Source of the DNA: an uncultured Gemmatimonadales bacterium
GTDB lineage: Bacteria > Gemmatimonadota > Gemmatimonadetes > Gemmatimonadales > GWC2-71-9
DNA: 64,000 nt
Reading direction: 5' to 3'
Assembly (NCBI GenBank): GCA_963844035.1
Contig: CAWJMT010000004.1
Coordinates: 288,001-352,000 of the forward strand
Shown: piece after piece, positions 1-64,000 of the stretch
Layout: each line of letters begins with the position of its first letter
How positions within the stretch are numbered: position 1 is the stretch's first letter
Made by a program: the position numbers and the translations under genes
Notes under the pieces: model-generated
What the model was told of the DNA's origin: nothing
Seen by the model: the letters and a program-made list of their open reading frames with translations, nothing else
The model's database searches: none

Positions 1-2
1 GC

Positions 3-932
3 TACACCGCCGACGCCGATCGCATCTTTGCCGGCGGATTGTTCACCAATCGGTTGTTCATTTACGACGTCAAGACCGATCCCCGGCAACCGAAGCTGAT
101 CCGCACCGTGCCGGACCTCGCGAAGACAACCGGCTACTCGGGTCCGCACACCTTCTACGCGGTCCCAAGCGGCGTCATGATCGCGATGCTCGGCGGCAAG
201 AACGGGGGCGCACCCGGCGGCCTGGTCACGCTCGACAACGATGGCAAGTTCCTGCGGGCGCTGGCCGCGCCCAAGTACATGTACGACGTAGGCGTGAAAC
301 CGGGCCTCAATCTCATGATCACGTCGAGCTGGGCGCACCCGCACGACATCACGCACGGCATGGCGCCGATGGATTCGGTCGGCGATGCCGTCGTCGTCTG
401 GAATTTCGCCACCGGAGAGGTGCTCCAGGAGGAGCATCTCGACAAGGCGCCGCTCGAGATCCGCTGGTTGCACGCCCCCCGCGCGCGCGGCGGATTCGTC
501 AACTGCACCTTCGGCAACAGCGTGTGGTACTGGGAGGTTGGCAAGGATGGCAAGGTCGCCTTCACGAAGGCGATCCAGCTCGCCGACGGCTCGCTCCCGG
601 CCGACATGCGGATTTCCTACGACGACAAGTTCCTGTTCGTCTCGCTGTTCGGCGGTAACGCCGTGCACCAGTACGACATCTCGAAACCGCTCACGCCCAC
701 GCTGGTGAGCAAGATCGACGTACCGCAGGCACAGATGATGAAGCTGACCCCCGACAACCAGCGGCTCTACATCAGCAACTCGCTGTTGTCCAACCTCGAT
801 GGCAAGGTGCCGTATCGGGTCCGCTTGATCAACGTTGGACCGACCGGCATGTCGCTCGATCCCAAGTTCGACGTGGATTTCGAAAGCCTGCCGACGGGTC
901 AGGGCCGCCCGCACGACATGTTGTTGAAGTAG
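3..932 (+). CDS. Selenium-binding protein / methanethiol oxidase (SBP56) family beta-propeller, 5' truncated by window edge
   Basis: Frame open from position 3 (YTADADRIFAGGLFTNRLF...); motifs GYSGPHT, PLEIRWLH, DMRISYDDKFLFVS, QMMKLTPDNQRLYISNSL, C-terminal RPHDM. Confidence 0.8.
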   Translation, partial: YTADADRIFAGGLFTNRLFIYDVKTDPRQPKLIRTVPDLAKTTGYSGPHTFYAVPSGVMIAMLGGKNGGAPGGLVTLDNDGKFLRALAAPKYMYDVGVKPGLNLMITSSWAHPHDITHGMAPMDSVGDAVVVWNFATGEVLQEEHLDKAPLEIRWLHAPRARGGFVNCTFGNSVWYWEVGKDGKVAFTKAIQLADGSLPADMRISYDDKFLFVSLFGGNAVHQYDISKPLTPTLVSKIDVPQAQMMKLTPDNQRLYISNSLLSNLDGKVPYRVRLINVGPTGMSLDPKFDVDFESLPTGQGRPHDMLLK

Positions 933-946
933 CGCTTATCAACGGT

Positions 947-970
947 GGCGGGGGCCCTCGGGCCCCCGCC
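947..970. terminator. GC-rich hairpin between convergent genes (probable bidirectional terminator)
   Basis: ggcgggggccc-tc-gggcccccgcc perfect 11-bp stem between the stops at 932 and 973. Confidence 0.6.
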
Positions 971-972
971 GC

Positions 973-1773
973 TCATCCGAACGCCCGCCGCTCGAAGGCC
1001 CGCAGCCCCCACAGCCAGAACGCGATGGTCATCACCGCCAGCGCCAGGAACACGAACGCCAGCGGCATGTGCGGCAGTCCCGGCGTCAGGGCCCCGCGCA
1101 TCCCCTCCGACACATAGACCAGTGGATTGATCAACACCGCGTACTTGAACGCCGGGACCGCGCTCAACCCCTGCCAGGGATAGTAGGCGCACCCGAAGAA
1201 GATCATCGGCGCAACGATGACGGAAAACATGAGCCCGATCTGCTGCGGTTGAATGGCGGTGCCCATCAACAGGCCCAGCGCCGAAAAGGCGCTTGCCCCG
1301 AGCAACGTGACGGCGATGACCGCGCCGACATCCGTCACCGTCAACCCGGCGATCGGGCCCATGATGAGCCGTGCGATCGGCAAAACGAACACCGCCGCGA
1401 CCAGGCCCTGCAGCACACCGGCCACCATTTTCTCGAACGCGATCAGGCGTGCCGACGCGGGTGCCAGCAGCCGGTCTTCGATCTCCCTCGTCCATCCAAA
1501 GTCCTGCACCATGGGCAGGGCCACCGATTGGATACTCGAGAACGCGAGACTGATCGCCAGGATCCCCGGCAACAGCGCGGTACCGTAGTCGCGCTGCACG
1601 AAGTGCATCTGGGGCAGCAGGTAGCCGAAGACGACGACGAACAGGATCGGCTGGAGGGTGGTGCGCACGAGAAAGTACGGCAGCTCCCGCTGCGCCACGC
1701 GAAGGTCGCGGCGGAGCAGCGCCCAGAATACGCGTGCGACGGGTACCGGCGGACGGTGGGTCACGGCGGTCAA
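973..1773 (-). CDS. ABC-2 type exporter permease (DrrB/NodJ-like)
   Basis: About 6 hydrophobic segments, 'IEDRLLAP' and 'INPLVYVSEGMR' motifs; overlaps the ATPase gene. Confidence 0.85.
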   Translation of the reverse strand: MTAVTHRPPVPVARVFWALLRRDLRVAQRELPYFLVRTTLQPILFVVVFGYLLPQMHFVQRDYGTALLPGILAISLAFSSIQSVALPMVQDFGWTREIEDRLLAPASARLIAFEKMVAGVLQGLVAAVFVLPIARLIMGPIAGLTVTDVGAVIAVTLLGASAFSALGLLMGTAIQPQQIGLMFSVIVAPMIFFGCAYYPWQGLSAVPAFKYAVLINPLVYVSEGMRGALTPGLPHMPLAFVFLALAVMTIAFWLWGLRAFERRAFG

Positions 1774-2732
1774 TCGAGTCTCCTCCCGGTGAGCGAAATG
1801 AACAACGTCTCGAGCGACGGCGGAGACAGCGCGACGTTGGTCACAGCCCGCCCCGCCTGCTCGGCCACTCTGATCAGGCCCGCGACCGCCTCCCCGGGGC
1901 GCTCCACATAGGCGCGCAGCACTGCTCCCTCGACGTCCGCGCGGAGCACGCCCGGCACACTACGGGCGGGCGCCGACACCGGCCCCGGGTCGCCGTCGAG
2001 CGTGAGCTCGATGAGCGTCCCTCCGGGCGCGCGGGCCTTGAGCGCGGCGGGGCGGTCCAGCGCCAGCAGCCGACCGTGGTCCACGATCGCGACGCGCTGG
2101 CAGAGCCGGTCGGCTTCCTCCATGTAGTGGGTGGTCATCACGATCGTGCGACCCTCCGCGTGCAACCCCAGGAGGATCTCCCACAACGCGAGCCGTGCCT
2201 GCGGATCGAGACCCACAGTGGGCTCATCGAGGAACAGTACGTGCGGCTCGTGGATCAGCGCGCGGGCGATCATGAGGCGCTGCTGCTGGCCCCCCGAGAT
2301 CTCATCCACTTTGGCCGCACCACGGTCGCCCAGTCCGAGCGATGCCAGCAGCTCGTTCGCGCGGGCGGCGGCGGCGCGGCGCGGAATTCCGAAGTACGCC
2401 GCATGGTAGACGAGATTCTCGAGCACCGTGAGACTGCGGTCGGGGTTGGGCCGTTGCGGGACCACGCCAATCCGCTGCTTGACCGCCACCGGCTCCCGCA
2501 CCACATCCGCCCCCGCCACGGAGGCGGTGCCGGACGTCGGCCGCACGCGGGTCGTGAGAATCCCGATAGTCGTCGTCTTCCCGGCACCGTTGGGTCCGAG
2601 CAGCCCGAAGAACTCGCCGGTCTGAACCTCGAGGTCGAGACCTTCGAGCGCGATGACGCCCGGCCCCTTGCCACCGGGTCCGGGATACACTTTGCGGAGC
2701 GTGCGCGTGTGGATAGCAGCTTCAGCGGTCAC
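1770..2732 (-). CDS. ABC exporter ATP-binding subunit (DrrA/NodI-like)
   Basis: Walker [10 protein letters not shown], signature ISGGQQQRL, Walker [15 protein letters not shown]. Confidence 0.92.
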
Positions 2733-2773
2733 GAACGAGTCCTTGGCGTGTTCGAGTGATTAACTTTAACAGC

Positions 2774-4442
2774 ATGTCAGAGCTGCGCAGCCGCACAATC
2801 ACCCAGGGCGTTCAACGCGCTCCCAACCGGGCCATGCTGCGGGCGGTGGGATTCGGCGACCGTGATTTCGACAAGCCGATCGTCGGCATCGCCAACGCCT
2901 ACAGCACGATCACTCCGTGCAACCTTGGGCTCGATGGTCTCACCCGGCGCGCCGAGGCGGCGATCAGGGCCGCCGGCGCCATGCCGCAGACATTCGGTAC
3001 GATCACCGTCAGCGACGGCATCTCCATGGGCACGGAAGGGATGAAGTACTCCCTCGTGTCGCGCGAGGTGATCGCCGACTCGATAGAGACCGCCTGCAGC
3101 GCGCAGTCCATGGACGGCGTCCTCACGATTGGTGGATGCGACAAGAACATGCCCGGTGCGATGATCGCGATCGCCCGCATGAACATCCCCGCCCTGTTCG
3201 TCTACGGCGGAACGATCAAGCCCGGTCACTTCGATGGGCGCGATCTCACCATCGTGAGCGTGTTCGAGGCGGTGGGAGAGTTCAGCGCCAAGAAGATCGA
3301 TGCCGCCGAGCTGCTGGAAGTCGAGCGCCGCGCTTGCCCGGGCGCCGGCTCGTGCGGTGGGATGTACACCGCGAATACGATGTCCTCGGTGTTCGAAGCG
3401 ATGGGGATGAGCCTCCCCTACTCGTCCACGATGGCCGCCGAAGACGACGAAAAGGGGGCCAGCGCCGTACGCTCGGCCCAGGTGTTGGTCGACGCGATCC
3501 GCCGCGACCTGCGCCCGCGCCAGATGCTGACCCGCCAGGCGTTCGAGAACGCCATCGCGGTGGCCCTGGCGATCGGCGGCTCGACCAACGCCGTACTGCA
3601 CCTGCTCGCCATCGCGCATGCGGCGCAGGTACCGCTCACACTCGATGACTTCGAAGCGATGCGGTCGCGAGTGCCGGTGCTGTGTGACCTGAAGCCCTCG
3701 GGGCGCTTCGTCGCAACCGACCTGCACCGGGCGGGGGGCATCCCGCAGGTGATGAAGATCCTGCTGGTGCATGGCGTGCTACACGGCGACGCGTTGTCCG
3801 TCACCGGGCAGACGATCGCTGAGGTGCTGCGCGACGTCCCAGTGGAGCCTCGCAAGGATCAAGAGGTGATTCGCCCCTGGGATCGGCCGCTCTACGCGCA
3901 GGGCCACCTCGCCATCCTGCGCGGCAATCTGGCCACGGAAGGGGCAGTAGCGAAGATCAGCGGGGTGAAGAAGCCCCGCGTGACAGGCCCCGCGCGCGTG
4001 TTCGACACCGAGGAGGCGTGTCTCGACGGGATCCTGGCCGGCCGCATCAAGGCGGGCGATGTGATCGTGATCCGCTACGAGGGACCCAAAGGCGGCCCCG
4101 GGATGCGGGAGATGCTGTCTCCCACGGCCGCGCTCATCGGCGCAGGCCTCGGCGACTCGGTCGGGCTGATTACGGACGGGCGGTTTTCAGGCGGGACATA
4201 CGGAATGGTGGTGGGCCACGTAGCGCCGGAAGCCGCGGTCGGGGGGACGCTGGCGCTGGTGGAAGAGGGCGACCCGATCACGATTGATGCCGAGCGCCGG
4301 CTGCTGCAGCTCGATGTACCGGAGGCGGAGATCCAGCGGCGTCGCGCCAAGTGGCGCCCGCCTGCTCCACGCTACACGACGGGAGTGTTGGCCAAGTACG
4401 CGAAGCTCGTGTCCAGCGCGAGCGTGGGTGCGGTAACCGACC

Positions 4443-4453
<11 letters not shown>
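2774..4453 (+). CDS. ilvD: Dihydroxy-acid dehydratase
   Basis: [49 protein letters not shown]. Confidence 0.97.
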
Positions 4454-5529
<1,076 letters not shown>

Positions 5530-5533
<4 letters not shown>

Positions 5534-6119
5534 CGGCGACGCTCGAACGCCGCGATCAGCGGCTCGTCGAGCAGCGTCCGTCCGATCTCGTCGATCCCCC
5601 GGAGCAGCATCTCGCGGCGATAGGGCTCCAGCTCGAACCGCGTGCGGAATCCGTTCCCGTCCTCCACCTGCTGCTCCTGCAGGTCGATCGTGAGCGAGTA
5701 CCCGTTACTCGCGGCCTCACTGCGCCGCTGCAGGTCGTCGACTTCCTGCGGCTCCAGGCGGACCGGCAGGATGCCGTTCTGGCAACAGTTGGCGAAGAAG
5801 ATGTCGGCGAACGACGGCGCGACGACCGCGCGGAACCCGTAGTCGGCGAGCGCCCACGCGGCGTGCTCGCGCGACGAGCCACACCCGAAGTTGGCTCCCG
5901 CCACCAGGATGCTGGCCCCCTGGGCCGCCGGCCGGTTGAGCTCGAACTTCGGGTCGGGCGTCTTGCCGTCGCCCAAATAGCGCCAATCGTAGAACAGCGC
6001 CGGCCCCAGGCCGGTGCGCGAGAGCCCCTTCAGAAACTGCTTCGGGATGATCTGATCGGTGTCGACGTTGGCGCGGGGGAGTACCACTGCACGCCCAGTG
6101 TGACGGACAAACGGCTCCA

Positions 6120-6120
<1 letters not shown>
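5530..6120 (-). CDS. leuD: 3-isopropylmalate dehydratase small subunit
   Basis: MEPF...[35 protein letters not shown]. Confidence 0.95.
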
Positions 6121-7574
<1,454 letters not shown>

Positions 7575-7578
<4 letters not shown>

Positions 7579-8654
7579 CGCGCCGCGGCGGCCTTCCCTG
7601 TGGAGGGACGGTCGGCAGCACCAGCGGGCTTCGCGGCGGCCCGTGCCTTGCCTTCTTCCGACCAGGGCATCATTGCGCGCAGCTTCGCGCCCACGCGCTC
7701 GATCGGGTGATCGTTCTCGCTCTTGCGCAGTGCGTTGAACCGCTTCCCCCCGGCGCGCGTCTCGGCGATCCACTCCCGGGCGAAGCTGCCGTCCTGAATT
7801 TCCTTGAGGATCTGCGCCATCTCTTTGCGCACCGCGTCGGTGATGATGCGGGGCCCGCGGGTGTAGTCACCGTACTCGGCGGTGTCGCTGATGGAGTAGC
7901 GCATGAACTTCATGCCGCCGCGGTACATCAGGTCCACGATGAGCTTCAGCTCGTGCATGCACTCGAAATACGCGAGCTCGGGGGAGTAGCCGGCATTCAC
8001 GAGCGTGTCGAACCCGCCCTTGATGAGCGCGGTCACGCCGCCGCACAGCACCGACTGCTCGCCGAACAGGTCAGTCTCGGTCTCTTCGCGGAACGTCGTC
8101 TCGAGCACGCCGGCCCTGATACAGCCGATGCCGAGCGCGTAGGCCAGCGCGTCCGCCAGCGCGTTGCCGCTTGCGTCCTGGTGCACCGCCACCAGCGCGG
8201 GCACGCCGCGGCCGGCCTGAAACTCGCTCCGGACCAGATGGCCCGGCGACTTGGGCGCAATCATCGACACGTCCACTGCGGCCGGGGGAGCGATCTCCTT
8301 GAAGTGGATGTTGAAACCGTGGGCGAACATCAGCGTCTTCCCCTTGCGCATCGCGGGCGCGATCCCGGACTCGTACACCGCGCGGGCATCCTGGTCGGGC
8401 ACGAGCACCATGATGACGTCCGCCGCCGCCGCTGCGTCCGCCACCGGGCGGACATCCAGGCCCTCCGCCAGCGCCCGTTCCCACGAGGCGCCCTTGGGCC
8501 GCAGACCAACGATCACGGTGCCGCCTGAGTCGCGCAGGTTGAGTGCATGGGCGTGGCCCTGGCTCCCGTATCCGATGATCGCGACCGTGCGCCCGTTGAA
8601 CCGGCGGGGATCCACATCGGCGTCGTAGAAAGCGCGGACTTCCTTGGCGGTCAT
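7575..8654 (-). CDS. ilvC: Ketol-acid reductoisomerase
   Basis: [45 protein letters not shown]. Confidence 0.97.
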
Positions 8655-9182
8655 AACACAGCCTCCGATGGATTGTGTGGAGCGGGAGACGGAGACGATC
8701 CGTCGGCACTGCGCATGGCGACGGCGCCGCTGCGCGCGATCTCCAGGATCCCGAATGGCTCGAGGGCCCGAATACACGCCTCGGTGCGCTCCGCGGCCCC
8801 GGCGATTTCGACGATGCTCGCACGCGGCGCCTTCGTCCACCACGGCGGCACCGAACTTCGCAACGACTGCCAGGAACGCGGCGCGGCCGACGGGGGAGGG
8901 TCGCACCTTGATCAGCGCGATCTCCCGGGTGACGGCGTCCTCGGCCGGGAACATCACGGCGTGGCGCACGCCGAAGGATTTCTGGAGCTGCCGCACGAGG
9001 CGGTCGGCGCTCGCGTCGTCGGCCTGCATGACGAACGTGAGTCGTGAAACGCCGGGGGTCTGGCTGGCGCTCGCCGCGAGTGCCGCGATCGGGACGTTCC
9101 GCCGGCGCACCACCCCGATCACGCGATTGAACGTAAGCAAGTCATCGTCGAGCAGAACCGAGATGGCGTGGGACCGCGCCAT
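8651..9182 (-). CDS. ilvH: Acetolactate synthase small regulatory subunit (frameshift near 8820)
   Basis: ACT-like N-terminus ISVLL...[12 protein letters not shown]; shifted frame continues [13 protein letters not shown]; lies between ilvB and ilvC. Confidence 0.85.
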
Positions 9183-9188
9183 CGAGCG

Positions 9189-10892
9189 TTACACCGCCGG
9201 CGCGGCCGCCGGCTCCGCCTCGATGGGCTCGGACAGCGACCCGCCGGGCGGGATCATCGGGTACACGTTGGCTTCCTGCGCGATGACGAATTCTACGAGC
9301 GCGGGGCCGGCGTGCGCGTTGGCCTTCTGGACCACGTCCGCCAGCTGCCCCCGGTTCTCCACCCGCCACCCGGCGATCCCGTAGGCGTCGGCCAGCTTCA
9401 CGTAGTCCGGGCTCCAGATCGGCGTGCTGGAGTAGCGCTTCTCATGGAAGAACTGCTGCCACTGGCGCACCATGCCGAGGTAGCCGTTGTTGAAGATCGC
9501 CATCTTCACGGACAGGCCTTCCTGCACCATGGTGGCGATCTCCGCCATGTTCATCTGGAATCCGCCGTCGCCCGAGATCGACCACACCGACTCGTCGGGC
9601 CGCGCCACGTGCACCCCGATCGCGGCGGGCACGGCAAACCCCATCGTCCCGAGCCCGCCGGAGGTGATGTGGGTGTTGGGCCGCTCGTAGGGGTAGTGCT
9701 TGGCCACCCACATCTGGTGCTGCCCCACGTCGGTCACGATCGTGCAGTGACCGCCGGTGACTTCATAGATGGAGGCCAGGATCGACTCGGGCGACAGGTC
9801 GCCCGAGAACGCTTCGGCGCGGGGCCGCACGAAGCTCCGGATTTCCGCGCGCCACGGCTCGCAATTGCGGGGCTGCACCGCCTGAACCAGGCGGCGCGTC
9901 ACATCGCCGGCATCGCCGACGATGCCCACGGCCACGGGAATGTTTTTGCCGATCTCCGCGCGATCGAGATCGATGTGCACGATCTTGGCACGGGGCGCGA
10001 ACGCCGCCACGTTGCCGGTGACCCGGTCGTCGAACCGCAGGCCGATCCCGACGATCACATCGGCGTGCTGGATCGCGCGATTCACATGCACCTCGCCATG
10101 CATCCCCGGCATGCCGAGGTGCAGCGGATGCGATTCCGGGAGGGCGCTGATCCCGAGCAACGTCGTGATCACGGGTATGCCGGTCTTCTCCGCCAGCGCC
10201 CGGACTTCGGCGTAGGCGTTGCCGAGGATCACACCGTGCCCGATCATCATCAGCGGACGCTCGGCCGCGCCGATCAGGTCGGCAGCCGCGCGAATCGCGT
10301 CGTCGAGGGATCCCAGGCTCACGCCCGCGGCTTCACCTCTGGCGCCAGCCCGGGGTGATGCCTGCGACGGCTCGTACGCGAACTTCTGGTTTTGCACGTC
10401 CTTCGGGATGTCGAGCAGCACAGGCCCGGGCCGCCCGCTCAGCGCGATCGCGATGGCTTCGCGCACGGAGCTGGCAAGCTCGGACACATCCTGCACCAGA
10501 TGGCTGTACTTGGTGATGGGCAGGGTGATGCCCATGATATCAGTTTCCTGGAACGCATCCCGTCCGATCATCGGGCGCGACACCTGGCCGGTAATGGCCA
10601 ACACCGGTGAGCTGTCCATGTGCGCGGTGGCGAGCCCGGTCACGAGGTTCGTGGCGCCGGGACCCGATGTAGCGACGCACACACCCACCCGGCCGCAGGC
10701 CCGCGCGTAGCCGTCCGCCGCATGCGCCGCTGCCTGTTCGTGCCGCACCAGGATGTGGCGCAGGCCCGGATACTCCGGCAGAGCGTGATAGAACGGCATG
10801 ATCGCCCCGCCCGGGTAGCCGAAGATCACGTCCACCCCTGCCGCCAGCAGCTCGCGGCAGAGGATTTGAGCGCCTGTAAGGGTTTCGCTCAT
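9189..10892 (-). CDS. ilvB: Acetolactate synthase large subunit
   Basis: FGYPGG, RHEQAA, TSGPGATN, DVGQHQMW, SGGLGTMG, TPP motif GDGGFQM...NN. Confidence 0.97.
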   Translation of the reverse strand: MSETLTGAQILCRELLAAGVDVIFGYPGGAIMPFYHALPEYPGLRHILVRHEQAAAHAADGYARACGRVGVCVATSGPGATNLVTGLATAHMDSSPVLAITGQVSRPMIGRDAFQETDIMGITLPITKYSHLVQDVSELASSVREAIAIALSGRPGPVLLDIPKDVQNQKFAYEPSQASPRAGARGEAAGVSLGSLDDAIRAAADLIGAAERPLMMIGHGVILGNAYAEVRALAEKTGIPVITTLLGISALPESHPLHLGMPGMHGEVHVNRAIQHADVIVGIGLRFDDRVTGNVAAFAPRAKIVHIDLDRAEIGKNIPVAVGIVGDAGDVTRRLVQAVQPRNCEPWRAEIRSFVRPRAEAFSGDLSPESILASIYEVTGGHCTIVTDVGQHQMWVAKHYPYERPNTHITSGGLGTMGFAVPAAIGVHVARPDESVWSISGDGGFQMNMAEIATMVQEGLSVKMAIFNNGYLGMVRQWQQFFHEKRYSSTPIWSPDYVKLADAYGIAGWRVENRGQLADVVQKANAHAGPALVEFVIAQEANVYPMIPPGGSLSEPIEAEPAAAPAV

Positions 10893-10929
10893 GACGGGCT
10901 CTCCGATCTCACACTCACCACGCGCAGCG

Positions 10930-12483
10930 TCAGACTCCCCAGAGGTACGAGTTGTTGAGCGACTTGTCTTCGAGCCGGTCGGCGAAGCTCGCCTTGTTGA
11001 GCGCGTGTACCAGCGCCCGGGCGCTCGCCTCGACGACGTCGGTGGATGCGCCGTGGCCCGTCAGGGTCTTCGAGTCGATCCGCGCCTGCAGGAACACGTG
11101 GCCCACACTGTCCCGTCCCGGCGTCACCGACTGCAGCGACAGGTTCAGGACTTCGATCGGGTGCTCCACGATGGCGCTGATCGCGGCGAACGCCGCGGCA
11201 ATCGGTCCGTTGCCGCTGCCGGTCGCGCTGCGCTCCCGCATCCACGGGCCGGTCAGGCTGACTTCCGCGGTGGCCGCGACGGTCCCGCACGACGCCTTCA
11301 GGAACGTGAGCTGGTACGACTCCGGGGCGTCATGGAAGCTCTCGTGCAACAGCGCGAGCAGGTCCTCGTCCAGGATCTCCTCTTTGCGGTCGGCGAGGGT
11401 GGTGAACTCGCGATACAGCCACTCGAGCGTCGGCTCGTCGAGCTCGTACCCCAGCTCCTTGTAGCGGCGCTCGAGCGCATGCCGGCCCGAATGCTTGCCC
11501 AGCACCAGCGTCGAGCGGGGCACGCCAACCGTCTCGGGACGGATGATCTCGTAGGTCAGGCCGTTCTGCATCACGCCGTGCTGGTGGATCCCCGCCTCGT
11601 GCGCGAACGCGTTGCGCCCGACGATCGCCTTGTTGGGCTGCGGGAACGTGCCGATGACGTGGGACAGGAGCTGGCTGGTCCGGAAGATCTCGCGCGTATT
11701 CACCGCGCATTCGAACTTCACCGCCTGCGGACGCACGAATGCGGCCATCACGATCTCTTCGAGCGCCGCGTTGCCGGCGCGCTCGCCGATCCCGTTGACG
11801 GTGCACTCGATCTGGCGCGCACCCCCTTCGATCGCGGCCAGCGAGTTCGCCACCGCCAGGCCGAGGTCGTCATGGCAATGCGCGCTGAACACGACCTTAT
11901 CGCTGTTCGGCACGCGCTCGCGCACCGTGCGGAACATGTGGGTGTACTCGGACGGTATCGCGTACCCGACGGTGTCGGGGAGGTTGATCGTGGTGGCGCC
12001 TTCCTCGATCGCCGCCTCGACCACCTTGCACAGGAAGTCCATGTCGCTGCGGCTCGCGTCTTCCGCCGAAAACTCGACGTCGTCGGTAAAGCCGCGTGCA
12101 CGCTTCACCGCGGCGCGCGCCCGCTCCAGGCACTCCTCACGGCTGATCCGCAGCTTGTGCTGGAGGTGGATGTCGGAGGTCGCGATGAACACGTGGATGC
12201 GCCCGCGCTCCGCCGGCCGGAGCGCGTCGCCCGCCAGATCGATGTCGCGGTCGGTGCACCGGGCCAGCGCCGCGATGATCGGCCGCCGCACCTCGAGCGC
12301 GACGTCCCGCACGCCGCGGAAGTCGCCGTCGGACGCGGCCGGGAACCCAGTCTCCAGCACATCGACGCCCAGCACGTCGAGCTGCCGCGCCAGGCGCAGC
12401 TTCTCTTCGGGGGTCATCGAGTTGCCGGGGGCCTGCTCTCCATCGCGCAGGGTCGTGTCGAAGATGACGACATGTCGGTCCAT
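10930..12483 (-). CDS. leuA: 2-isopropylmalate synthase
   Basis: DTTLRDGEQ, HCHDDLG, GIGERAGN, HEAGIHQHG, GKHSGRH, C-terminal regulatory domain. Confidence 0.96.
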   Translation of the reverse strand: MDRHVVIFDTTLRDGEQAPGNSMTPEEKLRLARQLDVLGVDVLETGFPAASDGDFRGVRDVALEVRRPIIAALARCTDRDIDLAGDALRPAERGRIHVFIATSDIHLQHKLRISREECLERARAAVKRARGFTDDVEFSAEDASRSDMDFLCKVVEAAIEEGATTINLPDTVGYAIPSEYTHMFRTVRERVPNSDKVVFSAHCHDDLGLAVANSLAAIEGGARQIECTVNGIGERAGNAALEEIVMAAFVRPQAVKFECAVNTREIFRTSQLLSHVIGTFPQPNKAIVGRNAFAHEAGIHQHGVMQNGLTYEIIRPETVGVPRSTLVLGKHSGRHALERRYKELGYELDEPTLEWLYREFTTLADRKEEILDEDLLALLHESFHDAPESYQLTFLKASCGTVAATAEVSLTGPWMRERSATGSGNGPIAAAFAAISAIVEHPIEVLNLSLQSVTPGRDSVGHVFLQARIDSKTLTGHGASTDVVEASARALVHALNKASFADRLEDKSLNNSYLWGV

Positions 12484-12523
12484 TCGTGCTCTCCCTCAAT
12501 ATCCCGGTGATGCGGCGACTACG

Positions 12524-12558
12524 AAAAAACGCCGCGGGCTGTCCTGGTCCGCGGCGTC
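12524..12558 (-). terminator. Attenuator terminator upstream of leuA
   Basis: Minus strand gacgccgcgg...ccgcggcgtt followed by a U-run, between the leader stop and the leuA start. Confidence 0.85.
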
Positions 12559-12583
12559 GGGGGTGTTGCGTTGCTCTAGGTCT

Positions 12584-12688
12584 TCAGCGACTCATGGTAG
12601 CGTCGCGCGCGCCGCGGATCTCTTGCCAGGGGATTAGCCCCAGCAGTAGAAGGCCCAGCAGCAGGTTGACGACGAAAAGCGGCGTCAT
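12584..12688 (-). CDS. Leu/Val/Ile-rich leader peptide MTPLFVVNLLLGLLLLGLIPWQEIRGARDATMSR
   Basis: 34 sense codons, 9 Leu including rare CTA codons; upstream GGAG; followed by terminator. Confidence 0.85.
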   Translation of the reverse strand: MTPLFVVNLLLGLLLLGLIPWQEIRGARDATMSR

Positions 12689-12749
12689 GCGCGGTTAGTC
12701 CACTCCAGATGAGTCGCAACACAGCAATTCTAATCGTGTTAACGCTCCG

Positions 12750-12778
12750 AGGTTAATCTTCCGGCGGGACCGGGTCAA
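12750..12778 (-). promoter_or_regulatory. sigma70-type promoter of the leu/ilv leader
   Basis: TTGACC-N17-TAACCT on the minus strand. Confidence 0.65.
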
Positions 12779-12824
12779 CCAATCATTTCAGGTTGAAACG
12801 CAGCCACCCAACCGGGTGGGAACC

Positions 12825-12921
12825 ATGGAAGCTCCGATGCTGCTTGACGATGCGTTCTGGGGTGCTGTACGTTAGCGTCACACAAGGGTCCGCCCCAGGG
12901 CGCCGTTGCCCGGGGCTTTTT
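12825..12921 (+). promoter_or_regulatory. Putative attenuator before thrB: uORF MEAPMLLDDAFWGAVR (12825-12875), antiterminator and terminator
   Basis: Hairpin gccccagggc/gcccggggc plus TTTTT (12892-12921); ttctggggtg (12855-12864) complementary to its 5' arm. Confidence 0.45.
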
Positions 12922-12938
12922 CATTATGGGGAACGCGC

Positions 12939-13856
12939 ATGCCTGCCAGCGTCACCGTACGGGTCCCGGGGTCGACGGCCAATCTGGGCTCCGGATTCGA
13001 TTGCGTCGGGATCGCGGTCGAGCGGTCGGTCCAGGTTGTCGCGCGCCTCGAGGCATCGGACACGCTGGTTCGGACCACGCGCCGCGGCTCGCTCGAAGGG
13101 CTCAGCGTGCCTGCGGATAGAGATCTGCTGTATCTTGGCTTCGTCGGCGCCTGCCGGGCCGCCGGCCGGGAAGCGCCGAAGGGACTCGTCTTTGAGGTCA
13201 GTTCGGACATTCCCGTCGCCCGTGGACTGGGCTCGTCCGCAGCCGCCGTCGTCGCCGGTGCCGTGGCGGCGCGCGCCCTGTGCGAGCTCAATCTCGACGA
13301 TGCAGCACTCGCCGCCGCCTGCGCCGATATTGAAGGACATGCGGACAACGTCGCACCGTCGGTGTGGGGCGGCGCCATGCTCGTGCTGAAAACCGCCGGC
13401 GGAGATCTGCTCTTTGCCCCCCTCGAGGTGCACGAGTCTCTGGTGCTGATCTTCGCGATTCCCGACTTCACCTTGTCCACCGAGCGGGCGCGGTCCGTGC
13501 TTCCCGCCACGGTGCCGCACCGCACCGCCGTGACGGCGGCGGCGCGCTCCGCCGCGCTCGTCCAGGGGCTGGCGAATGCGAACCCGGGCTTGCTCGCGTT
13601 GGGGCTCGACGACGTGCTCCACGTGCCGCACCGACGCGTGCTGATGCGCGGGTACGACGACGTGACCAAAGCCGCCCGGTCCGCCGGCGCCTACGGCGCC
13701 ACACTCTCGGGGTCGGGCTCGACAATCGTGGCGCTTGGGTCCGCGGCAACCGCCGCCGCGGTCGAAACCGCCATGGCCACCGCCTGGCGCGCGCACCGCG
13801 TGAGCGCCACGACGTTTCACATGGCCCGCCCGGCCTCAGGATACAAGGTCGCCTGA
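12939..13856 (+). CDS. thrB: Homoserine kinase
   Basis: PGSTANLGSGFD, IPVARGLGSSAAA, EGHADNV, LSGSGST. Confidence 0.95.
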   Translation: MPASVTVRVPGSTANLGSGFDCVGIAVERSVQVVARLEASDTLVRTTRRGSLEGLSVPADRDLLYLGFVGACRAAGREAPKGLVFEVSSDIPVARGLGSSAAAVVAGAVAARALCELNLDDAALAAACADIEGHADNVAPSVWGGAMLVLKTAGGDLLFAPLEVHESLVLIFAIPDFTLSTERARSVLPATVPHRTAVTAAARSAALVQGLANANPGLLALGLDDVLHVPHRRVLMRGYDDVTKAARSAGAYGATLSGSGSTIVALGSAATAAAVETAMATAWRAHRVSATTFHMARPASGYKVA

Positions 13857-16371
13857 TGGTCCGACCGGCCGGCCCTCCCCAGGTTCACAAGTTCGGCGGC
13901 GCATCACTCGCCGACAGCGCCGGCATCGCGCGCGTCGTCGCCATCATCGAGGCGCAACGGCCGGCGCCGCTGGTTATCGTCGTCTCGGCGCTGGCCGGGG
14001 TCACCGATGCGCTGCTCGAGATCGCATCCAACGCAGTGCGTGGCGAGGCCGACGCGGTTCGGACGAGCGCGGCCGCTCTGCACAAGCGCCATGCGACCGT
14101 GGCCCGGGGGTTGCTCCCGGACGGGAACCGCCGGCGTGACACATTGCGTGCGATCGACGAATCGTTCGCCGAGCTGGAACAGATCGCCGCCGGCCTGGCC
14201 ATCGTGCGGGAGCTGACGCCGCGCACCAACGACTATCTCGTCGCGCGCGGGGAGCGGTTGAGCGCCCGGCTCGTGTCGGCAGCGCTCGATGAGGCCGGGT
14301 GTCCGGTGGCCCTGGTCGATGCCCTGGAGGTCATCCGTTGCGACAGCAACTTCGGCAGCGCGTCGCCCGATCTGGCGCTGACCGACCGCAGCGCGCGGCG
14401 GGTGCTCGGCCCGCTGCTCAAGCGCGGCGTCGTGGCCGTCATACCGGGGTTCATCGCCGGTACTCCAGATGGACAGCTCGCGACCCTGGGACGCGGCGGG
14501 TCGGACCTGACGGCGACCCTGCTCGGGCGCGCGCTCGGGGCGCGTGAAGTGTCGCTGTGGAAGGACGTCCCCGGGATGCTCACCGCCGATCCTCGCATGG
14601 TGCCCGACGCCCGGGTCATCCCGCAGCTTCACCTGCGGGAGGCCGCCGAGCTGGCGTACTACGGCGCGAAGGTGCTGCACCCCCGCGCCCTGATTCCGCT
14701 GGCGCGCCGGAACCTCGCGATCCGCATCCGGCCGTTCGCCGACCCTGGAGCCCGTGGGACGGAGATCTCGCGCCGGCGCACGCTGCGCTCCCACCCGGTG
14801 AAGGCCATCTCGGCGGTGAGCGGCCAGGCCCTGCTCATGGTGACCGGCAACGGCATGTTGGGCGTGCCCGGAATCGCCGCCCGGACCTTCGCCGCGGTGC
14901 ACGAAGAGGGCATTTCGGTCTCGCTCATCAGTCAGGCGTCGTCGGAGCACTCGATCTGCTTCAGCGTCCCGGAGGCGAGCGCCGAGCGGGCGCGCAAGAG
15001 TCTGGAGCGGGCGCTCCGGGAAGAGATCGCACGCCGCCAGATCGACGGCGTGGAGGTCCGCCGCAAGATCGCCACCGTCGCGGTGGTCGGGCTGGGGATG
15101 GCGGGGACACCGGGGATCGCGGCCAAGACGTTCGCCGCGCTGTCGAGCGGCAAGATCAACGTCATCGCGATCGCCCAGGGGTCCTCGGAGCTGAACCTGT
15201 CCGTCGTGGTGGACGCCGGGGAAGTCGTGCGCGCGCAGCGGCTGGTCCACACGGCATTTCAGCTCGACAAGCTCGGCGGCGGCGGAGTGGCCGGAGCGGA
15301 GCGGACCGGACGTCGTGCTGCTCGGCTTCGGGCAAATCGGGCGCATCCTCGGCGCGATGATTGCCAAGCCGCGCCGGGGCCCGCGCCAGCTCAGGGTGGT
15401 CGCCGTCATCGATCGTTCGGGATTCGTGTTCGACGCGGAGGGACTCACGCCGCGCCGGCTCGCAGGGTTGGCCGCCGCCAAGGTCAAAGGGGCCACCATC
15501 GCGAAGGCCGCCGGCGCGCGGCGCGGTACGGCGACCGAGGCGGTGGATTTTGTGGCGCGCCACGCACTCTCGAACCCGGTGCTGGTGGACGTCACCGCCG
15601 ATGACACCAGCGCCACCTTGAAGCACGCGCTCGGCGCGGGGATGCATGTCGTCCTGGCCAACAAGCGCCCACTGACCACGCACCGCAAGCTGTACGACGA
15701 GCTGCGCGCGCTTGCGGACGAGCGCGGGCGCCGGCTGCTGCACGAGACCACCGTGGGCGCCGGCCTGCCGATCATCGACACGTTCTACAAGCTCGCCGAG
15801 TCGGGCGATCGCGTCAGCAAGATCGAGGGCTGTCCCTCCGGCACGCTCGGCTTCCTGTTCGGCGAGATGGGACGGGGGCGGCCGTTCTCCGACGCGCTGC
15901 GCCGCGCGATCGCGAAGGGCTACCCCGAGCCCGACCCGCGCGAAGATCTGTCGGGCACGGACGTCGCCCGCAAAGCCCTGATCCTCGGCCGGTTGCTCGG
16001 ATTTCCGGGCGAGATGGGCGACATCGAGGTCGAGTCGCTCGTGCCGCCGAAGGGGAAACGCCTGCCGCTGAAGGAGTTCCTGGCACGGCTCGAGGAGTAC
16101 GATGCCGAGTGGCAGACAGCGCGTGCAGCAGGCCCGCGAGCGCGGCGGCGTGCTGCGCTACCGCTGCACCGTGACCCCACGGCGCATTCGCGTAGGCCTC
16201 GTGGCGGTAGCTGCCACCAGCCCGCTCGCCTCGCTCAACGGCACCGACAACCAGTTCATTTTCACGACGGAGCGCTACAAGGCGAATCCGCTGGTGATCA
16301 CCGGACCGGGCGCCGGCCCTGCCGTCACGGCGGGCGGGATTTTGAACGACGTCCTGAAGCTCGCCGGCTGA
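13856..16371 (+). CDS. thrA: Bifunctional aspartokinase/homoserine dehydrogenase (frameshifts near 15305 and 16115)
   Basis: KFGGAS, TLGRGGSD, two ACT domains, GFGQIG, ETTVGAGLP, EPDPREDLSG, GPGAGPAVTA; TGATG coupling at both ends. Confidence 0.9.
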
Positions 16372-17679
16372 TGAGCGCCCCTCCCTCAGAACTCCGGCAC
16401 GCCAGCCTGCAGATCTGCGCGGCGTGCGGAGCGCAGCTGGCCGAGACCGATCGCCGGTCGCAGTGCCCGGAGTGCGGTGGACTGCTCGAGATCCGGCACG
16501 AACCGCCCAGTGTGACCGGGGCCGCGCTGCGCGCGCTGCTCGACACCCGTTCCGGCATCCGGCGGGGCGCGTTTGCGTCCGGCGTGTGGCGCTATCGCGA
16601 CCTCGTCCTGCCGAGCGTCACCGACGAGCAAGTCGTGACGTATCCCGAAGGAAACACACCGCTGCTCGATCGCCCGACGGTATCGGCGTGGGCCGGCGCG
16701 GGGAGCTTGCTGCTCAAGCACGAGGGACTCAATCCCACCGGTTCATTCAAGGACCGCGGGATGACGGTCGGCGTGACGCACGCGAGGCGCCTCGGCGTCA
16801 CCGCGGTCGCCTGCGCCTCGACGGGGAACACCGGCGCGTCGCTCGCCGCGTACGCCGCGCTCGCGGGGATCACGGCTCTCACGATCGTGCCGAAGGGCAA
16901 GGTCGCCCGCGGCAAGCTCACGCAGCTCTTGGCGTATGGCGCGCGCACGCTGGTGGTGCGGGGCGATTTCGATACCTGCCTGGAGCTGGCCTGGGAGGCG
17001 AACAAGGAGCTGGGAGTCTATCTCCTCAACTCGGTGAATCCATTTCGCCTCGAGGGGCAGAAGACCATCGTCCTGGAGCTGCTCCAGCAACTTGGGTGGG
17101 ACCCGCCCGACTGGATCCTCGTACCGGCGGGCAACCTCGGCAACACCGCCGCGTTCGGGAAGGCGCTGCGGGAAGCGCATGGCCTGGGGCTGATCGCGCG
17201 GATGCCGCGCATCGCGGCCGTGCAGGCCGCCGGCGCGGCGCCGTTCGCGCGCAGCTTTGAGGAGGGGTTCGCCCGGCAGGCACCGCGTGGAAGCGCACAC
17301 CGTCGCCACGGCCATCAGCATCGGCAACCCGGCGTCGTACGACCGGGCGGTCACGGCCATCCGCGAGACCAACGGCGTGGTCACCGCCGTGGGCGACGAC
17401 GAAATCCTGGAGGCGAAGGCGGTGGTGGATGCATCGGGGGCGGGCTGCGAGCCCGCGAGCGCGGCGAGCGTCGCCGGCGCGCGGCAGCTGATTCGCAAAG
17501 GGGTGATCCGGCCCTCCGACCGGCTGGTCGCGGTCCTCACCGGGCACATCCTCAAGGACCCCGACGCGGTCACCCGCTACCACGAGGAGACCACGCCACC
17601 GCTGCCGTACGCGAATCACACGATCGAAATCGATCCCAAGCTTTCGGAAATCGAACGCGTGCTGGCGCGCGGGCGCTGA
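16371..17679 (+). CDS. thrC: Threonine synthase (frameshift near 17275)
   Basis: N-terminal zinc ribbon, EGNTPL, NPTGSFKDRG, ASTGNTGAS, NSVNPFRLEGQKT, CEPASAAS, LTGHILKD. Confidence 0.93.
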
Positions 17680-17688
17680 CGGCCGCCG

Positions 17689-18543
17689 TCAGCGCTCGAG
17701 AATCAACTCCTTGGCGCGCTGGCTCGCTTTCGCCACGGCCTTGATCAACGTCACCCGCAGCTTCCCCTCTTCCAGCTCCATGATCCCGTCGATGGTGCAG
17801 CCGGCCGGTGTGGTGACGGCGTCCCGCAGCAACGCGGGGTGATCACCGGTTTCGAGCGCCACGGTCGCGGCGCCGAGCAGCGTCTGCGCGGCAAGCAGCA
17901 TGGCGGTGTCGCGCGCGAGCCCGGCTTTGACCCCGCCTTCCGCCAGGGACTCGAGAATGATGTACACGAACGCGGGCCCGCTTGCCGACAGACCTGTCAC
18001 GGCATCCATGTCCTTCTCTTCCACGAGGACGGTCCTGCCCACGGTGTCGAAGAACAGCTGGGCCGTCTCGAGGTGGTTCTGCGTGGCGTATTTCCCTTTG
18101 CACAGCCCCGTCATCCCGGCGCCGACCACGCAGGGCGTGTTGGGCATCGCCCGCACCACGGGGATCGGCGCCTTGAGGATCTCTTCCATGTACGCGGTCG
18201 GCACGGAGGCGGCCACCGAGACGATCAGCTTCTCGGGCGTCACCTCGGGCCGGATCTCCTCGAGCACCGCGCGGACCGCCTGCGGCTTGACGCACAGCAG
18301 GATCACGTCCGCCTGGGCCGCCGCCGCGCGGTTGTCGGTACCGACCGGGATCGCCAGCTGAGTGCTGAGCGCGCGCACGCGCTCCGGACGCCGCACGGTG
18401 GGGAACGCGCGCTCCGGAGAGAGGCCGGCTTTCAGCAGCCCCTGAAGGAGAATGCCGCCGATCTTCCCGGTGCCGAGCACGGCGATGCGGCGCTCGAGCA
18501 GTCGTTGTGGTGCGGCGGATGGCTTGGGCGATGGCTTGGGCAT
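17689..18543 (-). CDS. proC: Pyrroline-5-carboxylate reductase
   Basis: GTGKIG, CVKPQ, RAMPNTP, TGLSASGPAF, VTTPAGCT. Confidence 0.95.
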   Translation of the reverse strand: MPKPSPKPSAAPQRLLERRIAVLGTGKIGGILLQGLLKAGLSPERAFPTVRRPERVRALSTQLAIPVGTDNRAAAAQADVILLCVKPQAVRAVLEEIRPEVTPEKLIVSVAASVPTAYMEEILKAPIPVVRAMPNTPCVVGAGMTGLCKGKYATQNHLETAQLFFDTVGRTVLVEEKDMDAVTGLSASGPAFVYIILESLAEGGVKAGLARDTAMLLAAQTLLGAATVALETGDHPALLRDAVTTPAGCTIDGIMELEEGKLRVTLIKAVAKASQRAKELILER

Positions 18544-18597
18544 AGCGGGCCTTTCGAGTAGCCTGTAATGTCACCGGCCACTGGTGAGGAGGGAAGT

Positions 18598-19230
18598 GTG
18601 AGCATCGCACGACCGGGGAAGATCGTCTGCGTCGGCCGAAACTACGTCGAGCATGCGGCGGAGCTCGGGAACACCGTGCCCAAGCAACCGCTGCTGTTTT
18701 TCAAGCCGCCGTCCGCCGTCATCGGGAACGGCGACGCCATCGTCCTTCCTCCCGAATCGGTGCAGGTCGAGTACGAGGGGGAAATCGGCCTGGTGATCGG
18801 CCGCCCCCTGCGCCGGGCCACGGAAGCCCAGGCCCGGGCTGCCATCGCCGGGATCACCTGCGTGAACGACGTCACCGCCCGCGACCTGCAGCGCAGCGAC
18901 GAGCAGTGGACGCGCGCCAAGGGGTTCGACACGTTCTGCCCGATCGGCCCGCGGGTCGTGCCGGTGAACACCGCGCAGCTCACGCAGCTAGAAGTGCGGT
19001 GCCTGGTGAACGGGGTCGAGCGCCAGCATGGACGGGCACGGGACATGGTGTTCGGGTTTCTGGCCCTTGTAGCCTACATCTCCCAGGTCATGACTCTCGA
19101 ACCGGGAGATTTGATCGCGACCGGGACGCCGTCAGGGGTCGGTCCGCTGCACGCCGGGGACGTTGTGGAGGTGGAAATTCCCGGCGTTGGTGTGCTCCGC
19201 AATCCGGTGGTGGCGGCCAAAGGCGCGTGA
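18598..19230 (+). CDS. Fumarylacetoacetate hydrolase family protein
   Basis: CVGRNYVEH, FFKP, YEGE, NDVTARD, KGFDTFCPIGP, TLEPGDLIATGTP. Confidence 0.92.
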   Translation: MSIARPGKIVCVGRNYVEHAAELGNTVPKQPLLFFKPPSAVIGNGDAIVLPPESVQVEYEGEIGLVIGRPLRRATEAQARAAIAGITCVNDVTARDLQRSDEQWTRAKGFDTFCPIGPRVVPVNTAQLTQLEVRCLVNGVERQHGRARDMVFGFLALVAYISQVMTLEPGDLIATGTPSGVGPLHAGDVVEVEIPGVGVLRNPVVAAKGA

Positions 19231-19318
19231 CCCCTCCCTAAAGGCCAATCGCGATCGCGGTGCGCGAGGCGACAATTCGAGGTACGTTTTTTCGACCATC
19301 CTGGGAAGAGAGGGGCAT

Positions 19319-19774
19319 ATGCACGTCGTGATCCAACGGTACCGGGTTCGACTGGGGGTAGTCGCGGATGCGGCGCGCTACGCTGACAAGTGGTTCGTGC
19401 CGCTACTCCGGGAGATCCCCGGGTTTGGGGCCTGCTTCCTCATGGACGCCGGGAGCGGCGTCCTAGGATCAATCGGCGTGTTCGAGACTCCGGAAGGAGC
19501 CGAGGCTGCGTCCCGGCTGGCTCATGAATGGTTCAGCAAGGAATGGGGGTCGTTCCGCCCCCTCCCGCCCGAGGTGATCACCGGGGAAGTGCTGGCCCCC
19601 GTGGCTGCCACCGGCCAGGGACGGCGGTGGATCGCTGACCGGCGTCACACCACGTTGCGCCTCGGCGCCGGGGCACCCAACGTTGTCGAGCGTCGCGTCG
19701 GTGGCGATCGGCGGCAGGGCTTCGATCGCCGCGCGGACCTCGTACGTCTGTTCGAACATCAAGCGGTAGGGTAG
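19319..19774 (+). CDS. Hypothetical protein, ABM-like dimeric alpha/beta barrel with Arg/Asp-rich tail
   Basis: RBS AGGGG; FVPLLREIPGF...SIGVFET...PEVITGEV pattern; tail with DRR/ERR repeats. Confidence 0.6.
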   Translation: MHVVIQRYRVRLGVVADAARYADKWFVPLLREIPGFGACFLMDAGSGVLGSIGVFETPEGAEAASRLAHEWFSKEWGSFRPLPPEVITGEVLAPVAATGQGRRWIADRRHTTLRLGAGAPNVVERRVGGDRRQGFDRRADLVRLFEHQAVG

Positions 19775-19818
19775 AGCGCTCCAAGAGGCAGTCTGACAGG
19801 CAGTGTGTTCGGGGGCCC

Positions 19819-20316
19819 TCAGGTTCCGGTCGCGCCCCCGATCACGGCACGCATCGAATCCACCACGGCGTGCACACTCCCAATGTGCCGCCACAGCAGG
19901 CGTCCGTCCTGCCCGACCACGAACGTCTCCGGTACGCCGATCAACTGAAACGCGTCTTCGACGCGCGCTTCCGGATCGTGCGCGACCGTGAACGTGAGCT
20001 TCTCCTCGTCGGCAAACCGCTGCACCCGCGAGCGGTCACCCGCATCCACACTCACAGCCACCACCTGGACGCCGCGCGACGCGAACTCCTTCTGAAGAGC
20101 GTTGAGGTCGGCCATCTCCTCGCGACAGGACGTACACCAGGTCGCCCACACGCTCAGCACCGTCACCCGGCCGGGGCCGCCCAGCCGCACGGTGTCACCC
20201 GCCAGGGTCGCGACGGCATACGCGCGAATCGGCTGGCCGACGGCCAGCGGACGGAATTCCCCACCACCGCCGCATGCCGTGGCGGCCAAAACCAACAGCG
20301 CGGTCCTCCGCGTCAC
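19819..20316 (-). CDS. TlpA/ResA-like thiol-disulfide oxidoreductase lipoprotein
   Basis: WATWCTSCREE, GVPETFVV, lipobox-like ATAC. Confidence 0.9.
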   Translation of the reverse strand: MTRRTALLVLAATACGGGGEFRPLAVGQPIRAYAVATLAGDTVRLGGPGRVTVLSVWATWCTSCREEMADLNALQKEFASRGVQVVAVSVDAGDRSRVQRFADEEKLTFTVAHDPEARVEDAFQLIGVPETFVVGQDGRLLWRHIGSVHAVVDSMRAVIGGATGT

Positions 20317-21593
20317 AGAATGCGCCCGCGGCGCACTACCACTTGGGCAGTGCCGACCGCCTTGAGACCCATGGGCATGCCTTTGGGCATCGTGGCTTTC
20401 ATCTCGTGCTTAGGCTTCGCGGTCGAGGCGCTCTGCTCCGACCACGCGAGCGTGATCGTGGAATCGGTCAGGGCCAGGACCGGGAACTGCGCGGCCCGGC
20501 CGGGCCCGCTCGCCGGCTCGCTCGGTCCGAAGGTCGTGCCGCCGTCGCGCGAGATGCGCACGACGACCCGCGGCACCTCCCTCGTGCCATCGTCCCAGGC
20601 CACCACAACTTCTCCGCGCGATCCGAGAGCCATTTGCACGTGGGCCGGCTGCGAGTACTTGGCGACGCCGAGCGCAACCGGCGGCGTGAAGGTGCTCCCG
20701 CCATCCGGCGAGCGAGCATAATAGACACCGGCGGCCCCCTCCTTACCGACCCACCAGGCAACGTGGAGCTGGTTCGAACGATCGATTTGGATGGACGGGC
20801 CGGCGTGCGGGCATCCGGGATACACCCAGTCATCGGCGTGGACCCGAGTGGGCGCCGTCCACGTCACCCCGCCGTCGCTCGAGCGCGCCACGACGATATC
20901 GCGCACGTCACCCGGGAGAACGGCGCGCCATGCGACAAACAGCGCCCCCTCCGGCGTGGTCGCGATCGCGGTGCGGCAGCAGGGACACGCCTCGCCTGTC
21001 CCGACCCGCCGGTTCGGCTCCCAGGTCTTGCCGCCGTCCCTCGAGCGGGTCAGAAACGGCGCGGCTTTGCCCTCGCGATCGTCCAGCCAGGAGATGTAGA
21101 GCGAGCCATCCGCCGCCGCATGCAGCGCGTGGAAGTTGTGCCTCCTGCCGAACGCTTCATCATCCGTGACGGTCACGGGCCTGCTCCACGTGCTCCCCCC
21201 ATCGATGGAGCGGACGTAGCGGAGGGCGGCGACGCCGTAGCGCTTCCCGGCGGCCAACCTGGGGACAGCGTAGATCGCGTTGAGCGCGCCGTCCGGGCCG
21301 TACGCCAGTTTGGGCGGCGACTCGCCGTGCGGCTCGACGGGACCCAGCGGATCGCGCAGCTCCACCGGGTCGGCCCCACCGACGGAGACGTACAGCCGAC
21401 CGTCGGTCCCGCTATCCGGGGCGGATACCCACGCTAAGGCCTGAGTCCCCGTGGCCGACACCGCAAACATCGGAGCGGTGCCGACCGGGGTAGCCGTGCC
21501 GACCTGCCCTTCCGCCGTGAAATGGACGGCGGGTCCACGGTTGCACCCGCCGACCACGACGATCACTGCGAGCACTGTCGCTCTGCGGCTCAT
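20313..21593 (-). CDS. BNR/Asp-box (sialidase-like) beta-propeller lipoprotein with CPCC and CPH motifs
   Basis: Repeated SxDGGxTW/F Asp-boxes; ACPCCRT, GCPHAGP; VGGC lipobox-like. Confidence 0.82.
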   Translation of the reverse strand: MSRRATVLAVIVVVGGCNRGPAVHFTAEGQVGTATPVGTAPMFAVSATGTQALAWVSAPDSGTDGRLYVSVGGADPVELRDPLGPVEPHGESPPKLAYGPDGALNAIYAVPRLAAGKRYGVAALRYVRSIDGGSTWSRPVTVTDDEAFGRRHNFHALHAAADGSLYISWLDDREGKAAPFLTRSRDGGKTWEPNRRVGTGEACPCCRTAIATTPEGALFVAWRAVLPGDVRDIVVARSSDGGVTWTAPTRVHADDWVYPGCPHAGPSIQIDRSNQLHVAWWVGKEGAAGVYYARSPDGGSTFTPPVALGVAKYSQPAHVQMALGSRGEVVVAWDDGTREVPRVVVRISRDGGTTFGPSEPASGPGRAAQFPVLALTDSTITLAWSEQSASTAKPKHEMKATMPKGMPMGLKAVGTAQVVVRRGRIL

Positions 21594-21606
21594 GCGTCCC
21601 CGCTTC

Positions 21607-24049
21607 CTAGAATTGCCACCGGAGACCTGCCGTAAATGCACGCCCCATTCCCAGCGTCTGGGACGCGGCGTTGGTCGTCGCATTGTCCGAATATTGGACG
21701 TCGGTCAGGTTCACGCCCGCGGCATACACATTGAGCTGCCTGCCGAGCTGATACGATGTACTGAAATTGATCAACGTGAAGGCCGGCTGTGGAATGGTGT
21801 GGTTCACGTCGAGATACATCGAGCCGGAGTGGCGCAGTCCGGCGTAGGTGCTCCACCGCGACGTGACGTTCCAGGTCACGCCGGCCGTGACAAGGTCCTG
21901 CGGTATGGCGCCGAGCTGCGCGTCGATCGGGATCGCCCGTGGTGGTGGCCGTGTAGTGACTGTCGGTGTAGGTGTAGGCCCCGTCGACGGTCAGGAACCG
22001 CGTCAGGTGGAAGGCGCCGACCAGCTCGACTCCGACAGCCTTCGCGTCCTGCCCGTTGGTGTTGAAATTCACGGTGGCCGGGCAGTTCGAGAGTGTCGGG
22101 CCGCAGATCGCGATCACCGCGGGCGGTGCCGCCGCCGCATTCGGTACCCGGTATGACGTGATCAGCGCCTTCGTGTTGCCCTGAAACACCGTGGCGCCGA
22201 AGCCGGACGGCCCGCGTTGTGAAATCCACTCCAAATTCGCCACCGGTCAGGGTCGAGGGCGACAGCTCCGGATTGGCGATGGTGATGGAGGTCGCCGACG
22301 AGAACGACCGGTACAGGTTATTGAGACCCGGCGCGCGGAACGACTTGTACACCGCGCCCCGCGCCGAGAAATGCTGGTTGAAGTCGTAGCGCACCGACAG
22401 GTTGGGATCGAACGTCCCCAGGTGTGAGTCGGCAACCGGTCCCCCGGTGGTCGGGTCGGGCGCGCCGTTCGAGTACCTGGTCATCTCGGCGACTCCATGC
22501 TGGTTCACCCAATAGTCGTACCGGACGCTCATGGTGACTGACGAGCGGTCTGACCGGAACGACCCTGACCTGGCTGAACACCCCGACGAACTGCTGTTGC
22601 CCCTTGCCGAAGTTGATGCGGTTGATCGTTGTCGACGAGCCATCGGTGGTGGTTGGCCTGATTGTAGGTCCAGGCCGAGTCCTGGCCGCCGACCATCCGG
22701 TAGTCGACGCCCCCCTGAACGCTCGCCAGAAAGCCCTTGAAATCCGCGGACGAGATGATCGCCGAGCCTCCCAGCTCGTGGTACGGGCTCTCGTCGTGCG
22801 AGTTCGCGTATTGGACCAGCGGCGCCGTGACCGACGTCGTGTTGCAGTTGGTCGCGGATTCGAGGTAACACGCTGCTCCGTTGCTCTTGTCGAAGTTCAG
22901 GTACTGCGTCCACAGCCTGAGGTCCACGCGGGAACCCCCGCCGAAGACCTTACTCAGCCCGGCTGCCGCATCCGGGCTCTTCTGCAAGTTTGTCCCGTAC
23001 TCATACCCACCGATGAGCTCGTTCTGCTGATGGTACCCCGCGCGCAGGAAGGCGTTGACGTCCGGGGTTGGCGCGTAGTACGCCGCGACCTGCACGTTCC
23101 CGTTGGTGGCCGACGACGCCGACTTGCCGGGCACCGTGTTGAGATACGCTGAAGGAGTCGTCTGGTAGCCGTCGGTGCTGAGCACGTCACCGGAGACCCG
23201 AAGCGACAAACTCTTGCTCGCCACGAAGTTCTTCGACAGCGCCGGGGTGGTCGTGCTCAGCGAGCCGTAGTTCACGTTGACCTCGCCGCCGTTGTCAATC
23301 GGTTTCTTGGTGATGATGTTGATGACGCCTCCCATGGCGAGGTTGCCCCAGAGGCTCGAATTGCCACCGCGAACCACTTCGACACGCTCGATCGCCGAGA
23401 GCGGCACCTTGAACCACTGCGTCGTGCCAAAGAAGGGATCGTGGACGGGAATCCCGTCCACGAGAACGAGCACCGAGCTATTGCTGGTCAGCCCGCGCAG
23501 CTTCGTCTGGTGGCCGGTGGGATCGGTCGTGTAGAACGGCGCCCCGGACATGTTCATGCCCGACACCCCGCGCAGCAGCTGGTCGAGCGTCTGTGCCGGG
23601 GACTTTTGCAGATCCTCATGGTCGATTACGGTCGCGTGCAACGGCATGCGCTCGAGCGTCGTCGTGGTGCGTGTGGCCGACACGACGACCGTCCCCAGCT
23701 GCACCGCCCCCAACGCAAAGTCGGCCCGGACGCTCCCGCCGGCTGGGACGGTCACGGTGAGCCGCACCGGCTCACGGCCGACATAGCGAGCGACGACGAC
23801 CGCCGGGCCCGCCGGCACCTCGGTGATCCGGAAGGCGCCGTGCGCATCGGTCACCGCGGAGCGGCTGGTCCCTTCAACCAGCACCCTCACCCCGGCCAGC
23901 GGCTCACCGGTACCGTCGATGACCTTCCCCTCGACCGAGCCGACGGTCTGCGTGGGCACGGTCACGCTGTCCTGGGCGCGCGCGTTGCCGGCCAGCATCG
24001 CGCATGCCAAGAGCGCGAGTGACACATGATCCTCGACCCACTGCCGCAT
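21607..24049 (-). CDS. TonB-dependent receptor with N-terminal carboxypeptidase-regulatory-like domain (several frameshifts 21900-22650)
   Basis: Signal peptide, VVVSATR, LVLVDGIP, IERVEVVRG, GGVINIIT, SFRAP, NPEL, C-terminal GLRWQF. Confidence 0.88.
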
Positions 24050-24165
24050 GCAAGCATCCCCCACCGAGAGTGTTGGTGACTGATGGATCGTGAATTGCCG
24101 GGTGACAGCCGCGACGAGGCGGCGGTCGAGAATCCCCGACTACTCAGGAACGACTGTTGGGAGGG

Positions 24166-24526
24166 CTAGGCTCGAGGAGGCGGAGTTGCGAACTCGGGTG
24201 TGGCGGACAACAGCGGCACTGAGGACATCGACATGCACGTCTACGACAACGAAATCAATGGCAGGAGTCGCCGGCAATTGCGGCAGCACGCAGGCGGCCA
24301 CCAGGAGATCCGGCATCCCGCAATGCTCCGGGGCCGAGATCTTGGCTCCGGGTGTGTGATGCCCTGTCTGGCGATGCTCGGCTCCCATGGCGTGGTGCTC
24401 ATGGGTCGGCATCTCGGTCCCCATCAGGCAGTATGCCGCGCATGACACCGCGTTCGCGGTGGCTACGGGCATCCAAGCCAGAAGGAGGAACAGGCCGCCA
24501 GCGCGGCGCAGCAGGGGGCGAGTCAT
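24166..24526 (-). CDS. DUF2946/CutF/CruR-like uORF: signal peptide, CAAYC, His/Met-rich segment, C-terminal PEFATPPPRA* after a probable indel near 24210
   Basis: ORF 24526-24140 as assembled; alternate frame ttg tcc gcc aca ccc gag ttc gca act ccg cct cct cga gcc tag ends at 24166; lies about 115 nt before the TBDR start. Confidence 0.65.
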
Positions 24527-24594
24527 TGGATTAGTCAGCGTCCGATATTACCCCAAGCGCACGTCGAAGGGCAAGCCGGAGCGCTCGCATGACG

Positions 24595-26663
24595 CTACAG
24601 GCCCCAGCCCAGCCCGATTCGCACCTGGCGGGGCTCGACCGGGTGAAAATGGATATCGTCAACGCCGGCCGCCGGTTCACCGTCGAGGCGGGACGTATAG
24701 TAGTAGGCGATGTCGTTCGCGACCTGGTCGAAGATGTTCAATACCGATACGTGGATTCGCAGCCCGCGCACCGCATATCCCACCTCGCCGTTGACGAGGT
24801 TCGTCGGTGTCGCGCGGACGCTGTTGTCCTCGATCAGCGGATACGTTCCGAAGTGTCGCAGCCGAAGCGACGCGAACATGCCGCGCGGCGCCGAACTCCA
24901 GGTGATTCCCGATGCCACGACATTCTCGAGGCGCCCGGGAATGTGATCCTCGTTCGCCGGACACACCGCTAAACCGCGCCTGGGCAAACGACACGTCCGC
25001 GTCGAGCGCCAGCTGCGGAATCGGGCGGTAGAAGTTCGCCCACGTCACCCCACGGCGCCGGCTGGCGGACGCGGGCTCCGTCGTCCCACCGTCCCCGATG
25101 AACAGCAACTCGCTGTCGAGATTCAGAGCCCAAACCGAAAGCGTGGAATGCCAGCCCCGGCGAGGCGTAGCCCGGATGCCGATCTCGGCACCATGCGAGC
25201 GCACCAGCGGATCAACCCGCGGCGCCGGCATGCCCGTGCTGGGATCGATCGTGATAGTCGTCCCGCGGGCGTCGTTGCTGTGAAACCCGAGTCCACCGCT
25301 CACGATACACCTCGGCCGCGGGGGACGGGGTGAAGATCAACGAGGCCTTGGGGCTCACGATGCCGGCGTTGCGATGCCCGGAGTTGACGGCGAGGTCGCT
25401 CGCTACGTCGAAGGAGTACCCGTCACCACGAACTCCCAAGCACGGTGCGGAACCACGGCCGCCATCGCGACGTCGCCTGGACAAACAGGCCGACGGCCGA
25501 CTCCCGGACCTCGTCCTCCCGCACGGTGCCCGACCGCACTCTGGCTACCGTGCGGTACAGGCCGACCGGGCTGAGGATGTCGTAACGAGTTTGCAGCCCA
25601 ACAGTCAGACACATGTGACGCACCGAGCGCGTCCACCTGCTGCGTCTGCGTGGCTTTCCCGCCGAGTACCAGGCGACTCTCGCGCTGATTGAACTGGTCG
25701 CCGCTCGTCGTGTCGCTCAGCCGGTACTCGAAGTTCGAGAAGAGGCTGAGGTCGGATCGAATGCCGAACAGCTGGACCTGCTGCAGCGACCGCGCGCCAC
25801 GTGTGGCTCCACGAGCCCGAGAGACTGTAGCGCCCCGTACTACCGCCGTCCGTGGGGTCGACGTGCCCGAACCGGCTGATCAAGCCGCCTTCGACCGCCC
25901 GCAAGGGGATCTGATCGGTCGCATTCCATTGGTTGTGGTACGCCATGCCAAGGATCGAGAACTGCGACGATCCCCGTTCCCACGAGTAGCGGGTGACCCC
26001 ACTCAGCTTGCGCAGCTGCTCGGGGATCTCCCAAGGACCGTTGTAGCCCTTCACCTCGCCGGCAACCAGCAGATCGCCGCCTCCCGCCCGCGCCGACGCG
26101 CCCGCCGCAAGGCGCGCCATCCCGTTCTCCCCGACTGTCGTGGTGGCGAAGGGCCGGCTCAGCAAACGGGCCAGGTGGTACTCGGCGGCGCCGGCGCTTC
26201 CGAAATCTCCAACCTCGGCGTGATACACACCGAGCCGATAGTCGAGATAGTCCACCAACTCGGGGATGAGAAAGTTCAGATCGGTGTAGCCCTGGCCATG
26301 GGCGTGCGTCGGCATGTTCAGGGGCATGCCGTCGAGCGTCGTCTGGAAGTCGGTGCCGTGATCGAGATTGAACCCGCGCACGAAGTACTGGTTGGCTTTG
26401 CCGTCCCCGGAGTGCTGCGTGACGATCACGCCGGGCACGGTCTCCTGCAGCTCTCCCTCGCGAGCGATCGGTCGCAGCCGGAGGTCGGCGGCTCCCACTC
26501 GTCCTTCCGACGCGGTCGCGGCGGTGCCGATGAGGTTGTCGGAGCGCCCCGTCACGACAACCGCTGGAAGCACGACCGTCTTGGCGGAGTCCTCCTGGGA
26601 GCGCGCCGGGACGGCCGCGAGGGTGCTGGCGGCAGCGGCGATGAGACAGCAGCGGCGGATCAT
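24595..26663 (-). CDS. TonB-dependent receptor, QHSGxGKANQY family (multiple frameshifts)
   Basis: TQHSGDGKANQYFVRGFNLDHGTDF, HAHGQGYTDLN, GFHSNDARG, DIHFHPVEPR. Confidence 0.88.
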
Positions 26664-26722
26664 GACACGCAAATTGCCTCATGAGGCGTCAATGTGGAAC
26701 GGGACCGAACCGGCGGCCTCCG

Positions 26723-26731
26723 TGCTATAAT
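26723..26731 (+). promoter_or_regulatory. Extended -10 promoter of the sco-ctaG-cusF operon (near-leaderless)
   Basis: TGcTATAAT ending 9 nt before GTG 26741. Confidence 0.55.
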
Positions 26732-26740
26732 TCCGAACCT

Positions 26741-27382
26741 GTGTTCCATCATCGAGCGATTCTCTCCCTGTGCGCAATGGCCGTTCTCGGGTCGGCCTGC
26801 CGAGGCACGACCACCAAGGTCGTGCGGGCGGGTGAATACAAGGGCGACGTCATCGTCCAACCGATCCCCGCACCCGATTTCACCCTCACTACCACCGACG
26901 GCCAGCCCTACCACTTCAGGCAGGAAACGAACGGCATGCTCGGCCTGCTGTTCTTCGGCTACACCCACTGCCCGGACATCTGCCCGGTGCACATGGCCAA
27001 CCTGGCGGCCGTGCTGCGGCGGCTACCCACCGAAGTTTCCCGCAAGGTGAAGGTGGTGTTCGTCACAGTGGACCCGGCGCGCGACACGCCGCAGGAGCTG
27101 CGCGCCTGGCTCGACAACTTCGATCGCTCGTTCGTAGGCCTGCGGGGCCCGCTCGACCAGGTGAACAAGATCCAGAACGACTTCAAAATGCCCGCCACCG
27201 TGTTCGAGAAGCTTCCCGACGGCGGCTACGCGGTCGGGCACGGGGCCCCGGTGATCGCGGTGATCGCCGACTCGGCGCGCGTTTTCTATCCCTTCGGCAT
27301 CCGGCAGGAGGATTGGCTGCACGACCTGCCGAAGCTCGTCGCGACCGTCCCCGTCCCCAGCGCGCGGGGGGGCGCCGACTGA
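26741..27382 (+). CDS. SCO1/SenC copper chaperone lipoprotein
   Basis: FFGYTHCPDICP, TVDPARDT, YAVGH. Confidence 0.92.
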   Translation: MFHHRAILSLCAMAVLGSACRGTTTKVVRAGEYKGDVIVQPIPAPDFTLTTTDGQPYHFRQETNGMLGLLFFGYTHCPDICPVHMANLAAVLRRLPTEVSRKVKVVFVTVDPARDTPQELRAWLDNFDRSFVGLRGPLDQVNKIQNDFKMPATVFEKLPDGGYAVGHGAPVIAVIADSARVFYPFGIRQEDWLHDLPKLVATVPVPSARGGAD

Positions 27383-28224
27383 TGCAGTGGTGGTGTTCGG
27401 CGCAGGGAGTGCCGTGGACCTGGGAGTGGCGTCCCTACCTGGGCGTGTGGCTGCTGGTTGCGCTGATCGCCATGGCCTACCGGCGCACCTATCGGGCCAT
27501 CCCGGCCCCCGCCGATCCCGACGCCCGCAAACTGCGCCAATGGCGCGCGGCGGCGGCCGCGTCGGGGATCGCAGGGGTATGGCTGCTGCTCGACTGGCCG
27601 ATCGGCGCACTCGGGGCCGGTTACCTCGCGAGCGTGCACACCGTGCAATTCATCGGTCTCGGCCTGGCGTTGCCGCCGTTGCTGCTGTTCGGGCTTCCCG
27701 AAGGCTGGGAAGCGACGCGCGGGGCCCGATTGAGCTCGATCCTCTCGCAGGTGACGAACCCCCTCACCGCAATCGTCGGATTCACCGTCATCGTGTTCCT
27801 CACCCACCTGCCACCGATCGTGGACGCCTTGATGGTGACGCAGGTCGGCTCGTTTGTCCTCGATCTCGCGTGGCTGGTCGGCGGCCTCGCGTTTTGGTGG
27901 CCCGTCGTGCGGCGCTGGCCGCAGCCGGCGCTGGGGCCGGCAGCGCGGCTCGCGTATGTGCTCGCAGGCACCGCGGCGCGGATGGGGATCGGCATGTTCA
28001 TGGGCCTGGCACCGTTCCCGCTCAATCGCGTGTTCGAGCTTGCGCCGCCGATCAACGGGATCGATGCGTTCGAGGACCAGCAGCGCGCCGGCGGGCTGAT
28101 GATGTTCGGCGACGTCCTCGTGGGCCTCGCCGGCGTCGCGATCCTCATCTACATCTGGCAACGCGACGAGCATGAGCGGCTGGCGAAGGCAGCGAGGGAT
28201 ACGGTCGGTCGTGAGGTAGTCTGA
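27382..28224 (+). CDS. Cytochrome c oxidase caa3 assembly factor (CtaG-like)
   Basis: DWPIG..G..YLASVHTVQ, HLP, FWWPV, DQQRAGGLM; TGATG coupling to sco. Confidence 0.82.
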   Translation: MQWWCSAQGVPWTWEWRPYLGVWLLVALIAMAYRRTYRAIPAPADPDARKLRQWRAAAAASGIAGVWLLLDWPIGALGAGYLASVHTVQFIGLGLALPPLLLFGLPEGWEATRGARLSSILSQVTNPLTAIVGFTVIVFLTHLPPIVDALMVTQVGSFVLDLAWLVGGLAFWWPVVRRWPQPALGPAARLAYVLAGTAARMGIGMFMGLAPFPLNRVFELAPPINGIDAFEDQQRAGGLMMFGDVLVGLAGVAILIYIWQRDEHERLAKAARDTVGREVV

Positions 28225-28559
28225 GCGCTGCGCGGACCGTTGGCGCGGTCGCGCTGTTCCTGACGGCAGCTCTTGGGACGGCGTGTCGCGCAAAGCCGGA
28301 GCAAATCACCCGCCGTTACGACCTGCACGGCACGGTCGTCGCCGTCAACCGGGCCAGCGGCAATCTCGTCGTGAAGCACGACGACATACCCGGGTACATG
28401 TCGTCGATGACCATGCCCTACCGCGCGGCCAATCCCCAGGACCTCACCTTCCTCGAGAACGGCGACGAGATCCGCGCCGAGCTCCTCGTGACCATCGAGG
28501 GCGCAGCGCGTCTCGAGCACATCAGGGTCGTGCAGCACGCGAAGACCGCACCGCGATAG
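28221..28559 (+). CDS. CusF-like copper-binding lipoprotein with apparent CTG start
   Basis: Frame open from 28215: LSAARTVGAVALFLTAALGTAC...RYDLHGTVV...KHDDIPGYMSSMTMPY; CTGA overlaps the ctaG stop; GAGGT upstream. Confidence 0.75.
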   Translation: MSAARTVGAVALFLTAALGTACRAKPEQITRRYDLHGTVVAVNRASGNLVVKHDDIPGYMSSMTMPYRAANPQDLTFLENGDEIRAELLVTIEGAARLEHIRVVQHAKTAPR

Positions 28560-30000
28560 CCGTTCGCACCACCGCCCACATCAGCGCGAACCAGCCGCTC
28601 AGCGTGATCGCCCACCCGATCCCCGGCTGGAAAAGCCGCATGATCCGCAAGTAAGACTGGAACGCCAGCGGAAGGCCCACCAGCAGAAGTACTCCCAGGA
28701 CCAGACCGCCGAGCGCCGGCAACACAATGCGCAGTGTGCGGGCGCGCCCGGTGCCCGGCCGCGTGGCCGGCAGCGCGCTCCAGCGCCGGAAGCGACGCAG
28801 CGAGAAGACCGCGGACGCGACCTGAAGAAACGGCAGCGACAGGAACACCGCGAGCATACCTGCAAAGATCAGCGGAAACGTGATCGGGACCGGCGGCCGG
28901 CCCATGACCATGCGCGCGACATTCACCGCGGCGTCCTGAACGTGACCCTCCGCCGCGACGCCGTTGGCGTTGGCGAGCAGCGCCACGCCCCATCCGCTGT
29001 CGGGCAACAAGATGAAGCGGGAGAGGAACGCCGGCACCGAGCCGGCGATCTCGAGCGTCTTGACCCCGTCGATGTCCTGGATGACGAACCCCAGCGCCAG
29101 GTCGGTGCCAGGCACGATGTTCCCCCGCGGCGTGTGCATCTCCGCGACAACGCGGGGCGAGAGCGCGGGCCGCCCCGCATACCGCCCCTGACCGAGCTGC
29201 GCCGCGAGGTAGTGTCCCACGTCTTCGGCGCTGGAGATCAGGTATCCGGCGGCCAGGTCGCCGCGGTTCGCCGGCTGCACCGTCGCGATCGGCACGCCAA
29301 ACATCACCCGGTAGCCGGTCGACAGCCCGTCCCGCTCCGCGTCGGCACGCTCGGTGTGCGTGTGGTGCATCTCCAGCGGCTCGAACACCCGCGTGCGCAT
29401 GTACGCCGCGTACGGCATCCCGCTCGCGGCCTCGATCACGAGCCCCAGGGTCGTGTAGTTCGCATTGCTGTACTGGAAGCCGCGCACCGGCTTCACACTC
29501 CCGAGCCGTCGAACGTGCCGCACGGCGGCTGCGGCACTCGTATCGGGGTCGTCCAGCCAGTACTCGCCCGCGCGCCCAGGAATCCCGCCGGAATGCATCA
29601 TCACCTGGCGGACGGTGATGCCGCGCGAGAACGCCGTGTCGGCCAGGGTGAACCAGGGGAGATAGCGCTGGACCGGGGCGTCAAGATCGATGCGCCCTTC
29701 CTCCGCCAGCTGGAGAATCGCGAGCGCGGTGAAGCTCTTGGTGGTGGAGCCGAGATAGAACGGCGTGGCCGCCGTCACCTTGCGGCCGGTGCGATCGGCG
29801 ACGCCGAATCCGCGCGCGTGCACCACCCGGTCTCCCTTCACGATCACGAGCGCCCCGCCCGGCACCCCGCCCTGCCTGAACTGGTCCTCGATCATACTGT
29901 CGATTGCAGCAAACTCGGATTGCGCGCGGAGCGGGCCGGCGAACGCCAGCACCGCTATACATGCGCGGAAGCAACTCGAGACTGCGTGACGCCTGTTCAT
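28522..30000 (-). CDS. Serine hydrolase, beta-lactamase class C-like, with C-terminal TM helices
   Basis: FYLGSTTKSFT (SxxK), FQYSNANY (YxN), signal peptide. Confidence 0.88.
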   Translation of the reverse strand: MNRRHAVSSCFRACIAVLAFAGPLRAQSEFAAIDSMIEDQFRQGGVPGGALVIVKGDRVVHARGFGVADRTGRKVTAATPFYLGSTTKSFTALAILQLAEEGRIDLDAPVQRYLPWFTLADTAFSRGITVRQVMMHSGGIPGRAGEYWLDDPDTSAAAAVRHVRRLGSVKPVRGFQYSNANYTTLGLVIEAASGMPYAAYMRTRVFEPLEMHHTHTERADAERDGLSTGYRVMFGVPIATVQPANRGDLAAGYLISSAEDVGHYLAAQLGQGRYAGRPALSPRVVAEMHTPRGNIVPGTDLALGFVIQDIDGVKTLEIAGSVPAFLSRFILLPDSGWGVALLANANGVAAEGHVQDAAVNVARMVMGRPPVPITFPLIFAGMLAVFLSLPFLQVASAVFSLRRFRRWSALPATRPGTGRARTLRIVLPALGGLVLGVLLLVGLPLAFQSYLRIMRLFQPGIGWAITLSGWFALMWAVVRTAIAVRSSRAARP

Positions 30001-30049
30001 GGATTCGCCCCGTATGAGTGTGAAGTGCATGGAGCGAATCAAGCGCTGC

Positions 30050-30104
30050 GACATGAGATGGTGGTGAACGTTGTGGCGAAGCGGGCTGGTTCTGGGGTGA
30101 ACCG
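30050..30104 (-). promoter_or_regulatory. Putative LytTR direct-repeat boxes upstream of the serine hydrolase
   Basis: CGGTTCACC (30096-30104) and CGCTTCGCC (30075-30083) 21 nt apart, plus CGTTCACC (30063-30070). Confidence 0.55.
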
Positions 30105-30106
30105 CG

Positions 30107-30796
30107 CTACCCTCGCGGCAGTCGGTCGCGGTACTTCTGGCCGATCGGCAGCTCAGTGCCGTCCTGCAGCACCACGGCGTGGTCGCCGAGCCCCAGGTTG
30201 CGAACCTCTTTGATGCGCTCGAAGCGCACCATGGCGGAGCGGTGGATGCGGACGAAGTGTTTGGGGTCGAGCGTCGCTTCCAGCGTGGTGAGGGTCTCGC
30301 GCACCAGGTGCTGCTGCTGGCCGACGTGCAGGCAGGCGTAGTTGTCGCGCGCTTCGATCCAGTCGATCGCACCGGTTTCAACGAACACGGTCCGTTTGCC
30401 CAACGTCACCGCGATGCGTTCGAGGTAGCCGCCGCGCTGCTGCAACGCCGCCCGCGCGCGGCCCACCGCCTTGGCCAGCCGGCCATCGTCATACGGCTTG
30501 AGAAGGTAGTCGCCGGCGGCGCGATCGAAGGCGCGCACCGCGTGCTCCGCCTGCCCCGTCACAAACACCACGAATGGCGCCGGCGTGACGTTCATCGTGT
30601 CGAGCACATGAAAGCCGTCGAGGCCCGGCATCTGCACATCGAGAAACACGAGGTCCGGCTTGAGGCCGCGGATGGCGCGGAGCGCCTCTTCGGCGGTCTC
30701 GCTCTCGCCCAGGATGTCGACGTCGGGGTGGTCGGCGAGCATGGTCCGCAGGCGCTGCCGCGCCAGCGGCTCGTCGTCAACGATCAGCGCGCGCAC
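30107..30796 (-). CDS. LytTR-family response regulator
   Basis: VDDEPLAR, FLDVQMPGLDGF, DYLLKP, FVRIHRS. Confidence 0.95.
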   Translation of the reverse strand: MRALIVDDEPLARQRLRTMLADHPDVDILGESETAEEALRAIRGLKPDLVFLDVQMPGLDGFHVLDTMNVTPAPFVVFVTGQAEHAVRAFDRAAGDYLLKPYDDGRLAKAVGRARAALQQRGGYLERIAVTLGKRTVFVETGAIDWIEARDNYACLHVGQQQHLVRETLTTLEATLDPKHFVRIHRSAMVRFERIKEVRNLGLGDHAVVLQDGTELPIGQKYRDRLPRG

Positions 30797-31881
30797 GCGG
30801 CACAGCCTGTTGGAAGCGGAATGTCGATCGTGGCCCGCACCCCTCCTGACTCAACCGGAGCGAGCTCGAAGCGGTGGTCCCCGGGAAACAGCGTGGCAAG
30901 ACGAGCGCGCGTGTTGCCGACCCCGATGCGCTCGCGGGAGCGCGCGTCCGCAGGCAACCCCACGCCGTCGTCCAGGACCGACAGCACCAACCGGTCCCCG
31001 TTGCGGGCGCCGGTGATCGCGATGGCGCCCGGGCCAACCTTGGGGCCGATGCCGTGCGTCAACGCGTTTTCGACGAGCGGCTGCAGCAGCATGCTGGGCA
31101 CCCGGGCGCCACGGATGTCGTCCGGGATCGCCGTCGTCACGGTGAGCCGGGGCCCGAATCGCATCTGTTGCAGGGCGACGTACAGCTCGAGCCGCTCCAT
31201 TTCATCTCCCAGTGAAGACTCCCCACCGGCCGTCCCGTCGAGCGTCAGGCGCAAGAGGTCGCTCAGCTTCACGAGCATCGACTCGGCGGTCCGCGGATCG
31301 GCCCGGACCAGCGCCGCGATGGCGTTCAGCGTGTTGAAAAGAAAGTGCGGTTGCAGCTCGACCGACAGTGCGTGCAGCTGGGCCCGCGACAGTGATACTT
31401 CTGTCTCCTTCACCTGACGCTGCTGCAGGCGGCGGAGGTGCAAGCGATACAGCACAAAGTAGGGCACGAAGAGGAACACCAGGAACTGTCCCACGGCGCG
31501 GTCGATCTCGCTCCCCAGTGCCGCGGGACCAACCAGGTCCGCCGCCATCCCTGGGACCACGTACGCCGTGAGGCGCGCCAGCGTCGTCGCCAGCAGCCCG
31601 CGAACCACGCCTGCTAGGGCGGCGACTCCGACGGTGAGCGAAAGATTCCGGAGCAGTACCCCGCGCGTGAGCGGGAGGCGGTCCAGGGCGGCGAAGGTCG
31701 CGGGAAGGATCGCGATCCAACACAGGAACCGGATCACCTGGCCCACGACCAACGGGGTGGTGATGCCCTGCTGCAACCGGTCGGCCGGCTCGACGATCGT
31801 CACGAACAGGAGAAACAAGACGACGGCCGCCCATTCCGCTCGCGTCGCGAGGGCGACGACCCGCACCTGAGGCGAGGTCAT
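30784..31881 (-). CDS. LytS/YehU-family sensor histidine kinase
   Basis: LQPHFLFNTLN, LLQPLVENALTHG, DDGVG, N-terminal TM helices. Confidence 0.93.
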   Translation of the reverse strand: MTSPQVRVVALATRAEWAAVVLFLLFVTIVEPADRLQQGITTPLVVGQVIRFLCWIAILPATFAALDRLPLTRGVLLRNLSLTVGVAALAGVVRGLLATTLARLTAYVVPGMAADLVGPAALGSEIDRAVGQFLVFLFVPYFVLYRLHLRRLQQRQVKETEVSLSRAQLHALSVELQPHFLFNTLNAIAALVRADPRTAESMLVKLSDLLRLTLDGTAGGESSLGDEMERLELYVALQQMRFGPRLTVTTAIPDDIRGARVPSMLLQPLVENALTHGIGPKVGPGAIAITGARNGDRLVLSVLDDGVGLPADARSRERIGVGNTRARLATLFPGDHRFELAPVESGGVRATIDIPLPTGCAACAR

Positions 31882-32705
31882 TTGTCCTTCCTCTTGAAGC
31901 CCACCGGCAAGTCGAAGTGCACCGAATCGGTCCGGGCCGGCGCCAGGTCGAGTGTTTCGATCGTCGTCACGGTCTCAGTGGGATCGTCGTCATCCCCGGT
32001 CACCAGCCGGTGCACCACGCGGAGCCGGGTCGCCGAGCCGACGGAGTCGTCAATCGCGGCCATCCGCTCGGTGAGCACTGGATCGGCGCGGGACGTCGCG
32101 TCGCCGATCGCCATGTACATCCCGCCGAGGGGATTGGGCAGGCGCGGCAGATCGGGACTGAGCCACACGTCGCGCGTCTCCCGCATCTGGATGCGCTTCT
32201 TGATGAGGAGCACCTTGAGGGTCACGCGAAAGCTCCGGCTGATGCGCACCTGCTCCGTCCGGAATCCCCCGATCGAATCGCCCGTGGGCACGCGCTCGAA
32301 CCCCGCCTGCACGTTGTCGAGTTTCACCTTGAAGGCACCGCGATTCATGGCGCCGGCGATCGCGTCGCCCATCGAGTCGAGGGGCACGACTGAATATTGC
32401 CGCTTCTCGGGATTCACGATGTAGAGGGTATGCCCGCCATCGTAGGTCAGGAAGAACGTCCCGGGCTTGAAGTCGTCCACGCCTTCGACGACATCGGCCC
32501 GCGCCGAGTCGCCCCGTACGATGGTGCGCGCCACAATGGTCGGTTGGGCCGTGACTTTGCCCTTGGAATCGGTGGTCACGACCGACACGCGGCAGATGTA
32601 GGCCATTTCTCTGACAGGAATCTGACCCGCTGCGGGGCCCGGCGTGGCGGTGACAGCCGCGGCGGCGGTCGCCGCGGCGCACCAACGGGAGAGGTGTCCG
32701 CTCAT
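31878..32705 (-). CDS. Secreted hypothetical protein (DUF4412-like)
   Basis: Signal peptide; IVNPEKRQY, VWLSPDLP, FDLPVGFK pattern. Confidence 0.6.
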   Translation of the reverse strand: MSGHLSRWCAAATAAAAVTATPGPAAGQIPVREMAYICRVSVVTTDSKGKVTAQPTIVARTIVRGDSARADVVEGVDDFKPGTFFLTYDGGHTLYIVNPEKRQYSVVPLDSMGDAIAGAMNRGAFKVKLDNVQAGFERVPTGDSIGGFRTEQVRISRSFRVTLKVLLIKKRIQMRETRDVWLSPDLPRLPNPLGGMYMAIGDATSRADPVLTERMAAIDDSVGSATRLRVVHRLVTGDDDDPTETVTTIETLDLAPARTDSVHFDLPVGFKRKDK

Positions 32706-32777
32706 GGTTCGCTCCGTGTGGGTAGTGGTCTGCACGGATCGAAACAAGCAATTCCAATGAGGGCCGTGGGGCGCGCT

Positions 32778-32830
32778 GACGTAAACGGGGTGGCGGCGGG
32801 GTGAAACGGACGGAGGCGGGGGTGAATCGG
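32778..32830 (-). promoter_or_regulatory. Putative LytTR direct-repeat boxes, three copies
   Basis: CCGATTCACC, CCGTTTCACC and CCGTTTACGTC beginning at 32830, 32809 and 32788 on the minus strand: exact 21-bp period. Confidence 0.62.
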
Positions 32831-32836
32831 GGCGGG

Positions 32837-33881
32837 TCAGCCCCCGAAATACCCCTTCGCCACCAGCAGCTCCGCGTTCAGGATCGCCGCGCCCGCCGCG
32901 CCGCGGACGGTGTTGTGGCTCAGCGCCACGAAACGGTACCCGAGGACCTGGTCGGGGAAGATCCGCCCGACCGTGACGCTCATCCCGCCGCCGGCATCGC
33001 GGTCGAGCCGTGGCTGGGGCCGGTCCGGCTCGTCGCGCACGATGATCGGCCGCTCGGGAGCGGTGTGGAGCTTGAGCGCTTGCGGCACCCCGCTGAACTC
33101 TGCGAGCGCCGCGCGCACCCCGGCAACATCGGTCTTACGCCCGAGCTTCACTCTGATCGCGGCGATGTGCCCGTCCTGGACGTTCACGCGGTGGACCTGC
33201 GCACTCACGGGAAACGGCGCCGAGGCAATGGTGCCGTCTCGGACGGTCCCGAGAATCTTCTGTGTTTCGCGCTCGATTTTTTCCTCTTCGCTACCGATAT
33301 AGGGCACCACATTGTCGGTAATGTCCATCGCGGACACGCCGGGGTATCCCGCCCCGGAGATGGCCTGGAGCGTGGTCACCACGCAGGCTTCGACGCCGAA
33401 CTTCTGGTGCAGCGGCGCAAGCGCGAGCGCAATCCCGATCGCCGAGCAATTGGGATTCGTGACGATGAAGCCTTTTCCCTTGCGACCGTTCAAGATGCCC
33501 TAAGTGGTCGGGGTTCACCTCGGGGACCAGCAGCGGCACGCCTGCGTCCATGCGATACGACGAGGTGTTGCTGATCACCGGGTAGCCGGCCTCGGCGAAA
33601 CACCCTTCCATTTCCCGTCCGACCTCCGACGGCACGCTCGAGAAGATCACATCGCAGTCGAGCGGCGGCCGCGGCGGATGTACGGGCAGCGCGCGCGCGC
33701 TCTTGGGCATGTCCCCCGGGAGGCGCCACACACACGCTTCGGCGTAGGTCTTCCCCACCGACCGATCGGAGGCGGCGAGCGCCGTGACCACGAACTGCGG
33801 ATGCCCCTCGAGCATCTGCACGAAGCGCTGGCCCACGGTTCCTGTGGCCCCAAGGATGCCGACCCGAATCTTCTTGGTCAT
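32837..33881 (-). CDS. asd: Aspartate-semialdehyde dehydrogenase (frameshift near 33490)
   Basis: GATGTVGQ, VPEVNPDH, TNPNCS, QAISGAG, HNTVRGAAG. Confidence 0.95.
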
Positions 33882-35038
33882 ACCGACAACTCCTGACGCG
33901 GTCTGAGACGGGCGAGTGCCTCCCCCATACGGCGCACGCCTTCCGTGAGGGTGCCTTCGTCGGCACAGAACGACACACGGAGATACTTCTCGGCTTCCGA
34001 CCCGAACGAGCTTCCCGGCACCGTGATGACGCCATGCTCGAGCAACGTTTCGGCGACGCGTGCCGATGACCCGTACGCCGCCACATCGGTCATCGTGTAG
34101 AACGCGCCCTCGGGCGGCACGGCCCGCAGCTGCAGTGTACCCGCCATCAGCCCGAGGATGTGATCGCGGCGCGCGCGAAAGGTCGCGCGGAACTCAGCCC
34201 GCGCCGCGTCCGCTTCCGGCGTCCACGCTGCGAGGGCGGCCTTCTGCGAGATGGTGGACGCGCACGTCGTCACGTAGCCGTGCAGCACCAGCGCGCTCCG
34301 CACCACATCCGCCGGCGCGCAGAGCCACCCCAGCCGCCACCCCGTCATGCTCAGTGCTTTGGAGAGGCCGCCAACGATCACGGTCTGCGGATGGTACTCC
34401 GAGATCGATGCGGGCCGCGCGGCGCCGAAATACAGATCGCGGTAGATCTCGTCGCTGATCACGGTCGCGGCCGTCCCTTCGAGCGCCTGAGCCATCGCCC
34501 GCAGGTCCGCAGGCGACAGCACCCGGCCGGTCGGGTTGGACGGGCTGATGCAGACGACCACCTTGGTGCGCGGCGAAATCTGCCGCCGGAAGTCGTCGAT
34601 ATCGAACCCGAAGTCGCGCGCCGCCGGCAGGCGATAGGGCACAGCGCGCCCACCCGCCATCCGCACGATCGCCGGGTACGCGAGAAACCCGGGATCGGGG
34701 ACCAGCACCTCGTCCCCGTCATCCACCAGGGTCGTGAGCGCGAGGTACAGCGCCTCCTGCGACCCCGCCGTGATGATCACCCGCTCCGCGCCGGCGCGAG
34801 TGTGCGGGTATCCCGCCGCCACCAGCTCGCGCAGGACGGGAAGTCCCGCATGCGTGGTGTAGCCGTTCTGCTCTTCGAGGATGGCGCGCACCGCGGCCTG
34901 GCGCACGACATCGGGCGTCGGCAGGTCCGGCTCCCCCAGGCCGAGGTTGATGCTCCCCGCCGGAGCGCGGTCGAAGAACTGGCGGATCGCGCTCTTCTCG
35001 ATGCCGGCGAGCCGGCGCGCCGGCCTGAACTCACTCAT
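33878..35038 (-). CDS. Class I/II PLP aminotransferase, probable N-succinyl-DAP aminotransferase by context
   Basis: [32 protein letters not shown]; inside the dap operon. Confidence 0.85.
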
Positions 35039-35868
35039 CGCAACGCATCCTCGAGCGACGTCGCGGCATCGGTCTGGGCGTCGCGGTACTTGACGATCAC
35101 GGGCGTGTAGAGCGACAAGTGCTGGGCGGCGGCGAACGTGCCGCTCACTGCCCGCGCACCCGGCACCACCACCGCACACGCCGGGATCTCGAGCACCCCG
35201 CCCTTCGGCCGGCGGTACACGCGTTCGTGTACCAGATCGTAGACCGGTGTGGAGCCGGTGAGGATCGTACCGGCAGCGAGCACCGCCCGCTCGCGCACGA
35301 TAGTCCCTTCGTACACGCCGCAGCCCCCGCCTACCAGCACGTCGTCCTCGATGATCACGGGCAGCGCCCCCACCGGCTCGAGCACGCCGCCGATCTGTGC
35401 AGCGGCCGACAGATGCACCCGCTTGCCGATCTGCGCGCACGAGCCGACCAGCGCGTGACTGTCGATCAACGTCCCTTCATCGACGTACGCGCCCACGTTG
35501 ACGTACATCGGCGGCATGCAGACCACGCCGGGCGCGACGTACGCGCCGTCGCGGATCGTGGAGCCGCCCGGCACGATGCGCACCCGATCGGCGAGCGTGG
35601 TCGAGCGTACCGGATACGTGTCCTTGTCGAAGAAGCGGAACGTGTCGTCGACCGACAGATCGGCGAGCGCGCCCATCTTGAAACCGAGCAGGATTCCCTG
35701 CTTGACCCATGTCTGGGCGCGCCACGTGCCGTCGGGCTCCCGGACGGCGGCGCGAACCGCTCCGCTCGACAACTGCTCGCGAAACGCCACGAACGTCGCG
35801 CGCTCGGCCGGCCCGAACATGGGACGGCCCGCCGCGGCGAGCGCTTCGATCTCCTCACGCAGCGACAT
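35035..35868 (-). CDS. dapD: Tetrahydrodipicolinate N-succinyltransferase
   Basis: [29 protein letters not shown]. Confidence 0.93.
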
Positions 35869-36772
35869 GACGCTGCAGCGCTCCCAGCTCTTGCAGCACG
35901 TCCCGCAGGCGCGCCTTCGTCTTTTCCTGCACCGGCACGAGCGGGAGACGGAACGTCTCTTCGAGCAGTCCCATCAAGGCCATCGCCGCCTTCACCGGCC
36001 CCGGGCTGGACTCCATGAAGTTCGCCTCCATGAGCGGCAGCAGGCGGTAGTGCAGCTCGCGCGCCGCGGGCCAATTCCCCTGCAGCGCGAGGTCTGTCAT
36101 CCGGACCATCAGGTCGGGGACCTCGTTGGAGACGACCGCGACGATCCCATCGGCACCGAGCGCGATCAGGGGCAAGGTCTGCGCGTCGTCACCCGAGAGA
36201 ACACGGAAGTCCTTGGGCCGGTCCCGCAGGATCGCCATGATCTGGGTGAAGTCTCCGGACGCTTCCTTCACCGCGACGATGTTGTCCACGTCCCGGGCGA
36301 GGCCCAGCACCGTGGGCGCCTGAATGTTCGAGGCGGTACGCCCCGGGACGTTGTAGAGCACGACCGGCAGCCCGGGGACCGCCTTCGCGACCGCCGTGAA
36401 ATGCGCCGTGAGTCCCGCCTGGGTCGGCTTGTTGTAGTAGGGCGCGACGACCAGCACGGCATCGGCGCCCACCGCGCGTGCCGCCTGCGCGCGCTCGACC
36501 GTCGCAGCGGTCGCGTTGCTCCCCACCCCGGCGAGCACGCGCGCGCGACCGCGCACGGTCTCCACGGTCAAGCGCACGACCCCGATCTGCTCTTCGGGCG
36601 TCAGCGTCATCGCCTCGCCGGTCGTGCCGCAGGGCACGAGCACCTTCACGCCGCCCGCGATCTGTCGTTCGAGCAGCGCCCGCATCCGAGCCTCGTCCAC
36701 GCGCCCATCGCCCGCAAACGGCGTCACGAGCGCGGTCGCGCAGCCCCGCAGCCAATCAACGCGTATCGTCAT
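35855..36772 (-). CDS. dapA: 4-hydroxy-tetrahydrodipicolinate synthase
   Basis: [25 protein letters not shown]. Confidence 0.96.
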
Positions 36773-37485
36773 GCTCCCGCCTTTCGTTCCGCTTCGAGAA
36801 TCTCGTCGAGCACATCCTCGAAGGCGTAAACGCCACGCCGGCCCACAATCCAGCGCGCCGCCGCGAGCGCGCCGGCCGCGAACCCCTCCCGGGACCGGGC
36901 GGTGTGGATGAGCGTCAGCTGGTCCGCGGCCGAGTCGAACCCGACCCGGTGCACGCCCGGGATGTGCCCGGCGCGCGTGCTGGCGATCGGGACGTCGCGC
37001 CCCAACCGGCGAGCCAGCACCGAATGAAGATGGAGCGCCGTTCCCGACGGCGCATCTTTCTTGTTCGCGTGGTGCGCCTCTTCGATGAACGCCTCGTAGG
37101 ACATGACGCCGCGGAACAACTCGGCGGCGCGTTCCACGAGCCGGTAGAAGACGTGCACCCCGATCGAGAAGTTCGCCCCGACCACCATCGCCCCGCCCCC
37201 CTGTTCGACGAGGCGCCGGGCTTCTGCTTCCTTCGCCTGCCAGCCGGTCGTCCCCTCGACGAGCGGCACCCCCGCCGCGACGCAGGCAGCCACATGCGGC
37301 AACACCGCTTCGGGTGCGGAGAAATCGATGGCGGCGTCGTGACCTCGTAGGACTGCAGCAAGCTTGTCGGGCGCGAGGCTCGCGTCGTTGATGTTCAGGA
37401 CCACGCCGACCGTGTGCCCCGACGCGCGCGCGGCCGCCATCACGACGCTGCCCATCCGGCCGTCGCCCAGGAATGCAAGCTTCAT
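36769..37485 (-). CDS. dapB: 4-hydroxy-tetrahydrodipicolinate reductase
   Basis: GRMG, IDFS, GTTG, NFSIGV, EAHHANKKDAPSGTA, SREGFAAGA. Confidence 0.95.
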   Translation of the reverse strand: MKLAFLGDGRMGSVVMAAARASGHTVGVVLNINDASLAPDKLAAVLRGHDAAIDFSAPEAVLPHVAACVAAGVPLVEGTTGWQAKEAEARRLVEQGGGAMVVGANFSIGVHVFYRLVERAAELFRGVMSYEAFIEEAHHANKKDAPSGTALHLHSVLARRLGRDVPIASTRAGHIPGVHRVGFDSAADQLTLIHTARSREGFAAGALAAARWIVGRRGVYAFEDVLDEILEAERKAGA

Positions 37486-39905
37486 GACCGTCCTCCGCCG
37501 ACCGTAGCGGGCGTTTCGAGCAGGCGCCGCGCGAGCTGGACGTATAGGTCCACCCCGCGCTCCAGCTCGGATTTCGCGATCCGCTCCCGCGGCATGTGAG
37601 CGTCGTGGATCGAGCCCGGGCCGAACAGCAGCGGCTTGCCCCAGTTCGACAGGTGGGGGACGTCGGTGGTGAATCCGACGACGCACTGTTCGAACCCCGG
37701 GACCGCGGTGAGGCGGATCGGCGGCGTGTGGCTCAGATACTCGACGCTCGCCCGTCCCGCCACCGCACGCTCGAGCAGCTCGCGCACCGGAGCCGGGTCG
37801 CCGATCAGCCGGATGTGCAGGTCGGCACGGGCGTCCGGGGCGATCACGTTCGACCCCGCGCCGCCGGCCAGGACGCCGATGTTACACGTCGTCTCACCGA
37901 AATAGCTGTCCTTGGGCCAGGCGATCGCGCGTACATCCGCGAGCACGTCGAGCAGCGTGTGGATCGCCGAGCGACCCCGCTCGGGATACGCCGAATGGCC
38001 GCCCGTCCCCTCGGTCCGCAGCACCACGCGAATCGAGCCCTTGCTGCCCACGGCAAGCTTGTTCTCCGTCGGCTCGCCCACGACCATCCAGCGACAGTCC
38101 CGCGCGGCCGGATGTTTGTTCGCCGCCCGCGCCCCCAGGGCGCCTTTCTCCTCGTCCACAACGTACAGCAGCCCAATGTCGCGCACGCCTTCAGCCCGCA
38201 GCCGCTCGGCGGCTGCAACCTGGGCCGCGATGATGCCCTTTGTGTCGCACGCACCCCGTCCATAGAGAAACTCGTCATCCTCTGAGGACGGGAAGAAGGG
38301 CGGAACGGTGTCGAGGTGCGTGCAGAATACCAGACGTGCGGGGACATCGGTCGTAGCAAACAGACCCGGGCGCCCCGGCACATCTTCCAGCAGCTCGACG
38401 CGGTACCCCAGCTCCATCAGATAGGACCGCAGTGCGCGGGCGACCGCGTCTTCGTCACCCGTGACCGATGGGATATCGATCAGGTGCCGCGCCAGCTCCA
38501 GCGGCTCGACTGGCTCACCGCGCCGCGGGGCGCGCAGCGATGCCGGATCCGGCGCCACCCGATCGAGCAGCGCGGCGTGCAGCCGCGCTACAGTCTCGCG
38601 CGCCTGCTCCTCTTCCACCACGAATGTGAGGTTCACCCGCGAGGCCCCCTGCGAGATGAGCGACACGTTGATGTCGCGGATCGTCTCGAATACACGGGCC
38701 GCGATCCCCGGCGTCGTGCGCAGCCCCTCGCCCACCACACAAATGATGGCGCGGCCCGGCTCTACGCGCACGTCGCCCATCGCCTTCAGCTCCTCCACCA
38801 CCGCGGGCAGCTGCTCGGCGCCATCCTCCACGGTGAGTGAGAGACTCACCTCGGAGGTCGTGACCACGTCCACCGGCATCTTGTGGCGGTCGAACACCTC
38901 GAACAGCGTGCGCAGGAAGCCGTACGCACCGAGCATCCGCTCCGAGGTGATCTGCAGCACCGTGATCCCCCCCTTGTGAGCGATCGATTTCACCGCTCCG
39001 GGCCAGAACGCCGCTTCGGTCGCGACCAGGGTGCCCGGATCATCGGGCGCGCGCGAGTTCACGATGCGCACGGGGATCTTGCGGGCGAGGGCCGGCCGGA
39101 TGGTTTTCGGGTGCAGCACCTTCGCCCCGAAATAGGCGAGCTCGGACGCCTCGGCGTAGGATAGGCTGGGAATGGTGCGGGCCCCGGGCACGATGCGTGG
39201 GTCGGCCGTCAGGACGCCCGATACGTCGGTCCAGATCTGGATTTCAGCCGCGTTCAGCGCCGCGCCGACCAGCGCCGCCGTATAGTCGGAGCCGCCGCGC
39301 CCCAACGTGGTGGTCACGCCACTGGTGGTGGCGGCTACATACCCTCCCAGCACCGGGATACGTCCGGCCGCGAGCAGCGGCTCGAGCTCGGCGCGGCAGC
39401 GTCGCTCCGTCTCTCCGCCGTCGGGCGTGGCGCGGCCGTAGGCGTCGTCAGTGACGATGCAGCGACGGGCGTCCACTCCCGTGGCCGGGAGCCCGGCGGC
39501 GGCCAGGCCCTCGGCCAGCAGCGTCGAGGAGAGGCGCTCCCCGTACGACAGGATCTCGTCGCGGAGCCGGGGGAGCTGCGCCGGGTCCCGCTCCGCGGCT
39601 TCGAGCAGGCGGGCGATATCGTCTCGCGCATGGGCAAGATCTTCGTTGAACCGTGCCGCGGCCGCGGCGCCGAGCAGCCGGCGGGCGATCTCGCGGTGCC
39701 GCTCGAAGTGCGGCTCGAGACCCTGCACCGTTCCAGCGTCCACGCTCGCGACCAGCGCATCCGTCATGCGAGCGAGCGCCGACACCACCACCACCGGGTG
39801 CGCTGCCACGCGGGCGCGCAGGATCTCCGTCACGCGCGCGAATGCAGCCACGTCCTCGACGGATGTGCCGCCGAACTTGAGGACGGTACACGAATCCCCC
39901 ATCAC
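37482..39905 (-). CDS. lysC: Aspartokinase (two ACT domains) fused to an M20 deacylase (DapE/ArgE-like)
   Basis: KFGGTSV, TLGRGGSD, AKVLHP; then IPSVTGDE, THLDTVPP, GRGACDTKG, DEE, GEPT, GHSAYP, FGPGSIHDAH in one 807-aa ORF. Confidence 0.9.
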   Translation of the reverse strand: MMGDSCTVLKFGGTSVEDVAAFARVTEILRARVAAHPVVVVSALARMTDALVASVDAGTVQGLEPHFERHREIARRLLGAAAAARFNEDLAHARDDIARLLEAAERDPAQLPRLRDEILSYGERLSSTLLAEGLAAAGLPATGVDARRCIVTDDAYGRATPDGGETERRCRAELEPLLAAGRIPVLGGYVAATTSGVTTTLGRGGSDYTAALVGAALNAAEIQIWTDVSGVLTADPRIVPGARTIPSLSYAEASELAYFGAKVLHPKTIRPALARKIPVRIVNSRAPDDPGTLVATEAAFWPGAVKSIAHKGGITVLQITSERMLGAYGFLRTLFEVFDRHKMPVDVVTTSEVSLSLTVEDGAEQLPAVVEELKAMGDVRVEPGRAIICVVGEGLRTTPGIAARVFETIRDINVSLISQGASRVNLTFVVEEEQARETVARLHAALLDRVAPDPASLRAPRRGEPVEPLELARHLIDIPSVTGDEDAVARALRSYLMELGYRVELLEDVPGRPGLFATTDVPARLVFCTHLDTVPPFFPSSEDDEFLYGRGACDTKGIIAAQVAAAERLRAEGVRDIGLLYVVDEEKGALGARAANKHPAARDCRWMVVGEPTENKLAVGSKGSIRVVLRTEGTGGHSAYPERGRSAIHTLLDVLADVRAIAWPKDSYFGETTCNIGVLAGGAGSNVIAPDARADLHIRLIGDPAPVRELLERAVAGRASVEYLSHTPPIRLTAVPGFEQCVVGFTTDVPHLSNWGKPLLFGPGSIHDAHMPRERIAKSELERGVDLYVQLARRLLETPATVGGGRS

Positions 39906-39997
39906 CTAGGACCTCACTTGACCCGACGAGCGACGGCCGCGAGAGCGTCGGGGTGCTCTGTTGGTGCGACCGCTACAATGATTTCTGGACGAGACGA

Positions 39998-40087
39998 CTA
40001 CAGAAGGGAGCACGCCCGCTTTCGGCGGGCCAGCCGAGCGTCGTCCGCAAAGCGGAACGGATGGGAGGTGCGAGGGTCAAGCGGCAT
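39998..40087 (-). CDS. Putative lysC leader uORF MPLDPRTSHPFRFADDARLARRKRACSLL
   Basis: ATG 12 nt after the -10 box; single Lys codon at the loop of hairpin gcccgc-cgaaa-gcgggc. Confidence 0.45.
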   Translation of the reverse strand: MPLDPRTSHPFRFADDARLARRKRACSLL

Positions 40088-40099
40088 AACGTAGGTTGC

Positions 40100-40128
40100 A
40101 CCTTACGAAGCTGCCTGCAGGCTGTCAA
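40100..40128 (-). promoter_or_regulatory. sigma70 promoter of the lysC/dap operon
   Basis: TTGACA-N17-TAAGGT. Confidence 0.7.
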
Positions 40129-40197
40129 GCGGTCGGACGGGCACGGTAAGCGCGCCCGCTCTCGAAGGTTAGCGCGCGCAGCAGCGCGCCTGCCGTG

Positions 40198-40226
40198 TTG
40201 ACACCCTCAGTGAGACATGGTAGCGT
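40198..40226 (+). promoter_or_regulatory. sigma70 promoter of the cys leader
   Basis: TTGACA-N17-TAGCGT with extended TGn; ATG follows after 7 nt. Confidence 0.75.
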
Positions 40227-40233
40227 ACGAGCC

Positions 40234-40335
40234 ATGCGACTGTGCTGCAACGCAATTGGCTGTTGTTGTCCCTCCCAGGGGAGCGGGCGTGATTGCGGTG
40301 CACAGTCCGGAGGTCATCGGACGCAGGACAGGTAG
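40234..40335 (+). CDS. Cys-rich leader peptide MRLCCNAIGCCCPSQGSGRDCGAQSGGHRTQDR
   Basis: 6 Cys in 33 aa (CC and CCC runs); starts at the predicted TSS; precedes a terminator and cysH. Confidence 0.85.
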   Translation: MRLCCNAIGCCCPSQGSGRDCGAQSGGHRTQDR

Positions 40336-40354
40336 CTTCTCGCGAGTGCACGCG

Positions 40355-40399
40355 AATCGGGCCCGATCCCCTCGAAGGGGAACGGGCCCGATGATTTTT
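40355..40399 (+). terminator. Attenuator terminator upstream of cysH
   Basis: atcgggcccgatcccct-cga-aggggaacgggcccgat followed by gaTTTTT. Confidence 0.85.
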
Positions 40400-40449
40400 G
40401 GGGTGGCCCGAGTGGTAACAAGCAGGCGCACACATACGAGGTGGTCCTA

Positions 40450-41173
40450 GTGAACGAGGGGACGCAGGCAGATGGAGGGTCGGTGCTGTCTCCCGACGCG
40501 GTGCACAAGCACGCGGCGGAGCTGCGCGGCGCCTCGCCGGAAGCGATCCTCCGCTGGACGCTGGCCACCTTCCCGCAGCGCAGCGCGCTGACCGTCAGCT
40601 TCGGCGGGGGCGGCCTGGTCCTCGCCCACTTGCTGAGCCAGATCGACCGTACCGTGCCGGTTCTGTTTCTCGATACGGGGTTTCATTTTCCCGAGACGCT
40701 CACGTTCAAGGACTCGTTTGTCGCGCGGTACGGGCTGAATCTCGTCGAGCTGCACCCCGCCACCGACCCGGGCCCCCTGTACCAGACCGACCCCGACCGC
40801 TGCTGCTCGATTCGCAAGGTCGAGCCGTTGGAGCGCGCGCTGGTCGAAGGAGCGTACCAGAGCTGGATCAGCGCGGTTCGCAGCGACCAGAGTCAGACGC
40901 GCACCGAGATCGACGTGTTGGAGTACCATCGCATCAAGGACCACGCGGTCGTGAAGGTGTACCCGCTCGCGGGGTGGTCCCGCGATCAGGTAAAGGCGCT
41001 ACCTGCGCGAGCATGAGGTGCCGTATCACCCCCTCATGGATCAGGGCTTCACCAGCATCGGCTGCTGGCCGTGCACCCGCGCCACGCGCCCCGGCGAGCC
41101 CGAGCGCGCCGGCCGCTGGAGCGGCCTGGGAAAGACGGAATGCGGCATCCACACGTTCACAGAGAAGGTATGA
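40450..41173 (+). CDS. cysH: APS/PAPS reductase (frameshift near 40998)
   Basis: [41 protein letters not shown] and CxxC indicate the Fe-S APS-reductase type. Confidence 0.92.
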
Positions 41174-41847
41174 GCTTCTACCCGGTATTCTTGAATCTCA
41201 ACGGCCGGCGCGTCGTGGTTGTCGGTGGCGGCGCGGTCGCCGAGCAGAAGGTCGTTGGACTGCTGGACGCCGGCGCACGCGTCACGGTCGTGAGCCCCGT
41301 GTTGACCTGGAAGCTCGAAGACCTGGCTTCGACCAGCGCGATCACAGTCCAGCGTCGCTCGTACGAGCGCGGCGACCTGGAGGGCGCATTCATCGCGATC
41401 GCCGCGACCGACGACCGCAGCGCCAACGCGGCCGTATGGGATGAAGCGGAGCAGCGCGGGATTCTCCTCAATGCCGTGGACGATCTGCCCCACTGCAGCT
41501 TCATCGCGCCGGCGGTGCACCGCGAAGGAGACATCGCCGTCGCCATCTCGACCGGGGGGAAAAGCCCCGCGTTCGCGGTGCGGTTGCGTGAGCGGATCGC
41601 CGCCCTGATCGGCCGTGAAGAGGCGGCGTTCCTCGATCTGCTGGGAGAGCTGCGGCCACACGTTGCCGCCCGCGTTCCCGATTTCAAGGTGCGCACCAAG
41701 CTGTGGTACCAGATCGTCGATTCCGACGTCGTCGAATACGTGCGCCGCGGCGACCTGGTCGGTGCGCGCAAGCGGATCGACGACCTCATCGACGAAACGT
41801 CGCCACGTCCCCCCTCGCCGCGGAGCGGAGAGGGGGCCAGGGGGTGA
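41170..41847 (+). CDS. cysG: Precorrin-2 dehydrogenase/sirohydrochlorin ferrochelatase (CysG N-terminal module)
   Basis: [28 protein letters not shown]. Confidence 0.9.
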
Positions 41848-41850
41848 GGG
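41809..41850. repeat. Short palindromic element CCCCTC..GAGGGGG..GGGGTGAGGG at the cysG/cobA junction
   Basis: ccccctcgccg-cggag-cggagaggggg hairpin followed by ccagggggtgaggg; encodes [12 protein letters not shown]. Confidence 0.5.
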
Positions 41851-42641
41851 CGGGCGCGGGTAAGGTTTTCCTCGTGGGCGCGGGCCCCGGCGATCCCGGA
41901 CTCATCACGGTGCGCGGCATGGCCGCACTCCGGCGCGCCGACGTCATCGTCTACGACCGGCTGGTGCATCCGCATCTCGTGGAGCGCGCGGCGCCCTGGG
42001 CGGAGCGAATCTTCGTCGGTAAACGCGCCGAGGGCCGGTCGATCGAGCAGGACAAGACAAATGAGCTGCTGGTCTCCCTCGCCCAGAGCGGTCAGGTGGT
42101 CGTGCGACTCAAGGGCGGCGACCCGTTCGTGTTCGGCCGTGGCGCTGAGGAGTGCGAGACGCTACGGCACGCCGGTATTCCGTTCGAGGTGATCCCCGGT
42201 GTCAGCTCGGCTCTGGCGGCTCCCGCGGCCGCGGGGATCCCGGTGACCCACCGGCGCTTTGCGTCGGCGTTCGCAGTTGCCGCCGGGCACGAGTGCGAAG
42301 GGGAGTCGGATCTCGATTGGGATGCGCTGGCCCGGATCCCGACGTTGGTGTTCTTGATGGGGCTGCGGGGCCTGTCCACCATTACCGGGCGGCTGCTCGC
42401 GCATGGCGCTCGCCCCGAGACACCGGCTGCGATCATCGCCAGCGCCACACTTCCAGAAGAGCGCACCGTGGTCGGAACGCTGGCGACGATCGCCGAGCTC
42501 GCGCAGGCCGCCGGAATCACCGCGCCTGCGACACTCGTCGTCGGTGAAGTCGTCCGGGTGCGCGACCTGTTGACCGCGCTGGGTGACGGTACGCTGCCCG
42601 CCGAATCGCCCGCCAATACCGCCGTTCTCATCGAAGCCTAA
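41844..42641 (+). CDS. cobA: Uroporphyrinogen-III C-methyltransferase
   Basis: VGAGPGDPGLIT, YDRLV, RLKGGDPFVFGRG, PGVSS, IPVTHR. Confidence 0.93.
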   Translation: MRAGAGKVFLVGAGPGDPGLITVRGMAALRRADVIVYDRLVHPHLVERAAPWAERIFVGKRAEGRSIEQDKTNELLVSLAQSGQVVVRLKGGDPFVFGRGAEECETLRHAGIPFEVIPGVSSALAAPAAAGIPVTHRRFASAFAVAAGHECEGESDLDWDALARIPTLVFLMGLRGLSTITGRLLAHGARPETPAAIIASATLPEERTVVGTLATIAELAQAAGITAPATLVVGEVVRVRDLLTALGDGTLPAESPANTAVLIEA

Positions 42642-42653
42642 AGGGACAGAATC

Positions 42654-44819
42654 ATGACCGTGACCCACGCCGACCCCGCTACTCAGCCGCTCCCGGAAGG
42701 GATCCTCCAGGAGCTCGCGGAGCTTGAAGAGCACATCAAGGAATTCCGCCGTGGCGAGATCGGCGAAGTGAAAATGCAAAAGATCCGCCTGCAGTTCGGG
42801 GTGTACGCCCAGCGCCAGGACGGCGTCCAGATGGTGCGGATCAAGATTCCCGGCGCGGTTCTCTCGGGAGACCAGTTGACCTGTCTCGCCGATGCCGCCG
42901 AGCGGTTTGGGAGCGCGTTCGTGCACTTCACCACGCGCGAGGACGCCCAGATCTACTACATGATCCTCGAAAGCGCGCCGGAGCTGATGCGCTTCCTCGC
43001 CCGCTCGGGAATCACGACCCGCGAGGCGTGCGGCAACACGGTCCGCAACATCACGGCGTGCTACCGCGCCGGGACGTCCCCCACCGAGGCGTTCGACGTC
43101 GCGCCCTATGCGCATGCGCTGTTTCGCTACCTGGTCCGCAACGACCACAACCAGGTGATGGGGCGGAAGTTCAAGATCACGTTCGAGGGATGTACCGAGG
43201 ACCATTCCGGCGTGCGGATCCACGACATCGGCTGGCTCGCCCGCGTGCGGCATGAGAACGGGAAGGAGCGTCGCGGGTTCGCGGTGCACGTGGGCGGCGG
43301 GCTGGGCGGCGCGCCCATGCTCTCGAACGTCTACAGCGAGTTCCTGCCGGTCGAGGAGATGTACAACTTCGCGTCCGCCATCCTGCGTCTGTTCGATCGC
43401 TACGGCGAGCGCAAGTCGCGCATGAAGGCGCGCATGAAGTTCCTGATCCAGGCGATGGGGTGGGAGAAGTTCAAGGAGGCGCTCGACAAGGAGCGGGAGA
43501 TCGTCGGCCCGATTCCCTTCCCGCCGGAAGACCTGATCGACGTGCATCAGCCGATCCCCGCGCCGCGCCGCGGACTTCCGGTCCACGATGACCGCCCGGC
43601 CTACAAGCGGTGGCACAGCGACTCGGTGGTGGCACACAAGATCCCGGGATTGCGCGGCGTGAACGTGCGCCTGCGGCTGGGAGACATCGAGAGCGAGCCG
43701 CTGCGCAAGCTGGCCGACGTCGTACGGCGTTATTCCGCCAACGAGGCGCGCGTCTCGATCGAGCAGAACCTGTACCTCCCCTGGGTGCGCGAGGAGGAGC
43801 TGCCCGCGCTGTACGACGCCCTGGTCGCGATCGGACTCGGCGACGCCGGCGCCGAGACCGTGGAAGACATCACGACCTGCCCCGCGGCCGACACCTGCCG
43901 CCTCGGCATCGCCTCAGCGAAAGGCCTCGGCTCGGCGCTTTCCGCGGCGCTCGAAAACGAGCTCGCCGAGTACGCCGACGTCGCCCGCGACGTGAAGATC
44001 AAGATCTCCGGGCTGCCCCAACGGCTGCGCGCAGCACGCCGTCGCCGACATCGGTTTCCACAGCGCCGCCCAGACCGAGGATGGCCGTACCGTCCCCTCG
44101 TATCTGCTGTTCGTGGGTGGCAAGGCCGATCTGCAGACTTCCCGGCTCGGCGGTGTGATCGGGCGATTCCCCGCCAAGAACGGGGTCAAGGTGCTCGAGG
44201 CGCTGCTTTCCACCTATCAGCGCGAGCGGCAGCCGGGCGAGGACTTCGGCACGTGCGCCGAGCGGATTGGCGAGGCAAAGCTCAAGGAAATCCTCGAGCC
44301 GCTGCGCGCTGTGCGCTCGTTCGATGAGGATCCCTCGTTCTATCAGGATTGGGGACATGCGAACGAAAAGTTCGCGGTCCGCCAGGGCGTAAAGGGCGAG
44401 TGCGCGGGAACGACCGTGGCGGAGAAGGTCCCCTCGGTCGCGGACGCGCAGGAAGCGTTCGCGCAGGCCGAGGCGTACTTCTCCCACAAGGAGTTCGAGG
44501 CGACGCTCGCCGCCGGGTACGAGGCGGCCGCAGCGGCGGCTCGTGTCCCGCTCTATCGGCGGCTGGTCGATCCCTTCACGCCCGAGCAGACGATGTGGGA
44601 GTTCGAGAACATCTTCGTGCGCTCAGGGCAGACCAACGGTCAGTGGACAGGATGTGCGCGCGGAGTTCGACGGCCTGCGGAAGGCGCGAGCCAGGCGAAA
44701 GCACGGCGCGGGCGATCCTCGATCGGGCCCGCGAGTTCGGGACGTTCTGCGCAGGGTTCAAGGCCGACCCGATCAAGTTCAAGGCGGCACCGGCTGCGGC
44801 GCAGGAGGCCGCGGACTGA
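42654..44819 (+). CDS. sir: Ferredoxin-type sulfite/nitrite reductase with C-terminal HEPN-like extension (frameshifts near 44010 and 44650-44700)
   Basis: GVYAQRQ, EACGNTVRN, RKFK, GGGLG, CPAADTC, KISG(C)PNGCAQH, GECAG. Confidence 0.88.
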
Positions 44820-44826
44820 TTGCGTC

Positions 44827-45594
44827 GTGGCCAGCAATTCCACGTTGAGCAAAGTCCCAGCCGTCACGCTGGGGTTCTGGATCATCAAGATCGCGGCGAC
44901 CACGCTGGGCGAGACTGCCGGCGACACCGTGACGATGACGTGGGATTTAGGCTATCTGACAGGCACCGCGATATTCCTGTCCGTGTTGGTGCTGCTTGTC
45001 GTGCTTCAGATCAGGGCCCAGCAATTCCACGCATTCCTCTACTGGGCCACGATCGTGGCATCCACGACCGCGGGCACGACCGCTGCCGATTTCGCAACTC
45101 GCTCTCTGGGGATCGGCTACACGGGAGGGTCCGCGATCCTGCTGGTCTGCGTCCTGGCTTCGCTTGCCATCTGGTACCGGTCGGAAGGGACGGTATCGGT
45201 CCAGACAGTCAACACGCCCAGAGTGGAGGCGTTCTACTGGACAACGATCACGTTTTCCCAAACCCTGGGAACCGCCCTCGGCGACTGGATGGCCGACTCA
45301 TCCGGACTCGGGTTTGCGGGCGCCGCGCTGGTGTTCGCGGCAGTATTGGTTCTCGTGACCGCTGCCTATTTCTGGACCAACATCTCCCGCGTGCTGCTGT
45401 TCTGGGCGGCGTTCATCGTAACTCGGCCGCTCGGCGCCACCGTGGGTGACGTGCTCGACAAACCAGTCAATGAGGGCGGGCTCGCGCTGAGCCGGCCAAT
45501 TGCGTCTGCCGTGATCGCGGCGTTGATCATCGCCTGTATTCTCTTCATTCCGCAACGGGCCGCCCGCGCCGAACCCGTCACCCCCGCGCCCTGA
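44827..45594 (+). CDS. COG4705/DUF347 membrane protein
   Basis: SKVPAVTLGFWIIKIAATTLGETAGD, SQTLGTALGD, TRPLGATVGD. Confidence 0.85.
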   Translation: MASNSTLSKVPAVTLGFWIIKIAATTLGETAGDTVTMTWDLGYLTGTAIFLSVLVLLVVLQIRAQQFHAFLYWATIVASTTAGTTAADFATRSLGIGYTGGSAILLVCVLASLAIWYRSEGTVSVQTVNTPRVEAFYWTTITFSQTLGTALGDWMADSSGLGFAGAALVFAAVLVLVTAAYFWTNISRVLLFWAAFIVTRPLGATVGDVLDKPVNEGGLALSRPIASAVIAALIIACILFIPQRAARAEPVTPAP

Positions 45595-47131
45595 GCAACG
45601 GCAGTTCCAAACTGTCCTTGAGCGCCTGCCAGCTCGCCTCGATGATGTTCTCCGAACACCCCACCGTGCTCCACCGCTCCGATCCTCGGGCAGACTCGAG
45701 CACCACGCGCGGCTTGGCCGCGGTGCCGAGATGCTCGTCCACGATCCGCACCTTGTAGTCCACCAGGTGAACGTCGGCCAGCTCCGGATAGTGCGGCAGT
45801 AGGCCCTTTCGAACCGCGCAATCCAGCGCATTGACGGGCCCGGCGCCTTCGGCGGCCGTGTGCACAACCTCCCCCTGAACGCGCAACTTCACCATCGCCT
45901 GCGCGCCGATCCCCGCCCCGTTCGTTTCCTCGACCACCACGGTGAAGCCGAGCAGCTCGAACGGGGGTTTGTAGTCCGCCGCTGAGCGGCGCACCAGCAT
46001 CTCGAACGAGCCGTCGGCTCCTTCGAACTGAAACCCCTGGTGCTCGAGCTCTTTGATCTTCTGCAGCAGGTCATTCTCGGACACCCCGACCTTCAGCCCG
46101 AGCGCCTCGGCGCGCATCGAGACGTTGCGCCGGCCGGCGAGCTCGCTGACCACGACGCGCATTTCGTTGCCGACCAGCGCCGGGTCGATATGCTGGTAGC
46201 TCTCGGGCACCTTCGCGACCGCGGCGACGTGGATTCCGCCCTTGTGCACGAAGGCACTGCGACCCACGTACGGCTGGTGGGCGTCGGGGTTCAAGTTCGC
46301 GACCGCGGCGACAAAATGCGCCACATCGGTGAGGCTGCGGAGCTGTTCGGGCGTGACCACCTCGTAGCCGAGCTTGAGCTGCAGCGTGGCGATCAGCGGA
46401 ATGAGATCGAGGTTGCCGCAGCGCTCCCCGTAGCCGTTGATGGTGCCCTGGACGTGAACGCATCCCGCCCGGACTCCCGCGAGCGCGTTGGCGAGCCCCA
46501 GCCCGGAGTCGTTGTGCGTGTGGATGCCGAGCGGCGTCGAGATCTCGGCGCGCGCCGCGCAGACCCGTTCCTCTACCACATGCGGCAGCTCACCGCCGTT
46601 GGTATCGCAGAACACGACGCAGTCGGCGCCGGCATCGGCCGCCGCGCGCACCGTCGCGAGCGCGTACGCCTGATCGAGACGGGACCCGTCGAAGAAGTGC
46701 TCGGCATCGTAGATCACTTCCTTGCCGGCGCGCTTCAGGTAGGCGACGCTTTCCCCGATCATCCGCAGGTTCTCGTCCCGGGTAGTGCCAAGCACCCGCT
46801 CCACGTGCAGCGCCGAGCTCTTGCCGACGAGCGTCACCACGGGCGTCTCCGCCTCGAGCAGGGCCCGGAGATTCTGGTCGTCTTCGCAGCGCGTGCCGGC
46901 GCGCCGCGTCATTCCGAACGCGGCGACCTTCGCCCTCCGCAGGCCCTCCCGCCCGATCCGCGCGAAGAACTCGGCGTCCTTGGGGTTCGAGCCCGGCCAC
47001 CCGCCCTCGAGGTAGTGGATCCCGAGGTCGTCCAGGCGGTGGGCGATCTTCACCTTGTCCTCGACCGAGAGGGATAGTCCCTCGCGCTGCGTCCCGTCCC
47101 GCAGGGTGGTGTCGTACAGAAAGAGCTTCAT
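45578..47131 (-). CDS. cimA: Citramalate synthase
   Basis: YDTTLRDGTQREG, GWPGSNPKD, DAEHFFDG, CDTNGG, GYGERCGN, HKGGIH; Ile-rich leader upstream. Confidence 0.92.
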   Translation of the reverse strand: MKLFLYDTTLRDGTQREGLSLSVEDKVKIAHRLDDLGIHYLEGGWPGSNPKDAEFFARIGREGLRRAKVAAFGMTRRAGTRCEDDQNLRALLEAETPVVTLVGKSSALHVERVLGTTRDENLRMIGESVAYLKRAGKEVIYDAEHFFDGSRLDQAYALATVRAAADAGADCVVFCDTNGGELPHVVEERVCAARAEISTPLGIHTHNDSGLGLANALAGVRAGCVHVQGTINGYGERCGNLDLIPLIATLQLKLGYEVVTPEQLRSLTDVAHFVAAVANLNPDAHQPYVGRSAFVHKGGIHVAAVAKVPESYQHIDPALVGNEMRVVVSELAGRRNVSMRAEALGLKVGVSENDLLQKIKELEHQGFQFEGADGSFEMLVRRSAADYKPPFELLGFTVVVEETNGAGIGAQAMVKLRVQGEVVHTAAEGAGPVNALDCAVRKGLLPHYPELADVHLVDYKVRIVDEHLGTAAKPRVVLESARGSERWSTVGCSENIIEASWQALKDSLELPLLRARG

Positions 47132-47165
47132 TAGAACCTCGTGGCCGCCCGTTGAAGGACAGCCC

Positions 47166-47201
47166 AAAAACGTGCGCGGCCTCTCATGCTGCGAGAGGCC
47201 G
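47166..47201 (-). terminator. Attenuator terminator upstream of cimA
   Basis: cggcctctc-gcagcat-gagaggccg then cgcacgTTTTT. Confidence 0.7.
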
Positions 47202-47229
47202 GGTGATCCTGCTGGTTCGGAACCTTCTG

Positions 47230-47313
47230 CTACCCGAGTGCCGGCCCCCCGCCTCTCCTAGAGAGTCGAATCGCGATGATGCGAATCAGCGAGGAAACGG
47301 GGCGGCGACGCAT
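47230..47313 (-). CDS. Ile-rich leader peptide MRRRPVSSLIRIIAIRLSRRGGGPALG
   Basis: 4 Ile in IRIIAI; ggagaggc in the leader is complementary to the terminator 5' arm; promoter TTGACG-N16-TAGTAT at 47354-47327. Confidence 0.8.
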   Translation of the reverse strand: MRRRPVSSLIRIIAIRLSRRGGGPALG

Positions 47314-47499
47314 GGGTGTCCCGCCCATACTAATCGCCCGCCTGAGCGCGTCAACCCCGCACGAGGCACCCCCTACCCAGAATAGCTGAAATGGTTTCAC
47401 GGCAGTGCATAATCTGCATGAGTTTGTAGTCCTATGCCGTTACTATGACCATAAAGTGCGTGATTGATAGCCGTTCCTTGCAAGAAATGCACGAATTGC

Positions 47500-47528
47500 T
47501 TGACATATGGTCAATTCGCACTTAAGAT
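47500..47528 (+). promoter_or_regulatory. sigma70 promoter of the porin gene with an overlapping inverted repeat
   Basis: TTGACA-N17-TAAGAT; cgaattg (47492-47498) / caattcg (47512-47518) flank the -35 box. Confidence 0.7.
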
Positions 47529-47592
47529 GCCCGAACGGTACGCAACAGTCCAACACGGACGCCGCTTTTCACCACTTTGCAGAGGAGCCGTA

Positions 47593-48794
47593 ATGTCGCC
47601 CCTCACTCGTACGCAGCGACTGCTGAGCCTTGTCTGGCTCGGTGCCCTCGCCACCCCGTTGGCCGCCGAGGCCGTGCCCGACGTCGGGCCGGATTCCCTG
47701 TCAGCCGCCGCCGCGGCGCCGGCCGCCGCCCCCGCCGAGGATGCAGCTCCTGGCATCAAGCTGAGCGGCTACGCGGAAGGATCCTACGTGTATTCAACCG
47801 CGCCTGCGGACCCGAACATCATCGTCGGGCATGCCTACGATAGATATTCGAACGCGTTCTACTTCAATGCCCTCAAGCTCGTCGCCGACAAGCCGTTCGA
47901 TCCGAAGAAAGTGAGTGGTGGCGTGCGTGCCGAAGTGTACCTCGGACAGAATGCCGCACTCACTCAGTCCAGCGGCCTCAGTCTCGGTCCAAATGGCGAC
48001 GTCACCCAGGCCTATGCCGTACTCAACCTCCCGACTGGCAGCGGCAACGGCATGCAGATCAAGATGGGGAAGATGGTGACGCTCATGGGCCTTGAGGTTA
48101 TCGAAACCCCCTATAACCCGGTGTGGTCCATTGGGAACCAGTTCATATTTGTCGAGCCCGTCACCTCGACCGGCGTTGAGCTCGACCTCAAACCCTCCAG
48201 CGCTCTAGACGTCGAGCTTCGAGTCGACAACGGTTGGGACCGAACCGTCGTGGCCGATGGCCAGAAGAGCTTCATGGGGCGGTTGGGACTCACCGGCGCC
48301 AGCATGTCCCTCGGCCTCATCGGGTACTACGGTCAGATGCAGTCGGGCCTCGACGCGGCCCGGTACGGCTTCCAAGCGTTGCTCAACAAGAAGCTCGGGA
48401 AGGCGTCACTCTGGATTCAGGGCGACTACGGCATGGAGGCGGCAAACGCCAACCTGGCCGACCCGACGCAAGACGCTACCTGGTGGGCGCTCGGAGTCTG
48501 GCTGGCCGCTGACATGTCGCCGACAACGACTTTCTCGGTGCGCGGCGACTACCTGAACGATGCGCAGGGAGCGCGCACGGCAGGCGCATTTGGCCTGGGA
48601 CCCGTATTCGCCGGGGGGGGCCGTACGACGCGCACGCGCTCTGGAGCGTCACCGGGAACTTGAACATCAAGACCTTCCCGGGCGTTCTCATCCGGCCCGA
48701 AGTCCGGTATGACCAGTCGAACTATGACGTCTATGACAACGGCACCAGCGGTTCTCAGGTCGTCGCCGCGATCAGCGTAGCGTACATCTTCTAA
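47593..48794 (+). CDS. Outer-membrane beta-barrel porin (BBP2/OmpL-like; frameshift near 48615)
   Basis: Signal peptide, LSGYAEGSY, QAY, GKMVTLMGLEVIE, NGWD, IRPEVRYD, terminal YIF. Confidence 0.75.
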
Positions 48795-48821
48795 GCCCTC
48801 ACACTGCGAAGCAAATGAAAA

Positions 48822-48839
48822 GGGCACGGCTCCGTGCCC
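48822..48839. terminator. Hairpin between convergent porin and glnA2
   Basis: gggcacgg-ct-ccgtgccc preceded by an A-run (U-run on the minus strand). Confidence 0.55.
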
Positions 48840-48869
48840 ATGGCGAGGCGCCTCTTACATGTCGGTGGT

Positions 48870-50223
48870 CTAGTACAGGCCCAGGTACCGCTCCAGCTCC
48901 CACTCGCTCACGCGGCCGATGTACTCCTGCCACTCGCGCTGCTTGGCTTCGACGAAGCGCTCGTGGATGTGGTCGCCCAGCGCGGCGCGGACCGTGTCGT
49001 CCTTTTCCATGTACTCGAGCGCCTCGTGCAGGTCCCGGGGCAGATCGTCGATGCGGTAGTGACGCCGCTCGCGAAAGCTCATCTCGAAGATGTTCTTGTT
49101 CACCGGGTCGGGCGGCGTCAGCTTGCGCTCGATGCCGTCCAGACCGGCGGCGATCTGCACCGTGAGCGAGAGGTACGGATCGGCCGACGGGTCCGGCATC
49201 CGCAGCTCGCAGCGGGTGCCGACCTCGCGGCGCTCCGGGATGCGGATCAGCGGTGAGCGATTCCGCATCGACCAGGCGACGTGCACCGGCGCCTCGTAAC
49301 CCGGGACGAGCCGCTTGTAGCTGTTGACGAGCGGGTTGGTGACCGCGCAGAAGCCGCGCGCGTGCTTGAGGAGGCCGCCGATGTACTGCAACGCGACGGT
49401 CGACAGTTCCCACTGCGCCTTGGGATCGTAGAAACTGTTGGTGCCCTGCCGGAACAGCGAATGGCTCGTGTGCATCCCGGAGCCGGCCTGCCCGAAGATC
49501 GGCTGCGGCATGAAGGTGGCCAGGAACCCGTGGCGATACGCCACGTTGCGCACCACGAACTTGAAGGTCGCGAGGTTGTCGGCGGTCTCGAGCGCCCCGG
49601 CGTAGCGGAAGTCGATTTCATGCTGCCCGGGCGCCACTTCATGGTGGCCGCCTTCGACCTCGAACCCCATGGAGACCAGGTCGCGCACGATCACGCGCCG
49701 GATCTGCTCGGCGCGGTCCACCGGGGTCAGGTCGAAGTAGCCGCCGCTGTCGTGCGTGCGGGTGGTCGCCTTGCCGTCCGACCCGAGCTGGAAGATGTAG
49801 AACTCCGCCTCGACGCCCGACCATCACGTCGTAGCGCAGCGCCGCGGCGCGCGCGATCTGCCGTTTGAGGGTCTGGCGCGGGCACCCGGCGAACGGGGAA
49901 CCGTCGGGGTTGTAGATGTCGCACAGCAACCGCGCGACGCGGCCGCCTTCGTCGTCGTAGGGCAGGATCCGGAACGTATCGAGGTCGGGCTTCAGGACCA
50001 TGTCCGATTCTTCGATGCGGACAAATCCCTCGATCGCCGAGCCGTCGAACCGGATGTCCCCTTCGAGCGCCTTGGCGAACTGGCTCTCGGGCACCTCGAA
50101 GTTCTTGTTGATGCCGAGGATATCGGTGAACTGGAGGCGCAGGAACGCCACGCCGTGTTCCTTGCAGAGCGCGAGGATGTCGCGCTTCGAGGCTCCGGTG
50201 GTCTTCTCGGGTGTCACGGTCAT
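48870..50223 (-). CDS. glnA: Glutamine synthetase type I-alpha-like (frameshift near 49820)
   Basis: [51 protein letters not shown]. Confidence 0.9.
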
Positions 50224-50299
50224 GGCGCGACCTAATATAGGCGCGCCGGCGGCGCTGAGGCGGCCGGAACCGTCCCGGCCGCCTCAACACACGTCGACG

Positions 50300-51753
50300 T
50301 CACACGTCGTAGTACAGGAAGAATTCGTACGGATGGGGACGGAGCGCGACGGGGTCGATCTCCTTCGCCCGCTTGTAGGCCAGCCACGTATCGATCAGGT
50401 CCTTCGTGAACACGCCGCCCTCGGTCAGGAACGCATTGTCCGCCTCGAGCGCTGCCAGCGACTCACCCAGCGAACCGGGGGTGTTCTTGATGTGCTTCCG
50501 CTCTTCCGGCTCGAGATCGTACAGATCCTTATCCAGCGGCTTGGGCGGCTCGATCTTGTTCTTCACGCCGTCCAGGCCGGCCATCAGCAGGGCGGCAAAC
50601 GTGAGGTACGGGTTGCTCGACGGATCGGGCGCCCGGAACTCGATGCGCTTGGCCTTGGGCGACTTGGAGTACATCGGGATGCGGCAGATCGCCGACGCGG
50701 TTGCGCGCCGAGTACATGAGGTTGATCGGCGCCTCGTAGCCCGGCACCAGCCGGCGGTAGCTGTTGGTGGTGGGAGCAGCGAACGCCAGCAGCGCCCCGG
50801 CGTGCTTGATCAGCCCGCCGATATAGTGGCGCGCCATGTCGGAAAGCATGGCGTACCCCTTTTCGTCGAAGAACAGCGGCTTGCCCTGGTTCCACAGGCT
50901 CATGTGCACGTGCATACCCGGAGCCGTTGTCGCCGTACATCGGCTTCGGCATGAACGTGGCCGTGTAGCCGTTCTGCTTGCAGACGTTCTTCACGATGTA
51001 CTTGTACATCATGATTTGGTCGCCCATGCGCGTGAGCGTGCCGAAACGCATGTCGATCTCGGTCTGGCCCGCCGTGCCGACTTCGTGGTGGTGCACTTCC
51101 ACCGGAATTCCGGCCCCGAGCATCGCGAGCATGATCTTGGAACGCAGATCCTGCTGCTTGTCGGTGGGCGGCACCGGGAAGTAACCCTCTTTGTGCCGCG
51201 GGCGATGCGCCAGGTTGGGCGTGCCGTCGTCCTGCCCTGAGTTCCAGATGCCTTCCTCGGAGTCGATGAAGTAGTAACCCGAGTGCGCGTTCTGATCGAA
51301 CCGCGCCGAATTGAAGATGTAGAACTCCGCCTCGGGGCCAAAGTAGACCGTGTCGGCAATCCCCGACTTCGTGAGAAATGCCTCGGCCTTCTGGGCCACG
51401 TAGCGTGGATCGCGCGAGTAGCGCTGTCCGGTGATCGGGTCCCCGATGTCACAGGTGAGCGACAGCGTCGGAATCTCGAGGCAGGGATCGACGAACGCGC
51501 TCGCCGGATCCGGGAACAGCAGCATGTCGCTCTCGTTGATCGCCTGGAAGCCCCGGATCGACGATCCGTCGAAACCAATCCCCTCAGCGAAGAGGGATTC
51601 GGTCATCTCGCTGACGGGAATCGAAAAGTGCTGCCAGGTCCCGGGCAGGTCGGTGAAGCGGACGTCGACGACCTGTACTCCGCTCTCCTTCGCGAGTTTG
51701 ATCGCGTCGGCCGGCGTGGCGCCCTTAGCGGTGGTCGCTGGTTTCGCGGTCAT
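50300..51753 (-). CDS. glnA: Glutamine synthetase type I-beta (frameshifts near 50915 and 50690)
   Basis: [50 protein letters not shown], adenylylation-site motif DLYDL. Confidence 0.93.
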
Positions 51754-51841
51754 ATGAGACAAATCCTCCGAGGCATCGGGTCACTCCAGGGTGGTCAGGG
51801 CTGCAACGGGCTCCACGACATCGGGCGGCCGACGGGGCGAG

Positions 51842-51870
51842 AAGCTATTCCTCGCCTTATGACCCGTCAA
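51842..51870 (-). promoter_or_regulatory. sigma70 promoter of the glnA-glnA2 pair
   Basis: TTGACG-N17-TAGCTT. Confidence 0.65.
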
Positions 51871-52318
51871 GCAAAATCGGCGTATCTGCGTCACCTACGC
51901 GCCTGGCACGTCGATCCTCGCGCCGCGAGTGCACAACCAGCGTTCGAACACTGCATGTCGTGCAGGGATTGCTCGGCAGTCATGGCGCTGCGAGCTGCGC
52001 CAGTGTTCGAAATGTTCTACATGTCGTTCAAAGCGTGCGAAATATGCACAGAACTTTGCTCACTGCGCAAGGAGACGCTGTAGAATCGAGCCTGGCATGG
52101 AAAATCAGTGCAAAATGTGCACAAGTGGAACTGCAAAGTGGGTTTGTTGCCGGCGGATTATGCGCCCGACGACCAGGACCGACCGTTCGCCTTCCTGGCC
52201 CCGCTCGCGCCCCAGGGGTATGATGGCTCCAGGGGGCGGCTGGCGCCGGCGCCTCCTTGGTTGCCGACGCCCTCACCCCTCTCGTTCTTACGCTCACCAA
52301 GAGCAGGAGGGACAGGGT

Positions 52319-53284
52319 ATGAAGCGACCCACGATCGACCTGATCTACCACGGAGTGATCGGCGGCATCCTCGCAGGGCTGGTGGTAGTGGTGTGGTTCC
52401 TCATCGTCGACTCCTTTGCCGGCCGGCCGTTCCACACTCCAGCGACGCTGGCAGGCGCGATCTTCGACCATCGCCCGCACGTCGGGACGACGGTGCGCTT
52501 GATCGCGCTGTACTCCGTGCTGCACTTCGCGGTGTTCGCACTCCTCGGCGTGTGCGCCGCCTGGGTCGTGACGACACTGCACACCGCGCCCCGTCTGCTG
52601 CTCGGCGTGCTGTTCGGGATCGTGGTCCAGGAGTTGTTCTTCTACTCAGGGCTGGCTCTGAGCGGACTGGCGCCTTCGGGAGTGGTCCCATGGCGGCACG
52701 TGATCGGTGCCAATCTGGTGTCCGGCATGGTCCTCATGGCGTACCTGCACCGGGCGTCACGGGCCGATCTGCCGCTGGGATTGGCGTCGCTGCGGGTGCA
52801 CCCACTTGCCCGCCGAAGCCTGATGACCGGCCTGGTGGGTGCGGCGGTAGTTGCACTCTGGTTCCTCGTCCTCGATATCATGGCCGGCGTGCCGCTCAGG
52901 ACGCCCTATGCGCTCGGTGCCGCTGTGCTGTTCGGGGCGCAGAACGCTTTCGAGGGCTCCTTCTACTTCGGCATCGTGGCGGTGTACAGCGTGATCCATG
53001 TGATCGCCTTCGCGATCGCCGGCGCCGTGTTCGTGGCCATCGCGGAGCAGATCGAGCGCTCGCCCTCGTTCTTGTTGTTGGCCGTCATGACCGCGATCGT
53101 GCTCGAGGCGGTCGTCGTCACGAGCCTCGCGCTCAGCGCTCAATGGGTGTTGGGCACGGTGGGCATCTGGTCGGTGTTTGTCGGCAACCTGCTCGCCGTC
53201 GCGGCGATGGGGTGGTACGTGTGGCGTACCCATCCAATCCTTCAGCACGCGCTGCGCACGCACCCGTTGCAGGTTCGGGTTTAG
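52319..53284 (+). CDS. Polytopic membrane protein of unknown function with internal duplication
   Basis: Two repeats of G..G..VV..WFL..D..AG.P..TP..L...YSV.H...F. Confidence 0.75.
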   Translation: MKRPTIDLIYHGVIGGILAGLVVVVWFLIVDSFAGRPFHTPATLAGAIFDHRPHVGTTVRLIALYSVLHFAVFALLGVCAAWVVTTLHTAPRLLLGVLFGIVVQELFFYSGLALSGLAPSGVVPWRHVIGANLVSGMVLMAYLHRASRADLPLGLASLRVHPLARRSLMTGLVGAAVVALWFLVLDIMAGVPLRTPYALGAAVLFGAQNAFEGSFYFGIVAVYSVIHVIAFAIAGAVFVAIAEQIERSPSFLLLAVMTAIVLEAVVVTSLALSAQWVLGTVGIWSVFVGNLLAVAAMGWYVWRTHPILQHALRTHPLQVRV

Positions 53285-53303
53285 CAGATCGGGCCAGCCG
53301 CTT

Positions 53304-53331
53304 GTAGGGGCACGACATGTCGTGCCCCTAC
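53304..53331. repeat. Perfect 28-bp GTAG-headed palindrome (REP-like or bidirectional terminator)
   Basis: GTAGGGGCACGACA|TGTCGTGCCCCTAC between convergent genes. Confidence 0.65.
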
Positions 53332-53341
53332 ACCGCGGCCC

Positions 53342-53755
53342 CTACGGCACGCCCCGTCGCGCCACCGCCAGCAGCGCGATCCCGCCGCGCACGTTCTGGT
53401 TCACCTGCACACTCACCGCTTTCGGCTGTACAGCGTAGACGAGATCGTCGGCGATCCGGGCGGCAAGGCTCTCACAGAACGCCCCTTCGTCGCGGTACGA
53501 CCAGAGATAGAACTTCAGCGCCTTGGACTCGATGCAGCGCTCCCCCGGCGTGTACTCGATGATGACGCTGCCGAAATCCGGCTGACCGGTCCGCGGGCAG
53601 ATGGACGTGAACTCGGTGGCCGTGAGGGTCACACTCTGCACGTCGGGCGCTGGAAATGCCTCGGCCTTGAGGTATTCCCGTGCCTCGAGCGGATTGGCAG
53701 GACGCGGGAGCGGGCCGGTGCGGGGCAGCCCGCGCTCGTGCGGGGTCATAGGCAT
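53342..53755 (-). CDS. queF: preQ1 synthase (7-cyano-7-deazaguanine reductase)
   Basis: EFTSICPRTGQPDF, ESKALKFYL, VRGGI. Confidence 0.92.
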   Translation of the reverse strand: MPMTPHERGLPRTGPLPRPANPLEAREYLKAEAFPAPDVQSVTLTATEFTSICPRTGQPDFGSVIIEYTPGERCIESKALKFYLWSYRDEGAFCESLAARIADDLVYAVQPKAVSVQVNQNVRGGIALLAVARRGVP

Positions 53756-53869
53756 GCGGCTCCTCGACTGGTCACTGTATCGCTATCCCTGGGATGACGC
53801 GTTTAGCTTTCGAAACGTAATGACCCCTGCAGCCGCCTGCTCCGGCACCCGCCGGCCGGTTCCCCACCG

Positions 53870-54592
53870 ATGACCAAGCCCCGACCGAAGGGCGTCGTGC
53901 TGCTCAGCGGCGGACTCGACTCGGCGACGGCGCTGGCCATCGCCGGGCGCGACGGGTTCGAGCTGTACGCCCTCACGTTCCGCTACGGCCAGCGCCACGC
54001 GGTCGAGATCGAGGCTGCGCGGCGCGTCGCGCAGGCGCACCGGGTCGCGCGTCATGAGATCGTGGAGTTCGACCTGCGCCAGTTCGGGGGGTCGGCCCTC
54101 ACCGACGACATCTCGGTCCCCAAGGACCGATCGCCCGACGCCATGAGCCGCGAGATCCCGGTCACCTACGTGCCGGCGCGGAATACCATTTTCCTCTCGT
54201 TCGCCCTCGCCTGGGCGGAGGTCGTTGGCGCGAGCGACATCTTCATCGGGGTCAACGCTCTCGACTACAGCGGCTATCCCGATTGCCGGCCGGAATACAT
54301 CGCCGCCTTCGAAGCGATGGCCAACCTCGCGACCAAGGCGGGGGTCGAGGGACGGCAGCGTCTGCGCATTCACACACCGCTCATCGCCCTCTCCAAGCAC
54401 GAGATCATCCGGACCGGCCTCGCGCTCGGCGTGGACTACGCGCTCACCACGAGCTGCTACGATCCGGCCGCCGGTGGAGACGCGTGCGGCAGATGCGATG
54501 CGTGCGTGCTGCGCTTGAAGGGCTTTGCCGCAGCCGGCGTCCGCGACCCGATTCGCTACCGTGGCGCGGTGGAGGTGGGCGGGGCGCCATGA
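53870..54592 (+). CDS. queC: 7-cyano-7-deazaguanine synthase
   Basis: LSGGLDS, YGQRH, TYVPARN, GYPDCR, SCY...CGRCDAC. Confidence 0.96.
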
Positions 54593-55231
54593 GCTACACC
54601 GTGAAGGAGATCTACTACACGCTCCAAGGTGAAGGTGCGAACGCGGGGCGTCCGGCCGTGTTCTTGCGATTCGCCGGCTGCAACCTGTGGTCGGGGCGTG
54701 AGGAAGACCGGGCCGCCGCTGTGTGCGATTTCTGCGACACCGACTTCGTCGGGACCGATGGGCCGGGCGGAGGGAAGTTCGCGGGGGCACCCGAGCTGGC
54801 TGACGCGGTCGCCGCGCTCTGGCCGCATCCGCCGTCGAGCCGAATGAGGGCGTTCGTGGTCTGCACCGGAGGCGAGCCGCTGCTGCAGCTCGATCGAGCG
54901 TTGATCGCCGCCCTGCACCACGCGGGGTTCGAGATCGCCGTCGAAACGAATGGCACGATGCTGCCGCCACCGGGGATCGACTGGGTGTGCGTCAGCCCGA
55001 AGGCGCGTGCGGACCTGGTGCTCCGCTCCGGGCGACGAGCTGAAGATCGTTTTCCCTCAACAGGGGCTCGACCCCGAGGCCCTCGCCCGGCTCGACTTCC
55101 GCCACTTTTCTCTGCAGCCGATGGACGGGCCCGAGCGGACACGGAACACGGAGCTCGCGACTCGTTACTGCCTCGAACATCCCCAGTGGCGGCTCAGCCT
55201 CCAGACCCACAAGCTGCTCGGCATCCCATAG
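54589..55231 (+). CDS. queE: 7-carboxy-7-deazaguanine synthase, radical SAM (frameshift near 55030)
   Basis: TLQGEG, GCNLW...CDFCDT (CX14CX2C type), TGGEP, ETNG, SLQTHK. Confidence 0.94.
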
Positions 55232-55241
55232 CGCAGGGCGC

Positions 55242-56304
55242 CTACCGCCCCCGCGGCGCCGTCTTTCTCCTCGCCTTCTTCGCGGCCTTCCGTGCCTTCT
55301 TCGCGGCCTTCTTGAGCATCTTCTTGGCCTTCTTGGCTGCCTTCTTGGTCGCCTTCTTGGCTTTCTTGGCCGCCTTCCGGGTCGCCTTCTCGATCTTCTT
55401 GGCCGCCTTCGCCGCCTTCTTCGTGAGTTTCTCAGGGAGCGTCTCGGTGGCCTGCTTGGCGGCCTGTTTGGCGGCCTTCTTCGCGACCTTCTTGCCGCCA
55501 ACGCTCAGCTTGCGCGTCACCTTTTCCTGGGCCCAATTGGACAGGACAGCGAACGCCGCCCCTTGGGGATCCATACACTGCGTGATGCGGCCCTCGCCCG
55601 GGATGTCCATCGGGCCGTTCAAGACTTTGCCGCCCAGGCGCTGCACGGTTCCCGCGGTGCTGTCCGCGCTCGCCACTACCGCGTAGCACAACCAGCTGGG
55701 TGGCGCCGTCATCTCAGGCGGTCGGTTGAACATCCCGCCGATCATTTGCCCGCCGCGCCCGAACGTCAGGTAGATCCCCATCGGGCCCATGTCCATCTCG
55801 TCCATCTTCTCCCAACCAAACAGCTGTTCGTAGAAGGCCCACGCGGCGCGCCAGTCGGTCGTCGTCAGCTCGTGCCAGCCGAACTCCCCGGGCTTGGCGG
55901 CCCCGTCGTGACCCGGGACGCCGGTCGTCGAGCTGAACAACGCAAACGTCGCTCCCTGAGGATCGCCGAGCACCGCGAAACGTCCCATGGTCGGGATGTC
56001 CTGCGGTGCGACGTACTGGCGCGCGCCCAGGCCCACCGCTTCGCGCAGCGGACGCATCCACGTCCGGCACGGCGACGTACATCACCCAACTCGGCGGCGT
56101 CCCCATCTTGCGCGCCTCGTCGGGCAGTGCCATCAGCCCGCCGACCGGCGTGTCCCCGGCGGTCCACATCGTGTACGAGGAGTCCCCTTCCCACTCCTCG
56201 GTGCCCCAGCCCACCACCGTCTTGTAGAAGGCCATGGCGGCCTTCGGATCGGTGGTCATCAGCTCGTTCCAGCAGATGCGGCCGCGGGGAAATGCCTTAG
56301 GCAT
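55242..56304 (-). CDS. Two-domain VOC/glyoxalase protein with Lys/Ala-rich H1-like tail (frameshift near 56050)
   Basis: WNELMTTD..FY..GW, DPQGA twice, WHELTT; C-terminal KKAAK repeats. Confidence 0.85.
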
Positions 56305-56440
56305 GGAGCGCTCCTATGCGGTGTCGAGAGCAAGAATGACGGGCTTTGAACGCTAGCGTCCGGCCGTTTTCGCGGCTAGAGGTGCGTCCGATCGCGCCGC
56401 AGACTTGCGTCCACCCCTGGGATGGTCAAATACTTGTTTG

Positions 56441-57205
56441 ATGGCCGAGAATCGACTCGACGTGGAGTGCACCCAGACCCAGGCTCCACGGCGCGGATGG
56501 TTGTTCCGTGCGCTGTGGCCCGTCACGTCATACCTCGTCACGAACCTCACCGTGACGTTTTTCGGCGTGCTCTTCTTCATTTTCAATCGCACCACCGTGC
56601 TCGGCCGCGGCAATGTCGGCGAGCGGCCCAATACCCTGCTCCTTTCAAACCACCAGTCCATGCTGGACAGTTTCCTGGTGGGAATGGGCGCGTTTTATCC
56701 CCAGTCGTGGTGGAAGCCCTACCTGATGCCGTGGAACCCCGCCGCGGCGGAGAATTTCTACAAGAACCCGGTCCTTGCCTGGCTGGCGGACAACTGGAAA
56801 TGCATCTCAGTACGCGCCGGGCGCCGGGACCTGCAGGCGCTCAATCGGATGACGCAGGTGCTGCCGGAGGGCGTGATGACCTTGTTTCCAGAGGGCACGC
56901 GGACGCGGGATGGGTGCGTGGGGGAAGGGCGCGCCGGGCCGGGACTGTTGGTCCTAGGGACTCATCCGCGGGTGATCCCCGTGGCGATCGAGGGGATGCA
57001 AGACGTACTGCCCATCGGCTGCTTCGTACCGCGGCTCGGCAAGCGGGTCTACGTCGCCTACGGCCCTCCGGTCGACTACTCCGACCTGCTCTCGCAGCCC
57101 GCGTCGCGCGAGACCGCGCAGGCGTTGATGGACCGCGTCATGGACGCGATCCGCACCCAGCACGCCGAGCTGCGGCTTATTCGATCTCGAACTCGAGGAA
57201 CTTGA
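56441..57205 (+). CDS. Lysophospholipid acyltransferase (PlsC family)
   Basis: NHQSMLD (HxxxxD), FPEGTR, IPVAI. Confidence 0.9.
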   Translation: MAENRLDVECTQTQAPRRGWLFRALWPVTSYLVTNLTVTFFGVLFFIFNRTTVLGRGNVGERPNTLLLSNHQSMLDSFLVGMGAFYPQSWWKPYLMPWNPAAAENFYKNPVLAWLADNWKCISVRAGRRDLQALNRMTQVLPEGVMTLFPEGTRTRDGCVGEGRAGPGLLVLGTHPRVIPVAIEGMQDVLPIGCFVPRLGKRVYVAYGPPVDYSDLLSQPASRETAQALMDRVMDAIRTQHAELRLIRSRTRGT

Positions 57206-58613
57206 AGACACCCTCGCGCTCGATCTGCAGCACAGCGGCGCTCCCCACCTTGAGGTCGCGCAGCACGGTGCGGAGCTCGTCGAGGCCCGACACGCGCTTG
57301 CGGTTGACCGAGTGAATCACGTCGCCCGGAACCAGCCCGCTCTCCACGCTCCCGCCGTATCCTGCCAGCGCCACCACCAGCACCCCTGAGGGCGACCGGA
57401 GCCCCGGAACGGCGTTGGTCGAGATGGAATCGAGAGCGATCCCGATGATCCCGATGCGACGTACCAGATTCCGCTCGGGATCGACGCCCTCCATCAGCCG
57501 GTTGAAGCGGTCGGGCCGTTCGACCACCGGAATCTCGAGCGTGAGCGGCTGCGTCCCGCGCAGCACGTCGAGCCGCACCGTCTTGCCGACGTTGCGCAGC
57601 GTGAGGGTGGACACGAACTCCGCGAGGCTCCCCACCGGCTGACCGTTCATCGCGACGACGACGTCGCCGATCGCGAGGCCCGACGCCTCCGCCGGTCCGC
57701 CCGGAGCGACATCTTCGAGCAGCAATCCCCAGCTGCGTGCCAGGCCCAGGCCTTCGGCGAGCTCCGGCGTGATCTCGATGGCGCGGATCCCGATGATGCC
57801 GCGATGCACCGTACCGTGCGAGCGCAGCTGCTTGTAGACGAACTGCACGATGCCGCTCGGGATCGCGAAGCCGAGCCCCTCGCTGCCGCCGCTCTTGCTG
57901 AGGATGAAGTTGTTGATCCCCACGAGCGCGCCGTCGGCATCGGCGAGCGGCCCGCCGGAGTTGCCGGGGTTGATGGGAGCGTCGGTCTGGATGTAGACCA
58001 CGGGCCGTTGAGGATCGATCTCCCGGGCCACGGAGCTGACGACGCCCATCGTCACGGTGTTGGCGAGGCCCGCCGGGCTGCCAAACGCGAACACCAGCTC
58101 ACCCTTGCGCAGTTTGTCCGAGTCGCCGAACGGCATCGCCGGGAGACCGGTGGTGTCGACCTTGAGTACGGCGATGTCGGTCTCCGCATCGACCCCGACG
58201 ACATGGGCGTTCATGATCGGGCCCACCAGCGGTCGACTCGTCCCGGATCCGGCGGGACCGATCGTCAGCGCGACCCGCACGCGCTCGGCACCGCTCACCA
58301 CGTGCGCGTTGGTCAGGATGAATCCGGCGGGATCGACGATCACCCCGGAGCCGATGATGCGCTGCCGCTCGAGGACCGCCATCCCCTGGGATGCCCCGCT
58401 CGAGCCCAGCGCCGTGACTAGGATCTGGACGACCGAGGGTGAGACTCGCCGCGTCAGCGCCTCGACGGCGTTGCCGAACTGCCGCAACGAGGGCGCGGGT
58501 TGCTCGGCGCCTTTGCGCTGGCCGGCGAGAGGCGCCGCCAGCAAAACGGCCAAGGCGGCGAGGAGTGACACTCGGCTGCAGGTGGGACGCGAACGCATCA
58601 GATTGGCTTTCAT
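57177..58613 (-). CDS. HtrA/DegP-family serine protease with two PDZ domains
   Basis: GSGVI, TNAHVV, TDIAVLK, QTDAPINPGNSGG. Confidence 0.93.
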   Translation of the reverse strand: MKANLMRSRPTCSRVSLLAALAVLLAAPLAGQRKGAEQPAPSLRQFGNAVEALTRRVSPSVVQILVTALGSSGASQGMAVLERQRIIGSGVIVDPAGFILTNAHVVSGAERVRVALTIGPAGSGTSRPLVGPIMNAHVVGVDAETDIAVLKVDTTGLPAMPFGDSDKLRKGELVFAFGSPAGLANTVTMGVVSSVAREIDPQRPVVYIQTDAPINPGNSGGPLADADGALVGINNFILSKSGGSEGLGFAIPSGIVQFVYKQLRSHGTVHRGIIGIRAIEITPELAEGLGLARSWGLLLEDVAPGGPAEASGLAIGDVVVAMNGQPVGSLAEFVSTLTLRNVGKTVRLDVLRGTQPLTLEIPVVERPDRFNRLMEGVDPERNLVRRIGIIGIALDSISTNAVPGLRSPSGVLVVALAGYGGSVESGLVPGDVIHSVNRKRVSGLDELRTVLRDLKVGSAAVLQIEREGVFKFLEFEIE

Positions 58614-58640
58614 TGTCCTCATCCTGCGGGAGAGGTCCGA

Positions 58641-58675
58641 TAACGAACACGGCGCCCTCACGTGCGGGGCGCCGT
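58641..58675 (-). terminator. Terminator-like hairpin after csp
   Basis: acggcgccc...gggcgccgt followed by gttcgtta. Confidence 0.5.
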
Positions 58676-58701
58676 CCTCGTCCTGGTGGTGCCGTGCGTG
58701 A

Positions 58702-58911
58702 TTACAGCTTCACGACGTTCTGCGCCGCCGGGCCCTTCTGACCATCGACCACTTCGAACTCCACCCGCTGGCCTTCGGCCAGCGACTTAAAACCTTCCGC
58801 TTGAATCGCGGTGTGGTGCACGAAGCAATCCTTGCCGCCGTTTTCGGGCGTAATGAAGCCGAACCCCTTGGCGTCGTTGAACCACTTCACGGTACCGGTA
58901 ATGCGTGCCAT
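58702..58911 (-). CDS. cspA: Cold-shock protein
   Basis: [29 protein letters not shown]. Confidence 0.96.
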
Positions 58912-58929
58912 CTGTGTAATACTCCTGAC

Positions 58930-59127
58930 TTATGACTGTTCCCGGCGACGCGCGCGCTTCACCTTACGGCGAGCCGCGGCCTTGTCCTTCCGCCGCCGTC
59001 GAACGGACGGGCTCTCATAGAATCGTTTCTTCTTGAGATCCTGGAATAGGCCAGCTTTGGTAATCTGCCTGCGGAACTTCTTTAAGACGAAGTCCAGCCG
59101 ATCATTTTCGCTGAGCGTGACTTCCAC
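58930..59127 (-). CDS. rpsU: 30S ribosomal protein bS21
   Basis: LKKFRRQ...KKRFYESPSVRRRRK; GTG start after AAGGGA. Confidence 0.88.
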   Translation of the reverse strand: MEVTLSENDRLDFVLKKFRRQITKAGLFQDLKKKRFYESPSVRRRRKDKAAARRKVKRARRREQS

Positions 59128-59158
59128 GCGATCCCTTTCCGAGGAGAGTGCTGATCCA

Positions 59159-59196
59159 GAAACAAACAAAGGACCATGGGCGACAGCCCAGGTCCT
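59159..59196 (-). terminator. Terminator-like hairpin inside the rpsU-csp 5' region
   Basis: aggacc-tgggc-tgtc-gccca-t-ggtcct followed by ttgtttgtttc. Confidence 0.55.
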
Positions 59197-59601
59197 CATA
59201 TCGGTCACTGGTGTTCAGCTCACGGCACTATGCCGCGGCCCTTTCGCTCGCTGCAAGCATCGCACGGGGGACCCCAAATGTCAACCACCGGGAATGCCCC
59301 GCCAAGTGGGACGTTCCGTGGCGCCGGCGCGACACGCGACCAGCAGCGCCCCTGCTGACCGCCTGCGGCACACCGCATGCGCCGCACGCGAGCATGACGT
59401 TCGCCCTCGTCCTGGCCGCTTTGACCCAATACACGTTCGCATACGAGCGTGGCGAATTTCGCGAGACGCGGTTCACGTGCCGCCCGGCACCAACGCGCGG
59501 TCTCAGGGGTATAGCTATGACGCCGCTACGCGCGTCGTGACAGTGCGATTGCGCGAGTCGGGATTTGCGACAGCGGATCGTGGTCAAGTGCCTTCGCTGG
59601 T

Positions 59602-59630
59602 TTGACTTCAGCGTGTCAACCCGCTACACT
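59602..59630 (+). promoter_or_regulatory. sigma70 promoter of infA
   Basis: TTGACT-N17-TACACT. Confidence 0.7.
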
Positions 59631-59750
59631 TTGTGCTGCGTCGCGCACGCAATCCATCGCGTGCCGAGAGCGGACAACCAGGCGGGATTGGCCGATGCGC
59701 CCGTCCCGTTTTTTGTTTCCGCGAGCGCCAACCAATCCGGGCGGTTTTCG

Positions 59751-59969
59751 ATGGCCAAAGAAGAAGCAATCGAGATGAACGGAACGGTCGAAGAGGTGCT
59801 ACGGAACGCAACGTTCCGCGTGCTCTTGAGCAACGGGCATTACGTCCTCGCTACCATGGCAGGCAAGATGCGTCGGTTTCGAATCCGAGTTCTCGCTGGT
59901 GACCGCGTCACACTCGCGGTCTCTCCCTACGACCTGACGCGCGGTCGCATCACCTTCAGGCACAAGTGA
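59751..59969 (+). CDS. infA: Translation initiation factor IF-1
   Basis: [35 protein letters not shown]. Confidence 0.97.
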
Positions 59970-60175
59970 GCCGGGCCCTCGCCCGGGCCGGCATGATGAC
60001 CGCCGGCGGCCCACCCCGCTGCCCGCAGTGCGGGCAGCGCCTCGGCTTCGGTACCGATCGCTTGGGTCGTACGACCGAAACGTGCCCCTGCGGATACCGG
60101 GGATACGTTGCACTGCGCGAAGTCGAGGTCCCGGTCGCCGTCCCGCTGGTTGGGAGCGACAGACCGCGCGCCTAG
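59966..60175 (+). CDS. Small zinc-ribbon-like hypothetical protein
   Basis: CPQC...CPCG; GTGA overlap with the infA stop. Confidence 0.45.
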
Positions 60176-60228
60176 CAGGTCCAAGGCGTCGGAACCCTCC
60201 ACACGCGATAGCCGTTCCTGTCGTGTCC

Positions 60229-61096
60229 ATGTCCGAGAAAAGCGTCGATCTGGGTGGCACGTTCGTACTGGGCGGAGACCTCCCGGTGCATCGCCTGGGG
60301 TTCGGCGCGATGCGGATCACGGGCCCGGGTGTGTGGGGCGAGCCGCGGGATCGCGCCGTGGCGATCGCCGTGCTCAAGCGGGTGGTCGAGCTCGGGATCA
60401 CGTTGATCGACACCGCCGACTCATACGGTCCCGAAGTCAGCGAACGTCTCATCGCCACTGCACTGCACCCCTACCCGCCATCGCTCGTAATCGCCACGAA
60501 GGCGGGGTTCGATCGTCCGGGCCCCGGCCAATGGAAAGAGAACGGGCGCCCGGCACACCTGCGCACCGCGTGCGAAGGCTCGCTGCGCCGTCTGAAGCTC
60601 GAGCGCATCGACCTGTTCCAACTGCACCGCATCGATCCCGCCGTTGCGATGGAAGACCAGGTCGGCACCCTGATCCGTCTCCAGGAAGAAGGCAAGATCC
60701 GCCACCTCGGCCTGTCCGAGGTCGGCGTCGAGGAGATTGAACGGGTACGCAAGCTCGTGCCGATCGTGTCGGTGCAGAACCGCTACAACCCGGTGGATCG
60801 GACCCACGACCCGGTGATCGACTACTGCGAACGCCACGGAATCGGATTTCTGCCGTGGTTTCCGCTCGGGAGCGGCGCGCTCGCTCGGGCCGGGGAGTCC
60901 GCTCGCCCGGGTCGCCGCCGAGCGGCACGCGACGCCCGCGCAGGTAGCGCTCGCCTGGCTGCTGCGCCGCTCCCCGGTGATGCTCCCCATTCCCGGGACC
61001 GGGAACGTGGCGCACCTCGAGGAAAATGCCGCAGCGACACAGCTCGAGCTCGGGGAGCAGGACTACGATCAAATCGCTCGCGCGTGCGACGCCTGA
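60229..61096 (+). CDS. Aldo/keto reductase (frameshift near 60895)
   Basis: [37 protein letters not shown]. Confidence 0.92.
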
Positions 61097-61164
61097 ACGG
61101 CGTCTCCAGATGACGACCGGCCCGGTGTTGCGCTAGCTTACAGGGCACCTTCGGAGAGAATTGC

Positions 61165-61563
61165 GTGCTGCTCACACTTTGCAAATCCAAGCTGCACCGC
61201 GCGGTGGTCACTCAGGCTGCCCTGCACTACGAGGGGAGCATCACCATCGATGCCCGCCTGCTCGAGGCGGCTGAAATCCAGCCGTTCGAGCGGGTCCAGG
61301 TCGTCGATGTCGCGAACGGCGCGCGGTTCGACACCTACACGGTGGTGGGCGAAGCGGGGTCGGGGATGGTGTGCGTGAACGGCGCCGCCGCACGGCTGGT
61401 TCAGGTGGGAGATCCGGTGATCATCATTACCTACGCCCAGTTCACGCCCGAAGAAGCGAGCGGGTACCGACCGCGCATTGTGATCCTCAACGCCGACAAC
61501 TCGATCCGCGAGTCGTTCCTGGGCGACGCGCACAGCGTCGCGGGGTTGTCGGAGGCGCTCTAG
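61165..61563 (+). CDS. panD: Aspartate 1-decarboxylase
   Basis: [15 protein letters not shown] (G/S cleavage site), [15 protein letters not shown]. Confidence 0.96.
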
Positions 61564-62369
61564 CCCCAGCTGCCCCGGCTGAGTGTATCGAGTGCGGCCG
61601 CGGCATCTCCCCACCCGCCGCGGGCCTCACCCGCGAGCCAGCGGCGGATCAACTCTCCGAACCACGGCGGTATGGTGCGCAACTCGTCGAGCGTCTCCGA
61701 CTCGGGAGCCGGCGGCTGGCCGGTGAGCATCTCCTGGGCGAGCACCCCAACCGCATAGAGATCATCGGCCGGTCCCGGCACGGCGCCATTGCTGCCGCCG
61801 CGCCGTTCGGGACGGACATAGGAGGGCGCGCACAGTGCCGAGTGCGCCGCGCCCGCCGGTCCGGACGCGATGGCGCGACTCACCGCATCCACGATCCCAG
61901 TGTCCACTATCAGCACGCGCCCATCGGCGAGCAGCACGTTTTCGGGCTTGAGATCCCCGTGGGCCACCTGTTTTGCATGGACGTGCGCGAGCGCCGTGAG
62001 CACGCTGCGCAGAATTTCGACGGTGCGGTGGATCGGCATCTCGCCGTGGCGCGCCAACCAGGCCCGCAGCGTCGTGCCATCGACAAAGTGCCGCGTGTGG
62101 TAGATGAACGCCCCGGCGCGGCCGCCGCCTCGGGGGACCACGAGGTGGGGATCACCCAGCCGGTCCGCGAGGAGCAACAGCTCGCGCTCGAACCGCGCCG
62201 GGTCCACCACGAACGATAGGTCTCCGGGGAGAACTTTTACCAGCAGCTCTGCACCGTCCGGCAGCTCCAAAGCGACGAACAAACGGCAACCCCCGACCGG
62301 CCGCACCTCGCGCTCCACCATGTAGACGGGACCTAGCGCGGCCCCCAGCGACATGCGGAGTTCGGACAT
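61560..62369 (-). CDS. Hanks-type Ser/Thr kinase domain protein with degenerate motifs
   Basis: [29 protein letters not shown]. Confidence 0.8.
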
Positions 62370-62407
62370 GCAGCTAGTGTCGCATCTCTCGCGCCGCTCG
62401 ACAAGGG

Positions 62408-63379
62408 TTAGGGAGACAGATCGATCATGCCGAGACGCTGAGTCCCGCTCAGCGCCAGCCAGACTCGCGCCCGAGTCGAGTCCACAGACATGTTGCGCAC
62501 GACCGCGCCGCGGGTGGGGATCGCCACGGTCGCTGAACGCGCGGTGGACGGGTCAAAGGTCACAACCTGGTTCGTCTGCGCCTCGCCGTACCAGATCCGG
62601 CCGTCGGGAGCGATGGCGATGCCGTAAGGGCCGCAGTCAGCGCCGCCGGGGCTCGGGAAATCGCGCACCTGGCCTGTGGCGGGATCGAGCCGGCCGAGCT
62701 GGCCGCGTGCGTAGTCCGTGTACCAAACGATGCCCTGCGCGTCCACCACGAGACGGCGTGGCCGCGCCGCGGGCGCGGGGAGCGTGAACAAGCGCAGCGC
62801 CCCGTCGGCAGGATCGATGCGACCGATCGCAGCAGTCCCGAACAGCGCCATCCAGAGCTTGCCATCGGGACCGACGACCAGCCCGTACGGCCTGGCGGCG
62901 GATGTGGGTACGGGGAAGATCCGCGTTTCCCTGGTCGCAGGGTCGAGCGAGCCGTACAGATTCGCCCGTTGGACCGTAAACCAGACTTTCCCCGCGTGGT
63001 ACAGAAGCGTGTGGGGGTCCTGCGCCTTGGCGGGCAACACGTACTCCGTGATCGCCCCCGTCGCGGGGTCGAGGCGGCCGATCCGGTTCGCGGCGTTCGC
63101 CGTGTACCACACCGCGCCATCCGGCGCCACGATGATTCCGTGGGGCCCCGACGCAGGGGTGGGCGTGGCAAAGTCCGTGACCGCACCGGTGGCGGGGTCG
63201 AGCCGGCCGATGTAGCTGTTCGACTGGTCGGTATACCACACGATGCCGTCGCGGCCGACCGCGGGGTCATGGGGAAACGCGCCAGGGCGTGGGAGTGGAT
63301 ACTCGACGACGTGAGGGAGGGACGCGGTAACGAGACAGAGTGCGAGCGTCGCGCCCATCGGAGCAGCTCTAAGGATCAT
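62408..63379 (-). CDS. Vgb (virginiamycin B lyase)-like beta-propeller
   Basis: Repeats PHG/PYG..DG.VWYT...IGRLDPATG; signal peptide. Confidence 0.85.
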   Translation of the reverse strand: MILRAAPMGATLALCLVTASLPHVVEYPLPRPGAFPHDPAVGRDGIVWYTDQSNSYIGRLDPATGAVTDFATPTPASGPHGIIVAPDGAVWYTANAANRIGRLDPATGAITEYVLPAKAQDPHTLLYHAGKVWFTVQRANLYGSLDPATRETRIFPVPTSAARPYGLVVGPDGKLWMALFGTAAIGRIDPADGALRLFTLPAPAARPRRLVVDAQGIVWYTDYARGQLGRLDPATGQVRDFPSPGGADCGPYGIAIAPDGRIWYGEAQTNQVVTFDPSTARSATVAIPTRGAVVRNMSVDSTRARVWLALSGTQRLGMIDLSP

Positions 63380-63414
63380 GGGTTGCCTCCTCGGAACGAA
63401 AGTATCGTTTTGTC

Positions 63415-64000
63415 CTACCCCCCGGGCGTCGACATGGAAAAATCGAACGGCAGGTTGACGAGCACCCGCACCGCTCGTCCTTGCAGCCGCGCCGGCCGGA
63501 ACCGGGCGTCGAGCGCCCACCGTCTGGTCGGCAGGTCGAAGCCGGGGCTCGAGCTCTTGAGAATCTTGACGGAGTTGGGCTCGAGGCGCCCGCTGGTGTC
63601 CACGATCGCCTGGAGCAGGACGCGGCCTTCGATGCCCGCACGGCGCAGCATCTCGGGGTAGGCCGGCGGGGGCGACAGCAGTGCGGGCGTTTCTTCCACG
63701 CTCGCCGACGCGTAGACGCGATTGTCGGTGGGTGCCACGCCGCCCGCCACTCCGCCCTCCAAGCCTCTCCCCGAGTAGTCCCGGGGGTCGAAGTGCTGTT
63801 GTAGATCCACCGGGGGAATGCTCGTCGGAATTTCTGGAAGGACGGTGAGAGTCTGGAAGCCGTTCAGGGGCACATCCACTGGCAGGGGAAGCTCTTGGGG
63901 GGCAACCCGCGGCGACTCGAGGAACACCACCGTCGTGTCCGCCACGACGGACGTGGCGCTATGAGCGGTATTCCTGACCACGTACACGGACCCCAGGATG
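63415..64000 (-). CDS. Energy transducer TonB family protein, 5' truncated
   Basis: PAYPEMLRRAGIEGRV..AIVDTSGR, ARFRPARLQGRAVRV. Confidence 0.85.
   Translation of the reverse strand, partial: ILGSVYVVRNTAHSATSVVADTTVVFLESPRVAPQELPLPVDVPLNGFQTLTVLPEIPTSIPPVDLQQHFDPRDYSGRGLEGGVAGGVAPTDNRVYASASVEETPALLSPPPAYPEMLRRAGIEGRVLLQAIVDTSGRLEPNSVKILKSSSPGFDLPTRRWALDARFRPARLQGRAVRVLVNLPFDFSMSTPGG

Follow-up and report, generated by a model that had tools for sequence, protein, structure and literature searches.

A CutF/CruR-like leader gene with a PPPRx ending at the head of a TonB-dependent receptor operon in Gemmatimonadales

The best-described systems with which the present locus can be compared are the leaders CutF and CruR. 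CutF of Rhodobacter capsulatus, encoded first in the cutFOG operon, has about 118 residues with a Sec-type signal, a CxxxC motif and a C-terminal PPPR plus one residue, and its stalled ribosome is described as opening a stem that masks the next gene's Shine-Dalgarno (SD) sequence (PMC8456105, PMC9973294, bioRxiv 10.1101/2025.02.05.636593). It ends in PEPEGPPPRL and is reported to need that ending (PMC8456105), and the stall, described as induced by copper, dependent on the signal and able to override EF-P, is placed on PPP (bioRxiv 10.1101/2025.02.05.636593). CruR of Bordetella pertussis (Bp2923, DUF2946/PF11162) precedes a TonB receptor across a long intergenic region, and the operons of its kind hold CopC, YcnI and AhpC-TSA genes, are of the uptake type and are described as repressed by copper (PMC9426467). 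Its CXXC and RAPP motifs are separated by 45 residues, copper control being lost at +5 (PMC9426467), and its stall occurs with the P and A sites occupied by its two proline codons (PMC12992588). A DUF2946 gene is also given as cofit with a copper receptor (bioRxiv 072470). CutF and CruR share a design and act in opposite directions, and the accounts of both call the effect of metal on the stall unresolved (bioRxiv 10.1101/2025.02.05.636593, PMC9426467). Among the wider set of arrest peptides, SecM (ahead of secA), MifM, VemP and the RAPP/RGPP peptides likewise have a stalled ribosome that opens a stem hiding the downstream SD (PMC10987492, PMC12992588), which for SecM frees the downstream start (PMC10987492), and RAPP/RGPP leaders are reported as common before TonB receptors (PMC12992588). 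A class of “CutF-like proteins” comprises 29 clusters with 5,334 proteins (PMC9973294); its main text and three supplements do not name Gemmatimonadota, and its protein list may include the family described here. Our literature search, which covered few subscription papers, found no paper on this family or on the proline codons of a metal leader serving as an anti-SD.

In the window, that is, the whole stretch of 64,000 nucleotides that was analysed, the leader lies on the reverse strand (-), as do the genes of the operon that it heads. The frame as assembled runs from 24526 to 24140 and encodes 128 amino acids, while intact copies in relatives have about 119 codons. The original prediction had described a signal-like N-terminus, a CAAYC, a His/Met-rich stretch and an HC, and all of these are present. 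Residues 1-26 (24449-24526) form a predicted Sec signal peptide with a basic n-region, a hydrophobic core and the sequence VATANA, the likely A-x-A cleavage site, which is invariant in 10 of 10 close homologues (alignment A2). The hydropathy peak in the signal region is 1.8-2.5 in all 12 close homologues, and a Sec-like n/h/c pattern with A-x-A can be seen by eye and by hydropathy, together with a near-invariant RR. This conserved RR had prompted us to consider a Tat signal, which was set aside since the pair does not appear to fit the Tat consensus. The CxxxC motif (C29 and C33; 24428-24442, with CAAYC from 24442) comes right after the predicted cleavage site and is followed by a His/Met-rich linker (24356-24412) that varies in length between the aligned sequences. 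Cys69 (24320-24322) is the best-conserved cysteine in the alignment of distant homologues. The predicted structure of the leader, which was based on a shallow alignment, consists of one helix (pLDDT 45) and is unstructured beyond this signal helix. A promoter-like site, TTGCCC-18-TAATAT (24545-24574), is located 18 nt ahead of the leader ATG, and a site 9-18 nt ahead of the start codon fits the same loose, self-made pattern in 6 of 11 upstream regions, that of the window being one of them. A strict scan of 23900-24800 identified 0 promoters and 0 terminators, and no SD was found ahead of the leader.

The original prediction had also placed the true end of the leader in the adjacent frame, with a stop at 24166, which requires one indel of a kind frequent in this assembly. 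Both parts were confirmed. The +1 frame holds LLSATPEFATPPPRA followed by the stop (24166-24213), and thus the ending FATPPPRA, with PPPRA and its stop at 24183-24166, which we predict to be a proline arrest motif. A profile of 10 intact close homologues (alignment A2, from which one slipped and one short sequence were omitted) matches the source genome in two pieces in two frames, at profile positions 1-106 (E 3.5e-51) and 99-119 (E 8e-4), and the extra base falls in the interval 24214-24226. A relative's short-read contig (X3) covers 24066-24213 at a depth of about 5 with 16 differences and no gaps. Its change at 24181 is silent in the PPPRA frame only, and its change at 24141 destroys the stop of the assembled frame, while the PPPRA stop is kept. 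In a by-eye alignment of 30 letters, the loose end of this contig is one base shorter than the window across 24214-24226 up to the next anchor; none of the relatives' contigs spans the frameshift with 31 letters on both sides, and no sequencing run contained more than 0.14 of the sequence words sought. In the assembly as a whole, there are 10 frame switches in 6825 aligned residues, a count in which one query re-covers part of the downstream receptor; 9 of the 10 are +1 and one is in asd, giving approximately one frameshift per 2 kb. The homologue endings, the two-frame profile match, the X3 contig and the error-prone assembly indicate that the break is most likely an assembly error. Oddities at the level of single reading frames need caution in this assembly because housekeeping genes are also split across frames, namely aspartokinase/homoserine dehydrogenase, threonine synthase and asd (13364-17679, 32837-33881), of which asd was identified by alignment and the others from their translations. 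Programmed +1 frameshifting was rejected since the homologues are encoded in one frame, including a leader before an orthologous receptor (L054). The assembled ending LPTVVPE, which the original prediction had named together with proline-poor homologues as the contrary outcome, was found in none of the 37 homologue rows.

The protein search with the assembled frame gave 12 matches among 55 candidates. The ending PPPR[AV] is present in 10 of these 12 close homologues, while one has a slip of its own inside the proline run, one stops short and none ends in LPTVVPE. Among 1.84 billion sequences, the family amounts to 25 representatives at 50% identity, of which 18 end in PPPRx, two in PPPR with a short extension, and five are cut or divergent. 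The RAPP ending of CruR was seen in 0 of 12 close and 0 of 25 distant homologues, the common ending being [TDP]PPPRx. Intact homologues have 114-125 amino acids, with PPPRx at the end. A clear match was found in one of 400 other sampled genomes of the phylum, where there was also one distant candidate. The loci number three in the genome collection, two of them from Gemmatimonadetes/Gemmatimonadales, and 13 in metagenomes. Judging from these searches, the family is small and of a Gemmatimonadota type. Six loci with E-values of 0.003-0.009 (L066-L071) were not counted as members, and of seven weak profile matches three were translated, with only L065 resembling a distant member. In the source genome, which is 84% complete, no other such leader was found by a pattern scan and no second copy by either leader profile. 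A DNA search of 61 relatives identified solely a 45-residue stump of the leader in one genome (L041:7153-7818, G002:C48), with a stop that overlaps the TlpA start; the remainder of the leader is absent there, as are the receptor and BNR genes. A 45-residue stump is likewise present in L049, L061 and L062; in the latter two, a leader-like Cys/His-rich frame (AHRCPMH) follows it, ahead of a receptor-PepSY operon.

The conservation of CxxxC and PPPR, which the original prediction had proposed as a check, holds for the second motif and only partly for the first. CxxxC is present in the window and in all 12 close homologues. However, among the 16 full-length distant homologues, 11 have CxxxC, one has CxxC and four have a single cysteine, so that the motif is incomplete in five, and its distance to the proline run varies from 76 to 85 residues. 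The column of Cys69, on the other hand, is nearly invariant. It precedes the final PPP by 46 residues (45 intervening) in all 18 distant homologues ending in PPPRx, although five of these print as 45 because of four prolines; the exception in this column is L048, which has an arginine. The alignment gaps sit in the His linker and none falls between this cysteine and PPP, and each homologue contains 3-10 histidines. The aligned sequences suggest that the best-kept cysteine is the lone one at fixed spacing, and that CxxxC drifts or decays.

The leader family falls within the length, sequence and position limits of the “CutF-like” class, with fewer than 150 residues, PP in the last 15 residues, a predicted signal-like N-terminus and a same-strand gene within 1000 nt (PMC9973294), the window leader agreeing in length and PP only once the +1 break is allowed for. 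The Cys/His metal-binding motif of that class is represented by CxxxC. CutF differs in that its CxxxC is about 41 residues from PPP, that its anti-SD is intergenic, whereas that of the leader is predicted to lie in its last codons, and that its downstream gene codes for a Tat-exported copper oxidase rather than a TonB receptor (PMC8456105, PMC9973294, bioRxiv 10.1101/2025.02.05.636593); the direction of control is probably opposite as well. The position as first gene before a TonB receptor or copper-gene operon and the long intergenic region are features of the CruR class (PMC9426467), whose spacing of 45 intervening residues is kept in the leader by a lone cysteine. The leader differs from CruR in having no RAPP and a single cysteine instead of a CXXC at that distance, and from the other arrest peptides in lacking R-[AG]-P-P and in that its input is probably a metal and not the pull of the translocon. 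The window leader scores 15.9 bits against the DUF2946 model (PF11162), below the cutoff of 23.7; weak matches were obtained for 4 of 10 close homologues (best E 0.014) and for five of the 18 distant ones, where the top score was 23.6 bits (E 9e-5), and no homologue exceeded the cutoff. The nearest named Atlas clusters are DUF2946, CzcI and DUF6660. The leader is CutF/CruR-like, but by score and ending it is not a member of DUF2946/CruR. NCBIfam has no name either for the leader or for the cargo of the receptor. Such leaders go unannotated, and in long-read assemblies a single-base error easily makes them disappear.

The leader is separated from the receptor by 116 nt (24050-24165), a region with no intrinsic terminator, whose predicted internal hairpins would place the end of the leader next to the start of the receptor. 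The receptor start region (24023-24062) has two candidates, ATG 24049 with a run of G upstream, and GTG 24025 preceded by GAGGA at 24034-24030; the latter agrees with the start of same-genus orthologues, and the former is kept in the contig ends of two relatives. The distance from the leader to the next same-strand gene is accordingly 116 or 140 nt in the window, and 84-191 nt in eight homologue loci. The receptor (21607-24049) contains carboxypeptidase-regulatory, plug and barrel domains and two cysteine pairs, and no copper-receptor model matched it above cutoff. It carries four single extra bases, near 22661, 22541, 22201 and 21932, and intact orthologues of 807-828 amino acids with 66-68% identity are found in four of six same-genus genomes (one cut by its contig). 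It is followed by a BNR/Asp-box repeat protein (20313-21683; the true start probably lies some 90 nt further downstream than listed) and a TlpA/ResA-type thioredoxin with an AhpC-TSA domain and CxxC (19819-20316). CPCC and CPH motifs in the BNR protein are kept in the G002 orthologue and are a possible metal or redox site.

Upstream of the leader, SCO1/SenC and CtaG, involved in caa3 assembly, are encoded on the forward strand (26681-28224, +), 2-3.7 kb away, and CtaG is also located upstream of the leader in L050, L052 and L053. The space between is occupied by a second TonB receptor directly upstream of the leader (24595-26672, -; at least three pieces, HAHGQGY plug motif), from which SCO1/SenC and CtaG diverge; no terminator was found between this receptor and the leader, and in the three loci just named no such receptor separates SCO/CtaG from the leader. 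The 16 homologue loci include several near-duplicates, three that end at a contig edge and three that hold the 45-residue stump. The leader is always first in its operon. All five downstream genes tested (L048, L050, L054, L055 and L056) contain a plug domain by Pfam, and that of L047 is 79% identical to that of L048, which gives six loci with a downstream TonB receptor as judged by Pfam or identity; in L059 and L060, too little sequence is present for the downstream gene to be called. In L054, an intact leader ending in FATPPPRA precedes a 65%-identical orthologue of the window receptor. The one homologue operon long enough to display known copper genes (L048) encodes a receptor, an unknown protein, CopC/CopD and DUF1775 (YcnI), which together with the SCO1/SenC and CtaG neighbours provides the copper context of the leader. 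The proposal of a CutF/CruR-like leader ahead of the TonB receptor-BNR-TlpA operon was thus borne out as a real, conserved gene with a PPPRx ending. Leader-headed operons also contain unannotated secreted proteins (L048:10771-15944, L073:9453-10763), among them a 231-residue protein, similar to one that comes immediately after a type-B leader in L094, and His/Met-rich proteins of 388-436 residues, the two in L048 being without a Pfam match.

The last codons of the leader provide a predicted link to the receptor. The Pro-Pro-Arg-Ala codons CCT CCT CGA GCC (24169-24180) form a predicted anti-SD for the site at 24034-24030, the anti-SD core being spelled by CCN-CCT-CCN. CCT serves as the middle proline codon in all 10 loci, the window among them (9/9 homologue loci), compared with 5.7% of 25,447 proline codons genome-wide, 27 of 183 codons in the middle of PPP in the same genome and 10 of 102 other proline codons in these leaders. 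Across 26 conserved columns, no other rare codon is invariant. In the window, the pairing probability of the leader tail with the SD of the GTG 24025 start is 0.98, falling to 0.02 after synonymous recoding. By partition-function folding with an automatic start rule, the probability is at least 0.5 in the window and in seven of eight homologues with enough downstream DNA (one exactly 0.50; L058 was dropped as too short), compared with 4 of 76 ordinary gene pairs of the source genome, where the control pairs stem from a crude gene caller on the frameshifted assembly and the related loci are not independent. Native pairing exceeds that of synonymously recoded leaders in nine of nine loci, with means of 0.75 and 0.13. 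Experiments are reported to show that long-range anti-SD pairing is real, and that selection acts against it in ordinary genes (PMC12697547), for which reason its retention in these leaders is meaningful.

The effect of a stalled ribosome is less uniform. A ribosome footprint cuts the predicted cost of opening the SD by at least 2.5 kcal/mol in six of eight homologues and in 6 of 76 controls. In the window, however, the gain is 1.6 kcal/mol with the GTG start or 1.2 with the ATG start, within the control range (90th percentile 1.7), and with ATG 24049 the pairing of the leader tail is just 0.18; the predicted switch of the window itself is thus weak in these models. In the closest homologue locus, L050, the pairing ranges from 0.01 to 0.48 by the start chosen, and a change of CCT to CCG raised it to 0.96. 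The same change left the pairing in L048 and L055 unaltered, where the SD partner is the Ala/stop codons and not the proline codons. Within an 18-nt window, only five of nine loci reach 0.5, and the folding energy of the whole region was no better than that of shuffled sequences (z 0.06).

The original prediction held that a PPPRA variant lets copper gate the TonB receptor-BNR-TlpA operon. The PPPRx leader gene stands, while the gating is modified in that a single cysteine holds the fixed spacing and the coupling is predicted to occur through SD masking by the last codons. That the leader acts in cis as an arrest leader at all we regard as very probable, and copper is the likely ligand. With no ribosome stalled there, the last codons would mask the receptor SD. 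By analogy with CutF, CruR and SecM, the ribosome would pause on the PPP of the leader and cover the anti-SD strand, which would free the receptor start as for SecM, while the leader peptide is likely to be exported. During the pause, Cys69 would sit at the tunnel exit, 46-48 residues away from the peptidyl-transferase centre, and there it may bind copper jointly with the CxxxC/His cluster, fold and pull the chain free, thereby releasing the stall. The import genes would then be on when copper is scarce, a direction suggested by the downstream uptake operons, as for CruR. For the complete chain, in which the PPPRA pause uncovers a receptor ribosome-binding site masked by the same proline codons and copper releases the pause and shuts the uptake operon off, we consider the case to be evenly balanced. 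The general class is already known, so that the surprise for a specialist is moderate; new are the lone ruler cysteine, the drifting CxxxC and the predicted anti-SD within coding sequence. The family mixes the tail of CutF with the spacing and operon type of CruR. With a single cysteine isolated at an exact spacing from the predicted stall, it offers a clean test of the idea that the chain is pulled free by metal-driven folding at the tunnel exit, and an anti-SD at the codon level lends itself to a simple test by synonymous mutation.

The input might be something other than copper, either Zn, Ni or Co bound by the His-rich linker, or the disulfide or export status of the envelope read through the cysteines. 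The histidine content would suit such metals, and in the sources concerned His-only CutF-like clusters are listed before Ni/Co genes (PMC9973294) and DUF2946 genes ahead of Zn/Cd/Co efflux genes in Caulobacter (PMC4176598), while the TlpA thioredoxin as the last gene and the cysteine pairs of the receptor would fit a redox input. We nevertheless think this rather unlikely, since the mixture of Cys, His and Met, the CopC/CopD/YcnI operon and the SCO/CtaG neighbours indicate copper, and the fixed cysteine spacing is that of the copper sensor CruR.

A switch in which the stall unmasks the SD could also run in the direction of CutF, with metal on the exported CxxxC prolonging the pause and turning the operon on. 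This is unlikely, given that the downstream genes (TonB receptors in six loci, CopC/CopD, YcnI) are of the uptake type that is described as copper-repressed in CruR operons (PMC9426467), that five of 16 distant homologues have an incomplete CxxxC, and that the Cys-to-Pro distance reported for CutF itself is about 41 (PMC8456105). Nonetheless, the PPPRA tail and the CxxxC are both CutF-like, the motif at 78-84 residues may be able to reach the periplasm during a stall, the signal region is strongly conserved and EF-P is present in the source genome.

Control might instead be exerted by Rho-dependent termination, by which CruR works when triggered by copper, SD pairing not being named in its report as far as that text goes (PMC9426467); in the leader, the pairing would then be secondary or merely lower basal translation. 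Rho is present in the source genome (full rho on C27), the intergenic regions of 84-191 nt are long like that of CruR, a C-rich stretch of 90 nt surrounds the stop in nine of nine loci (C35/G24 in the window), and the predicted opening gain of the window is small. The C excess, however, is in large part supplied by the proline codons, folding predictions give a structured intergenic region with no open rut site, and codon choice tracks SD complementarity, so that we find this account quite improbable, even if Rho termination and SD masking are non-exclusive routes. Another rho-like match, at G000:C5:151388-152299, covers profile positions 115-413 with a score of 397 bits, which is below cutoff, and is possibly a paralogue or else a frameshifted copy. 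Finally, it is very improbable that the peptide is a free secreted metal chaperone without a role in cis, since the homologues are always first in the operon, past the signal helix the model shows no structure (pLDDT 45 from a shallow alignment) and constraint on synonymous sites makes no sense for a trans-acting protein, or that the locus has truly decayed in this strain, where frameshifts do cluster (four in the 2.4-kb receptor against about one expected, in addition to those in the leader and upstream receptor) and most of the leader and receptor has been lost by deletion from one same-genus genome, but all receptor breaks are +1, like that in asd, and the receptor contains no internal stops or deletions.

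The preferred reading, a pause on PPPRA that would uncover the receptor SD and be released by copper, can be set beside a second, unrelated-looking type of leader. Same-genus orthologues of the whole receptor-BNR-TlpA operon in four genomes (L002-L005) are headed by a different leader ending in LPF[PA]LGPP. Receptor orthologues of 65-68% identity are thus preceded by the PPPRA leader in the window and L054, and by the LPF[PA]LGPP leader in L002, L003, L004 and L005, and from these sequences the leaders look like swappable cassettes. Among 301 family genomes, 47 gave a match to the second type. From the 30 loci obtained, one near-duplicate was dropped and 29 were examined; five were without the motif pattern and three without an automatic start. 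In 19 of the remaining 21 loci, the leader tail is predicted to pair with the receptor SD, and in 19 of 21 native pairing exceeds that after synonymous recoding. We tentatively suggest, while holding it to be doubtful as a whole, that there is a third wiring besides those of CutF and CruR, in which the leader would combine a CutF-type PPPRx stall, its own proline codons as the anti-SD, a lone ruler cysteine at 46 with a dispensable CxxxC and copper-repressed, purely translational control of uptake, and in which leaders would be interchangeable, one receptor orthologue being headed by either the PPPRx family or the Arg-less LPFxxGPP family. Tandem leaders also occur, with two in a row before a receptor on G003:C71:1390-2235 (L005), and on G003:C60:15284-16972 there are three leader-profile matches within 1.7 kb.

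Follow-up and report, generated by a model that had tools for sequence, protein, structure and literature searches.

A cysteine-rich leader ORF upstream of cysH in Gemmatimonadota very probably acts as a transcription attenuator

Introduction

In an uncultured Gemmatimonadales bacterium, genes of sulfate assimilation are preceded by a promoter, a short ORF rich in cysteine codons and a terminator-like hairpin. Here we ask whether this leader controls the downstream operon in response to cysteine and, if so, at which step. Positions refer to the window, i.e. the whole stretch of 64,000 nucleotides that was analysed.

Results

A promoter, a cysteine-rich ORF and a predicted terminator precede cysH

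On the forward strand we located a sigma-70-like promoter, supported by its sequence and its conservation, with a -35 box TTGACA at 40198-40203, a 17-nt spacer and a -10 box TAGCGT at 40221-40226. The ATG of the leader ORF, at 40234, lies 7 nt past the -10 box, and the position of the boxes places the putative transcription start near 40233, about at the ATG itself. The ORF (40234-40335) encodes 33 amino acids, six of which are Cys (codons 4, 5, 10, 11, 12 and 21, at 40243-40248, 40261-40269 and 40294-40296). Further downstream, folding and alignment predict an intrinsic terminator, composed of a hairpin (40356-40392), the dinucleotide GA and a tract of five T at 40395-40399. The sequence-only reading had described this promoter with its ATG 7 nt downstream, the 33-residue leader with six Cys and the long terminator ahead of the cysH ribosome-binding site, and all of these are present.

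The leader RNA folds at -89.8 kcal/mol (z -3.07), which exceeds the stability of 200/200 shuffled sequences. Among 5612 ATG-initiated ORFs of 25-45 amino acids in the whole genome, 35 contain at least six Cys, and the combination of promoter, short ORF and terminator occurs at only five of the genome's 397 terminator-like sites, one of them being the cysH leader. A simple consensus scanner called neither the promoter of the cysH leader nor its terminator. The covariance model R1 found no second copy of the leader in the source genome.

The co-oriented genes downstream of the leader, cysH, cysG (N-terminal part), cobA and the sulfite reductase gene sir, serve cysteine synthesis. The region 40438-41170 comprises cysH, encoding APS/PAPS reductase, with its ribosome-binding site; its match to PRK02090 (E 4e-40) is below the cut-off because a frameshift truncates the gene. 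The start of cysH, placed at 40449 by the sequence-only reading, is by its sequence likely to be GTG 40450 or GTG 40483 instead, with candidate ribosome-binding sites at 40438 and 40474, both beyond the terminator. Profiles and translations assign 41170-44780 (boundaries approximate) to cysG, cobA and sir, which are likely to form the rest of the regulated operon. The nearest named relatives of CysH are from Gemmatimonadales and other Gemmatimonadota, at 67, 63 and 51% identity. The genes for ATP sulfurylase and APS kinase lie on a different contig of the same genome, and cysS is likewise found on a different contig.

Both cysH and sir are frameshifted in the assembly. The extra base near 40998 that breaks cysH is missing from three independent runs (X1, X2 and X15), hence we rejected the possibility that cysH is a pseudogene; the break is likely an assembly error. 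Judging from translations, frameshifts at 33291-33493, 40998, 44000 and 49640-49720 seemingly split an asd-like gene, cysH, sir and a glnA-like gene, which suggests that indel errors occur throughout the assembly. The short leader itself is not an assembly artefact, since an independent DNA contig spans 40224-40426 with three differing letters and no gaps. Region 1, the 5'-most pairing segment described below, is 12-24 nt shorter in the source copy than in its relatives, and close strains carry a C at 40395 (three runs from three studies). Given the short region 1 and this C, the source copy may be leaky. A metatranscriptome contig (run X19, one study) covers 40265-40419 with one differing letter and extends 20 nt past the T-tract; such contigs show neither transcript ends nor strand, and we weigh this one neither for nor against attenuation.

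The reading frame of the leader is conserved

Promoter, Cys leader and terminator were found before cysH in 6/6 genomes of the same genus. A search of metagenomes with a pattern that held region 2 only, the segment predicted to form the antiterminator, yielded 16 matches. A Cys-rich ORF was in frame in all 16, the same promoter boxes were present in 15/16, and cysH followed in 15/16; the two misses are contig ends. For further comparison, 16 distinct leader groups were reduced to 14 by dropping two near-copies of L005, and L025 lacked its promoter.

In 14/14 of these genus copies the leader ATG is the first ATG past the -10 box. The distance from the ATG to region 2 takes five values, from 47 to 71 nt, all in one frame, so that leader length varies by whole codons only. 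The leader frame holds 4-7 Cys codons, as opposed to 0-3 in the other two frames, and TGC and TGT are both used and interchanged. The leader had been called near-leaderless; this is true of the source copy, but within the family only 4/14 genus copies, the source among them, have the ATG 7 nt past the -10 box, whereas in 10/14 the distance is 19-29 nt, some with a Shine-Dalgarno-like run. The spacer between the hairpin and the cysH ribosome-binding site, which is at least 46 nt in the source copy, is not conserved.

A leader ORF of this kind could matter for its product, as a Cys-rich metal- or redox-binding microprotein or a nascent-chain sensor; the small transcript encoding it would then end at the hairpin. 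The presence of up to 8 Cys in 20-48 amino acids and a strong terminator directly after the ORF would fit such a role. Nevertheless, residues conserved within the genus fall on invariant paired bases, third positions included, the Cys run alone is common to the different clades with variable spacing, the peptide has no Pfam match, and the consensus scanner called no second promoter-like site before cysH. We therefore regard a functional peptide as very unlikely. The frame, the promoter boxes and the Cys codons favor a role of the ORF as a sensor of charged tRNA-Cys.

Three mutually exclusive helices are predicted

Three alternative pairings, in the classical layout 1:2, 2:3 and 3:4, can be drawn in the leader. 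The predicted protector (1:2) pairs 40246-40257 with 40291-40302, encloses a small hairpin at its apex (about 40269-40283) and is based on folding and alignment. The sequence-only reading had postulated a protector involving the Cys-codon region; such a helix exists, but in another register, as the conserved pairing is the one given here and not the helix of 40239-40245. The Cys codons pair with 40291-40302 and not with the Shine-Dalgarno region of cysH. The predicted antiterminator (2:3) pairs 40278-40303 with 40346-40371, according to duplex energy and conservation of pairing. Here the earlier proposal, a match of 15/18 positions between 40277-40294 and the reverse complement of the terminator 5' arm (40355-40372), was reproduced by hand, yet the helix is longer than proposed, with 40292-40303 also paired to 40346-40355. 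A small hairpin within the antiterminator loop (40305-40322) is conserved, with 93% of alignment cells paired. It is compatible with both states and possibly serves as a pause signal. The energies computed for the source copy are -25.4 kcal/mol for the protector region, -40.6 for the 2:3 duplex and -32.8 for the terminator.

We evaluated these helices in a structure alignment of 15 leaders (the 14 genus copies and L035), bearing in mind that the structure was drawn from the same sequences and that kin are not independent. Protector, inner hairpin and terminator were 88.7% paired with seven two-sided changes, a number reached by 11/500 shuffles, while slid controls were 37-47% paired. The main protector helix shows a two-sided change in 4/12 pairs, and in the terminator 91% of alignment cells are paired. 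Owing to the relatedness of the sequences and the origin of the structure, the covariation support for protector and terminator is modest. The antiterminator is 93% paired and nearly invariant, and in this 15-sequence alignment it gave no covariation signal (one pair, reached by 314/500 shuffles); the sharing of its bases with two other helices may explain this. The alignment thus bears out the Cys codons and, modestly, protector and terminator, but not covariation of the antiterminator. The T-tract is weak in some genus copies (L008, L026 and L033), and L002 has a strong one.

Ribosome position is predicted to affect the nascent RNA but, in most copies, not the full-length equilibrium

To follow the consequences of a ribosome on the leader, we folded the RNA with a simulated ribosome footprint. 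With full-length RNA at equilibrium there was no switch in 12/14 copies, as the terminator dominates wherever the ribosome sits, even on Cys 10-12; the exceptions are L003 and L004. In contrast, when the RNA ended before the terminator 3' arm, a ribosome on a Cys codon allowed the antiterminator to form in 13/14 copies (weakly in L008). In folds of this length the antiterminator was lost while the ribosome covered region 2 (codons 15-25 in the source copy). Hence, the switch predicted by the sequence-only reading is seen with nascent RNA and not at full-length equilibrium. Because the terminator wins at equilibrium even with a stalled ribosome, switching must be kinetic.

With the ribosome at the stop codon the antiterminator re-forms at equilibrium in 11/14 copies, since the loop of the antiterminator contains the stop codon, which lies past region 2. 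The source copy forms the antiterminator also with no ribosome, in folds of nascent length. Direct-path barriers, which are rough estimates, amount to 12-29 kcal/mol from protector to antiterminator (19 in the source copy) and only 2-17 kcal/mol from antiterminator to terminator (10 in the source copy). The protector is the lower-energy state of the two in 13/14 copies, the source copy being the exception. In this model, the barrier of 12-29 kcal/mol for leaving the protector could block the antiterminator kinetically while the ribosome is at the stop. A point against an attenuator is Cys codon 21: it lies inside region 2, and a ribosome stalled there would prevent antitermination.

The dominance of the terminator at equilibrium is compatible also with a different output, in which the Cys leader senses tRNA-Cys but acts on translation, as in mycobacteria, or through Rho, with the hairpin functioning in pausing or stability. 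The weak T-tracts of some genus copies point in the same direction, and the one Cys leader that has been tested acts on translation initiation, according to the available part of the report (bioRxiv 10.1101/834739). Yet the hairpin ends at least 46 nt before either candidate cysH ribosome-binding site, over a spacer that is not conserved, T-tracts are clear in most copies of the phylum, and a long helix competes specifically with the terminator 5' arm. We consider a translational or Rho-dependent output improbable, if marginally less so than a functional peptide.

A model for attenuation by charged tRNA-Cys

Taken with the conservation of Cys codons, frame, promoter boxes, protector, antiterminator and terminator, and their association with assimilatory sulfur genes, the modelling supports the view of the sequence-only reading that Cys-tRNA controls the operon by attenuation. 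We conclude that the cysH leader is very probably a classical ribosome-mediated transcription attenuator sensing charged tRNA-Cys. The model, which we infer from the ORF, the complementarities, their conservation and the link to sulfur genes, would operate as follows, from start site to regulation. Transcription would start at about the ATG and a ribosome would load at once. When Cys-tRNA is ample, the translating ribosome would pass codons 4-12 and cover region 2 while on codons 15-25; region 2 would then pair back with region 1, leaving region 3 free, so that the hairpin 40356-40392 could form and transcription would stop near 40399. When Cys-tRNA is scarce, the ribosome would stall on Cys 4/5 or 10-12, masking region 1 and freeing the RNA from 40278 onward, and the 2:3 helix would form ahead of synthesis of the terminator 3' arm. 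With this helix in place, polymerase would continue into cysH-cysG-cobA-sir.

Cys leaders are widespread before assimilatory sulfur genes

We surveyed 301 Gemmatimonadota genomes, 110 of which had PF01507 matches; the resulting 135 rows were divided by length into 47 cysH-type and 88 cysD-type. All 47 cysH-type loci were examined (8 in earlier steps and 39 here, one of which, G045, had been seen already), together with 21/88 cysD-type loci hand-picked across families. The detector required a Cys-cluster ORF and a terminator; its thresholds were chosen with examples already at hand, and related genomes do not count as independent. A Cys leader with terminator was found at 37/47 cysH-type loci (29/39 by the detector at the operon head and 8/8 of those examined earlier). 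The remaining ten comprise four with a SAM-II riboswitch, five of a distant family and one contig end. At the 21 cysD-only loci, no Cys leader was found immediately upstream of cysC or cysD; the scattered matches at six of them were at least 0.9 kb away or inside genes. On reverse strands the detector gave 7 matches in ~410 kb, one of which resembles a true second leader. A second poly-Cys leader with terminator lies on the reverse strand of one oriented locus (L156, 1976-2133), near a cysC-cysH operon.

The leader sits before whichever gene leads the operon, be it cysH, cysC, sir, tauE, osmC-cysNC, a PLP enzyme gene with ThiS and JAB genes, or a porin gene. The porin case is L122, with a porin O/P gene; in the set L122, L123 and L138, Cys leaders precede genes not recognised as sulfur genes, one of them with an AhpC-like domain. 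At another locus (L155:6646-6832) two terminator-like hairpins stand in series between a Cys leader and cysH. Distant-family cysH loci L172, L176 and L180 have no leader; in L172 and L176 cysH follows what looks by eye like an Rrf2-type regulator gene, making protein-based control possible.

In Acidobacteriota, a phylum to which we presume the loci belong from their names, a mostly leaderless Cys ORF with terminator precedes cysD in 9/19 loci (among 80 named loci); five others have no Cys leader and five no usable upstream cysD region. The covariance model R1 matched 21/151 genomes of the order, and 9/24 inspected matches carry a Cys leader, the rest being terminator-only or spurious.

Sixty divergent leaders were subjected to an automated duplex test, which in several cases (e.g. 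L089, L151, L159, L167 and L168) chose the wrong terminator or start. The region-2/terminator duplex was better than at least 95% of shuffles in 23 of them (~3 expected), and the leader's own region 2 ranked first for 9. In 22 divergent leaders bounded by hand, mean pairing of the terminator arm was 0.69 with the ribosome stalled at Cys, 0.46 at later positions, and 0.52 both at the stop and with swapped arms; 18 leaders reached 0.5, 9 fell by at least 0.3 after the Cys run, and only 3 ranked their own arm first. The antiterminator is thus well supported in the genus and in some clades, and weakly in others.

SAM-II riboswitches (RF00521) replace the Cys leader before cysH or tauE-cysDN-cysH at four loci (L157, L170, L173 and L179). 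At a fifth (L165:2462-2812), a SAM-II riboswitch with its terminator is followed by a Cys leader with its own, before osmC-cysNC-cysD-cysH. That the same genes are under SAM-II riboswitches in some relatives would agree with the cysH leader being itself a riboswitch or, with its UGU repeats, a protein-binding RNA in which the ORF is incidental, as would the high nucleotide conservation and the conserved inner hairpin. But a search of the window with Rfam models (T-box, SAM riboswitches and leader families) gave no match at gathering score, the frame is kept over five lengths with the first ATG always in the Cys frame and TGC and TGT interchanged, and sequence-unrelated leaders have in common only Cys codons and a terminator. 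An incidental ORF is, in our estimate, the least probable of the alternatives considered.

Returning to attenuation, the survey makes it reasonably probable, though with less confidence than for the cysH leader itself, that, across Gemmatimonadota and in much of Acidobacteriota, assimilatory sulfate reduction is controlled mainly by transcription attenuation that senses Cys-tRNA. This wider reading includes several sequence-unrelated leaders, leaderless and leadered starts exchanging within one genus, exchange with or stacking on a SAM-II riboswitch, and a kinetic geometry with the stop codon inside the antiterminator loop.

Other leader-type elements in the same genome

Divergent from the cysH leader, on the minus strand, a lysC-dapE gene is preceded by a conserved promoter of its own and by a leader ORF of 22-30 amino acids (40128-39998). 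The gene (37482-39905, minus) apparently joins an aspartate kinase and a DapE/ArgE-family deacylase in a single frame of 807 amino acids. Its leader contains a single Lys codon, within an RRKRxC motif; an invariant hairpin with a GAAA loop (40029-40015) overlaps this motif. The frame is kept over three lengths in 9/10 copies, the tenth having an N, and no T-tract terminator was seen at this leader. It is possibly a single-codon Lys sensor or an arrest peptide, and may be more unusual than the cysH leader.

Also on the minus strand, a promoter, a 27-amino-acid Ile-rich leader (47313-47230) and a hairpin with five T (47354-47166 altogether) precede the citramalate synthase gene, which likely constitutes an Ile attenuator. 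On another contig (G000:C5:254476-254616), a 29-amino-acid leader with many Tyr, Phe and Trp codons is followed by a terminator and then by a gene that, judging from its N-terminus, probably encodes DAHP synthase. With aromatic-codon and Ile-codon leaders in the same genome, the organism appears to use leader-peptide attenuation generally.

Comparison with known systems

Short ORFs with Cys runs are known before cys operons as the actinobacterial cys and cbs leader peptides, for which, in the available part of the source, no conserved terminator hairpins are reported and Rho is proposed (PMC1262725). The Gemmatimonadota element resembles them as a short Cys-run ORF before cys genes but, unlike them, has a predicted terminator hairpin. 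In M. smegmatis, Ms5788A is a leaderless polycysteine sORF before sulfur genes that responds to cysteine; as far as the available text goes, it acts by hiding the Shine-Dalgarno sequence, was shown not to act by termination, and had no described precedent for attenuation by a Cys uORF before that 2020 preprint (bioRxiv 10.1101/834739). The cysH leader is likewise a poly-Cys ORF before sulfur genes, predicted to be leaderless in 4/14 genus copies, but its predicted terminator lies at least 46 nt before the cysH ribosome-binding site.

Similar in design is uORFC-8-2, predicted before cysS in Rhodobacterales as a uORF whose tandem Cys codons are accompanied by stems and a U-run terminator, and for which tRNA-Cys sensing was proposed (PMC8632094, available part). 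There it is described as a prediction only, found only before cysS in Rhodobacterales and with two Cys codons, whereas the Gemmatimonadota leaders have 3-8 Cys codons, precede sulfate-assimilation operons and include an explicit predicted antiterminator. The parts available of PMC4833913 and PMC2965389 hold nothing on cysteine (in the PMC2965389 supplement, among the matches listed), and the available supplement of PMC8632094 gave no matches. In the open literature, subscription journals being outside the scope, no paper describing a Cys attenuator turned up for either Gemmatimonadota or Acidobacteriota. Within that literature, the novelty supposed by the sequence-only reading holds for the lineage, but not for the idea of a Cys uORF with an intrinsic terminator, which was predicted before cysS; as a prediction is also the only form in which we found a cysteine version of the terminator-type leader switch in print.

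The SAM-II riboswitch (RF00521), named for Alphaproteobacteria, is by contrast a ligand-binding RNA; in the four Gemmatimonadota loci it stands in the place of the Cys leader, ahead of cysH or tauE-cysDN-cysH.

Cysteine is absent from the tested set of terminator-type attenuators, and if the phylum-wide reading is true, this system would be the first in which a cysteine attenuator is shown to work through an intrinsic terminator. Dozens of variants occur naturally among the Gemmatimonadota leaders, which also allow one control comparison (cysH-type versus cysD-only), offer a directly testable cassette of 200 nt and show how sulfur uptake into biomass is likely regulated in an abundant soil phylum that has barely been studied.

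The attenuation principle itself is textbook, the classical examples being E. coli trpL and Salmonella hisL, along with thrL, leuL and pheL. The principle is described in bioRxiv 10.1101/834739 (available part). Like these attenuators, the cysH leader combines a short ORF carrying a run of end-product codons with a protector, an antiterminator and an intrinsic terminator upstream of a biosynthetic operon; the likeness is one of layout, and no sequence likeness is claimed. Unlike them, it senses Cys in our model, is predicted to be leaderless in some copies, belongs to Gemmatimonadota, and has a stop codon that follows region 2 and falls within the loop of the antiterminator.
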